Positions 1 through 64,000 are shown, counted from the first letter of the stretch. The stretch: 64,000 bases of DNA from Basidiobolus meristosporus CBS 931.73 (GCA_002104905.1 MCFE01000084.1:1-64000), one strand, 5' to 3'. Notes: generated from the sequence alone by a model not told the origin. Numbers and translations are program-made.

Positions 1-1080
1 GTGGTACAATATGCCACTGATATCATTGCCCCACTTGTTGACCAAAAGAAAGCCTCGGAGAAGCAAACTGGTGATGGCAATCTGCCCGCCGACTACTCAT
101 CAGTAGTTCCTTTTGAAGTTGAATCTTGTCAAGAGGTTCCAGGTAAGGGGATTGAGGCAGTGATCAACGTGTCGACCAGTCCAGAGCCCAAAGTCTTCCC
201 CGAATTCATCTACTCCAGGAATGCCGGTCAAGAATCGGATGTGGAATTCGCGTCTCTGACAATCCAAATTGGAAGCCCGGGTTGGATCACATCTATTGGT
301 AGCCAGTATGCTAGCTCGGTTACTGACAAACAGACTGAAGATCGGGAGATCGAGGCATTCCAAAACACCGGTGCCTCGATTGTGCAGGTTGCTATCAATG
401 GGTTCATCGTACTTACCCTTGGAGTAGCCGATCGTCCCCGTGAGCACACCGCTGAGATCATTCGCGAGCTCGAAAAGCGCGGAATTCAAGTGTGGATGCT
501 CACCGGTGATCATCGTATCTCTGCTACAGCAATTGCACGCGAGGTAGGGATTAAACCGGAGAGAGTAATGGCTCAGGTTGTGCCCGAAGAGAAGGCCTCC
601 AAAGTGGCATCCCTTCAAGCCCAAGGCGTCTCGATCGACCCCGCTCGTACCTTCAAAGGACGGTACTTCCCATGGCTTCGCGACGGCATGCCTAACCATA
701 GAAATGCAGTAGTGGCAATGGTGGGAGATGGTATCAACGATTCCCCCGCATTGGCTCAGGCCGACGTTGGTATCTCACCATCCTCTGGAACTGATATCGC
801 CATTGAGGCCGCATCCATTATTCTTAATACGCCTAATCTTATGTCGCTTCTTACCATGCTTGATCTTTCCGCGAAAGTACTTCGCAGAATCAGATACAAC
901 TTCGCGTGGGCCTTTTTCTACAACTTCCTGGCCATCCCAGTAGCTGCTGGTGTGTTTTATCCCCTATGGCTACACCCATTCCCTCCGGAACTTGCCGGAT
1001 TAGCCATGGTGCTTTCATCCGTGACTGTGATCTGCTCGTCGCTGCACCTGAAACGATTCCAGGCCAAAAAATACCTATAG
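1..1080 (+). CDS. Heavy-metal P1B-type ATPase, Cu(I)-transporting subgroup (Ccc2/ATP7-like), 5'-truncated by the window edge
   Basis: Open frame from base 1 to TAG at 1078-1080. Motifs: MLTGD, hinge VAMVGDGINDSPALAQADVGI, TM YN (FFYNFLAIPVAAG) and TM MxxSS (LAMVLSSVTV). YN plus MxxSS is the established P1B-1 Cu(I) signature. Confidence 0.93.
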   Translation: MVQYATDIIAPLVDQKKASEKQTGDGNLPADYSSVVPFEVESCQEVPGKGIEAVINVSTSPEPKVFPEFIYSRNAGQESDVEFASLTIQIGSPGWITSIGSQYASSVTDKQTEDREIEAFQNTGASIVQVAINGFIVLTLGVADRPREHTAEIIRELEKRGIQVWMLTGDHRISATAIAREVGIKPERVMAQVVPEEKASKVASLQAQGVSIDPARTFKGRYFPWLRDGMPNHRNAVVAMVGDGINDSPALAQADVGISPSSGTDIAIEAASIILNTPNLMSLLTMLDLSAKVLRRIRYNFAWAFFYNFLAIPVAAGVFYPLWLHPFPPELAGLAMVLSSVTVICSSLHLKRFQAKKYL

Positions 1081-1771
1081 ATACCATTTGTCGCCTCAAT
1101 TAACTGTGTGTAAAAATAAACATGAAAATCATTTTGATTCATATCAACAATATGTATATATGGCTTTGAGTAGTATCGTAGAAGTTTGGCTATTAGCACC
1201 CCAAGTGTGTCTTTATTTGCATTTACATCAGTGCACAAGTACACAGATGCTGAAAGAGCTTTATTTTGATTCAACTCATCGTACTTGGTGCACTGCTAAT
1301 CATTTCTTCGTTTTTGTGCTTCTACAGATACACTCTTGAACCTATCCGTACTGCGGAATCGACCACACGAATGTTTCAACTCTGGAAACTGTGTACATAA
1401 CTTGGAGTCATTTGGACAAAAGCGGTATTACTTTAATGACTACTTGGGCTTTGATGATCTAAAGTAATATGCATCCTACATGCCAATTCCTAAACCCACA
1501 GTTCTTAATACGGCAATTAGCAAAGTTGAGACTCAAGATATGCGATAGATATAGGTGTTAAATAAGTTTCATAAATCCGAAATTTACAGCATTATCAAAT
1601 GAAAAAGTTGTAGCTTATGCTTTCAAGGACTTGGAAAAAACCTATAAAATATATACAGGAGGCTCCAAGGACTTATGCTATTTATGTTATACCAAGCTTG
1701 TAGTATGCGGGCCAATTCATTGACTTGGTGAAGCTATCCAAACTTTCAAGCTCTTCCAAAAGACCCTAAAC

Positions 1772-2150
1772 TTGGCACATCATCTCATGATAACTTTCTT
1801 CCAGTATATAGAGATTCAACTTGATAGAGTGCTTTCAAAAGTAGAAATGCCTAATTTCAAATCAACAAACTACCAAGTAAATATCATACAGTTCTCTGGG
1901 CTTACCAAGTCACTTCCAATGCTTTTAGAATCTTGCTACAGTACGTGCATAGTCTTGGCTTGCATGGACAACTTTGAGAATAATCACATCTTGGGTACCT
2001 TAGATTTCAAAGTAGATCCCATGCTGTTAATTTTGTAATTACACCTAAATATTCATCTAACTTGGCTATTTAGTTTATAATCTAAAAATCTTAGAGAATT
2101 CTGACCAAACACCTTGTTGGGATGTACCTTAAATATTTTCACCAAAGTAT
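1772..2150 (+). mobile_element. Degenerate Ty1/copia RNase H C-terminus followed by the start of an LTR
   Basis: YIEIQLDRVLSKVEMPNF...GLTKSLP resembles the copia HIDIRYHFIRE...ADxLTKxL motif. Bases ~2030-2150 align by eye to the reverse complement of the copia LTR start at ~25913-25760 (shared ACACCT...AAATCTTAGAGAA...TGTTGGG). Confidence 0.55.
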
Positions 2151-3300
2151 CAGGCACCCATAATATGTAATAACCTATGAAGAAGATTTAGTATATCCTG
2201 AATATACTTGGACTGGCTTAGGGTAATAGTCCAAGTACTTCTGTATATGGGAAACTCTATCTGTAAGTAGTAATTGAGCTCTCCTAGATTGGGCATCCTG
2301 AACTCCTTAGACAGACTGGTTTTAGCCACTTCTAGGGTTTCTTGGTTATTTGTGGCTATAGTAAGATTATTCACATACAGAGCTAATAGAACTCTATTTG
2401 CTCTATCTTACTTATAATATACTATAATTAGCAATAATCCTTTAGAAAATCAGAGATTCAAAATAAAGGTCTATCTTGCAATTCCTGGCTCTCCACAATT
2501 GCTTAAGACTATGTGTAGATTTTTAAGCCGACAAACTAAGTAGAAGTTATCTTGGTCAACAAACCCATCAGGCTAGTTCATATGCATGTCCTCATCAAGT
2601 TCTCCATTCAAAAATGCAGTTTTTGCATCTGTTAGATGTATAAAGAATATATGTTTGGCTGCAATTGCCAACATTAAGCAAATGGGATAAACTTGGCTAT
2701 CAGGGCAAAGGTCTTAGTATGGTCAAGTCCTTTTGTTTGAGAGTATCCTTTGACCATAAGTCTTGCATTGGAGCTTTCAATTGTACCATCAGCCTTGTAT
2801 TTTGTCTTGAAGATCCAACTGCATCCAGTTGATTTCCAGTTGATTGATATTTTGACAAACTCACAAGTTTAATTTTCCACCAGGGCCTGATATTCCTTAC
2901 TCTTTGCAGATCTCCAAAACTTTGTCTGAGGGCTATTTAGAGCCTCTTTTTTACTCTGGGGTTCATCAATATGTACTGAATATGCATAGGCCAAGTTTGT
3001 ACCTTGATTGATAAATTAACTTGGGCTATTTCTGGTCTTCTTGGATCTCCCAGCATTTGATACTATAATGATAACCTCTGGGATATTCAGGTGCACTGAT
3101 TCAGGCTGAGTTACTGTTATCAAGTCCTCTGGAGTGAAAGGTTGGTCTACAATGTATTCTGTATTAACTCCTACTTCTAAGGTATACATCTGTGGCAATT
3201 GACTCCACCCAAAAATATAGGCTAATTTTTGATTGTGGATTGTGGATTATGCCAAATCAGTTATTGCTTTGTTTACATGTTCTGCTAATCCATTTTGCTG
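2150..3300 (-). mobile_element. Degenerate Ty1/copia reverse transcriptase fragment
   Basis: The minus strand at ~2700-2820 reads WIFKTKYKADGTIESSNARLMVKGYSQTKGLDHTKTFA (copia WVFKxK...YKARLVAKGYSQxxGxDYxETFAP). ORF 2150-2374 reads KEFRMPNLGELNYYLQIEF...LSQSKYIQDIL. The frame has stops and frameshifts; the outer boundary is approximate. Confidence 0.85.
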
Positions 3301-4529
3301 TGGGGAGTATGGTACAGTAGTCTCTTGCTTTATCTCATGAATCTTACAGAAGTGGATAAAGAGTTATGAGGTGTATTCTCCACAATTGTCAGAGTGTATT
3401 TTTGTGATTTTTTCACCAGTTTCTCTCTCCACCATGGCTTTAAGCTCCCTGAGCTTAGGCAGAGCTTGTTCCTTTCTCTCCATGAAGTAGAGTCATGTGT
3501 ATCTTGTATAATCATTATTAAAAGTGATGAATACTTTATCCTACCCAAGGATAAGTGCATGTATTCTTTATTTAGAGTTATTGAAACAAAGGTTTCAGCT
3601 GTTGGTGATTTTACCCCCCCCCTAACCCTGACCCTTGGTTACTTCCATCCACCTAGCTCTATCACCCATAAATTTGACTGCTTAGACAAGCTTCTCAATC
3701 ACTATATAAGGGACCTTACACTTTAACAAACTAGCTTCATAATTGTCAATTATTCCTTCTTATGCAGATGTAGTAAATCCTAGTGAGAACTTAGTCAGCA
3801 CAACAACAGTCAATTTGAGCGGTAGCTGTTGCATGCAGCACACATCATATGTTGATAGAGATCGCATTTTTGCATATAGTAAACCTCTTGCTGGATGCTT
3901 AAAGCTTAGTTATACATCAATTATAATTGAGTCAAAGTATTTACTGGCTTATAACGTGAAGCTTAGTGAGAAAATTAAATAAAAAAATCTCACAAGATTT
4001 AGCACCACCAACAAGCTCCATATGCTGGCCAACCATCAACTCGCAATTTACTGGAAATGCTGCGTTACAATATCGATCGACAATGTTGCCCTAGTCATAG
4101 GGAAATTGGTGAAAGAGTGTGGATCGAGCCGTAGCATATTCAGTCATAGAAAAAAGTAGGATTTTTTACCAAATAGATTATCTGGACGGGAGAAAATGGC
4201 ACCAAGCCCACGTCCATGGAAATAGCTTTTGGGATGTGTAACACTTCACCAAGATGCAATACTCCCAATATCTTCTATTTGATTTGAGCGATTAGCTATG
4301 AAAGGTTCTCGCAGCATCCATCTCATCTACATGATGGCAACCCTAGTGTAACTGGGTGCTGCCATCCATGGCCGTGTCACAAGTTAACAAAAAACCATCT
4401 TCCAATGATACATGACAAAAGGCTTGTATAGTATTCTGACTTCTTCACAAGTTCATTGTGGCTGGCCTCAGGCTGTCACGAAAGTATGTGAGTAACAATG
4501 GTGATAGGACACTGCACATTGCACTTCAC

Positions 4530-4536
4530 TATAAAA
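4530..4536 (+). promoter_or_regulatory. TATA box upstream of P450 copy 1
   Basis: TATAAAA about 50 nt upstream of the ATG at 4586. The same heptamer sits at a similar position before all three P450 genes. Confidence 0.6.
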
Positions 4537-4585
4537 GTATCCAACCTCCACAGCAGCAGCCCGTCTATGATTTATTTACACTGCA

Positions 4586-6267
4586 ATGCTGTCGCTGATC
4601 ATTTTCGTTGGCCTTGTGTTCTTTCTGCTTTGGGATAAATATTTGAAGAATAGTCAGTATTCCCATTTACCCGGGCCCAAAGGAATCCCAGTTTTTGGGA
4701 ATCTTTTTCAATTACGCTTCGAGTACATCACCCAGATCCTTGAAGGCTGGGCGTGGAAATATGGGCCAGTGTTTCGCCTGAATTTGGCCCACAAGCCATT
4801 CCTTGTCATCTCGGATATCCAGCTATGTCACGAAATCCTAAAGGCGAGGCCCGATGGGTTCTCCCGTGGACGGGGCCTGGCACAAGTCGCAGAGGAGCTG
4901 AAGGCAAATGGGCTTTTTTCTCAAGAGGGAGAAGGTTGGAAGCATTCGAGATACTGGGTGGCTAACGCCTTTTCCCCCTCCAAGGTACGCGAGTTTAAAA
5001 AGTGTGTGTGGTATCGCTCCAAGAAACTCCAAGAAAGGCTGCAGGATATTGCGGAAAAGCAAGCCCATGTGCTGGCCTCAAAACATACCAGTGCCCCCGA
5101 ATCCACCACTTCCAAGTTCCCCATCACGAACCAGTACGATGGCAAGGATATGACCGACAGCATCCTGAACGAGATCCAGTCTACCGTCCTCTCGATCGTC
5201 TGCGACATCTCCTTCTCGTGGGGCGAGGAGAACTTCCTTTCTAACGACGTGTTGAATCGTAGTAAGATCTTCGTGGCTAGGTTGTTTGAACGCACGTTTG
5301 CCATCTTCCCTACCTGGAAAATCTACAAGAATGAGAGGGACCGGATTGCTGAGAGTATGAAGGCCGAGTTTGAAACCCGAATCCAATCGCTGATCGACGA
5401 CACCAGTCGCGTGCAGGGGAACAAAGACTCCCGAACCCTGCTGGAAATATTGATGAAGAGTACCCTGGAGGCTGATGGGGAGACCAATGATCCTTCGGAA
5501 AAGCGTCGTCGGATGCATCGACTGACGAATGACCAAATGAAAGCCAACCTGCTGACCGTTGTCATGGCTGGATACGGTAACTATGGACTCCATATTGGCG
5601 TTGCTCTGCGCTCCTAACCACTGACCCCCTGATAGAAACCACTGCCACGGTGATGAGCTGGATCCTGTACGAGCTCGCGGAGAATCCCCACTACCAAGAG
5701 CGGATACGGGCCGAAGTTCAAAAGGTGTTTGGCGATGTTAATCAGCTAGACATAGACCAAGACTTGCCGGTCATCGAACAGGCCCTTAACTCACCAGACA
5801 CCCGGCTCCCATTCATCAACGCTGTGGTGCAAGAGGCTCTGCGCATCCATTCAGTGCTGCCGATCATCAAGCTGAGCGCGCTGAAGGATCATGTGATTCA
5901 GGGCGTTACCATCACCAAGGGAACCCAAGTGTTCCTTCTCACTCGTACTGCAGCCCAGCGGTCGTGGCCGACATCCGACCCATTCAAGTTCGACCCGGGA
6001 CAATGGCTGGGAGAGAATGGCGAGAGCGAGAGCCAAATTAAGACCATGGGCAAGCTCGGGCTTACTTTCGGCCATGGACCACGAGTGTGTCCTGGACGGC
6101 ATCTGGCCGAAACTGAATTGATTGTGCTGACCGCTTTGACTGCTGCCAACTTCCGTTTATCTACGATTGGCATACCCCCGGCTGAGGAGCCCGTCACGGA
6201 GAAGGTGCTGTTCACAACCTACCCAGCAAACATGCATATTCGCATCGAGCCCTACAAAGCTGGCTAG
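4586..6267 (+). CDS. Cytochrome P450, copy 1 (ER-anchored type; exons 4586-5576 and 5636-6267; 540 aa)
   Basis: N-terminal hydrophobic anchor plus PGPKGIPVFGN hinge. A 59-nt GT..CTAAC..TAG intron (5577-5635) rebuilds the I-helix AGYETTAT. K-helix EALR; heme motif FGHGPRVCPG. Spliced length is 1623 nt and in frame. Confidence 0.95.
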
Positions 6268-7325
6268 GTCGTACTTGGGCCACTGAAGAATAAATAAATC
6301 GCTCATAACCCTGTGTTGGTGGATTCCACCATCAAACCATCCATGCTCTGTATACCGATATACTGCAATGTAGCACAGCTGCAGCCATGTTGGAGCAATT
6401 AACCTACTGATCCAGGCACCGAGTTTGTTGTGGGGCAGTGAATGTGCCCAGCGTAGTGATCATTTGATGGGGTACAATGCTGGTGTAATGAAGAACATTC
6501 GATTCCCGGGTGAATTCCGACCGCATCTAACGATGATGAGGTGTGGATACTCGATTCTCAAGCAGGATTGTACACGTATAGATGGTTAGATTAGTGTTAA
6601 TTATCCACGGGTTAGTGCATCCTTACGTCTAGCAAGTTACATGCCAGCCACTACCCATTTTAGATATCGAAGATCTTATCGGGATTTTATTCTCGCATGC
6701 CTGGATGCTCATAACTGAGCCAATTAGGCACGGCTGTTCTCCAGCTTGATTGGCCCGCTTATTTCAATGACACCGTGTCACCCAATCATCTCACTATGCT
6801 AACCTACGGCCTTCTCGATCCACATCCAGGTTCAAACTGATTTCCAAAATAACTGAATCGATTCTTCACCTCATGGAAATATTCTCAACCCCTTCCATAG
6901 CCCCCAAGTCTTGTTCTTTTCTTTCCGGGATTTTCCCCCGCACTTTTGGAAGTGTAAATACTAATTTCTACTCGATTAACCCAACAAGTGTATCACGTGC
7001 TTTACACTGATCATTGTCAAATTGCTTCGAAACTCCAACTCCTTTGTGAGAAACTTGATAAGCTTTGGGCATGCCATACCAGCTATCAGATACAACCTTC
7101 CAAGACCTTTTGTTACAAATTTTGAGGCTTTTGGGAATGATTTGGTGCACTTAAAGACATGTAAGATATCTAGCTGTTGGTTTTGCAAGGACTACTACGT
7201 TATGGGGGACCATGCAAGCTTAACTTTGGCAGCATTTTCAGGAAGCTTTGATTATCTGCAGTACTTTGATGATTGCAAGAATTAACTAGCATCATCCGGG
7301 CAAGGCTTGGGTCAGTGATTTACAA

Positions 7326-7650
7326 TCCCTATTAAAAATCACAAACTTGGAATTCATCTGATTATTTGCTGGTATTCCAACGGTATTTTGCCGGCATTCA
7401 GCTGGTGTTTTTCCTTCAAATTTTTAGTTGCGTTTTTTGTTGCAAGTGGTGAGTAGCTGATTACCAAATTTGGTGTCAACGCTAGTGGGCCTAGTCTCCT
7501 CCTGGAAAATATGTCTGCTTGTCTGCCAAATGACTAGTACCCGAGATATTGAGAGTGGCAAGTTTAGCGAGTCTTGGAATTCAGCTGATGTTGTGACGGG
7601 ATTCTGCTGGCCTTTTCTTAATATTCGTTCTTAGGGAATCTCTCAATCAT
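7326..7650 (+). mobile_element. Partial copy of a MITE-like non-autonomous DNA element (same family as 25067-25619)
   Basis: Starts TCCCTATTAAAAATCAC, resembling the termini of the 25067-25619 element. Bases ~7390-7650 align by eye to ~25110-25390 (shared ATTACCAA.TTTGGT..., GGCCTAGTCTCC, ATGTCTGCTTGTCTGC, GCTGGCCTTTTCT). Right end not located. Confidence 0.55.
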
Positions 7651-9948
7651 CGTGGCGGTGACTTTTAGCAATTGAAGTATATGTGGGTATTGTTGATGAT
7701 TTTGGGGATTCTTGGGAGAACTAGTGAATTGTGCGGTTTTTACTAGATGATTTATTAGATGTAGCAGTTGTGTCTATGCTTTTACAGGTTACAAAAACAT
7801 GACTACACAGTCTGCGGTCTTTTGAAAAACTCCAAGTAGTGGCATATTCTCAGCACCTGGCATTATGATATCAATATTCAAAGAAAACCCCAAGAGAAAG
7901 TTTGGTCAGGAGTTGATCAACTTCATAGACTGGATTCAAGTGGCCAAGATATTGTCACTATTTAGGAGTAAATGCAAAAATACCAAGTACCATGAATAAG
8001 GCAAGTCACTGTAAAGCGATAGGTGACGACGTAATGTTTGGCGCAATGCACATTAAATCTTGGCTGAGTTTCTATTGAATTTTGACAAGTGCTTCCAGGT
8101 TTCTACAAGGATAAGCAATTCTATATTATAGCAATCCATATCACAGGGAAGAAGCGGCTTATACACAACCAGTTGTGTTAATTATGAAGTGCTTATACCA
8201 TTCCAATCATTTTTCTAAAGCAAAATAGATCAAGAGGTCAATAGGTATAGGAATATCATTTGCAATAATAGGGCGTGTGTTTAGTGCCGACTTTACACCA
8301 ATACGAAGGTATCATGCCCTCCCAGTGCATCCGCAGTGGGTTCCATCAAAGTGACAAAGTAAAACACATCACGAATACATGCGATACATTACGACTATGG
8401 TTATACTTTCCCATATAATACCATTGGGTTGCACCATGCTCGGCATTATTGATACAGGCTTTTACCAGGGGTCGGATGATATCCTCCACAGATATCAGAT
8501 CCGAAGAATATGTCAATACTATGAAGTAATATAGGTCCGAAAGCAGGCGTCCATGAGTCAATCAATTTAAATCCCTTTAGACGGGGAATAGCTCTTAATA
8601 TACAAACAAGATATCAATGCCAGTCAGGAATTTGGAGTGGGTGTATGTCTCAGCCATAGCAGAACAGTAAGCATGAATACTTTCTCGGACTTCGACGTCC
8701 GGTTGTCTTGCTTGGAAGCGGAAACTTGGTGGTAAAAGTAAATCCACTTCAGGATCTTCATACCGGAGTGCTGTGGATGCCCATCGACATGCTTGTAAAT
8801 ATTCTTTGCAGGCCCATTGTCAAAACGATGAGTATCAACCACACGGCAACCAAAGCTTGCAGGGCAGAGCAATTAGTGGTATACTTTCTCGCCAGCATCC
8901 GCCCAAAAGTCCTACAGAGACATTATAGCAAGACTTTTGGATGCCATGACAATAAATCAAATTTCGCCACCACGCTTCGTATAATAATACCTCCCGGGTG
9001 TATAGCGGATTTTGCCCATCTGTCTCCTTTTGAGGATGTACCGATTTGAGTTCTAAACAGGCCCATCCAGCAGGGTCATGCTAGACAGCCGAAAATGCAC
9101 CCAACCAACCCAACCGGCATATGGTGACACATTTCCGAAACCGCTAAGAGACATGTTTCAGCTTCCATGAGAGTTGAGTTGTTAGGATACATTCCCCTTA
9201 TCCTCAGCTGTTACAGCTAAGATGCGATTTGAGTGATGGGCATTGGTGATTACCCCTCAGTTGTTCGATTGCAACAGTAGTCTCTTGTCGGCCAGTTACC
9301 CATGCATTGCGACCATTAATCTTTCTACCGGCCATTACTGATGCACGTCTTGACTAGGAGGGCCTTCTTTACCCCGTCAGTCATGGTATTTGATGCACCA
9401 GCACCGATGATCTCCAAATGACTATCGGACAAGTGTCCTGGAGCTAACTAATCTACATGTTGATACTCGCTGGGGGAGAAAGCCAGTGTAGATAAATAAT
9501 ATAATATTTCGTCATATGAAGCTTCGACGTGGCGAACTATCAGCAAACATACAAAGATGTTGGTATGCGATGTCAGTGGGAAAATAATACAGTGGACGAG
9601 GGCACCATGTCCGAGTGATTGATGAGTATTTGCTAGGAATATTCTCTTGGCTGGCCATTATTGTAAGCCCGATTAGCCGAGCTGTAACACTTCAAGCGCT
9701 GTCAAATCCTGTAAAATATTCAGGAATGCATTTGCCATATGTTCAATCAGATTGTGCGTGATGCTTACTCTTCTAAGCTGACAGCATGTTGGATTTCAGA
9801 GTTGGAAGACCATAGTGAATTATCAAGATCAGCTTGAACTCAAGCGGTTGGTACAAACACATGATCAGTCTCCTCCCTAAACAGACCAAACTAGAAATAA
9901 CCCTTTGATACAATAGTGGAGTATTCCATATATGATAATGTTGGTTTC

Positions 9949-9955
9949 TATAAAA
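9949..9955 (+). promoter_or_regulatory. TATA box upstream of P450 copy 2
   Basis: TATAAAA about 35 nt upstream of the ATG at 9991. This supports 9991 rather than the ORF-track start at 9916 as the initiation codon. Confidence 0.6.
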
Positions 9956-9990
9956 GACCCCTCCCCGCCCATACTTTCTGCCCCAATACA

Positions 9991-11678
9991 ATGTTGCTGA
10001 TAATAGCATCCCTTACACTTGTGCTGCTAATTCTCTGGGATAGAGTCGTTAAAAATGCACAGTATCCTCATATACCTGGACCAAAAGGAATCCCCATATT
10101 CGGCAACCTATTTCAAATACGTCTGGACCACTTCACTCGGGATTTTGAAGGTTGGGCTTGGAAACATGGGCCAATCTACCGCTTGAAGCTGCTTCACAAG
10201 CCACTTCTTGTCGTCTCAGATATACACATGTGCCAGGAAATCTTAAAGGCAAGGCCCGATGGATTTACTCGTGGGGCAGGCCTGGCTCGGGTAGCTGAGG
10301 AGCTGAACGTTAATGGGCTCTTTTCGCAGGAAGGTGAGGATTGGAGGCATTCAAGATACTGGATAGCAAATGCTTTCTCCCCAACCAAGGTGCGCGAGTT
10401 CAAGAAGTGTGTATGGTTCCACTCCAAGAAGCTGCAAGAAAGGCTCCGCAGTTTGTCCGAAGAGCAAGCGAGAGTGCTGGCCTTGCAGCGCTGCGAGAGT
10501 GCCGACTCGAGCGAGTCGAAATTCCCCATCAGGAATAGCTATGATGGCAATGATCTGACCGAGAGCATCCTCAATGAGATCCAGTCAGCAGTCCTTTCGA
10601 TTGTTTGCGATGTATCCTTCTCATGGGGAGAGGAGAACTTCCTCTCTCATGATATCCTGAACAGAAGTAAGATATTTCTAGTTCGCATCGTTGAGCGAGC
10701 AGCATCTATGCTCCCGACCTGGAAATTCTACAAAAATGAAAAGGACAGAATAACCGAGAACATGAATGCCGAGTTTGCCCAGCGGATTCAGGCTTTGATC
10801 GACAATGGCTACAAGCATCAGGAAAACCGAGACTCTCGGACCCTACTTGAGACGCTGATCAAGAGCACTCTTGAGGCGGATGGGGACTCCACCGACTTGT
10901 CTGAGAAGCGTCGTCGTATGCATCGCCTTACACACGCCCAGATGAAAGCCAACTTGTTGACTGTGGTAATAGCGGGATATGGTAAGTATTGGCTTTCTGG
11001 ATTCTCCCCACTCTGTTGAACAGCTCTAACCATTCCCCTCGAACAGAGACCACTGCAACGGTGATGAGCTGGGTTCTCTACGAGCTTGCCAAGAACCCAC
11101 AGTATCAGGATAGGATAAGAGCGGAGGTGCAGCAAGCGTTTGGTGATATCAACCAGCTGGACATTGAGCAGGACTTGACTATCATCGAGAAAGTCCTGAA
11201 CTCCCCGGATATTCACCTTCCCTTTGTCAATGCCATCATTCAGGAGTCTCTCCGTATCCATTCGGTTGGACCTGCGCTTAAAGTGCAAGCGCTTAAGGAC
11301 CACGACATCCAGGGACTAAAAATCAGCAAAGGAACCGAGATATTCCTCCTTACCCGGGTTGCGACCCTACGATCATGGCCAACTGCGGATCCCTTCAGGT
11401 TCAATCCGGAGCAATGGCTTGGGGAGAATGGTGAGAGCGAAAGCCAGATCAAGACCATGAACAAGCTGGGCCTAGCATTTGGATTTGGACCTCGTGTATG
11501 TCCAGGACGGCACCTAGCTGAAACCGAGTTGGCTGTATTAATTTCTTTGATAACCGCCAACTTCCGTTTGTCCTTCCTTGCAATACCGCCATCGGAGGAA
11601 CCAACCATGGAGAAGGTCCTCTTTACTGCATATCCAGCAAATATGCACATCCGTATCGAACCCTACATGCCCAAATAA
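9991..11678 (+). CDS. Cytochrome P450, copy 2 (exons 9991-10981 and 11047-11678; 540 aa)
   Basis: Exon 1 is 991 nt as in copy 1. A 65-nt GTAAGT..CTAAC..CAG intron (10982-11046) gives AGYETTAT. K-helix ESLR; heme motif FGFGPRVCPG; N-terminal TM anchor MLLIIASLTLVLLILW. Confidence 0.95.
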
Positions 11679-13239
11679 AGTACTCACCGCCACCGACCAA
11701 AGCGATGTGCTCGTTCTTTGTAAAGCAATAAATTCATCATGTGTGTTCTGAAATGACTATTGGGCTTACGTTGACGATAAATTGATCGGATCGCAATACA
11801 AGCATTGCTACAATCGTCTCAGTGCATAAGCTAGCAATGGACCATTGCAACTACAGGATAATCATGTGAGTTAGTAGTTAACGCAATCCGAGAGTCCCGT
11901 GGTGTGACTTATGAAATGGGATATCTCACACGGAACACTCCCGTTCTTGCTTACCTGTTCGCTAACCAGTCTTGTAATTGGTTGGTGGAAGCATTAGTCT
12001 CATATATGGCTTTCCCTCGTCTCGTCCGTATAGGCTGCTGCTTGCCTGCTACTCCACCGATTATCTAGGAGCTGTGAAAGCCCACTAAACTCCACTATCA
12101 ATCTCCAGATCAAAGTAATCAGTCGTATTGTATTGAAGATGGTGTAGGATCCGAGCAATCCATTAGCGTCAGCACTGTGGTGGATCCAATGCCGTCAAGA
12201 TTTCACTCACCCTGAATCAGATCGAAATTGGCGGGTATTCCGAATCTTCCGCTGGGTGATACAGCACTTGGGCTAGGCTCTGTGCTGGACATTGACACGT
12301 TTTCTGAGCAGATATTCCTATCTCACCTGACTCTCAGCAGCACCTTGCGTTCGTGAAGTTGTAATGCTCAGGAGAGCACAGCCTAACCAGTTATAGGTTA
12401 AGTAGCCAGTTTAACGATATTGCAGCGAGAAAAGGTTCCAGCAACTTGGCTTGGGTGTTTCCAGGTGTAACTCGCATGTCAGTTGATAGTTGGAAACGAC
12501 TGATACTTCAGAATTGTAACAATCACGAAGAGATGAAACACTATCAAATTCGTCGAAAACTCTATCAGGTTTGCTAAAAAGACCCAGGTGCCTCCAACAA
12601 GTGCTCAAACCAACAGTCGGTGCTGTGACGCTTGGAAACAAACTCCAATGCAGCGAACCAAATTCGAGTTGTCAGACTTCAAGCTTATTGAATCAATATG
12701 CTATGGAAATTGAACCTTCTGGCCAACATACGCAGAGAAATTACAGGCCGGAAGCATCAGTGTAAACCACAAGGAGCCCCACATCTCCGGACTTCCTATT
12801 TCCCAGTTTCATTCGATAGATTGGCATGATAAATTATTGTGTATAATGATTTTTTTTGAGAACCCCGAAATGCCTTTCATATCAATCCGTTAGGAGCAGC
12901 AACCTCAGTATGAACCGGATCGTGGACACGTGCAGCGTCAGTAGAGCAAGTAATGAACCAAAAGCATGAGTGTTTAGAAGGCTAAAGCGAGTGTAGCCAA
13001 CCCAATGAAACCGAGTCCGTAAAATAAGGGCTGGACCCAATCCACACACATCATCTCCGCAATCAACGTTGTCTTATGATAGAGGTTGCGATCAACACCA
13101 CCTGGCCACGACTGCTGCTTGTCCATGATTAGTCCATTTGAAAACGCTCTAAAACTTGCACCTTGATATATAACGAAATTGGTCAAACTGCAAGTCACAG
13201 GTAGGTTGGATCCCAGCTCCCACTTTTGGCTTATATCAA

Positions 13240-13246
13240 TATAAAA
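13240..13246 (+). promoter_or_regulatory. TATA box upstream of P450 copy 3
   Basis: TATAAAA about 31 nt upstream of the ATG at 13278. Confidence 0.6.
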
Positions 13247-13277
13247 GCCCTTGGGTCTACAGTGAATCCAAACTCAA

Positions 13278-14968
13278 ATGGTGTTGATCCTCTCATTATT
13301 ATCCATTGTGCTGTTCCTTGTATGGGTCAGATACTTCAAGAATTCACATTATGCGCATTTCCCCGGACCAAAAGGAATCCCCATATTCGGCAACCTATTT
13401 CAGATTCACTGGATGGAGATTGCACGTGATCTCGAGAGCTGGAGCTGGAAATATGGGCCTGTCTACCGCTTCAACCTGATTCACAGACCGTTCCTTGTAG
13501 TCTCCGACATACAGACATGCCACGAGATCTTAAAGGCAAGACCTGACGGGTTCTCTCGCGGGACAGGCTTATCTAGCGCAGCGCAGGAGCTCAATATTGA
13601 TGGGCTTTTTTCTCAGGAAGGCGATGAGTGGAGGCATTCAAGATACTGGATAGCAAATGCTTTCTCCCCAACCAAGGTGCGCGAGTTCAAGAAGTGTGTA
13701 TGGTTCCACTCCAAGAAGCTGCAAGAAAGGCTCCGCAGTTTGTCCGAAGAGCAAGCGAGAGTGCTGGCCTTGCAGCGCTGCGAGAGTGCCGACTCGAGCG
13801 AGTCGAAATTCCCCATCAGGAATAGCTATGATGGCAATGATCTGACCGAGAGCATCCTCAATGAGATCCAGTCAGCAGTCCTTTCGATTGTTTGCGATGT
13901 ATCCTTCTCATGGGGAGAGGAGAACTTCCTCTCTCATGATATCCTGAACAGAAGTAAGATATTCCTCTCTCGCATGTTTGAGCGAGCATTCTCCATGTTC
14001 CCGACCTGGAAATTCTACAAAAACGAGAGGGATGTTATTGCTGAGAGTACAAGTGCCGAGTTTACCCACCGGATTCAGGCTTTGATTGATAGGGGCTACA
14101 AGCATCAGGAAAACCGAGACTCTCGGACCCTACTTGAGACGCTGATCAAGAGCACTCTTGAGGCGGACGGGGACTCCACCGACTTGTCTGAGAAGCGTCG
14201 TCGTATGCATCGCCTTACACACGCCCAGATGAAAGCCAACTTGTTGACTGTGGTAATGGCAGGATATGGTGAATACTGGCTTTCTGGATTCTCCCCACTC
14301 TGTTGAACAGCTCTAACCATTCCCCTCGAACAGAGACCACTGCAACGGTGATGAGCTGGGTTCTCTACGAGCTTGCCAAGAACCCACAGTATCAGGATAG
14401 GATAAGAGCGGAGGTGCAGCAAGCGTTTGGTGATATCAACCAGCTGGACATTGAGCAGGACTTGACTATCATCGAGAAAGTCCTGAACTCCCCGGATATT
14501 CACCTTCCCTTTGTCAACGCCATCATTCAGGAGTCTCTCCGTATCCATTCAGTTGCACCAGTATTTCAATTTAGCGCGCTCAAGGACCACGACATCCAGG
14601 GACTAAAAATCAGCAAAGGAACCGAGATATTCCTCCTTACTCGGGTTGCGACCCTACGATCATGGCCAACTGCGGATCCCTTCAGGTTCAATCCGGAGCA
14701 ATGGCTTGGGGAGAATGGTGAAAGCGAAAGCCAGATCAAAACCATGAACAAGCTGGGCCTAGCATTTGGATTTGGACCTCGTGTATGTCCAGGACGGCAC
14801 CTAGCTGAAACTGAACTAATCGTCTTGACTTCCTTGATCGTTGCCAGCTTTCAATTATCATTGATCAGTACACCACCAGCCGAAGAGCCAGTCATGGAAA
14901 AACAAATCTTTACTATGTATCCAGCAAACCTGCGTATTCGTATCGAGCCTATCATCCTAAATAAATAA
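13278..14968 (+). CDS. Cytochrome P450, copy 3 (exons 13278-14268 and 14334-14968; 541 aa)
   Basis: Same exon structure as copies 1 and 2. The 65-nt intron (14269-14333) is nearly identical to that of copy 2. AGYETTAT, ESLR and FGFGPRVCPG are all present. Confidence 0.95.
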
Positions 14969-14980
14969 AACCTCTGCTGA

Positions 14981-15367
14981 TTACAAGTGTATGAAATAAA
15001 CGGCTAAGTCAGGGCAGATGATGGAGTAGCGACTTTGCCAATTCGGGATAGAGCCCAAATCGTTGAGTCCAGTCAAGCGGGAGCAGGTTGGACCAGATAG
15101 CATACTTTCCACACATCCAAATCCCCAATAGAACTTGAATGAGTGCTCACCAGGAATGTTCAGTGTGACAAAGCGATCCTCAAGGCTCAATTCTGATCTA
15201 GCCCTGACCCATCTGAATTTGGAACCGGATGTTCGGATCTCCCCGACCAAATCGTTGTTGCTTCCAATCAACATCAGATTCAGGAACAAGGAGCCATTGT
15301 CATCATATTCACATGCAGGATCTTTGGATACGATCAGTTGCCATTCATCTATTACCTCATAGAACAA
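14981..15367 (-). CDS. Possible last exon of an unidentified gene convergent with P450 copy 3
   Basis: 128-codon minus-strand ORF in non-CpG-depleted sequence, ending 13 nt from the P450 stop. No recognisable motif, and no convincing upstream exons were found. Confidence 0.2.
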   Translation of the reverse strand: MFYEVIDEWQLIVSKDPACEYDDNGSLFLNLMLIGSNNDLVGEIRTSGSKFRWVRARSELSLEDRFVTLNIPGEHSFKFYWGFGCVESMLSGPTCSRLTGLNDLGSIPNWQSRYSIICPDLAVYFIHL

Positions 15368-17301
15368 CAGTCTCAGGATTCAAGAATAGACACCAATCAT
15401 CCCCATCGTCCAGATGATGGCTTGGCCTCCATCAATAGATGACCTGAGGAGGTTTCATGGAAGTCGGGATATCTTCCGAGACTATCGTGCGACTCGCATT
15501 ACTCAACCACTCTTAGCGCCGTGGGTTCTAGTTCGATACCCACCGATTATTGGTCCACGGCTCTATTGGTGGCATGGTGCCACCTAACGATCTCCGCAAT
15601 CCTCGAGTTCTTGTGCCTCCGCCGATGATTGAACACAGACGGGATTTGTGCCTGTTGAGATGATATCTTAGACGAATTAACTCAGCTCGACAGTTTATTA
15701 TTCTATCCTTCATGAGGCAGAGTAATGGGAGATATCACGTGCTCGCTGACTTGTTGACCCCTAGCTGGGTCCCACTGAGGTGCAATTCCACTTGCAATCA
15801 AGAGAGTATTGAGCCAAGATCATGGCATATGCCCATATACCTATGGTACTGGAATGGGCTGCACTGTTTAGATACCTGGAGATGGAATAGAGTATCTGGG
15901 TGTAAGTAGGCCTGTTTATTTACAGCTATAGATGAGGCCTGGGTATCAGAGGTGCCAGCAAGGTCGTGGAAGTAAGGGGAGTAGGCTCCGGAAGAGGTTT
16001 GTAGTTATTCATTTTATGAGGATTTTTGAAAACCCAGTAGTGTCAACAATCTCGTTTGCCCATGGTAGCTGTAATGCATATAGCCATTATTACGTGGACT
16101 TTATATATAGCCAGGGCTGTGCAGCAACTTGGTGCTAAACTTAAGGATACCATTTACTGACTCATCGCTAGTTTGTTGTGCAGCGTAGCCAGTGCTCTAA
16201 AAGGTGAAGTGGTATCCCCTCATGCCCATGTTTGGATTGGGATACCCCCCCCAACAATCACATAGAATCTGCCTGCTCTCAGCTTGAACACCACAGACAA
16301 CCTTATCAGGAAGAAAAACCCACCAAAGCCACCAAGAGGCTACCATGAGAGAGCACTGTTGCCACTGGGCAAGGCTGTTCCGTAGCAAAATCCCTCTTCA
16401 CTTCAATGGCAGTTGTGAACTTGATGCCATAGATTTCATGCTAAAAAGGTGGCGCAAAATGCGAACCAAGTAAATATTTGGGAATCCAGGTTTTCCCTTC
16501 CAACCACGCCAGGAATCTCTGAATATTGATGACCATTTAACCGCACGATGAACGTGCACACAACTCCAATATCCTTCTTTCGCATCCAGCACTTCATTAC
16601 GACTAGTCTGGAGCCATCTCAGTCTGCCGAAAGGGAGGCTAGACAACTTCCCAGTTTCACCCGTATATGAGCATAGATAGCTGTGTATATCTGGGATAAG
16701 AGCATGGATCGCTCGTGGAAAGGCCAATGCATATCCAATTCTTACAAGTACACCCGTATACCTCGCTGGATCCCATTTTTCTTTTCGAATTCATTATAAG
16801 TCGTGATGTAGCGGTTTTCGGCTGTTTGTACCCAGGATTGAGGGTAACTTGACGGATGCTGCCCTACACATATACGCTACTCTTTTTAAAGAAAAGCCCA
16901 GCAACCCTCGACCGAAGCTTGCTGAGTCCCACATCCGTAAGTACGTGATACGGAACCCACTGATCAGTGATCCTGGTGCGAAGTTTAGTCAAATCAGAAT
17001 GCCATCGTTGCGGGCCATAGTTTCCTAAAACCTCAATCATGCGACAAACAATCCACCCTTGTTCTATTAATAGAGGATAATGGGCAATTGGAATCTTCCG
17101 TTGAATCCAGAAGTATTTTAGTACGACATCACCCATTAAAATCGCCAAATCATACGTGAGGGATATCAGCATAAAAAGGGTGACTTGAAAAGGCCATCAA
17201 ACAGGTGATATCAATTTCTAATTTCGAGGGCTGGTGTATAGACACACTTCACTCGCTATCTCGACATATCAGTGATAGTTGGAAAAGATTTCTGCATTGT
17301 A

Positions 17302-20300
17302 ATGAATCCCAGTTTGCCCACGAGAGCGAAAGCTTTGTTCCCATATGAGTCGGATGTGTCCGGGGACTTGACTTTTGAAAAGGAGGAAATCATCCAAGTG
17401 CTTGGAAGAGGTGAGTTGGTGCTTAGTGTTTCGGTGCTTGGTATTGTGTTTGTGGATGCAGCCTCCGTGAGAGCCACTCTACCAGATAATGCCGGGTGTG
17501 TGTAGAGTGGGTTGCTAACTTGTGCTCCTTTCGCCAACTCCTAATGTAGAAGATGAAAACTGGTGGAAAGGGAAAATTGGTGCCCGTATTGGAGTATTTC
17601 CAAAGAACTTTGTTGAGCCCCTGTACGTTTTGGCCACGCCTTTTTGCTTTTGTATTGCCTACTTACCCTTCCTTCTAGCCCCGAGGAGCCGGTGGCTGCT
17701 CCCCCTCCTCTACCACCCCGCAAGCCGGAGGAGAGCCCCGTACCACCAAAGCCTGACCTATGGAGAAGTAACACAGTGAACCTCCAGGCGAAGGGAAGAA
17801 ACCTCATGCGAAGTAACACCTTGGCTGCCGACCAATATTCTGCACCTGTCTTAGATCGCGCTTTAAGAGGTAACGAGACTTACCAAAGATACGGCGGAGA
17901 AGAAACTAGCAAAAAGCTGGCTGGGTTTGCTCATTCCAACAGTGACAATATACGTAGATTTAATGAAGAAGCCGGCAATCCCTTATTGAAGAGAAACGCC
18001 ACTTTGAATGAGCGGAATCTCAACCAGGCCAGGTCATTCCTAGACAAGGTGCCGGCGCTGCCCGGTAATGGAGGTGGATCCCCTCCCCCACCTTTACCAC
18101 CAAAGAATGCTTTCTCTGGCCCGGAGCGTACCTTTGGCAGCAGAGATACGCACACTCCAAGCCAACCCCCCCTCCCTAGCTCTGCACAAAGACTGCCATT
18201 AGCAACCCCACCACCCCTACCTTCCAACGGCCGGCCGGGTGGATCCACTTTACCTTCAATTCAAAGGCTGCGACAATCCAAAGGGATCTCGGGCGAATCT
18301 TCAGAGAGCGAGGATTCCAGCACACCTAATCCTGAGTTGGCAACAGCTCCTAGGCCAACACCCAGAGCACGCTATGAGCCCCCTCCACCCATGAGACCTG
18401 GCTCGTCTCCTACTCCAGAACCAGAACCAGTTCCTAGACCCTCATCAAGATCGGCATACCCACCACCACCGGGATTGAGGCCCACATCCGCGACCACACC
18501 TGAGCCTGAGCCGGTTCCTAGACCCTCATCAAGGTCGGCATACCCGCCGCCACCAGTGTTGAGGCCCAACTCTATGTCTTCATCTGAACCAGAGCCAGTT
18601 CCTAGACCATCATCAAGATCGGCATACCCGCCACCACCGGTATTGAGACCCGGTTCTATGTCACCTCCTGAGCCAACACCGGTACCCAGGCCCTCAACAA
18701 GATCTGCATACCCACCACCACCGGTATTGAGGCCAGCATCGACGACCGCATCTGAGCCAGAGCCAGTTCCTAGACCGTCCTCAAGGTCTGCATATCCTCC
18801 GCCTCCAGCACAAAGACCAGCATCTGTGCCTTCACCTGAGCCCGCTCCGGTGTCTAGACCCTCATCAAGATCGGTGTACGATCCGCCCCCGGTATTAAGA
18901 CCCAACTCAACGCCTACACCTGAGCCAACACCTGCTCCGCGAGTGTCATCCAGATCAGTGTACGAGCCCCCAGCGGGCATAAAACCCCCTCCTGCATCTA
19001 CAGCTCGGCCGGCACCAGGCCGTAGTCCCGCATACGACCCTTACCCAGCACCAACAACTACTCATAAATCTACCCAAGAGCCATCTCCCACTCCAAGCTT
19101 TGCATCTTCAGTATCTAGCTCAAGACCGACTCCCAAGCCTGCCTCGGTCAATACACAAAGATCTACCCCAGCAACTACACCAAAAGCTCCGCAAGGAAAT
19201 CCAGCCTCACCCGATCGTGCCTCTCCTGCTCGTTCGGGTACCAGATCTCCATCGCCTACCCTGGATGTCAGCCAAGGTGGGTCTATCATGGATAGAATCA
19301 AAAGACTACAGAACTCCGGCGTACGAGAAACAGAAGGGGAGGTGAATCGCAGCTCCACTCTTCGCCGGTACCCACTGTTCAAAGAAGAAAAGCCCAAACC
19401 TGTAGTGCCCGAGCCGCAACCGGAACCAGCGCCGGAACCAGAACCACAACTAGAGCCGGAATCACTGGCAAATGAGCCTCCTGCAGGAGAAGTTACCTAC
19501 GCGGAGGTCTTGTATGACTTTGTTGGAACGGAAGCCGACGATTTGTCCCTAACAGCTGGTGACAAGATCAGCGTTATCGAAAAATGTAATTGCCCGAGCA
19601 CAGTGAGATTTCCCATTCTCCCTTACCTGTATTAACACGTTACGTACCATTTTTAGTCGACGTGAATTGGTGGTTGGGCGAGCACAACGGAACGCGTGGA
19701 AACTTCCCTTCGAACCATGTCCGAGAGATGTAAGTCGGTTGGGCTGCTGTTGACCATTTCTGCAACCACTCACCCTCGTTCTGCCTGTAGCAAGAGCCCT
19801 GCAAAGCAAGCACCCAGGGGTGCCAATGGCCTGCATAGCGTGGCTGCCGAGATTCAATCGAAATTCCGCCAAGAGAGAGCTACTTCTCCCCCAAGCAAAG
19901 GGTACGTAGCAACCATGCTTCCATGCCAATGGCATTCACCAATCTAACATGTTCTTCTAGTCAGTAGGTCTCCCGCCTGGACAGGAGAAGTGCAGTACTA
20001 ATTCAATCATTCTAATGAAATAGCAGTGGATACGCCCAAGACAGAACATTTGAAGATCCCCTCCAAGCCGCGGGGTGTTACAGCAAGAGCCTTGTTCGAT
20101 TACAACGCGTCGCAAAGCGACGAGATCTCATTCCAGCCTGGGGACCTGATCACCAATGTCTACAAAATCTCCGAAGACTGGTGGTGTGGAACGCACCCGG
20201 TTCATGGAACCGGAACCTTCCCGTTGAATCACGTCGAGATACTGTAAGAGCAATGAGCATTTGGAAATTGATTCCCACTCGCATTCGTCTTACTGAGTGA

Positions 20301-22350
20301 TTTGTTGCAGGTCGAATGGCGATTCCGAGTCCACCACTTCGACGACCAAGCAGCCGGCGCCTATCAACAGCGATCCTGTCCAGTCATCCGAGCCCAAGAA
20401 GGCGGCCCCGATTTCGAGCCCTGCGGCAAACAACGTAGACACTCGGGCCCCTGGCATCCGCGCTCAAGCGATGTATGATTTCACCGGCTCCATGGAGGAC
20501 GAGCTAACCTTCTCGGAAGGTGACATTGTGGTGGATATAGACAAAGAGTCGGCAGACTGGTGGTGTGGGACACACTCGGTGAGCAAACGTCGCGGCCTAT
20601 TCCCCGCCAATCACGTGCAAGAGATGTAAGTTTCACCGGGCATACTTTTCGCAGGGGACGAGCCGAGCATAATGTTAATCTGTACATAGTGGCGAGGAGG
20701 ATGTCCATGATTATTGGGTTCCAGGGTTTCCGCCATGGAAGGATGTCACCGAATCGAGTCACTCAATGCTAGTGTTCGAAGGTAACCATATCCTGAATAA
20801 ACGTGAGAACATCATAGAGACTTACTTAACATGTACTATGCGGAAAAGAGGCGGACTTCGTGGAGGTGGATCGGCACGCTAGGGATACCCCACGTGAGAT
20901 GACCTACTCGATCGGTAGGCTGGCGGACTACCTGGTCAGGCCTTTCGATTCGGAGCTTCTGCGAGTGCGAAGCATATTTGTTTGGATTGCTGATGTGAGT
21001 CAACTGTGTAGACCGTTGTTTGCCTGGACATTGATTCACCAACCTCTCCACCGTGCAGAACATTACCTACGACGTGGAGGGCTTCTTTTCTGGCCGGGTT
21101 TCCAGTCAGGCCGCGGATGATGTTCTGAGATCTAGGCTCTCGGTGTGCGAAGGGTATGCTAGTCTGTTCCAAGCCATGTGCGACCTTACTGGAATCTACG
21201 CGCAGAAGATTCACGGATACAGTCGAGGTAATGATTTGGCTGTCGCGGGCATGTCCTAGTCTATTGGTACTGAGTCTTTTGTTTGTCACCAAGGTGCTGG
21301 CATCAACCCTCTTGTCGAATCCACGTCGCCATTGAGCAGCAATCATGCATGGAATGTTGGTACGTAGGCTAGTGGGAAATGTGCGCCCCGCCTCGGGTCA
21401 GCTAAACTAACGGCACTTGCTTCTAGTGCGCATCCAAGGTGTTTACAGGATGGTCGATAGCACTTGGGGAGCAGGTAAGTCAGCCACTCATCTGGATAGG
21501 GGCTGCTGTACTAAGTGTCGCTTCCCCAGGCCACCTGAAGGGATCGACTTTTTGCAAGGAATTCAATCCGTTCTACTTTATGACACCACCTTCCCTCTTC
21601 ATTGTCAACCATCTACCAATCGACTCTCCACACCAACAGTTCATCTCTCCACCTGCCACGGAAGATGAATTCAGACGCCTGCCATTCGTCTCTCACGCCT
21701 TTATTTCATTGGGCTTAAGGTTCCTCAACTGCCCGCAAAACCTGATGACCATTGATAGGAACACCCCTCTTCCCCTGGAGTTCAATCTGGGGCTCTCCAA
21801 AATATGCCGAATCAAAGCGACCATGAACACTACTCACAGTTGTGCGGAGAATGCCACCACAGTCCAGGTAGACCATTCCAAGAGCACTGCGACCGTTAGT
21901 GCATATCCGCCATCGGTCGGGGAGTGGAAACTCGAGTTCTTCGGACAGTCCGACCTCAGTGTAAACGCGATGCCGGGCCTCTGCACCGTTTATCTCCATG
22001 TCGAGTCGTTGCCATACACTGAGCCCCCATGTTTCTGCACGCAGTATGCCGTGGATCCCCAGTACAACTTCTCCATCCGCGGCCCGTTGTTGCAAAACCT
22101 CCCTCTGCATCAGAGCCAGGACTTTGGAGTGTTCTTGTGGACAGAGAAGCAACACAAACTCCCGAAAGTCGTCCTGATCTCGCCCAGGAACAACTTCCAT
22201 GATCTCCACCCCCAGATAGTGAGCCGCGACCAAGTGGAGTACGTGGCAACCGGTGTCCGGTTGAATGAGCCAGGCTCCTGGCGGGTCGGATATCAGCCGT
22301 TGGGCGCAGGCACTAGCTACCAAGTGATTGCAAGTTACACCTGTCGCTGA
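17302..22350 (+). CDS. Multi-SH3, proline-rich, transglutaminase-like (Cyk3/KY/hillarin-type) protein; ~13 exons, ~1380 aa if a single gene
   Basis: Hand-spliced exons: 17302-17410, 17550-17622, 17679-19585, 19657-19729, 19791-19901, 20024-20243, 20311-20625, 20690-20781, 20849-20994, 21059-21227, 21294-21359, 21427-21474, 21530-22350. Four SH3 domains (ALFPY..DLTF..ENWWKG..GVFPKNFV; VLYDF..DLSL..NWWLG..GNFPSNHV; ALFDY..EISF..DWWCG..GTFPLNHV; AMYDF..ELTF..DWWCG..GLFPANHV). TGase-like core RVRSIFVWIADNITYD..SVCEGYA..NHAWNV..MVDSTWGAG..FYFMTPP..NHLP. All junctions are in phase except 19901/20024, which is off by one base. Confidence 0.82.
18331..19002 (+). repeat. Coding tandem repeat: 8 units of 84 nt (28 aa), consensus PEPEPVPRPSSRSAYPPPPVLRPxSxxx
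   Basis: Equivalent positions recur 84 nt apart (for example 18421 and 18505). The six central units are closest to consensus; the first and last are degenerate. Confidence 0.9.
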
Positions 22351-22934
22351 GAGGCCTCGGGCTCTCTTACCCTGAACCACAGCGGCTACTTTGAAGTATC
22401 TCCGTTGCACATCACCCCAGCCCCCTATTTGACCAGAAGGAACCTAAACCACATCTAGCCACAATAAAGATATCACGTTATTTAGCACCCACATGCTTGG
22501 TATCCAAGCTCTACCAGAGAGTGTGGGCTCTTAGGTTGTCTACGCTCTTTGAAGAGAGAAGGACCTGTCCTAACATGGGATACCGATTTGGCCAGAAGTC
22601 AGGTGGTTTATTGTCTGGAATGTAGCAGTGCTCTAAGTGGCTCATCGATCAGCTCCCGCAATCCATCTGAAGACATTCATGCATGTAACCAGTTTCACCC
22701 AACACTACTTCCAAGTGACCTACTTCATCAGCTTTACACACCTATGTCCTCATTGTCATCATTCCAATCAATGAGCGCAATTCGGTTCCACTGCATGCAG
22801 TCACTTGTTCATGCGATTGAGGGTAACCATCTTCTTAATTTGCCAACGACATTGCGATTCTAGGGGGCCTTCCGGCGATCGAAATACCTCGAAATCCGTA
22901 CCAACCCTACTCTCCTCCACTTCTATCGACCTTT

Positions 22935-24155
22935 ATGTCACTTCCCGACCCCGCCAAACCACCCCTCATCACCTCGGGAGTACTGACTCGTATCTTTAGT
23001 TGCCCACAGTGCGAAGCTGTCTTCACCCACCCCGTCACTCTATCTTGCGGGTACACCCTATGTTTTCACTGCGTGCCTAGCAAATCCGAATTCTACAACC
23101 GCTTCACTTGTCCCATCTCGACGTGCCCTCGCAGAACGCATCCGGCGGGGGACTTGAAGGTAGATGTCCTGGTGTCGAGAGTCGCGGAGAAGGTGGCCTC
23201 TTTGGGCCCGGTCGGCCCTTCCAAGAGCCTCCCTGCCGGGGTTCTGCGCGACCTGTCGGTGGAGGTGGAGTGCCAGATATGTTTCAACCTTTTGTGGCAA
23301 CCCCTCACCACCATATGCGGACATACGTTTTGTAAACTGTGCCTCTTACGTTCACTGGACCACTACGACAGCTGTCCCATCTGCCGTCACCGGCTACCGG
23401 ACTACCAATTCTTTAACAACCACGTGCCGAACCGGACCATCTCCCGTTTCCTGGAGTGCTGCCTGCCGAACGAGTTGGAGACGAGGAGGGCGGCGTTGGA
23501 GACGGAAAAGAACGGGTCTGTCGACGAGGTCCCCTTGTTTATCTGCTCCCTGGTGTTCCCTCGGATGCGTTGCTTCCTACACATCTTCGAGCCGAGGTAC
23601 CGGCTGCTGATCCGGCGCTGTCTGGAGACCGAGAAGAAGCGTTTCGGCATGGTACTGCCCGGAGTGAACGACACCGTCATGATGAGCTACGGAACGATGC
23701 TGGAGGTGAAGTCGTACGAGGTGTTACCCGACGGGCGTTTGCTTATCGAGGCGGTCGGGGTGGATCGGTTTCGAGTGCTTAATTACGAGAATCATGACGG
23801 GTACTTCCAGGGCCGGGTGGAGCTCGTGGAGGACACCGACTCATCCGCCTCCTTCCAGGATTCCCCCGCGCTGCACGAGCTGCTGAGGACGATCAGGGAA
23901 TTTATCGACCACCTAAGGACCGGCTCCGCCCCCTGGCTAAACCAACGGTTGGACTCCACGTACGGTGCCATGCCCACCGATCCCACCGAGTTCTCCTTTT
24001 GGGCGGCCAGCATTCTGCCCATAGACGAGTATCAGAAGTATCACCTCCTGACCCTCACCTCCACCCAAACCCGGCTCTCCACCATCGCCCAACTCACCGC
24101 GCAGTTGAAGGAGCGTTGGTGGTTCTCGTTCGGAGGCTTCTGTAATATTTTGTGA
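22935..24155 (+). CDS. LON peptidase N-terminal domain and RING finger protein (LONRF / Mucor CrgA-like E3 ligase), intronless, 406 aa, C-terminal CaaX
   Basis: RING1 CPQC..PVTLSCGYTLCFHC..CPISTC (His replaced by Tyr). RING2 CQICFNLLWQPLTTICGHTFCKLC..CPICR. LON-N/PUA domain VPLFICSLVFPRMRCFLHIFEPRYRLLIRRCLE..FGMV. The protein ends in CNIL-stop. Confidence 0.92.
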   Translation: MSLPDPAKPPLITSGVLTRIFSCPQCEAVFTHPVTLSCGYTLCFHCVPSKSEFYNRFTCPISTCPRRTHPAGDLKVDVLVSRVAEKVASLGPVGPSKSLPAGVLRDLSVEVECQICFNLLWQPLTTICGHTFCKLCLLRSLDHYDSCPICRHRLPDYQFFNNHVPNRTISRFLECCLPNELETRRAALETEKNGSVDEVPLFICSLVFPRMRCFLHIFEPRYRLLIRRCLETEKKRFGMVLPGVNDTVMMSYGTMLEVKSYEVLPDGRLLIEAVGVDRFRVLNYENHDGYFQGRVELVEDTDSSASFQDSPALHELLRTIREFIDHLRTGSAPWLNQRLDSTYGAMPTDPTEFSFWAASILPIDEYQKYHLLTLTSTQTRLSTIAQLTAQLKERWWFSFGGFCNIL

Positions 24156-25066
24156 CCGGGGCGATCGTGGGTGACCGAGGATTCCTCCACCCACCGGCGA
24201 CTCGCCCTCCCCCCCACATTAGATCCCCCCATCCAACTGTACCATATCTAACCCGAATGTACACCCTCTCCCGGTGCCAGATTTCCATGTAGAACCAAGT
24301 CCCTCTCACCTTACCTAGCGCGTGGAATCAAGTGTATGTGGATGTGCTCTCATCTCATCTTTCCTCGCCTTCCCGCGTCCCTGGTCCCTTCTGGATGCCA
24401 CTCACCCGCGCCCAAATGGGCCTATCGGGCTGGTGGCAACCCTTTGGAGAGATCTTTCCAACAAATAAACCCCCTTGCTTCTCCTCTATCTAGGTGGAGA
24501 TCTCTAGGTAAGTGGGAGCCACTTTGGGATTGATTGACTTTAGGTTGTTGGGGAAGCCTAGTTGGTGGTTCCAACATCCCTCCAAGACCAAATGCCCCTC
24601 TACCCATCATCCAATCCATCTTTACTCTGGGCTGCACACTGCCATGGAGCCATGGATTGCAGCCATCAAAATCTGGCCTGGAGATTCTGTACTCCCCACT
24701 CCTTGGTGGAAGAGGAGCTGATGTGGATTGTATCCTGTGGGTCTGGGCCACACATGATGTCAACACTGCAACAAATCTCCTCTTTTGAGGTCAGACACTT
24801 CTCTTACAGTGCACCTGTTCTTGTTGAGTGGTCACCACAGGGAATTCAGCTGCTTCAATTGCCCATCATGCTCCTTCCTCCCCATGTGGTTAACTGCAAG
24901 CATGGGGCCTGACTGAAGCATTGGTGTTTGGCACACATCCAAGTCAGTATGGGTTGTGTCTGGTACACTGATACTTTGCATATCACCAAACCTCTTTGTG
25001 CCATCAACTACACTGATATATGTTATCAGCCCAGACCAACTAATATCACTTTTGTGCTACATGTAT

Positions 25067-25619
25067 TCCCTAATAGAAATCTCAGAGTTGAAACTGATTG
25101 GATTTTTAGCTGATATTCAGCTGGTATTCCACTGGTGTCTCCACTTCAAACTTTCAGTTGCAATGTTTGGTAGAAGTACTGAGGGTATGATTACCAAGTT
25201 TGGTATGAGCATTAGTTGGCCTAGTCTCCCCTGGGAAGGATGTCTGCTTGTCTGCTGTGAAGCAAGTGCTTGAGATACCAATAGTTGTCACTGTTGGGAA
25301 AGTTGTAACTCAGCTGATATCATGATGGTATTTTGCTGGCCTTTTCTGAGTTTCTTTTCTTAGCAATCCCTAGAGTAGCCAAAGTAAAAGGCCCACCTAT
25401 CTCTGTTGGGTAGACATGCAGATATATTTTTCAGGAGGAGACTAAACCAACCTGGACCATATCAAATTTGGTAAAAAGTAGCCCCCTACTTCCACCAAAA
25501 ATTGCTACTCAAAATTTCAAGGAAAGACACCACTGAGAACTGGTTAAATACCATTCAAATACTAGCAGAATACCAGTTGAAAATCAGATGAATTCCAAGA
25601 TTGAGATTTTTCTTAGGGA
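25067..25619. mobile_element. MITE-like non-autonomous DNA transposon (553 bp) with long imperfect terminal inverted repeats
   Basis: Left end TCCCTAATAGAAATCTCA; right end TGAGATTTTTCTTAGGGA (reverse complement TCCCTAAGAAAAATCTCA). Flanked by TAT on both sides (25064-66 and 25620-22). A related copy lies at 7326. Confidence 0.6.
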
Positions 25620-26290
25620 TATATCACATTGTTTTCACCAAATGATTTATTGCACATGAATATAGTACTTATAGCTTTATATGGTCTTGGCAAAACAAGC
25701 ATATGGGATACATCTATCAAGTACATGTGCACAAGGTTTGGGGCTACTTGGAAAGCTCTAAGAAATATCATGATATGGGGACCTGATGTTCTGATGAAAG
25801 TACTTCAAGTTAACCCCAACAGGGGATATGGTCTAAGTTCTCTAAGATTTGTGTGTAATGCTCTAAGTGACTAGGCTAGGTGGGTATTCAGGTGTAATAT
25901 GAAATTTGCAACACTCCTACTCAGCTAAGTATTCATGTCAACTAGTGCTACATATGTTCAAAGATTCTTAGGTTTGTCTTTTGCTAACGGTGTGCTAGAT
26001 ATGCTACAAATTGTCTAATCTGTAGGACAATAAGCAAAGTTAGCAAAATCAATCTCTATAACTCTCCATATGAAATGATATCAAATATCTATGTGCTTAG
26101 TAGTAGCATGAAAAGTAGAGCTTCTACATAATTGTATACCTTCTTGGTTAAGCAAAAATAATGTAGTGGGGGCTCTTTGACATAGACCCAAGTCCTCAAA
26201 AGGTGCCATTACCTATGCTGAAGCTCTTATATTTACACATAGAATTGGTTTTACTATGGGGGATTATCAGTTGTAGCTCTTGCCAAGTGT
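25620..26290 (-). mobile_element. Ty1/copia 3' fragment: RNase H, polypurine tract and truncated 3' LTR
   Basis: The minus strand at ~26150-26040 reads NQEGIQLCRSSTFHATTKHIDI*YHFIWRV. Purine-rich GCTGAGTAGGAG is followed by TGTTGCAAA (LTR start at 25913). The LTR is cut by the MITE at 25619. Confidence 0.8.
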
Positions 26291-27496
26291 ACTGACCTAC
26301 AAAAGTCCCTATGCCCACAACCAAGACTAAGCCCAATCCCACACTTAACAAGTAACTTCATTAAAACTCTCCATTCAATCAGTATTTCTGCCCTTATGCG
26401 CTTTTTCAAAGCCTTTGGCAGGAACCCCACAGCTTTATGCCTTTGTTTATTTACCAGTGCCTTCCATCTTGGTCTGCAGCTGGTACTGCAAGGTTTGATA
26501 CCTCATCTGCCAGTCTTTGCAATAAATCCTTGTAATATTTGAGTGAATTTTCTTCAGTGCTGCTCCCAAAGCAGAGCTGCAACCTTGTGTTGTGGCTATT
26601 AATGTTTCAATATTCCACTGTAGTTATTGTGATAGTCTACTGGACTTGTTCAATTGTGCCAGGCCAGGGTGTGCGGCACAATCCATGGTTCTTAAGAACA
26701 ATCAGGCGCAATATTTTAGCTACTGGTAGGCAGGATTGCTCTTGGACAATTTTGCACTATGTAGGATGATCCTGCACACTATGGCACAGTCTGACACAAT
26801 GAGGTTGGCACAGATGATTGCGCCAACTTCTAATGTTTGTATCACATGCACAATAGGATACTGCTATTATGTTAGGCAAAATCCAGTATTTGGATATGTT
26901 TCTTTAATGTAAATGGAAATAAATGCATATCAAATTATAAACTACACTGATACTTACCATTTTGGTCACCATCACTCCAGTTGGATGGTATCTCCATGGT
27001 TAATTGATCCAAAAGTATCCTGAAGCTGTCAGCCCCCAACTGGCTGTTTGACCCATACACAAGCTACCTGATTTGCCATCAAATATCTCATTTTGCCCAC
27101 TGAGCAAGTAAACACCAGATCCTAGCAATTGGACAAGGTGTCATAGATAGCACACATCCAATCAAATATGTGCAAAGCAGATCAAATGGCTGCACTGGTG
27201 TTACAGATGATGTATATATATGCAGGGTGTTTATTTATAGGGGTTCTGTATCAAATGTGAGACAGCTGTGATATGACCTATGTCAAAAATCTAGTAAGCA
27301 CTGATCTGCAATGGCCTGATTTAGATTGCAAAAAAATGAGTTATTTGTATCATGATAAAAAATAGCAATTCAATGCAATTGCATCATCTTCTAGGTTTTT
27401 TTGCACAGGGATTACTACCAAAGGATTTGGTGGTGAATCACTTTGCACACCTACACTACTTCCTTGTTGAATATCATCTTGGCTACTTGTCTATTT

Positions 27497-28651
27497 TTAG
27501 TCAGTATTTTGCCTCCTAGCTGATGAGTGCAATGCTGCAGGTTGACTACACATAATTGCTCTGGATGATGCTACCAAACCAGCCTGCAGTGCTACATGCT
27601 GACATGTTCTGTTACTAGCCATAGGCTCTGGTGGTGGGGGCACTTCATGGGGGTCATTATCAGTCAGTTCACCAGAAGTAACTTGCTGATGGTCAGGAGT
27701 AATGGCATGTGCATGCACAACTTGATGTGTAGACATAGCCCATAGCTGAGTTCAATGTGATGCCACTTATTGACACAACTTGGCCTGCTCCAGTGGACTT
27801 GTGTCTAAATGAGCAGTTTGGAAGTTCTGGTAGTTTTGCTCTGAAGCATGCACATTGACTCAATGTGGGATGCTCTTGTGAAGGGTGTTGGTGTAGTCTG
27901 CACTGACATGTGCCAGCTTGCTGAGGTTGCAAAAGATTGTAAAGAATCCAGCAAGGTGTGCTGGTACAATCTGGACACTGTTGCTTGTGGTCTGTATTAT
28001 TTCTCTTGAAGCTCACCTTCCAATTCCTCAAGGTATTCACTTACCCTCTGTCTGATACTTTGAAACTGTTGCCTGAATGAGTCCTGTGTATATTGCTCTT
28101 GGAAGCCACTTAGCCCTACCAATATATCACATAGTACATAAGTCATTTGAGGCAAAAACTCATTCAATATCTCTTAGGTTCCCACAGTTGAGGCACAATG
28201 GATGTATCCAGCCCATACTGAATAAATTGCACCCAAAATTGTTCCTGCACAGCTTCCTCATCAAATTCCCTCACTATTAGCTCATTCTTGATTTTATACT
28301 TGTCTTGTTATATATCTTCTTACATACATATGCTGGCATCTTGATGTAGAACTCATGCCACAGCTTTCTACTCAGGTTCTTCAATCTCTGTGGACTCTCT
28401 GAGGTATCCAGTTCTGCTAGCTTAATGAGTAGTGCCCAAATATCTATATGAAGGCTCATCATAGACACTTGGGCCATACTAAAATCACTTGGCAAAGACT
28501 CAAACAGATCCAACATTGACTTTTCTGGTCTGGACCATGCTTGTGAGCTTGGGGATGGGTTTTGTCTAGGTTGTACTAAAGATGAGTTGAGACTTGGTAT
28601 AGGGATCACAGTGCAGATTTGGATACTTATACAGTAGTATATTGGCATCAA
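27497..28651 (-). pseudogene. PHIS accessory ORF (in the position of the Myb/SANT-like second gene), degenerate
   Basis: ALLIKLAELDTSE..WKNLSRKLWHEFYIKM..YNKTSIEIKNELRVRGF is conserved in three copies (ORFs 28277-28651, 50614-50985 and 58450-58755). A minus-strand splice donor (CTTACC on the plus strand) is shared at ~28022, ~50557 and ~58332. The Myb-like assignment rests on position, not on a clear motif match. Confidence 0.6.
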
Positions 28652-29019
28652 TTATACGAAATATATACAAAAACTAATGAGATTGCTAAATTTTCCATAT
28701 ATTATGCATGATGCATCTTGGATTGCATTGACACAGATCAGATCACATCAATTCCAGATTTCCTATTTGATTATAGAAATGTGAGTAAAGAATTGATAAA
28801 AATACTAAGTTTATTGGAGGATGATTTTTGCATCATAATGATGGGATACATGGCAATTGATGGAGATCTATTCATAATGTATGGAAATCAGATAAATAAA
28901 GCCAATTGCACCAAATTGATTCAAATCACCTCAGCCCAATCACCTGCCAATTTCAATATGACTTGCTAATCTGAATAGTCATTTCTGATCAATCCCATCA
29001 CTACCACTGGATTTCCTTT

Positions 29020-29840
29020 TGACACATTTCAGGAGATCCATACCAAGTACTTTGAACCATCTACTCCAATCTAATCAAGGAGATCTCTAGTTAAGCTTCT
29101 CTGCTAATACAAGAACTATTGCCCTACAATGTTTCTTCCCACCATCCATGGCAACAAAAGTCCTAGAAGCTTTCATTCCCAGCTGACAGCAATGGAGAAC
29201 CACCTTGTAGAGGGTATGAATTGCATAGAGCAAGCTTGGAATACTAGGTTCAGAAGCTCTAATAGACTTCCATATCTCAGAATGTTCAGCAACAGGTTCT
29301 GTATAAGGAGTATTTTGGATACCTTTGCAGTGAGGATTAACAGACCTTCAGGAGGGCTGAGACACTTTTATTCTGGCAAGTACAATACACACTATGTGAA
29401 GTTTTAGGCACTGTCTGACATAGAGGGTAAAATCATCTGGCTTAGTGGGTCATTTTCTGGAAGTAGACATGCCAAAGCACCCTGAGTAGAATTGTCCAGA
29501 ATTCAGTAGAGGGGAGAAATGTACGGCAGACTTAGCCTATGTAGGAGAGGATTGTCAGAGATTAGGATGTGTTGCAGCATATAGGAAGCCAAGGAATAGT
29601 GTGCTTAGCAGGAAGCAGAAGCTCTATAATGGGATACTTAATCATGTCAGAGCGAGGGTAGAGCATACATTTGAATATCTGAAGCAAGTCAGCACACTGG
29701 CAGGTAAATACAGAGGAAAGTCATATATAGGAAAAACCAGCAGAATTGGTAAAGTAGTTAAGATACTTATTAGTGCACAGTATAGTAATACAAGAAGACA
29801 TCCACTGAGAGAAATGTGTCTGGAGCATTATGAAGAGTAA
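29020..29840 (+). pseudogene. PIF/Harbinger-type DDE transposase (DDE_Tnp_4-like), inactivated
   Basis: SILDTFAVRINRPS..FYSGKYNTHYVKF*ALSDIEGKIIWLSGSFSGSRH..ADLAYVG..AYRKPRNSVLSRKQKLYN..RARVEHTFEYLKQ. Contains in-frame stops and frameshifts. Confidence 0.88.
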
Positions 29841-30845
29841 ATATAGCAAGAAAAGCACCATTCTGAGCAATTTAGGTAAAATTGAGCAAAATTACAAGTA
29901 ACTATATGCTACCACTGGCATTATAGTAGAAGTTATAGTGCTAGATAGTGCCATAGAGTGCCAGATTGATTTGGCACTATAAACAGGCTGGCACTATGAG
30001 ACATTATCCAACAGAACAAGTCTACTGATTTATTGATGCTATTGAATCTTCTGCTTGTTGAATCTGCACTCTGTCTACAATGCAGTACATGGTGACTGTA
30101 GTGAGCCTATTGCCTTTCCCTACAGACTCATCCACCTCACTAGAGTGTAACTCAACTGTCCATGCTTCTAACTACTGGGAAAGCAGTTGTTGTCTTCTTG
30201 GTAATTCTTGTAGGCTATTATAAAATTCAGCATGTTCTGGCTGGCAGCATTGGTTTGTGAGAACTGCAGCCTTTTTCTCACATTTCATGCCTCTAGCCTG
30301 GTTAGACCTTTGTCTCTTTGCCTTTATCTATATCATCATTAGCTCCTTCACCACTATTTAACTGAGTGCTTCTTATATTGTATTACATACTCTCATTAAT
30401 GGAAGCTGCACTGGTGCATTCATTTCTGACTGCTTGTCCCATATCAGTACTCCCCTGGCTTCCCAATAATTCTCTACCACATGTTTTGAGCCTTCAGCCC
30501 TGGTTGAGGCAAGCTTCAGAGGAAGCTGCAGGTTTTTATCACAGCACAGTACCACACTACCACTTTGACCAAGTGCTTCTTAAGCTAAACTACATTTCTC
30601 CCTTGATAAGTGCTGCACTGGTGCATTCATTTCAGCCTGTTTGTCCTTTGGTGCCCCTTTTCCAGCTATCTGACACTTTTCCTGCTTGTTTAGAGCTCTC
30701 AGCCTTACATGTGAGAGGTTGTTGTGAAAGCCACGGGGTTTTAATCATGACACCCTTGTTCTTCTGCCATCAATAGTGACTCCTATTCATGAGGTACTTT
30801 CCCAGTCTGGCAATGCTGGCCCAAATACTGATTGACTGTTAGCAT

Positions 30846-31914
30846 TGTAGTAGGGTCACAGTGACACCCACTGACAGATGTGCTCATTCCTATATTTTCT
30901 ACTTCACTACTTCTCTACTACCTTTATTTTAGTTTTATCCCATTTGTCTTACCTGATCAGTAATATCCCATAAGTCAGTTAACTATCACACCTGCTTACC
31001 AATTGCATAAGTTATCCCCCACCTTATGTACAATTACTAGCAGTAAGTGCTGCTATATTAGGCAAGTATATGTGCCAGTACCAGTGACATATAATTGACT
31101 TGTGTCACCGTCCTTACCATTTCCATACTGTATATGGTATTTCTATGTTACACAGGTTTCAGAGTACTGACTCCTGAATGGTTGGATGTGCTGTGCCTCT
31201 TAGAACCTTCCAGCATCCACTTAGAACATTCTTAGGTCATTCTGATGTCATTAAGATTTCTATTGATATCAGGAACCTTCTGGAGCACCATGTTTAGTAA
31301 TCACTTAGCCAGTAAGTAAAGTATAAAAGGGAGGCTATCCCCCAACAATAAATCATCATCCCTTTATCAATGTACCAACTTGTTGATTATTGTGATCACT
31401 GCTACTTGCTGCTCCCTGAACTTCCAACCCCAGACCACAGGACACTCCAAGGAAACCAAGCTGACAGCCAACTGACCTTGGAGGCACTACTTGTGAGGAA
31501 TACTCTGAGTAGGTATCTTTTATTATATTTGATTCTTTCCCAAGTTTGTTCTTGTACAGGCAAAGATACTTTTCTGTCTTTGTGACTATTGACCACAGCT
31601 GCATTCTTATCAAGTCTCTGCTGGTGGAGTTTGCAGTTGTTTTGACTTTGGAAGCTTTAGTAAATTGTCATCCCCAAGGATGCTGAACCTAGCACATACT
31701 TTTGTTTAGAAGCCAACTAAGTTGGGGATTGTAGCTCAATAGTTTTCCCTTGACAAGCTTGTTGCTTTATTCCCCATCACATTAGATTAGAGACAGAACC
31801 CAAGTATTCCTAGCAAGCTTTTGCCAGAGGTTATTGCACCCAGTGAGCACCCCACACACAAAACACTTGAGAAGTGTTGGACATATATCTCCCTTGGACC
31901 TATACACCACCACA
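30846..31914 (+). mobile_element. Solo LTR, family L (1069 bp), with mismatched flanks
   Basis: TGTAGTAGGG...ACCACCACA, with internal TATAAAA (~31322) and AATAAA. Homologous along its length to 38033-39103 (inverted). Flanks GCAT and GTGC do not match. Confidence 0.85.
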
Positions 31915-33492
31915 GTGCAAGCTCTTGGTGTGCCTATTACTGTTCCAAAATTCCACCAAAGGCATTTTGATAGTCTTTCAAGTTCTTTATGTTGTAGGCT
32001 TCTCTGTCAGTGGGATCTCCATACTGCCAACAATGAAGGGTGTGGAGGCTGTAGTAGACAAATTGCCTATTTCTGCAAACTCATCTGACTTGCTGGAGTT
32101 AAGCTCAACTGGCTGCGTTTCCAACTCTTGTGAATACAGCTGTTTTGTTGTTGGTAATTCTTCTTGGGTATGAAGGGATTCAGTCTGTTCCAGGCTTGCA
32201 GCATTAATTGGCAAGAACTGCTGTTTTTTTGCATGCTTCCCTGTCTCAGGCTTGGGTAGATATTTTTCCCTTTACCTTTTCCTTTATCACTGCCAGGTAT
32301 TTCACTCAGCCATAGGTGCAAAGGCTCCTGTAAAAGCCGCTGGTTTTCATCACTGCCAGATCCTTCACTGCTACTTTGACTGAGTGCTTCTTGAGTGGTA
32401 CTATGCTTTTTCCTTGATAAATATTGCGCTGGTGCATCCATGTCTGCCTGCTTGGCCCTAATTGGCACATTTCCAGCTACTTGACATATCTTTGACACTT
32501 GTCTGGAGTGTTCAGCTCTTGGGGAAGCCACTACTTTTTAGTCATGGCACCCTTGTTCTTCTGCCTTTGATAGTTTCTGCTAACCTTAAGATACTTTCTC
32601 AGCATACCAATGCCGGCCCAGAATCTGTTTGCCTGTTTGAATCCAGGATAATGTTCATGGAGCCAGCCAAGTGCATTCTGCACGGCCTTGAACTCCTGAT
32701 GGTCCCATGGTATGCTGGCCTTAAGGTGATGGTGTGCTAGACTTCTGACAACCTCTTCAATATTAGTCAACTCTACATTATTGCATTCATTGGCTTCATG
32801 GATATTGAATGTCTTTAATTTTTAGGCTTTGCTATAAACACCACATTGTCTCACTCTCAGGCTATAATAGGTTCCTTTGTGGGCTTTATCCTTTGGCACT
32901 GTTGTTGTGCTTCAAAGATTGTAAAGTATTCCTATGCTGTTGCATTGTGAAATGGCTCAATTCTTGGCTGTGGCATTGAACTACTTGAGTTCCTTCTTTG
33001 CAGCAAATATTTATCATTCTCTACCTGGGATATTGATAGCTGTACACATATTATCTGCTCATCCTGTTTCTGAACTATTTACTGATTTCTCTGGTCCATT
33101 GCATCTATCCTATCAGCCACTGCACCTTATTGCTTCATTAATGCTTTTGTATGAGCAGATAACATACTTGCAAATATGGGCGGTGGTGATGTAATGACAG
33201 CTACTTATTGTTCTTCAGCTGAGGGTACTGCATTTGCTACATTCTCATCTGTCTGATCATAATGGTCAGCTTGTGGCTCTGCATAGGTTCTCAATTGCCT
33301 ACTTGACTGAGAGCCTGAGGAGTCTGCATTTTTACCTTTGGTGAGCACAATGTCAACATGGTCTTTTTTGGATGTACTTCCACTTGTAGCAATGAATGTC
33401 AAAGCAAGCTGTTGTCCAACCACTCTTCTGCTGCTGTCAGTGGTGGGGTTTGCTTGGGGACCAGACAACTGTGCTTTATTTTTTGACAGCAT
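31915..33492 (-). mobile_element. CACTA-associated accessory gene relic, divergent from the transposase
   Basis: Fragmented minus-strand ORFs (33205-33492, 32531-32770, 32067-32531) face away from the tnp2 transposase. Paralogous to 26570-30845. Function not recognised. Confidence 0.5.
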
Positions 33493-34756
33493 ATATATGG
33501 AAGTAAGGCAAACTTGAGGGGAAATTGTGTTACATATAAATATATATGTAGTGCCACAACTTTATTTATGATTTGTACTATGATGGGTTGTCATTGAATC
33601 TTACATTCATGTAGCTGTGGTGTCTTGAATCCAAGAGTGTCTTAAATTCACAGGAGTATTGACCAAAAAGCAATATAATAGAGCTACATTGTCAAGGGTC
33701 AAGCTGTTTGCCCCATGGACAAGACTACTTTGATTCAACATTGCAAGAGAAGAGAAAAAAGTCCATGTGGCTATTATAGTAAGCCTCTCAGCCATGAAGC
33801 ATGCAGGCAGCGTAGGAATTATTACAAGGCCCACAGCCAGTGTTCTGCCACCCAAGTCATATTTGATCATTCATCAGTCACTACTGTACCAACATTATCC
33901 GCTGGCCAGTTGATACTTCTATAGTGGCACCTGGCCATCTTGGTAACCTTGCGCAAACTGAATCAGGTGAGTTTGTGACACCTTTAGGCTCACCTCAGCC
34001 TTCTAAATATGGCACGCAGAATGATAGCTCTGACAAAAAAGGTTTACTGATGGATTGTGAGCCTCTCTCCCCTAACAACACTACCATGCATGAGCCCAGT
34101 CAAATCCCAATATGCAATGAGACAACACCTGCTGAAACAAGTGTCAAGGATGCTTTATGGGGCCAAGTAAGCCCAGTAATCCATTGATTGGTGAATGCTG
34201 TAATGTTGTAGCTAGAGAAGTGGCATATTTCCACTGATATCAGTAATGGGGGCTTTGAGGATTTATTACTACATCTTGCCAAAAACATTACAGGATGCCC
34301 CTTACCATATACATGGTACAGATGGATAACTGTTATGCGGCTGGCAACAAAAGACCCAGAGACTGTCCTGATTCCAGCATGTTTCAATAGTTGCATGGCT
34401 TTCAGATCCAAAAAGGCTACCATTGCAAAATGTCCAGATTGTCAGGAATCCGCTACCATTGAGGGAAAATGTTGTTCACACTGTTGATATATTCCAGTAA
34501 TACCCTGTCTGAATAAGCTAATGCAGTTCAACAAATATTGCAAAGCTATATAGTACTGCACTCAGCATCAATCAAAAGTAAATATATCAAATAAATTTAA
34601 TGGCAGACATTACAAACTGCTAAGAAGAAAGGGCTACTTTGAAGGTATGTATGACCAATCCTTTACCTTAGCACTTAATGGACTCTTGTTAAACAAGTAC
34701 TCTACCAGCAAATCATGCTGGCCACTGATTCTCATCATTCTGAAACTGCCACCCAT

Positions 34757-35452
34757 TGTTGTGCATCAACATTTAAAACTTAGCCTATTTTACTCCATTA
34801 GAAAATGTTGTACCCTAATTGATTTTCCCTAACTCAAACGTAACAAATCCTAGTTATAGTTTATTTGTCACTTCTCAGAATCTATTTTTAGCTGTCACAC
34901 TTGATCAATGTTCATGTGGTCATTATGTCCTCAACTGATCTGCTAAGCCTTTCCAAATGATTAGTCATCTGAGATCTATCCAACCACTTAGCAGTTGCAA
35001 AGACATCAGCTGATTAATGATGCAATTTCTTATTTAGCTTATGCACCTATGAGCACCCCAACAGATTTCAATTAGTTCAGTCTCTGCGTGCTTACTGATT
35101 GAACTTGATCAGAAAAATATCAATAAAGTTTACTGAGCCTTTTGGCTTAGTAGTGTCTCAACAAAATTAAGATTGTGCCTTGGTAAAATTAAGAATTCAA
35201 CAATTCCATTCTAGTTTCCACCCAAACCTAGCATATCTAGCATTCCCACAAACACCAAGCCTAGCCTGTATAGCTCACCAACTCTGTTGCCTTAATAGCC
35301 CAACTCAACTATATACAAACCAATATTAGACCAGAACTTCACTGCTAATATTTTTGTCACCCTTGACAATTCTAAGATTCTGCACTTAGTTGCCTTTTAG
35401 GTTCAGTTAACTCATTCAAGAGCTCTATTACACTTTTCTCTTGGATACAACA
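34757..35452. mobile_element. Solo LTR, family K (696 bp), 5-bp TSD CCCAT
   Basis: TGTTGT...ACAACA termini with CCCAT at 34752-56 and 35453-57. Removing it restores the CACTA coding sequence, which is collinear with the copy near 48270. Confidence 0.85.
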
Positions 35453-37980
35453 CCCATCTTATGGTATCAGAGCAAAAATTTGATGGTAGTCTCATTGGTA
35501 TCATGGCATAAATCACTTACCAACATGGATAGCCACCTGTATCTATTGGTAGATTAGTTTTGAATGCTTTTCAATGGGATAACAGTAAATGGCCATCATG
35601 TAAAAGCCCATATTATTATCTGCATTGGAGATACCCCAGCCATCAGCAAGATAGCAGGATTTCTGAGCACAATGGATGACATTGCTGTCATATGTGTGAG
35701 ATCCAAGGGATTTGCTCAATAACCAACACACTTTATCACTGTTATAAATATACACAAGACAGGAGAGTAGGGCTAGGCAAGGCAGGACCAGGAAAAGACT
35801 TAAGTATGGATCAACAAGGCAAGGCAGATTTCCAATGCATGGCTGTTTATTCAAGCCCTGTGTATATCATACTGAGGAATACATAAGGGGGGATTGAAAT
35901 ATATATACTTTTTAGCAACATGGATGCCAAGAAATATTGGCTAATACTGATGGGGTTTGGGGGTGAGTAACAGTAAGTGTGCCAAGATAGAATATACCAA
36001 AGAACAGACATATATGGCATGGGACTACATAAACTCTAATGGGGAGCTTCCATAAAATTTTCCATTGTGTGATGTTGACTTGGAGCTTTCAAGAAGTTGC
36101 TAGAATGCAATAGAACTTTTCTAGAAGGAACTGGAATTTCTTCACTGACTTGATTTGGCTGGATAATTGGAGACCAGGGATATCATGTGATCATGGCACT
36201 ATTCTCCTCTTTTGAGGGGCTCTCCTCAAACTTTTGGTTTTGGCTTGTTGGGGTATGTCTGGTAAAATAGCACAACTAGATCTTGGCAGCTTGTTAGGTT
36301 TGCTGCTGGTTCCCAAGTTTGATCATTTGGGCTGTAACACACCTAATATACCAGATAGTGAAGTTGGGATCTGATGTACTTTGAATCCAACACTTGCTGA
36401 ACTTCAAACTCTTGGTGTTTGTCCACTTGGATGGCTGGGGGATTTGCTGCATGCCAGTTGGGTGGAGTACTTTCATGGAATGGTTCTAGGAGGTATACTT
36501 AAAATGTGTTATGAATTTTCATACTTGGTGGCAACTGTAGTTGGTACACAATTGGCCTAAGTTTATTCTCAATCTTGAATGGACCTAGTTTCTTGTAGTC
36601 TAATTAGTCACAAGGGTGGCTGGTAGCAATGTTTCTTCTCAAGAGCCATACTAAATCTCCTTCATTAAGCTTGGGGCTAGGCTGCTGTTTGTTGTCTGCA
36701 AGCTTCTAGTACCCCTCATGGGCTAAGGATAGTTCTTTCATGGGTGTTTCTTGGATTTCTAATATTGTTTAGGCATGTTCAGCTGCTGGGAGGCTCATAG
36801 AGCTGGTTGGGATCTGAATATCAACTTGCGGATGAAAACCATAATTTGCATAGAATGGATTGAGACCTGTTGCACTATGACATGAGTTGTGTAGGAAGAC
36901 TTTGCAAATGGTAGCAGTTGGGTCCAGTTGTCTTGCTGATGGTTAATATAGCACCAGAGGTACTGTTCAAGGATCTGGTTAATTCTCTCTGTCTGGCCAT
37001 CTGATTGTGGATGAAAAGCAGCTGAGTGCTTGAATTGCATGCCAAGATACTGCATGAAGTGTTTCCAGAATTTTGATATGAACTGGGGTCCTCTATCTGA
37101 TACAATGCCACTGGGGATACCATGGAGCTGGAAAATGTTCTTGATTACCAAGTGGGCAGTATCATTAGCATCCATGTTCTTTGAGCAGGGAATGAAGTGA
37201 GCCATCTTGACAAGCCAATCTGCCACTACTAGGATTGAATTGAATTGGTTGGATTCTGGGAGGTTGGTGATGAAGTCCATTGAAATTGACTTCCATTGCT
37301 GGTTGGGGATTGGCAAGGGTTGGAGAAGTCCATATGGCTGGTGTCTAGCAGATTTTACATAGGTACATGTATCACAGGATTGGAGGTACTCCTTGACAAG
37401 AGATATCATCTTTGGCTACCAGAAGTCTCTCTTGATTGCATTCATGGTTTTGGCAGTACAAAAATGTCCTGCAGCATTGAATCATGGCAAGAATGGATGA
37501 TATCCAACTGGGTATCAAGGTCTGGAACAAATAGTTAGTGCTTGTGGTAGATGATGTCATTGATTAGATGTAGGTACTGGAGGTTTGGGAACTTGAGTGG
37601 CAGGTCAGCGGAGGATTTGAGATATTTCTTGATTGTTGTGGCTATGGAACTGGTGGCTTGGCTGGCCTTGACTTACTCAAGGAGTGAGGGAGTAATAATA
37701 CTGGAGGACTGGGTTGCAAGGAGCTCAAAGTGGCTTTTGTTGAGTACTGGGCTTTTCATTTGCTGACAGGCATCATCCCCTTCTTCAAGGGAATACCACA
37801 CTTTTCTGGACAGGGCATCAGGTTTTCCCTGTTTTATGCTTGGTCTATAGGTGATGACAAAATCAGAGCTGGACAGGAAGAGGGTCCATCTGGCTTGTCT
37901 CTGGTTTAGTACTTTTGAGGTGGTAAAGTACTTAAGGTTCTTGTGGTCTCAGAAGATTTTTATCTTTTGGGCTGCACCAT

Positions 37981-40133
37981 TGTAGTGGGGTCACAATGAC
38001 ACCCACTGGCAGATATGCTCATTCCCATACGTTGTGGTGGTGTATAGGTCCAAGGGAGAGATACGTTCAACACTTCTCAAGTGTTTTGTGTGTGGGGTGT
38101 TCACTGGGTGCAATAACCTCTGGCAAAAGCTTGCTAGGAATACTTGGGTTCTGTTTCTAATCTAATGTGAAGGGGAATAAAGCCACAAGCTTGTCAAGGG
38201 AAAACTATTGAGCTACAATCCCCAACTTAGTTGGCGTCTTAACAAAAGTATGTGCTGGGCTCAGCGTCCTTTGAGATGACAATGTACTAAAGCTTCCAAA
38301 GTCAAAACAACGGTAAACTCCACCAGCAGGGACTTGATAAGAATGCAGCTGTGGTCAATAGTCACAAAGACAGAAAAGTATCTTTGCCTGTACAAGAACA
38401 AACTTGGGAAAGAATCAAATATAATAAAAGATACCTACTCTGAGTATTCCTCACAAGTAGTGCTTCCAAGGTCAGTTGGCTGTCAGTGCGGTTTCCTGGG
38501 AGTGTCCTGTGGTCTAGGGTTGGAAATTCAGGTAGCAGCAGGTAGCAGTGATCACACTAATCAACAAGTTGGTATATTGATAAAAGGGATGATGATTTAT
38601 TGTTGAGGGATAGCCTCCCTTTTATACTTTTCTTACTGGCTAGGTGATTACTAATCATGGTGTTCCAGAAGGTTCTGGATATCAATAGAAATCTTAATGA
38701 CATCAGAATGACCTAAGAATGTTCTAAGTAGGTGCCGGAAGGTTCTAAGAGGCACAGCACATCCAACCAATCAGGAATCAGTATTCTGAAACCTGTGTAA
38801 CATGGGGATACCATATATGGTATGGAAATGGTAGGGATGGTGACATGGGTTGATCATGTGTCACGGGTACTGGTGCGGGTACTTGCCTAATATAGAAGTA
38901 CTTATAGCTAGTAATCTTACATAAAGTGAGGGGTAACTTATGTAATAAGGTAAGCAGGTGTGATAGTCAACTGGCTTATGGGATAGTACTGATTGGGTAA
39001 GACAAATGGGATAAAACTAAAATAGGTGTAGTAGAGATATAGGGAAGTAGAAAATAAGGGAATGAGCACATCTGTCAGTGGGTGTCACTGTCACCCCACT
39101 ACAATGTTCACTTCCCTAAAAAAGATTACCCTCCCTATATTAGTATCATCCCAAATTGCAATATTTTCTATCTGTCTATGTGATTATAACTATGCAACCT
39201 GGCAAACTAATTGTCACTATTAACCCATTGCACAAGCTATTCCTATTACTTACCAAGATGCCAAGGCAAGATAGTTACCATATAAGGCAAGTACCCCCAA
39301 CAGTACCTATGTCATGTGACCATCTTGGTCTCCTAACCCTCCTATCCTGCTACCATATGAGGTAACTACATGACACAGAGGTTTCATATTACTACTATCT
39401 GCTTGGCTAGGTGCTACTATGTCTCATGGAACAATCCCCCAAGAATTTGAGCTATTTTTAGTACACAATGACATGATTGGCTGTCTATTACCTTCTGGAA
39501 ACTTCCAGAAAGTATTTTCTAGCAAGAATTTGAGCAGCAAAAACGTAAATAAGGGAGGCTATCCCTCAAAATAAATCATCCCTTTTCCAATATTCCAACT
39601 TATTGATTAGTGAGATCACCGCTACCTTTCACCACTACTTTCTAACTCAGACCTGACAATACTCCCAGGAAACCGCGCTGACAGCCAACTGACCTTGGAA
39701 GCACTACTTGTGAGGAATACTCAACGTAGGTACATTTTATTATATTTGATTGTTTTCCCAAGTTTGTTCATGTACAGGCAAAGATACTTTTCAGTCTTTG
39801 TAACTATTGGTTAAAGCTTCATTCTTATCAAGTCCCTGTTGGTGGAGTTTACAGTTGTTTTGACTTTGGAAGCTTTAGTACATTGTCATCCCAATGGATG
39901 TCAAAGCCATTATAAACTTTTGTTAAGACGCCAACTAAGTTGGGGATTGTAGTTCAATAGTTTTCCCTGGACAAGCTTGAGGCTTTATCCCCCTTCACAT
40001 TAGATTAGACAAAAGACCCAGTATTCCTAGCAAGCTTTTGCCAGAGGTTATTGCACCCAGTGAACACCCCACACACATTCACACTTGAGAAGTGTTGGCT
40101 GAATTTTGCCCTTTGGACTTATACACCACCACA
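37981..40133 (+). mobile_element. Solo LTR, family L (host copy: 37981-38032 plus 39108-40133), inserted in the RNase H of element X, TSD CCAT
   Basis: TGTAGTGGGG...ACCACCACA with CCAT at 37977-80 and 40134-37. Excision rejoins EQWRHYLDG-AAQKIKIF on the minus strand. Confidence 0.88.
38033..39103 (-). mobile_element. Solo LTR, family L, inserted in inverse orientation inside another family-L LTR
   Basis: Full-length reverse-complement match to 30846-31914. Flanks are ACGT (38029-32) and ATGT (39104-07), a 4-bp TSD differing by one CpG-to-TpG change. Confidence 0.88.
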
Positions 40134-42450
40134 CCATCAAGGTAGTGTCTCCATTGTTCAAAGACAACAATAATTGCAAGTAGTTCCTTATCACAGATAT
40201 CATAGTTTACTTCAGCTGGAGTAAATTTCCTGGAGTAGAATGCAATAGGGTGTAGTACATTCTTGTCATTGTATTGGGAAAGGATTGCACCAAGTGCAAA
40301 GTCAGAGACATCAGTTTGTATAATAAAAGGTTTCTCAAGGTCAGCACAGGCAAGCAGGGGAGTGTACAGGAAGGATTTCTTAATGCAATTAAAGGACTTG
40401 GTCTGTTCCTCATTGCAGGCAAATGGAAGATTCTTCTGAGTGAGCTTTGTCAAGGGAGTGACTATCTTGGAGTAGCTGGCAAATCCAAAGAGGGACTGCA
40501 CTCCTCTTACAGAATAGGGAGTTTTCCACAACTGGATGACTTCTACTTTCTTGGGGTCCATTCTTATTCCATTTGAGCTGATAAGATCACCTAAGAACTC
40601 AGCTTCTTTCTGGTGACACTCACATTACTCCAGTTTGGCATATATATCAAATATATATATATATATAGTTTGGTCAAGACTTTGTTGACATGGAAATTAT
40701 GTTCTTATTGGGTCTTGGAGTAGATCAAGATGTCATCAAGGTAGATAACTACAAATTGGTCAAGGTATTCATGGAATATGTCATTAATCAGGTTTTGAAA
40801 GACAGCTAGGGCATTGGTGAGACCAAATGGCATAACTTTATACTCAAAATGACCATATCTTGTTCTGAACGCAGTTTTCTATTCATCACCAGGCTTGATC
40901 CGGACAAGGTTATATGCTCTTCTGAGGTCAATCTTTGTAATTACTTTGGCAGCAGAGAGTTGATCCAACAGGGTGTTGTTCAGGGTTAAAGGGCAACAGT
41001 TCTTGTTTTTGATCTTATTCAGTGCATGGTAGTCTACACACATTCTTAGAGTACCTTCTTTTTTTTTGACAAAGAGGATTGGGGCACCAGCTTAGGCCTT
41101 AGCATGCTGAATAAAACCTTTCTGGAGGTTTTCTTGAATATAGCAATGGAGTTCTTTCAACTTAGGTTGCAAAAGGTTGTAAATAGGGCCAAAAGGTGGG
41201 GTTATTTCTTCTTCAAGGTCAATGGGACAATCTTAAGGTCTATGGGCTGGGATTAGTTTGGCTTTCTTCTTGTCAAAGATATGGGCAAACTCTTGATACT
41301 TGGCAGGTATTCCATTGGAGGGGGTTCCTTCAGTGATGATGGGCTCCTGGACACAAGGCAGGAGAGTAAGGCTAGGCAAAGCAGGACCAGGGAAGGACTT
41401 AAGTATGGATCAACAAGGCAAGGCAGATTTCCAATGCAAGGCTGTTTATTCTGGACCTGTGTGGATCAGACTGAGAAATACATAAGGCAGGATAGGACTA
41501 TATATACTTTTTGGCAACATGGATGTCAAGAGATATTGGCTAAAACTGATGGGGTTCTGGGGGTGAGGCACTGTAAGTGTGCCAAGATAGAATATACTAA
41601 AGAACAGATATATGGCATGGAACTACATAAGTTCTAATGGGAAGCTTCCATAGAATGTTTCTTTGTGTAACATTGACTCAGAGTGTTCAAGAAGTTGCTA
41701 CAATGTAGTAGAACTTTTAGCAGGAACTGGGATCTCTTCACTGACTTAATTTGGCTAGATAGTTGGAGACCAGGGATGTCATGTGATCATGACAATCACT
41801 ACCCAAACACCAATACTAAGAACATTATTATCCCTCATAGAGAGCATACAGAGTAATCATGCAATTGCAGCAGAGTTGACAAACTATAAGCCATTGGCTA
41901 GAATATGGAATCAATTGGAAACCAGAGATACTTAAGATTGAGGGTATTTGTTGGAGCAAAAGCTTTCCACTGAGAGTATTGCACTTGCTTTTGAGCAATA
42001 TCCCTATACTGATGACTAAGTTGTACATGGGGCATTTCTAACTAAATGAGCCCTTTGAGATAGCAGAGATATTTGAAAGAATTGGCAAGATATTACAGAG
42101 TGCCCACTACCCTATGTACTTCTCACAGGATACATTCAAGATTTGTATGCCTATAAAACAGTACAAATGCAAAGACTGGGTGAACCGGAAATGAATTTAT
42201 TTAAGTAATGTTCTGAGGCCATTCCTACCAAGAGTACATTGGAAGCATTGGGAGTCATATGTTGGCATTGTGGGAATATTTATCCAGAAGCGGATCACCA
42301 ATGCCAACTTGATGAATCTACAGCTGTTATGCAACAAGTTTGTAATGGAATTTGAGCAACTATAATACAAACATTAAGCTGAATGCATAGATCTTTGCCA
42401 CTACTGTATCCATTATCTACTCTATCTTGCTTGGTGTGTGGAGAATATTG

Positions 42451-42661
42451 AGCCTTGTTCCATTGTGCCATTGATCATAGTGCCAGAGAGTGCTGTATAT
42501 TTTGTTATTAATTTGATATTTTAGGGTCATATGCATGTCAATTTTGATCCCAAATTGGCACTATATGGCACCATCTGGCACTCTGAGGCATGATCAGGCA
42601 CCATCTGGCATGCTATTGCACTATTGGGCACTATGATCAGCTGGAATGATGGAACAAGTCT
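42451..42661. mobile_element. ~210-bp MITE derived from the PHIS family
   Basis: Left end AGCCTTGTTCCATTG; right end GATGGAACAAGTCT. The interior is packed with GGCAC/GTGCC motifs. The flanks (TTG and AAT) do not form a clean TSD. Confidence 0.65.
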
Positions 42662-42739
42662 AATATTAGTCTTTGTCACCAAGCTACCTTCTATCCAAAG
42701 CTGTTCTTAACCAAGTGGTAATAACTTGACCTACAAGCT

Positions 42740-45700
42740 CTCTCAACTTCCAAGTACAGTCAGCAATAACCCACATAGAGTATAACTTTGCAAGCCTCAT
42801 GGCTGCCTTTGCCCAGCTGTAACAAGACAATGCAGACCTCAGAAACTCTGTTGCTCAGCTTCAGAGCCAAAACACTTAACACCTATCCAGACCCCCTCCT
42901 ACCATGATCCCAAGTTTACATCCACCACCAAGTTGAGTGGCTCCCATAACAAGTGCCAAGGTTTCATCAACATAATCAAACACCACTTGTTGCTACAACC
43001 CAGTTGGTTCCCAACTGATTAGGCAAGAGTTGGTTAGATATCTAACCTGCTCACTGGAACTGCCCAAAAATGGTTCTTTTCCTTGATAGAAACCAACTCC
43101 CCTTTACTCAGTGATTTCAATACCTCCCTCACAGAAGTGGAACTTGCATTTGGCAACATTGATCAAGCCAGAACTGCTGCTAACAAGATCAAGAGCTGGA
43201 AGCAAGGAAACAGACTTGCATCCATGTATGATTCTGGATTCCAGCTACTAGCCAGCAATCAGAGCCTGTGGGATTTGCTGCCCTGATTAGTTAGCTTCAG
43301 GTTAAACTAAATGATGAAGTCAGTTACTTACTACTCACACATCCTGGTCCAATGACCTTGGGTGATACTTTACATCCAGCAATCTAATGGGACAATTAAC
43401 TGTTTCAGAAGAAACCAAAATTCCAATTTAATCATCCACTAACCTCCTTCTCAATAATTCAATCACTCAGTACTAAGCCTGACAATTCTTTGCCAATTGG
43501 CAGTGCCAACTACAAGAAACTCACAAAAGAAGAAAGATATAGATGCCAACAGGTAAACCTCTGCCTCTATTGTGGCCACCCAGACCACTTTGTCAAGCCT
43601 TGTCTGAACAGCAAGTTTAGCTTCAAACTCCTGCAATCATGCCATGAACAGCCATCTCCAGAATTGTTAGGAAACTCTAGCGTTAAGTTTCAATGACAGG
43701 CTTGCAACTGAACCCTGCATTGGAAATTCAATTTATACAAGAAACATCATACACTACAAAGTCAATTCAGTTCTTAAGCATTCTGGCCAACATTCATATC
43801 CCTGAATCCAGCCCTGTTCATGTTCATACCCTCATATATTCTGGTGCTTTCTCCAGGTTCATTGAACAGTCCTATGTCCAGAAGCACAAAATCCTCACAG
43901 TCCTGAAATCTTGTCCTGTCCAAGTAAATGTTATTGATGGAGGATCTGTCTCCTCAGGTGCAGTTACCCATGAGATATGTCTACTTTGGATGTACAGTCC
44001 TGGTCATAATGATACACTATCCTTCAACATCTAAAACTCTCTCCACTACTCTATAGTCCTTGTAAGCTCATAGCTTAGTCACTATAACCCAGCCATCCAC
44101 TGGAAGACCAAAACCCTGACATGCCTCAGAGTCCACCATATTAGCTCTGTGAAAGCACCTGACTCTTCAGGTAAGGAGATATCTATTCCCAAGCTACTCA
44201 GACCCAGGAGCCCATCATCACTGAAGAAATGCTCTCCATTGGAATATCTGCCTAGTATCAAAGGTTTGCATATGCCATTGATAAGAAGACGGCAAAACTA
44301 CTGCTGGCTTATAGACCCTATGATTTTCCCATTGACCTTGAAGAGGGAAAACACCATCTTTGAACCCTGTCTGCAAGCTCTCGCAGCTTTGGCTGAAAGA
44401 GCTCAATACCTTTATCAATTAAAGCCCCCAGACAGGTTACATTTGGTACTTCAAGTTCCCTGCTGGAATCCCAATCCTCTTTGTGAAAAAAAAGGATGGT
44501 ACCCTTAGAATCTATGTAGACTAACATGCAATGTATAAGATCTTAATCAGGATACATTAAACTCTGCTGTTGATCTAGACCCTATTGGAGTAGCACTCAC
44601 ACTGCCAAAGTATCTGCAAAAAACTTCCTTCCAGGAACTTAAAACCTTGTCAGGATCAAGCCAGGCAATGAATGGAAAACTGGTTTCAGAGCAGGATATG
44701 GTCACTTCCAGTGTAAATCTAGGTCATTTGGTCTCACCAATGCCCCAGCAGTCTTTCAATACCTGATAAATGACATATTCCCTGAATGCCTTGGCCAATT
44801 TCTGGTTTTCTACGTTGATTATATCATGATCTACTAAAAGACTCAACATGAACATAATTCTCATGCAAAGAACATTCTGACCAAGCTTGATATTGGTGGC
44901 CTCTATGTCAAATTAGAGAAATGTAAGTTTGACTAGGAAGAAGTTGAATTTCAGTTTATCTTATAAGCTCAAATGGAACAAGAATGGTACCCAGGAAAGT
45001 AGAAGCCAGTTGGTCCTAAAGAACTCCTTGTTCCATAAAAGGAGTGCAATCATCCTTGGTTTTGCTGACATCTGTCATAGATTCATTGCTAACAATCCCA
45101 AGACAGTCACTTCCTTGACAAAGCTCATCCAGAAAAATACGCCCATTGCCTGGAATAAGGGGTAGTCTGAGTCCTTTAACTCCTTCAAGAAATCCTTCTT
45201 GCATGCCCCCCTGTGTGCCCACCCTGACCATGAGACACCTTTCATCATAGAAACATCTAACTTTGTCTTTGGTGCTATCCTTTCCCAATATGATGAAAAG
45301 AATGTGCTACACACTATTGCATTCTACTCTTGGAATTTACCCCAACAGAAGTGAGCTATAATACTTATGACCAGGAACTACTTGCAATCATTGTTGCTGT
45401 TAAATAATGGTGACACTTACTTGATAGTGTAACCTAAAAGATAACAATCATATGTAACTATTGAAATATTGGACTTTTTGGTATCATTCAGCAGCTAAAA
45501 ATTTACTTAACAATTCTAGGCTAGTCTTAGTCACTGTAGGACTCATTTACTGCCTTAACTTTGCCACTTTCTCCAGATATATGATCTTATGATTATTCCC
45601 CTATAGTCAGGATCAAATTAGCACTATTACCAAACATTATGTACTAACCCTGAAACTGTTACAGAATGCTCCTGAATATTGAGAAACCCTCCCTACTTAG

Positions 45701-45890
45701 TGTTGCAGCTGTATTACTTCTACAAAGGTATAAATACTGAGCTTCTTTATGAATAAACAACAGTTCAACTATTATCACTATTCCTTGATAAGTTCCTTGT
45801 ATCCAAATCACTTCTTAAAATTGCAACAGTAACCTAAAGTACTTGACCAGTGACAAGCCAGATGGTCCCTCTTCCTGTCCAGCTTTGACT
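42740..45890 (+). mobile_element. Degenerate Ty3/gypsy internal region (gag-PR-RT-RNase H), related to element X
   Basis: Retrotrans_gag-like ISNLLTGTAQKWF..DFNTSLTEVELAFGNIDQARTAANKIKSWKQG; CLYCGHPDHFVKPC knuckle; protease LIYSGAF (DSGA-like); RT GLTNAPAVFQ; RNase H ETSNFVFGAILSQYD. Many stops. No LTR found. Confidence 0.85.
45459..45828 (+). mobile_element. Solo LTR, family S (370 bp), 5-bp TSD GTAAC
   Basis: T(A)TTGAAATATT...TTGCAACA with GTAAC at 45454-58 and 45829-33. Internal TATAAA and AATAAA. Near-identical inverted copy at 58748-59116. Confidence 0.88.
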
Positions 45891-46879
45891 TTGTCATTGC
45901 CTATAGACCAGGTATAAAACAAGAGAGCCTATGCCTTGTCCAGAAAGTTGTGGCTTTGACTTTGAGAAGGGGACAATGCCTGTTGGGAAATGGAAATCCC
46001 TGTACTCCGCCATAGGTACTCTGAACTCCTTGCAACCCATTATTCCAGTATTTTTGCTCCTTTTACCCTTGCCATAGCCAAGACCAGCAAAGCCATCAGT
46101 GCCACAGCCACAACAAGTAAGAAGTATTACAAGTTTTCTATTGACCCACCACCTAAGTTTCCTGCCAGCTTGCAGAGAGACACAATGCATCTGCCATAGC
46201 TTCCACATCATTCATTGCTAATACAGTGGATATTCCATTGTAATGCCAAGCAACAATATTAAAAATCCAAGAACCATAACAATGTCTTCAGTAAAATTCT
46301 GGAGCAGTAACAGGCAAACAAAGTGGTTGCTAAGTTTCTTTTCAAGAGCAATGTTCAAGAAAAGCCTTTGAATATTGAAAGGATTCAATGCAAGGGCTGG
46401 TTGATGAGGTGTTAGACCCTGCAGTGCCAACTGAAGACTAGAACATATAGAATTCAGTGAAAAACATAACTTAAGGCTGCATGATGCCCACACTAGCTGT
46501 TCACATAGCACATTATGGCAGAGACAGTTTTGAAATTGCATATTTCAATGGAGTTACTTGCTTAGTATGAGGCTAGGCTCAATCATAGTGTGAAGTATAT
46601 GAGCTTGCACTAGTCAGTTTCATCTACAATTGCATAACCAGGATTAGAAAGTGAGAGAGCTAGCAAGAAATCAGTCAGAAGCAACTCAGGGACTCAAGCT
46701 ATGAGAAATAATGACAAAGTTGGCAGTCCAGTATGCTGCATGTCTCTTTCTGCAGTTTTTGCACTGTATCTAATGACATGAATGACACTTAGTTATGGGA
46801 TATAAGCTTTGTGACAGCCTTTCTATGGGATCATCTCATTCATTTTTTAATAAACACAGGGATTTAGTGACACAATTGA

Positions 46880-48460
46880 TATGTGTGTAGTACCACAACT
46901 TTATTTATAGTGCTTACTATAGGTGATTACATTGAGTACTATATCCACACAGATTCAATATCTTGTTTAACTAGCCTTCTTAAAATTCCATGTATACTGA
47001 CAAAAAAGCAGTTTAATAGGAATAGGTTGGTCAAATTGAGCTGATTGCCCCATGTACCATATTTTGCTGATCAGATGTCATTTGAGAATAGAAAAAGACC
47101 ATTTGTTACTATGAGTGCTCTGCAGTAATGAAGCATGTAGTTTACAAAGCAAGTAGGACAATGATTAAGACCAGTCTTTGTTCACACAAGTTATAATAGC
47201 GCATTCAGCAAGTATAGAAGTACCTACAATTATCTGGCAGCCTCCTCATAATTTGCTATGACAACTAGCCACAGCTACCACCTTGCAAAAATTGAGTTTG
47301 TTGAGCATAAGACACCTTGTAGCTTGTCTCTACCCTCTAGACATGGCTGGTAAATTGATAGCAACTAAAGAAGAATGCTTACCAATGAAATGTGCACGTC
47401 CCTCACTTCATAGCTGTAGATCAGATGAAACTGGCTAAATTTAAATATGTCATGAAATAACAGCTGTTGACAAGTGTACATTTCAAATAGTGGCTGGAAA
47501 TGGACCATGCAGCAAGTGATAAGTACTATAGTTAACAGGTGCTTAATTATAACGCAGCTTGGAATATATGCCATTGTAGCTGTAAAAAATCTATAAACCC
47601 TATGAAAGAAAGTTTAGTCCTGTGGGTATATGCAAACCAGATCAGATGCTAAGATCCTGTGATGAGGCCATGCTAATGCTGGCAGCTTGGAATTATTGAT
47701 CTTGATCACAATGCAATGTCAGCATTGTGACAATACTTTGCAGAGTCTACTGCATTATGGGTATGTAAACTTGATGGTGCTTAGGTGGCCCTTCAATGGG
47801 ATCTTAATGGCATTCTGAAAGTCTTGTTGCAACCTAGACCTACTTGAGTGGACCCAATCAGCTGATACAAGCAAATGCCATATATGGAAGAAAACAAGTT
47901 GGTATTTTGATGGTCTTGATGCAGGCACAAGCATGTCAGAAGGTACCACCATTGTAAGGTGTCCAGCTTCTTAGGAATCCACCACCATAGGAGGAAATCA
48001 TGGTTTACAATTGTAATTGATGCTCTGTCTATAGAAGCTCATTTGGACCTACAAATATTGTGAAGCTATGAAGTACAACAGTAAGTATTGATCAGGTGCA
48101 AAGATTACCAATATATTTGATGTCAAACATTACAAACAGTTAAGAAGCCAGAGCTACCTTAAGGTATGCATGATCAAGCCATTGCATTAGCACTTCATGA
48201 GTTCTCACTGAACAAGTATTGTGCCTGCAAACTCTGCCAGCCACTAATTCTCATCAGCCTGATATGCTGCCAATTTTGTGGTACCAGGGCAGAGATCTGA
48301 TGGTAGACTCACTGATATCTGGGCCTAAATAAATGCCCTATCTGAGTAGCTACCTGTATCCATTACAGGATAAGTTTAGTATGCTATCCAGCAGGATAGT
48401 AGTGAAAGAAAATCATGTGTAAGAGCATATTATTTCTGGCCTTGAAGACACCCCAGCCAA
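46880..48460 (+). mobile_element. Second CACTA/tnp2 relic (upstream region plus N-terminal and central transposase)
   Basis: ~46880-47300 aligns by eye to ~33540-33900. ~48130-48400 (CATTACAAAC..TAAGAAG, LPILWYQGRDLMV) aligns to 34605-34756 plus 35453-35560. Confidence 0.65.
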
Positions 48461-48479
48461 CCAAAATCAGCAAGCTTTT

Positions 48480-49142
48480 CTGGGCACAAAGGATAGCTTA
48501 GCTGTCAAATATTGCAAGATCCTGGGCATGTACTTCATTACTCACATGCATTACAATTATCACAACACCAACACTAAGGCACCATTTCCCTACTGAAAGA
48601 ACCTTCAGAAGTTTGCATCAGATTCCAGCGTTGACAATTCTGGATGCAGGATCACTAATCAATATGGTGCCCCTATTGCACTGTGCATCAATGTTAAGAA
48701 TCTATACCAGTTAACTGATATAACATCATATATGGGATCCAATATAGGCAACACAGGTGAAGAAACACAATGCTTTGGCACAGGAGGCTTAAATATTTCA
48801 ATTTTGATGATTTATGCAATATGATCAAAGATCTGCTAGTTTCTGGAGTAACCATTTATTGCCCAGCTGCTTTTGAGCACTATGAAGCCTGCATTTATGA
48901 GAAACAAGCCAGATATCTATTCAGGAGCACTGGGTTATCATTAATTACATCCAACTTACTCAGATATCTGCAGGTCTATTCAAAATTGATCCTTAGGCAT
49001 GATGAATTATTTGATCACTCTCATAGATGTCTGTACATGATACATACAGTTCTACTTGATGGACAGAAAGGAATATCTCTGTCTGAGCTCAAGGAGTTTA
49101 AAGCCATGATGGAATGCAAAACTGGTAGAATATAAAGAAAAT
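48480..49142 (+). mobile_element. Ty1/copia GAG-pre-integrase and integrase fragment
   Basis: LWHRRLKYFNFDDLCNMIKDLLVSGV..EHYEACIYEKQARYLF..KAMMECKTGRI. Cut at 49143 by the PHIS TIR. Confidence 0.8.
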
Positions 49143-52100
49143 AGACTTGTTCCATTACACCATGCCAGGGTGCGCAGTGCAATCTGCAGTCTCTAACAAC
49201 AATTGGGTATGATACTATAGCTACTGGTAGGCAGGATTCCTCTTGGACAATCTTGCACTTTGTGGGACAATCTTGCACACTATAGCACAATCTGACACAA
49301 TGAGGTTGGCATGGATAATTGCCCCAACTTGTAATGTTTGCATCACATGCACAAATGGATCCTGCTATTCTGGTAGGTAAAATCCGGTATTTGGATGTGC
49401 TTCTAGAATGTGAATGGAAATGTGTATCACACTACAAACTACACAGATACTTACCATATTGGTGACCATCACTCCAATTGGATGGTGTATCAGTGGTCAG
49501 TTGGTCCAAAAGTATCCTGAAGCTGTCAGCCCCCAATTAGCTCTGATCAATACACAAGCTACCTAATTTGCCATCAAATATCCCATTTTACCCATTGAGC
49601 AAGTAAATCCCCAATCCTAGTGATTGGACAAGGTGTCATATCTAGCACACAACCAATCAACCAGGTGCAAAACAGATCAAATGGCTGCACTGGTCTAACA
49701 ATTGATGTACATATATGCAGGTTGTTTATTTACAGGGGTTCTGTCTCAAATGTGAGGCAACCTTGGTATTGCTTGTATTAAAGATTTAATGATCACTGAT
49801 TTGCAATGGCTCAAGTTGGATTGAATAAAAAATGTGTTGTCTGGATAATGACATATAATTGCAATTCAATTCAATTGCATCATCTACTCCTAGGATTTTT
49901 TCTCACAGGGTTACTACTGAAGCATTTGGTAGTGATTCACTTTATACACCTAAACTGCTTCCTTGTTGACTATCCTCTTGACTACTTGTGTATTTGTAGT
50001 CAATATCTTACCTCCTAGTTGATTAGTGCAATGCTGCAGCTAAGCCATGCTTAATTGCTGCAGATGATGCTACCAAACTGGTCTGCAGTGCTACATGCTG
50101 AAATGTTTTTTTACTTGTCAAAGGCTTGAGTGATGGAGGTACTTCATGTGAGTCAACATCAGTCAGTTCACCAGAGGAAACTTGCTGATGGTCAGGTATT
50201 ATGGCACTTGCAGGGGCAACTTGATGTGCTGGAAAGGCCCTTAGCTGAGTTTGATATGATGCCACTTGTTAATGCAAATTGCCCCACTCCAATGGACCTG
50301 TGTCTAAATGAGCAGTTTGGTAAGTTCTGGTGGTTTTGCTCTGAAGTGCACACATTGACCCAACATGCATTGACTCAATGCAAGGCACTTTTGTGAAGGG
50401 TCTTGGTGTAGCTTGGACTGACATGCACTGATGCACTGAAGGTGCAAGGGATGGTAAAGAATCCAGCAAAGAGTGCTGGCACAACCCAGATGCTGTTGCT
50501 TGCAGTCTGTATTCTTTCTCTTGATATTCACCTTCTGATTCCTCAAGGTATTCACTTACCCTCTGTGTGATACTCTGTAACTGTTGCCTGAATGAGTCCT
50601 GTGCATATTACTCTTAGAAGCCACATTGCTCTATTAATATATCACATAATACATTAGTCATTTGAGGCAGAAACTCAATCAAAATCTCTCTGGTTCCCAG
50701 TGTAGAGGTGCAAACAGACATGTCCAGCCTGTACTGTGCAAATTGCACACAAAATTGCTCCCATGCAGGTTCCTCATTGAATCCCCTCACCCTCAGCTCA
50801 TTCTTAATTTCAATACTTGTCTTGTTATACATCTTCTTACGTACATCTGCTGCCATCTTGATGTAGAACTCATGCCACAGCTTTCTACTTGTGTTCTTCC
50901 ATCTCTGCCAAGTTTCCAAGGTATCTAGTTCTGCTAGAACAATGAGTAGTGCCCAAATATCTGTATGAAGGCTCATAATAGGCATTTAGGCCATACTAAA
51001 ATCATTTGGCAAAAACTCAAACAAATCCAACATTGCCTTCCTTGGTCCAGACAATGCTTGTGAGCTGGTGGATGGGTTTTGTTGGGGTTGTACTAAAAAT
51101 GAGTTGAGACTTGGTATAGAGACTATATTGATAGATATGGATACTAATACAGTAGTGTATTTGCATCAACCAGGTCATACATAAAATATATATGAAAACT
51201 AGTGTGATTGTTGAATTTTCCATATATTTTGCATGATGTATCTTGGATTGCATAGACATGGATTGGATCCCATCAATTGCAGATTTCCTATTCGATTATA
51301 GATTTGTGAGTAAATCATTGATGAAAATACTAAGTCATTGTTTGAGGATGATTTTTACAACATTATGATGGATACATGGCAATTCATGGAGATTTAATCA
51401 TAATGCATGGAAAATTAGATAAATAAAGTAGATTGCGCCAAATCAAATTTGTACACCTCAGCCCAATCACCTACCAATTTTATCATGACTTACTCATCTG
51501 AATGGTCTTTTCTCATCAATCCCATCACTACAGCTGGATTTTCTTCTGACACACTGGGGTAGATCTATACCAAGTACTGTGGACCAGCTACCCCAATCTA
51601 CTCAAGGAGATCCCTTGTTAAGCTTCTCTGCTAATAAAAGAACTATTGCCCCACAAGGTTTCATTCTACCATCCATGGCAACAAAAGTCCTATACGCTTT
51701 CATTCCCAGCTGACAGCAATAGAGAACCACCTTGCAGAGGGTATGAATGACTTAGAGCAAGCTTGGAACACTAGGCTCAGAAGCTCCAATAGACTCCCAT
51801 ATCCCAGAGTGTTCAGCAACAGGTTCTGTATAAGGAGTATTTTGGATACCTTCCCAGTCAGGATTAACAGACCTTCTAGAAGGCAGAAGCACCTTTATTC
51901 TGGTAAGTACAAGGCACACTGTGTGAAGTTTCAGACACTGTCTGACATTGAGGGTACATCATCTGGTGTTACAAGTCTTGGTATAAGAGATGTAGAGGAA
52001 TAGGGAGTTTAGCTAGTATTGTATTCACCAAAACTTGAACTGATCTTTATTGAGGTACCAGCAGCTCCTTATATACATTTTGCCAGATCAATTGCTGACT

Positions 52101-54696
52101 AATTGTATTTCCTAATGTAGGTTGTGGCTGATGACTCATTTGATTGCATCATCATCACCCAATAAGATCCTACTTAATTTTCTATTTGTGTCTGATACGG
52201 ATCTGCTGATTTATTTGCTGACTAATGCTACTGATTTGATAGATAATATTGATATACTGATAACTTAAACATGTAACTGATTGATTTGACTTAAAACTGA
52301 TCTAACTTAAACATTCAAGCGGCAGATCATAACATTCTCCCCTACTAAAGTTGAGAGGGTTCTCCTGAATCTTTTTTCTGGTGATACCAATATCTTGATG
52401 GTACAGTATTATCAGCAAGTCTTGCAAGTTTGAGTCTGTCCCTATGCACTAAGTCTTGCTGGATATTGACTTGTTTGTCCACTAGTTGATAAGTTGCAAA
52501 TGGACATTATCTAATGATCTTGAATGGTCCTGTCCATTGTGGCTCAAACTTCTTGCAACTGTTGTTTCTTAGCAATACAAAGTTCCCAACTGTCAATGGT
52601 TCTGGTGCTATAGTCTTATCAAATCTCTGCTTCATCTTTTCTGCACTTTGAAATACTTTGGTCTGTGCCTCTTGACGTCTTTGTTCCAGTTGCTTGTGTC
52701 TACTGGGCTGACTGAGTTCATCTTCTAAGGTGATTGTGAGCTTTGGTTGTGTGAGTTGGGTGAGATCGTTTCTTGGATTCAAAGGCAACAGGGTAGTCCT
52801 TTCCCTTGTGTTTGTGGCTCAACACTCCACCAATTGCATAATCTGAAGCATCCGTGCACAGGGTAAACTCTTTTCTGAAGTCAGGTATTCTTAAGCTTGG
52901 TAGTTTGGCAAGTTCAATCTTGAGCATCTAAAAGGCAGTCTCACAAGCGATGTCCCACTTATAGGTGTTGTCTTTCTTGAGGATATCAGTTACAAGGGCT
53001 GCAATACTTGCAAAGGACTTAACAAATCTCTGATAATAGGAAACCATTCCAAGGGATGATCTGAGTTCTGATACGCTATGGGGCTGCTTCAGGTTCTTGA
53101 TAACTTCAACCTTCTTAGGGTTCAAGGTCACTCCTGTGCTAGTCACTAGGTGTCCCAGGTATTCAACGTGTTCCGTGAAGAATTCACACTGGGCTAGCTT
53201 GCCATATAGCTTGTTCTCTCTTAGCTTCTTCATGACCTTTTCAATGTGCACCACGTGATCCTCTTCTGTCTTGCTGTATACCAATATGTCATTCAGGTAG
53301 ATTATCACACACTTGTCTAAGTACTTCTGGAAGACAATCTGCATCAGTGTCATGAATGTTGAAGGGGCATTGGTGAGGCCAAAACTCATGACTAAGTACT
53401 TGTAATGCCCATATCTGGTCCTGAATGCTGTCTTAGGGATGTCTTCTGGCTTCACCCTAATCTGGTTGTTTACTGACATGAGGTCAATCTTGCTGAAAAT
53501 AGTGGCTCCATTGAGTTGGTCCAAAAGCTGATCAATCCAAGGTATGGGGTACTTATTCTTTGATGTAACTGAGATGAGGGCTCCCTAGTCAATGCACATC
53601 CTAAGAGTTCCATCCTTCTTCTTTGCAAAAAGAACTGGTGCTCCCCAAGGTGACATGCTGGTTCTGATATATCCTTGCCCCAATAACTGATCTATTTGTC
53701 TCTTCATCTCTTCCAACTCCAATGGACTCATTCTGTAAGGTGTCTTACTTGCTGGGGGCTATCTTCTGTGTCAATGGCATGATCTACATCTCTGACTGGT
53801 GGTAGGCTTACAAGTTCATCTGGAAATATGTCTGAATATTACTTCAAAATAGTTGGGACCTTTTGGGGTACTGGTGTAGAGAAATCCTCCTGTAATACTG
53901 CCATGAGGAACATCTGGGTGGCTTTTCTTAGTGCTCTACAGAACTGTGTCTTGCTAAGTTCACTTGTCTTACACACACTGCAATTGATCAAGTTAAAATC
54001 AAGTCTGGCAGGTAATAGCTTGTAGGTCTTGTTGTCCTTCTTTATCTGAGCAGCATGGGTTCTCCAGTTGATTGATGGATTACACCAAAATAGCCAGGTT
54101 TTCCCAAGTACAACATCAAACTTGCAGTTCCCAAATTTATAGCCTGTAGATCTTCTTTATAGTCATTGATCTTCATCCTTACTGGCTGAGTAATACAGTG
54201 ATTATGTGAGAGTTCCCATCAGCTGTTGAGATTGAAGTAGATTTGGTGGGTTCCAAGTTGACTCCAGCTTTCAAAGCAAATTGCTCTGACATGTACTCAT
54301 GCAATGCTCCTGAGTCAATCATGATTTTGGCAGGTACTCCATTGATTACTCTATTCAAGTATTATAGCTTTCCTGAGTTTGAAGTCATCTTGGAAAGGTA
54401 TTCTTCATATGAGAAAGCACTCTGGGTTGAAAATCATCCAGAATTCAGTAGATGAGAGAAATGCATGGAAGACGTAGCTTATATAGGAGAGGATTGTAAG
54501 AGATTAGGATGTATTGCAGCATATAGGAAGCCAAGGAATGGTGTGCTTAGCAGGAAGCAGTTGCTCTACAACAAGATATTTAATCATTTCAGAGTGAGGC
54601 CAGAGCATGCATTTGGATATCTGAAGCAATTCAGTATATTGGCTGGCAATTACAGAGGAAAGTCATTGGTGGACAAAACAGCAGATTAGGTAAAAT
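49143..54696 (+). mobile_element. PHIS element copy 2 (left TIR, accessory ORF, transposase split by a Ty3 insertion); right end not found
   Basis: TIR AGACTTGTTCCATT preceded by AAT. Collinear with 26642-29420 up to ..GTACATCATCTGG at 51966. The transposase resumes at ~54385-54696 (EDVAYIGEDC..AYRKPRNGVLSRKQLLYN..RPEHAFGYLKQ). Confidence 0.82.
51967..54385 (-). mobile_element. Ty3/gypsy (family Z) with intact 3' LTR and PPT, internal deletion, 5'-truncated
   Basis: LTR 51967-52334 (TGTTA..TAACA); PPT GTAGGGGAGAA on the minus strand at 52335-45. Integrase tail KFEPQWTGPFKIIR is fused to RNase H (CTDASDYAIGGVLS..YPVAFESK). [38 protein letters not shown]; protease IDSGA (~54310). Confidence 0.9.
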
Positions 54697-55410
54697 GGAC
54701 TTGTTCCATTGAATAGTGCCATATTGAGCCATGAGTGCCAAATGATGCCATAGTGTGCCAGGGAAGCCAAGTGAGCCTACACTTGACCACAGAGTATGCA
54801 GCACAGCTCAATCTTCATGCAAAGCAGCCCCTGTGTTTCACCTATGATGCAGGAGAAAATCCTTTTTTTGACATTTCTTTGTGAATCAATGTTGTGCAGG
54901 ATGTGTAAGAGCACTAAAGGAATGAAGATATAGATCTGGTACTTAATACCCATGGCACTCTGAATCTAGCTCTTGTAGCTTGTAAGATGTCACAAAAATG
55001 CATGGCCCTATCTTGGTCCACTGGTACTATCTGGCACTATATTTGAATATTAGCTCTGAAGTAAGATCAAAACAAAGCACTTATAGTGCCAGATAGTACC
55101 AGTGGACCAAGATAGTGCCATGCATTTTTGTGACATGTTAAAAGCCACGGGAGCTAGATTCAGAGTGCCATAGGTATTGAGTACCAGATGCATATCTTCA
55201 ATCCTTTATTGTACTTACATATCTTGTACAACTTTGACCTAAAAAAGAAGGTCAAAAAATGGATTTTCTCCATCACAATGAGTGAAGCACAGGGGCTGCT
55301 TTGCATGAAGATGCAGAGTTGTGCTGCATACTCTGTGGCTAAGTGTAGGCTCACTTGGCCTCCCTGGCACACTGTGGCATCATTTGGTACTTATGGCTCA
55401 ATGTGGCACT
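54697..55410. repeat. ~700-bp fold-back (inverted dimer of a PHIS MITE): arms 54715-55041 and 55082-55410, 40-nt spacer
   Basis: Begins with the PHIS TIR GGACTTGTTCCATTG preceded by AAT. The arms are reverse complements over ~325 nt with scattered transitions (AGTGCCATATTGAGCCATGAG.. versus ..CTTATGGCTCAATGTGGCACT). Confidence 0.9.
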
Positions 55411-55559
55411 GCTGATATCTGCTTAAGGTAATCCTATAAAGATTCCAAACCAATCTTTTTGGATATTCTGATGCCAAATAGAAACAAAGTATATATGACA
55501 GAAGATTCCCCACAGAGTACACCTATCTTTACTGTGAAGGACCAATTTCATGGAATTCA

Positions 55560-55752
55560 AGAAAGTCACCAACAATTACACTTGCTACAACATAGTCAAA
55601 GTATATGCAGCCTGTTAATTGAGTCACAATCCAACTTTTCATGCCAGAACTAAGAAGATATATATTAGTCATCTTTTCAAATGGGAAGCTATAGTGAATA
55701 ACTTAGCTGGCTGAGTTTACTGTCCTACAGATCAAATGATTGCAGACATCTA
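55560..55752 (+). mobile_element. Ty1/copia RNase H fragment
   Basis: HNPTFHARTK..; VYCPTDQMIADI, cut by a PHIS TIR-like end. Confidence 0.7.
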
Positions 55753-55920
55753 AGACTTTCTCCATTGGACAAGTGCTATGTATAGGTTTTACTTTAGGGC
55801 TAATATTCAAGTATAGTGCCAGATAGTACCAGTCAACCAAGACAGTGCCATGCATTTTTGTGACATGATACAGGCCACAGGAGCAACATTTGGAGTGCCA
55901 TGGGTATTGAGCATCCCACA
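55753..55920. mobile_element. Isolated PHIS/MITE terminus
   Basis: AGACTTTCTCCATTG followed by sequence that is the reverse complement of 54950-55081 (end of the left arm plus spacer of the fold-back). Confidence 0.6.
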
Positions 55921-55929
55921 TAATTCTCT

Positions 55930-56480
55930 GGTTCTCCAAGCCACTTCTACTATATCCAAAACTCTGGCAACAAGATGGACTAGAGAACAAATACAGAAGT
56001 GACAGAGATCTAAGCTCCCAGCTTTATGCATGCAGTATAAATGCTCAAATCTGATCAAAAACTGCTTGCCTAAATGCTGTAGATATGCCAAGTTGACATT
56101 GATGATCTGCTTTTAATAGCTATTCATGTAAGGTCAATTTAAAACTTTCAAGGATTCCAGTGTACTCTGGGTGGAAATTGCTTGGGTAGACTGCTTGATT
56201 TAGTACATGCTCATTTCTTCCAGTCTTGGCATTTATATTGTTGGATATGCATACAAATACGGATTTGAGTTTGTAGGGAGTATTGTGGATAGCAAATACT
56301 CTGCATTATCCTTCCAATTTGTCAAATATCACTGGTAACTCAACTTGTCAATTTAGGTTGAAATATTACATGTACAACTTGGTCATTAGTATTGAGACAT
56401 TGTTGAAGAGCAAATGCATTGCTACCAGTAGAAAGCTTTTACTCCAGCAGATTACCTGTATCAGGTTTGGTTTGCAGAGT
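55930..56480 (-). mobile_element. CACTA transposase fragment, inverted paralogue of ~41900-42300
   Basis: ORFs 56283-56483(+) and 41828-42028(-) share MYNLVISI..LLKSKC..KLLLQQI, showing inverted homology. A further plus-strand CACTA fragment begins at ~56950 (CTACTCTATCTTGCTTGGTGTG shared with 42415-42440). Confidence 0.6.
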
Positions 56481-57689
56481 TAAAAGTTTTGAGACTAGGA
56501 AGGTTACGTTTATTTAGCATAGCATTAAGTAGTACATATGTCTGGTTGCCATAGTTTCAATTTTAGATATAATAGGTCTGGTTGACAGAGATTGAAATCT
56601 TGGGATTAGAGAGATTTTGTTTGGCTGACACAGTTGAACATAACATATTTTTATTTGACTTTTGAAAAATATATTTTTGATTTGATCTTGGCAAAGCTTA
56701 GTCAACCAACAGATGTTTTCCACAAGATGTATTCTTTTGATCAAATATGAATGGATCTTCTTGGTTCTCTTTAATTGAAGTATACATGGTCAAGTATGGT
56801 TTAGATTGTAATACCCTTTGTGGTGTCAATATACTAATATTGCCAATAATTAATTTATTTAAAGCTCATTTGCTATTGGATGATGGTCAAATTTCTCACC
56901 TTTTTTATTAGGAGTTGGCGATAGGATCGGAGCTGCTATACTACAAACATTACTTAGAGCATGAACATTGTGGCTACCACTATATTTATTCTCTACTCTA
57001 TCTTGCTTGGTGTGCAGAGAATATTGGACATTGGTTCACTATTAGGGGGCTTACTATTCAGCAGATGGGTTGGGATATATGAAGATGAGTCAAGCAAGAA
57101 GTACTACCACATACTAATCCTGTCAACAGTATTACCTTCAGGTCTGTCATGGATGTGATGAGTTGGCACACAAAGGACAACCAGGAAGAGTTGCAAAGCT
57201 TGGAGCACAAATGTGCCCAAGACAACACCTAAGCCTTTAGCGTGAAGAAGCAAAGCAGCCTTGATGTGTTAATAATCAAATTAATAGTGCAAGGTTTGGC
57301 TGGCCACAAGCAGCTAATTTCTATCAGGACAACTTGACAAGATTACAGTGGTTTTCTTGTGGGTACAGGCCAATTGCTACACCAGTCAATAAAGACTTTA
57401 CACAAACAGACCCACAGCATCACTAAAAGGTACACTAGGATCTAGCAGGGTGAAGGAATAAATTGGCTAGGTATCAAAGGCTTTTGTAGATATTCAGGAG
57501 TAACTCTTGGCAAAGAAATGGTGTGGTAGGAAAATCATACCTCCCACAGAAAGGTTTACTCATATAGCAATTTTGATATACTTATCCATTTTAACTTATC
57601 AGTGTTATCCCATTCTTTTTTGTGCATATTGCATTATTGTCCAATATATTATTTGCCCTGGTTAGTTATTATCATTAGTTATCCAAGAT

Positions 57690-59915
57690 ATTACAAAGTT
57701 TTGTGAACAGTACAGTGTCTACACCTGAACTACATTCTGGTTGACTATTATTTTGGCTACTTGTGTACTTGTAGTCAGTATTTTGCTTCCTAGTTAAGGA
57801 GTCCAATGCTGAAGCTTGGCTACACAGAATTGCTCCAGAAAATATTGCAGAACCAGCCTGAAGTGCCATGTGCTAATTTGTACTTTTACTTGCCAAAGAC
57901 TCCAATGGTGGAGGCACTTGATGTGGGTCATTGTCATTCAGTTCACCAGAAGTAACTTGCTCATGGTCAGGTGGAACAGCATGCACAGGCACAACTAAAT
58001 GCATTGGCATAGCCCTTGGCCAAGCTCACTGTGATGTTAAAGGTTGACGCAACTTGGCTTTCTCCAGTAGACTTATGTCTAAATTTGCAGTTTGGTAAGG
58101 ATTGGTAGTTTTGCTCTGAAGCATGCGCATTGACCTGACGCCCATTGTCTCAATGCAGGGTACTCTTGTGAAGGGTGTTGGTGTACATTGGACTGACATG
58201 GACTGGCATGCTAATGTTGCAGGAGATGGTAAGGAATCCAGCAAGGTGTGCTGGTGCAATGTAGATACAGTTGATTGCAGCCTGTATTCTTACTCTTGAA
58301 GCTTACATTCTGATTACTTTTGGTACCTACTTACCCTCTGCTTGATACTTTGGAACTGTTGCATTGATAAGGCCAGTGTGTAATTGTCTTGGAAGCCACA
58401 TGGTTCTATTAATATATTGGGTGGTACATCGGTCATTCAAGGCAAAAGCTCATTCAAAATCACTTTGGTTCCCAATGTTGAGGCTCAAACAAAGGCATCT
58501 GGCCTGTACTGTGTAAGTTGTGCGTAGAATTATGTACACAGCATCCTCATCAAATCCTGTCACTCTCAGCTCATTCTTGATTTCAATACTTATCTTGTTA
58601 TATATTGTCTTACATACAACTGCTGACATCTTGATGTAAAGCTCAAGCCACAGCTTTCTACTCAGATTCTTCCATCTCTCTTGACCCTCTGAGGTATCTT
58701 GCTCTGCTAAATTAATGAGTAGTGCCCAAATATTTACATGAAGGCTCTGTTGCAATTTAAGAAGTGATTTGGATATAAGGAACTTATCAAGAAATAGTGA
58801 TAATAGTTGAACTGTTGTTTATTCACAAAGAAGCTCAGTATCTATACCTTTGTAGAAGTAATACAGCTGCAACACTAAGTAGGGAAGGTTTCTCAATATT
58901 CAGGAGCATTCTGTAACAGTTTCAGGGTTAGTACATAATGTTTGGTAATAGTGCTAATTTGATCCTGACTATAGGGGAATAATCACAAGATCATATATCT
59001 GGAGAAAGTGGCAAAGTTAAGGCAGTAAATGAGTCCTACAATGACTAAGACTACCCTAGAATTGTTAAGTAAATTTTTAGCTGCTGAATGATACCAAATA
59101 GTCCAATATTTCAACAGGCTCAACGTAGCTACTTAGTCATTGATAAGAATTTAAATGGATTCAACATTGACTTTTCTGGTATAGACTATACTTTTGAGCA
59201 GAGTGACGGGGTTTTTCTGGGTTGTACTGAAGATGAGTTGAGACTTGGTATAGGGATCATAGTGATGGATTTGGGTACTAGTATAGTACTACATAGGCAT
59301 CCACATGGTCTTATATGAATTGTATGTGCAAGCTAATGTAATAGTTGAATTTTCCATATGATATACATAATGGATCTCAGATCACATCAATGCAGCTCAG
59401 AACACATCAATTCCAGATATCCTATTTGAGTATAGACATGTGAGTGAATCATCAATGAAATCACCAAGTCATTGTGAAAGGATGATTTTTACAACATAAT
59501 AATGAGGTTTATAGCCATTGATGGAGATTTAATCAAAATATATGGAAAATTAGATAAACTAAGCTGATTGCTCCAAATTGATTTATGTCATCTCTTCTCA
59601 GCCACATCCCAGTTTTGATACAACTTACCCATCTGAATGGCATTTTCTCAACAATCCCATCACTACCATTTAGTCTCCTTTTGACACTCTAGAAGTGATC
59701 TATTCAAAGTATTGTAGACCTTCTACCCCAATCTAATAAAGGAGATCTTTTTTTAAGCTTCTTTGTATTACAGGAACTATGGCCTGCCCAGGCTTCAGTC
59801 CACCATTCATGGCAATAGAGATTCTAGAATCTTTCATTCACAGCTGACTGCAATAGAGAGCCACCTTGCAGAGGGTATGAGTATCCCAGAGCAAGATGGA
59901 ATTCTAGATTCAGAA
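57690..59915 (+). mobile_element. PHIS element copy 3, truncated at both ends and interrupted by a solo LTR
   Basis: Collinear with ~27440-29270 across the accessory ORF and the 5' part of the transposase. The solo LTR sits at 58748-59116. Confidence 0.75.
58748..59116 (-). mobile_element. Solo LTR, family S (369 bp), 5-bp TSD GGCTC
   Basis: TGTTGCAAT...TTTCAACA with GGCTC at 58743-47 and 59117-21. Near-identical to 45459-45828. Confidence 0.9.
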
Positions 59916-59919
59916 ACTC

Positions 59920-62900
59920 CATAAAAGTAACTAACGCACAAAGTGAGGTTATGCATCAGTGGCTTCATGTAAATCCTTTGATGGCTTTAGTAGTTTGTTA
60001 CCTTTGGAATCATCCAAGAGTGCAGCAGTGGGTCTAGCGTAGGCAATATATTAGGCTTCATTTCTTTGACCTCCTCAGGGACTTGAAATTGTCAACATTT
60101 AAGAATGGGCTTGACGGGTTTGTCAGGTAGATATAATATGGCTCATGGGTATTGGCACAGGTATCTGCCCAACACAGAGTCACCTACACTTAGTAATACA
60201 ACATAGATTGGGGAACAATAGGTATCTGCTGGTAGCAATTGAAGCAAAGTCCTTTTGTCTTACATTCTTCTGAGGTGGGATTCTTCTGCATAGTGTCTAT
60301 ATCCTTTGGCACTGCTTCTGAGTGTCTTCATTTGTGGTGATTGTAGCCTCTCTGATTAGGCATTGTGGGCTTCCCAACTACAAGCATAACTGAGTCATAC
60401 TCAATGGCAATCTTGATGGCTTCTTCAGTAGTCTGAGGTCTTCAATAATTCACTTCCATACAAGTTCTTTCTTTCAACCCATCAATAAAGTATTTAACTT
60501 GGTCCAGAGGGACCATTCTTTCAATTTGTCCTAGTAGATATCTATATTCATAGATGAACTCTTGGACCACTCCTTTCTATCTGAGTGTCTTTAACTTTCT
60601 TCTTGGTAGTATCTGTTGGTATGGGGGCTCAAAGGCATCCTGAATTTCCAACACAAACTCATCCAAGGTAGAGATTGTAGAGCATTCCATCATGGTGGCT
60701 GACCTGATCTTGTTGTGGTACCACTGTAAGGCTTCATCTGCCATGTAAGAGGCTATATAATGTAACTTGCTTTCTGGAGCAATTCCCTGAGCCTTGAAAG
60801 CTTCTTCAATCTGGAAGAGCCAAGTTCCCAGTTCTTCATTGGCTTTACCATTGTACCAGTTGACCTTCACACTAAAGTTGCTATTGACAGGGTTTTGCTG
60901 GCTTTGGGCCACAGTAGTCAGTCCTTGTTGCTGCAGACTAAGGATCTGGAGTAAATGTTGCTGCTAGGCTAGGATTTGTTGCATAGCATTCTTCCATTCT
61001 TGATTTTTGGGCATCTTGAGGGAGGCTTCTTCTTACTTCAGGAGAGAGGTTTCTGGTTCTTGCTGCTACCAGTGTTACAAGTCTTGGTATAAGAGTTGTT
61101 GAGGAATAGAGAGTTTAGCTAGTATTGTATTCACTAAAACTTGACTGATTTTTATTGAGGTTCCAGTAGCTCCCAATATATATTTTGCCAGATCAATTGC
61201 TTACTATTTGTAACTCATAATGTAGGCTGTGGCTGATGACTCATTTGATTGCATCATCATTACCCAATAAGATCCTACTTAATATATCTATTCCTGTCTG
61301 ATAAGGATCTGCTGATTCATTTGCTGACTAATGCTACTGATTTGATAGAAAATACTGATATACAAAAGGTTCACCTTTATCAGCAAGGCTTGCATGCTTG
61401 AGTCTGTCCCTATGCACTAAGTCTTCCCAGATATTGACTTGTTTGTCCACTAGCTGGTAAGTTGCAAGTGGACATTCTCTGATGATCTTGAACAATCCTG
61501 TCCATTGTGGCTCAAACTTGTTCCAAGTGTTGTTTCTTAGCAATACAAAGTTCCCAACTGTCAATGCTTCTGGTGCTATAGTCTTATCAATTCTCTGCTT
61601 CATCTTTTCTGCACTTTGAGATACTTTGGTTAGTGCCTCTTGATGCTGTTGTTCCAGCTGCTGGTGACTACTTGGCTGGCTGAGTTCATCTTCTACAGTG
61701 TTTGTAAGCTTTAGTTGTGTGAGATCTTCTGGAATCCTTGGTTCACATCCATACACTATGTAAAATGGCAATTGCTGGGTGGTATTGTGTACTCTGACTC
61801 TGCATGCAAAGAGTGCTTGGTCTATATACTCATTCCATCTACTAACAATTCCATTTGCATACTTGGCAAGGATATTTCCAAAAAATCTATTAAACCATCC
61901 AGTGACTCATTAGTTCTGGGTTGATATGCCAAGGTATTCAAGTGTTTGATCTGCTGCATTCCTAGGTAAGCTTTCAATATCTTTGCCATGAAGTTTGCAC
62001 ATCTATTGGATAGAATATCTACAAGGCATCCAAACTTAATAAGGATCACATGGTAAATGAAACTTGCAACTTCTTGTTCACTGGCTATAGGTACAGCTTT
62101 AGCCACTGGCCATTTGGTGGCATAGTCAGTTGCTACTAGGATCCAATGTTTGCATTTCCTGGTAGTTTACAGTCTTCCATAAAACTCAATTCCCTGTCTT
62201 GCAAATGGTCTTACAGGCCCCAAGGGAAAGAGTTCAGCAATCCTCTTTGGTTGGCCTTGGTTGATATGGCAATTTGGGCATGTTTTCACTAGCTTCTCAA
62301 TGTCATGTTTCATTCTGGCCCACCATGCTCTGGCTTTCACAAGGCTATAGGTTCCTTCAATTCCAAGATTTCCATATCCATTGTGTAGCTTATGTATCAA
62401 ATTCAGGCAAGCAACATAGGGGCCATAGGCAATAGGGCATCAATCAACTATTTGGTAGAGTGTTTCATCCTGTACTACAAATTAGCTGGCTGCATCCTGG
62501 ATCATCTTCTTGATATCTTTATCCACTTCATTAGGAGTGGCTGGTCCTCCAAGTACTTTGGTAATGGGCTAGGCCACTCTGATTCATGCACCAAGTTGTG
62601 CAACTTGATCTAATCTTGATAATGCCTCAGCATCCGTATTGTTTTTCCCAGGGCAGTGGACAATCTCCAAATCAAATTGCTGAATGTATTCACTCCATCT
62701 TGTCATCCTTTCAGAGAGTACCTTCTGAGCAGATATAAACTTGAAGGAGGCTTGATCAGCCTTTACAGTGCATTTGATTCCTTCAATACAGCATCTCCAT
62801 GTCTTCAAACTGTGTATTATAGCAAGCATCCCCTTCTCACACACTGGATACTTTGTTCTGATGAGTTCAGGTTCTTGGATTCAAAGGCTACTGGGTAGTC

Positions 62901-64000
62901 CTTTCCCTTGTGTTCTTGACTCAACACTCCACCAATTGTACAATCTGAAGCATCTGTGCACAGAGTAAGCTCTTTTCTGAAGCCAGATATTCTTATGCTT
63001 GGCAGCTTAGCAAGTTCATTCTTGAGCATCTGGAAGGCAGTATCACAAGCTATGTCCCACTTGTAGGTATTGTCTTTCTTGAGGATATCAGTTAAAGGGG
63101 CTGCAACACTTACAAAGGACTTGACTAATCTCTAATAATAGGAAACCATTCCAAGAAATGATCCAAGCTCTGATATGCTATGGTGTTTCTTCAGATTCTT
63201 GATAACTTCACCCTTCTTATGGTCTAAAGTTATTCTTCTGCTAGTCACTTTGTGTCCTAGATATTCAACATGTTCCTTAAAGAATTCACACTTGGGCAGC
63301 TTGCCAAAAAGCTTGTTCTCTCCTAGCTTCTTCATGACCTTTTCAATGTGCACCAAGTGATCTTCTTCTGTCTTGCTGTATATCAATAAATCGTCTAGGT
63401 AGATTATCACAAACTCGTCTAAGTACTCCTAAAAGACAGTCTGCATCAGTGTCATGAATGTTGCAGGGGTATTGGTGAGGCCAAAACTCATGACTAAGTA
63501 CTTGTAATGCCCATATCTGGTCCTGAAAGCTGTCTCAGGGATGTCTTCTGGTTTCACCCTAATCTGGTTGTATCCTGACATGAGGTCAATCTTGCTGAAA
63601 ATAGTGGCTCCATTGAGTTGGTCCAAAAGCTCATCAATCCAAGGTATGGGGTACTTATTCTTTAATGTAACTGAGTTGAGAGCTCAGTAGTCAATGCAAA
63701 TCCTAAGTGTTTCATCCTTCTTCTTCACAAAAATTACTGGTGCTCCTCAAGGTGACTTGCTAAGTCTGATATATCCTTGCTCCAGTAGCTGATCTATTTG
63801 ACTCTTCATCTCTTCCAACTCCAATGGACTCATTCTGTAAGATGTCTTACTCACTGAAGGGCTGTCTCCTGTTTTGATGTCATGATCCATGTCTCTGACT
63901 GGTGGTAGTCCTACAAACTCATCTGGAAATACATCTGAATATTCCTTCAAAAGGGTCTGGACCTTCTGGGGTGCTCAAGTAGAGGAATCCTCCTGTAATA
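59920..64000 (-). mobile_element. Two head-to-tail Ty3/gypsy family Z units sharing one LTR: RT-RNase H-integrase (64000-61363), LTR (61073-~61362), PBS, gag (60912-~60150)
   Basis: RT, RNase H and integrase motifs in ORFs 63747-63950, 63429-63626, 63132-63410, 62817-63029, 62167-62400, 61822-62106 and 61334-61771. The LTR matches 51967-52256. The minus strand reads ..GTAACA-C-TGGTAGCAG (PBS-like), then Retrotrans_gag YNGKANEELGTWLFQIEEAF..ASYMADEALQWY. Confidence 0.88.

What the first reader, a model, noticed from the sequence alone, without database searches (positions are those of the whole stretch)
17302..22350. Four-SH3 scaffold fused to a transglutaminase-like domain with an intact catalytic triad
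Seen: hand splicing of five small exons missed by the ORF track (20849-21474 into 21530) assembles a Cyk3/KY-type domain with Cys (SVCEGYA, ~21145), His (NHAWN, 21344-46) and Asp (MVDSTW, ~21456). Upstream are four SH3 domains and ~600 aa of proline-rich sequence. Known: yeast Cyk3 cytokinesis proteins have a single N-terminal SH3 and are reported to lack the catalytic Cys, whereas animal KY-type proteins keep the C-H-D triad. Inference: this is an unusual architecture, plausibly an active cysteine protease or transamidase on a multivalent cortical or cytokinetic scaffold. I regard it as the best candidate for an undescribed system in the window.
Basis: partly seen in the sequence, partly recalled or inferred. 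Interest (0 to 1): 0.72.

Follow-up and report, generated by a model that had tools for sequence, protein, structure and literature searches.

The report
Four-SH3 KY-type transglutaminase-like gene
A mis-annotated Basidiobolus gene most likely encodes one ~1,381-residue protein: four SH3 domains and a proline-rich linker carrying a KY/SppB-type transglutaminase-like cysteine enzyme; the enzyme half is an ordinary member of a known family, and only the multi-SH3 front end is unusual.

Summary
Window 17302-22350 (+), from Basidiobolus meristosporus CBS 931.73, can be read as one 13-exon GT-AG gene of 1,381 codons. It has four SH3 domains, a ~600-aa linker with 24% proline and six 28-aa repeats, a Transglut_core domain with Cys/His/Asp at the stated codons, and two C-terminal Ig-like domains.

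The deposited annotation splits the locus. One model (885 aa) runs out of frame after SH3-2, another covers only 256 aa of the last exon, and the catalytic exons are unannotated.

The interpretation needs correcting. The intact triad is not unusual. It is invariant in the KY/SppB-type relatives compared, including the single-SH3 proteins of Glomeromycota, Umbelopsis and Endogonales. Only the Cyk3-type clade lacks the Cys.

What is rare is the SH3 multiplicity. Of 260 relatives, 26 carry SH3 domains: 25 have one, and only the B. ranarum orthologue has three (its model is 5'-truncated).

One weak point remains. The E4-E5-E6 joins stay in frame only if the second AG (19794) is the acceptor, and no RNA run was listed to check this.

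Verdict: a real gene and a lineage-specific variant of a known family, not an undescribed system.

The parts
17302..17410 (+). Exon 1: start codon and N-terminal half of SH3-1
   Evidence: ATG at 17302, GTGAGT donor at 17411. SH3_1 profile positions 1-26. Identical to the start of deposited model P0161.
17550..17622 (+). Exon 2: C-terminal half of SH3-1
   Evidence: SH3_9 profile positions 29-49. Phase bookkeeping. SH3-1 matches best the N-terminal SH3 of Glomeromycota SH3-TGc proteins (43-48% identity).
17679..19585 (+). Exon 3: ~600-aa Pro/Ser-rich linker, then the N-terminal half of SH3-2 (from about 19507)
   Evidence: Open frame of 635 aa. 24% Pro and 14% Ser. Class II motifs PPLPPRK and PPLPPK. 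SH3_1 profile positions 2-27 at residues 610-635.
18421..18927 (+). Six tandem copies of an 84-nt (28-aa) repeat inside the linker (unit ...EPEPVPRPSSRSAYPPPPVLRP...)
   Evidence: Tandem Repeats Finder: period 84, 6.0 copies, 72% matches. Shown in register.
19657..19729 (+). Exon 4: C-terminal half of SH3-2
   Evidence: SH3_2 profile positions 33-54. 67% identical to B. ranarum P0002 residues 250-273.
19795..19901 (+). Exon 5: short unconserved linker. The start (19795 or 19791) is the uncertain point of the model.
   Evidence: Starting at 19795 (acceptor CAAG|), the frame runs into exon 6 with no stop. Starting at 19791, as in deposited model P0161, exon 6 is read out of frame. Neither codon usage nor similarity to B. 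ranarum decides between them.
20024..20243 (+). Exon 6: SH3-3 (domain about 20086-20241)
   Evidence: SH3_1, 47.2 bits. 80% identical to P0002 residues 310-384. No in-frame ATG, and a stop codon lies just upstream of the acceptor.
20311..20625 (+). Exon 7: Ser/Thr/Pro linker and SH3-4 (domain about 20462-20623)
   Evidence: SH3_1, 52.5 bits. 74% identical to P0002 residues 428-485.
20690..20781 (+). Exon 8: Basidiobolus-specific segment (DYWVPGFPPWKDV...) joining SH3-4 to the TGase domain
   Evidence: 69% identical to P0002 residues 487-515 and collinear with it. The motif is absent from other family members.
20849..20994 (+). Exon 9: N-terminal helices of the transglutaminase-like domain (DFVEVD..ARDTP...IFVWIAD)
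   Evidence: 66% identical to P0002 residues 515-564. Family-wide motifs D..ARxTP and R.IF.WI.
21059..21227 (+). Exon 10: core with the catalytic Cys (codon 21146-21148, SVCEGYA)
   Evidence: Transglut_core, 27.1 bits against a cut-off of 23. The Cys column is invariant in 22 KY-type relatives. In the orthologue model it sits at the N-terminus of a helix, pLDDT 94-98.
21294..21359 (+). Exon 11: catalytic His (codon 21344-21346, NHAWN)
   Evidence: Translation. His is invariant.
21427..21474 (+). Exon 12: catalytic Asp (codon 21456-21458, MVDSTWGAG)
   Evidence: Translation. Asp is invariant.
21530..22350 (+). Exon 13: end of the core, Ig-like_KY domain, a second Ig-like domain related to Ig_CYK3_C, and the stop codon at 22348-22350
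   Evidence: Ig-like_KY, 34.5 bits. The last ~115 aa compared with the Cyk3 C-terminal Ig profile: hhalign 95.7%, E 9e-9. AF2 model: pLDDT 81.6, two beta-sandwiches. Best fold match is FAP246, followed by tandem Ig domains.
22463..22468 (+). AATAAA, a possible polyadenylation signal
   Evidence: Read directly in the sequence, 113 nt after the stop codon. Not tested.

Best explanation
The locus is one 13-exon gene of Basidiobolus meristosporus encoding a protein of ~1,381 aa. Its back half is a KY/SppB-type transglutaminase-like (papain-like fold) domain with a complete Cys-His-Asp triad, followed by two Ig-like domains. This is the same core plan as the single-SH3 + TGc + Ig proteins of other early-diverging fungi, as vertebrate kyphoscoliosis peptidase, and as Aspergillus SppB.

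Its front half is a lineage-specific elaboration. The ancestral N-terminal SH3 (SH3-1) is kept. Between it and the enzyme domain lie a ~600-aa proline-rich linker with repeats and three further SH3 domains.

Inferred mechanism (not shown):
- The SH3 domains, and the PxxP-rich linker as a ligand for other SH3 proteins, tether the protein to cortical actin or to the septum and cytokinesis machinery.
- There the thiol enzyme cleaves or cross-links a local substrate, as proposed for SppB at the septal pore.

Shown: gene structure, domains, triad residues, family placement and rarity of the architecture. Inferred: catalysis, localisation and partners.
For: Gene model:
- A canonical GT-AG model of 13 exons and 1,381 codons has no internal stop.
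- It is collinear with B. ranarum KAK9680547.1 (P0002), which carries 3 SH3 + Transglut_core + Ig-like_KY in one model.
- SH3-3, SH3-4 and exons 8-9 have no usable start codon in either species.
- SH3-1, at the far N-terminus, is most like the N-terminal SH3 of the Glomeromycota SH3-TGc proteins. Both ends of the locus therefore match one ancestral gene.

Domains and fold:
- The triad motifs VC[AED]GY / HAWN / DSTWG are shared with every KY-type group.
- The orthologue's AF2 core has pLDDT 94-98. Cys starts a helix, and His and Asp sit on adjacent strands.
- Fold matches are FAP246, S. pyogenes TglA, and bacterial TGases and cysteine proteases.

Tree: window + B. ranarum 100/99*, inside a 99/97* clade of early-diverging fungal proteins.

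Functional precedent: SppB and AoCyk3 act at the septum, and mutating their triads gave septal-pore plugging defects (PMC10848947).
Against: - No transcript evidence: no RNA run was listed.
- The exon 4/5/6 joins are in frame only if the second AG (19794) is used. The first AG (19790) is the usual choice and the one the depositors used, and it gives a frameshift and a stop at about 20476.
- B. ranarum shows a similar phase conflict at its strongest donor. It is solved there only by a predicted 16-nt micro-exon.
- The margin by which SH3-1 prefers the family SH3 is small (50.8 against 48.1 bits).
- An intact triad does not prove activity. KY's own activity is poorly characterised (PMC10848947).
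Confidence: 0.65

Rival explanations
1. The locus is not one reading frame in this strain. Either it is broken between SH3-2 and SH3-3 (a real frameshift, or a one-base assembly error that hides the true frame), or it yields two products. The first would be an SH3-linker-SH3 protein ending as in the deposited 885-aa model or at the stop at 19945. The second would be a 2xSH3 + TGc + Ig protein of ~630 aa, started from the ATG at 19826, which reads in phase into exon 6.
For: - The deposited model K493DRAFT_104015 uses 19729|19791 and 19901|20027, and reads SH3-3 and SH3-4 out of frame to a stop.
- With exon 5 starting at 19791, no in-frame path uses only strong splice sites.
- The ATG at 19826 lies in the frame that reaches the strong donor at 19902 in phase 1.
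- A ~630-aa product would be the usual size for this family.
Against: - A fully canonical in-frame path exists through the acceptor at 19794.
- B. ranarum has no equivalent ATG, because the other frames of its exon 5 carry stops. Its model is continuous.
- All eight downstream exons are intact and 52-80% identical to B. ranarum.
- SH3-1, not SH3-3, resembles the family's own SH3.
Confidence: 0.2
2. The protein is a non-catalytic scaffold like yeast Cyk3. On this reading the transglutaminase-like domain serves only as a binding module (in yeast, for chitin synthase and Rho1), and the retained triad is a structural relic.
For: - The overall plan (N-terminal SH3, core, Ig, Ig_CYK3_C-like domain) is that of Cyk3.
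- The tree puts the Basidiobolus pair next to the Cyk3-type clade, though only weakly (83/37).
- Yeast Cyk3 works without the Cys (PMC3386208).
- AoCyk3 made no detectable contribution to in vivo TG activity (PMC10848947).
Against: - The canonical Cys and the DSTWG motif, which every Cyk3-type sequence has lost, are kept here and in all KY-type relatives. That argues for selection on the active site.
- The pair lies outside the 100/100* Cyk3-type clade.
- SppB, which has the same triad, needs its Cys and His for function (PMC10848947).
Confidence: 0.12

Closest known systems
B. ranarum KAK9680547.1 (P0002; hypothetical protein, partial, 790 aa)
   Same: Orthologue. It is collinear from the linker to the first Ig domain, 45-80% identical per exon. 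It has three SH3 domains, Transglut_core with the same triad motifs, and Ig-like_KY.
   Different: It is cut at both ends by a 3.7-kb contig, so SH3-1 and the last Ig domain cannot be seen. Its model joins exon 5 to exon 6 through a 16-nt micro-exon.
SH3 + TGc + Ig-like_KY proteins of early-diverging fungi (for example Gigaspora margarita KAF0430097.1, labelled 'cytokinesis protein cyk3'; Rhizophagus, Funneliformis, Umbelopsis, Jimgerdemannia)
   Same: N-terminal SH3 at residues ~10-75, a KY-type core with VC.GY / HAWN / DSTWG, and two C-terminal Ig-like domains. They share the 99/97* clade. SH3-1 is 43-48% identical to their SH3.
   Different: They have one SH3 and are ~580-650 aa long, with a linker of ~100-150 aa. 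The window protein has four SH3 domains and a ~600-aa repeat-bearing linker.
SppB of Aspergillus oryzae and vertebrate kyphoscoliosis peptidase (KY)
   Same: The same Transglut_core with a C-H-D triad and the same motifs, followed by a beta-sandwich. For SppB: a disordered N-terminal region, a role at the septal pore, and a triad needed for function (PMC10848947).
   Different: No SH3 domains. The Dikarya SppB-like proteins form a separate clade (100/100*), and vertebrate KY lies outside the fungal group.
Cyk3 (S. cerevisiae, S. pombe, A. oryzae AoCyk3; Cyk3-type proteins of Mucoromycota, Conidiobolus, Massospora)
   Same: N-terminal SH3, a long linker, a transglutaminase-like domain, and a C-terminal Ig domain homologous to Ig_CYK3_C (hhalign 95.7%). 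Cyk3 has a septum and cytokinesis role (PMC3386208, PMC10848947).
   Different: Cyk3-type proteins lack the catalytic Cys and the STWG motif (PMC3386208). They form their own 100/100* clade, which excludes the window protein. Pfam's Ig_CYK3_C model does not hit the window exon directly.
Chlamydomonas FAP246 (7n6g, 7sqc) and S. pyogenes TglA (9crn)
   Same: The closest solved folds for the core and for the Ig part (TMq 0.60-0.65; TglA rmsd 3.4 A over 164 columns, 25% identity).
   Different: FAP246 is a ciliary central-pair protein that lacks the Cys motif. TglA is bacterial. Neither has SH3 domains.

Membership tests
KY/SppB-type transglutaminase-like proteins (Transglut_core + Ig-like_KY) | Transglut_core (PF01841) domain | tested here: met
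   Exon 10 alone scores 27.1 bits against a cut-off of 23. Orthologue P0002 scores 44.3 bits. Fold matches to TGases and TG-like cysteine proteases.
KY/SppB-type transglutaminase-like proteins (Transglut_core + Ig-like_KY) | Cys-His-Asp triad in the motifs VC[AED]GY, HAWN and [ILV]DSTWG | tested here: met
   SVCEGYA, NHAWN and MVDSTWGAG at codons 21146, 21344 and 21456. These columns are invariant in 22 relatives. Per-group table.
KY/SppB-type transglutaminase-like proteins (Transglut_core + Ig-like_KY) | Ig-like_KY (PF23265) domain after the core | tested here: met
   34.5 bits against a cut-off of 27 on exon 13. Beta-sandwich in the AF2 model.
KY/SppB-type transglutaminase-like proteins (Transglut_core + Ig-like_KY) | Placement with SppB or KY in a tree | tested here: inconclusive
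   It lies inside a 99/97* clade of early-diverging fungal KY-type proteins, but that clade also contains the Cyk3-type clade. It is not in the Dikarya SppB-like clade or the vertebrate KY clade. No Dikarya Cyk3 sequence could be included.
KY/SppB-type transglutaminase-like proteins (Transglut_core + Ig-like_KY) | Thiol-dependent protease or transamidase activity | not testable with these tools
   Needs a biochemical assay.
Cyk3 (fungal cytokinesis protein 3) | N-terminal SH3 domain | tested here: met
   SH3-1 at residues 8-62.
Cyk3 (fungal cytokinesis protein 3) | Transglutaminase-like domain that lacks the catalytic Cys | tested here: not met
   The Cys is present. All ten Cyk3-type sequences examined have R, S or E at that column and lack STWG. 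Yeast data: PMC3386208.
Cyk3 (fungal cytokinesis protein 3) | C-terminal Ig_CYK3_C (PF24584) domain | tested here: inconclusive
   No Pfam hit at E<=1. A profile of the last ~115 aa aligns to the Cyk3-type C-terminal profile at 95.7%, E 9e-9. It is homologous but divergent.
Cyk3 (fungal cytokinesis protein 3) | Membership of the Cyk3-type clade | tested here: not met
   The Cyk3-type clade (100/100*) excludes the window protein. A sister position has only 83/37 support.
Cyk3 (fungal cytokinesis protein 3) | Role in septum formation or cytokinesis | not testable with these tools
   Needs localisation and deletion experiments in Basidiobolus.

The most novel reading that the evidence does not exclude
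The Basidiobolus protein may be a surviving 'active Cyk3'. On this reading it is a catalytically competent transglutaminase-like enzyme brought to the division site or septum by SH3 interactions, standing between the KY/SppB enzymes and the Cys-less Cyk3 scaffolds. Its four SH3 domains and PxxP-repeat linker would make it a multivalent, possibly self-associating, cortical hub. If so, it would let one test directly whether the ancestral job of Cyk3 was enzymatic.
Probability: 0.2. Interest if true: 0.6.

Novelty: new variant of a known kind. Interest (0 to 1): 0.38.

Why it matters
Three modest points.

1. The public annotation of B. meristosporus lacks the catalytic exons and mistranslates two SH3 domains. 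Proteome-based surveys therefore miss this protein. PMC10848947 included Zoopagomycota in its BLAST survey but lists no SppB orthologue from it.

2. It adds to a wider pattern. N-terminal SH3 + triad-bearing TGc + two Ig domains is widespread in early-diverging fungi, and the Cyk3-type clade nests in the same group. The Cys-less yeast Cyk3 is therefore probably a derived state.

3. A KY-type enzyme placed on a multivalent SH3/PxxP scaffold gives a concrete handle for finding substrates and partners. For KY and SppB themselves these remain poorly known.

Tried and rejected
- **RNA evidence.** No RNA run was listed for 17200-22500, so read laying could not be used.
- **In-frame E5-E6 path with exon 5 starting at 19791.** I enumerated GT/GC-AG paths with up to two micro-exons. 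Seventy are in frame, but all need weak or GC donors. None is credible, so I rejected them in favour of the 19794 acceptor.
- **Choosing the exon 5 frame.** Codon-usage log-odds gave 2.5 against 3.0 bits. Similarity to the B. ranarum linker gave shuffle p of 0.40 and 0.19. Both were uninformative.
- **An independent TGase gene starting in exon 8 or 9.** Rejected, because B. ranarum has no Met there.
- **Fetching Dikarya Cyk3 for the tree.** The word-based search from Bifiguratus Cyk3 returned only early-diverging Cyk3-type proteins, so yeast Cyk3 is represented only through the literature.
- **Earlier scan notes.** Nothing at this place, and nothing relevant under 'SH3'.
- **Joined 1,381-aa product.** It was not handed to any search or fold tool. 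Exons were searched singly by reference. P0161:1-760 stood in for E1-E5 and P0002 for the joined core. Scripts joined exon DNA only to check frame and stops: all 13 exons (nothing of the sequence printed) and the E5-E6 junction variants (about 75 residues of each variant printed).


Full report
**Origin and existing annotation.** The window is the start of contig MCFE01000084.1 of Basidiobolus meristosporus CBS 931.73 (GCA_002104905.1), and window coordinates equal record coordinates. The depositors place two genes here. One is K493DRAFT_104015 (P0161, 885 aa, 17302-20478). The other is a 256-aa protein (P0001, 21580-22350). Nothing is annotated between them. P0161 reproduces my exons 1-5 exactly. 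It then reads exons 6 and 7 in the wrong frame, so SH3-3 and SH3-4 become nonsense, and it stops at about 20476.

**Gene model.** Reading the sequence and keeping track of phases gives 13 exons with GT-AG introns of 55-139 nt. The product is 1,381 codons with no internal stop. The exons are:
- 17302-17410
- 17550-17622
- 17679-19585
- 19657-19729
- 19795-19901
- 20024-20243
- 20311-20625
- 20690-20781
- 20849-20994
- 21059-21227
- 21294-21359
- 21427-21474
- 21530-22350

The B. ranarum protein KAK9680547.1 (P0002, partial) aligns collinearly to exons 3-13 at 45-80% identity. Its sequence bridges each join of the catalytic exons: HGYSRGAG, HAWNVVRI, TWGAGHL. There are four exons, not five, between 20849 and 21474. 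One further exon lies at 20690-20781.

**The weak join.** Exon 4 ends in phase 2 and exon 6 needs phase 1.
- With the first acceptor AG (19790, used by the depositors), exon 5 ends in phase 2 at the strong donor at 19902 and the frame is lost.
- With the next AG, four bases on (19794), exon 5 ends in phase 1 and everything stays open.
- With exon 5 starting at 19791, the in-frame alternatives (micro-exons, GC donors) all need poor sites.
- Codon usage and similarity to the unconserved B. ranarum linker do not tell which frame of exon 5 is coding.
- B. ranarum has an analogous phase conflict at its strongest donor. Its NCBI model solves it with a 16-nt micro-exon flanked by two ordinary introns.
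- No RNA run was listed, so this join is inferred, not shown.

Several observations argue against two genes:
- Exons 6-9 have no usable start codon in either species.
- The eight downstream exons are intact and conserved.
- SH3-1, at the extreme N-terminus, is the SH3 that best matches the single N-terminal SH3 of the family's other members. It is 43-48% identical to them, against 29-33% to SH3-2 and SH3-4 (SH3-3 dropped out of that comparison). The margin over unrelated SH3 proteins is small.

**Domains.** Searched exon by exon, Pfam finds four SH3 domains. SH3-1 and SH3-2 are each split by a phase-1 intron at the same profile position. Pfam also finds Transglut_core in exon 10 and Ig-like_KY in exon 13. 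The last ~115 residues have no Pfam hit, but as a profile they align to the C-terminal Ig domain of Cyk3-type proteins (95.7%). An AF2 model of exon 13 (pLDDT 81.6) shows two beta-sandwiches. Its best solved match is Chlamydomonas FAP246, followed by tandem Ig domains. A model of the orthologue's core (pLDDT 94-98 over the core) puts the Cys at the start of a helix and the His and Asp on neighbouring strands. It matches TglA, bacterial TGases and cysteine proteases, and more distantly TG3, factor XIII and PNGase. The linker is 24% Pro and 14% Ser. It holds class II SH3-ligand motifs and six copies of a 28-aa repeat.

**Family.** An exhaustive HMMER search with exon 13 found only two proteins below 1e-30 (the window's own protein and B. 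ranarum) and 277 below 1e-3. The named relatives fall into these groups:
- SH3 + TGc + Ig proteins of Glomeromycota, Umbelopsis and Endogonales;
- KY-type proteins of Mortierellomycota and chytrids;
- vertebrate and mollusc kyphoscoliosis peptidases;
- Pezizomycotina and Agaricomycotina proteins the size of SppB.

Every KY-type group keeps VC[AED]GY, HAWN and DSTWG, and the three catalytic columns are invariant in a 22-row alignment. The Cyk3-type proteins (Mucoromycota, Actinomortierella, Conidiobolus, Massospora) carry Ig_CYK3_C and all lack the Cys and STWG. This matches what is reported for yeast Cyk3 (PMC3386208).

In a careful ML tree the window and B. ranarum pair (100/99*) sits in a 99/97* clade of early-diverging fungal proteins. 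That clade also contains the Cyk3-type clade (100/100*). A sister relation between the two has only 83/37 support. Dikarya SppB-like proteins and vertebrate KY are separate. So the enzyme half is an ordinary KY-type member. Its overall plan (N-terminal SH3, core, two Ig domains) is shared with Cyk3 and is probably ancestral to it.

**What is unusual.** Among 260 core-bearing relatives gathered here, 26 have an SH3 domain. Twenty-five have exactly one, and only B. ranarum has three, in a 5'-truncated model. The multi-SH3, long-linker version is thus known only from Basidiobolus.

**Function.** By analogy, the protein is a cortex- or septum-tethered thiol enzyme. SppB accumulates at the septal pore on wounding and needs its Cys and His. 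AoCyk3 localises to forming septa (PMC10848947). Whether the enzyme is a protease or a transamidase cannot be told from sequence. The SH3 domains keep the usual ligand-binding residues (ALYDY-like motif, WW, FP.N.V), and the linker offers PxxP ligands. Multivalent binding is therefore plausible but untested.

**Verdict.** The finding is real and worth a corrected gene model. It is a lineage-specific variant of a described family rather than a new system.

Noticed in passing
window 17411-17549 and 19586-19656: SH3-1 and SH3-2 are each interrupted by a phase-1 intron at the same Pfam SH3 profile position (~27/29), whereas SH3-3 and SH3-4 have no intron. This hints at two separate origins for the added SH3 domains.
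   Followed up: partly
window 18372-18980 (- strand): The 202-aa Gly-rich antisense ORF is only the reverse complement of the Pro-rich 84-nt repeats. It is not a gene.
   Followed up: yes
L001 1527-1669 (B. ranarum JASJQH010009214.1): The NCBI model joins the linker exon to the SH3-3 exon through a 16-nt micro-exon (1595-1610), flanked by two ~60-nt introns that each have their own branch-site motif. The strongest donor (GTAACC at 1538) would be out of frame.
   Followed up: partly
P0272 (NCBI, 'MAG: Acidobacteria bacterium', 401 aa): It sits inside the Pezizomycotina SppB-like clade beside Cephalotrichum P0278, with short branches (99*). It is probably a fungal contig binned into a bacterial MAG.
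   Followed up: no
P0203, P0244, P0205 (Diversispora, Favolaschia, Entrophospora models): Several relatives are annotated as fusions of the TGase-like domain with unrelated domains (enoyl reductase, ribosomal protein S23, SAICAR synthetase). These are probably merged gene models.
   Followed up: no
window 22935-24155 (+) and up to ~14968: Neighbouring genes: a single-exon 406-aa RING finger + LON substrate-binding protein downstream, and a cytochrome P450 ending ~2.3 kb upstream.
   Followed up: no
P0294 (Conidiobolus coronatus), P0048 (Massospora cicadina), P0071 and P0224 (Actinomortierella ambigua): Entomophthoralean fungi have Cys-less Cyk3-type proteins, and Actinomortierella has both a Cyk3-type and a KY-type protein. 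The two lineages are therefore old paralogues. Whether Basidiobolus also has a Cyk3-type gene was not determined.
   Followed up: partly
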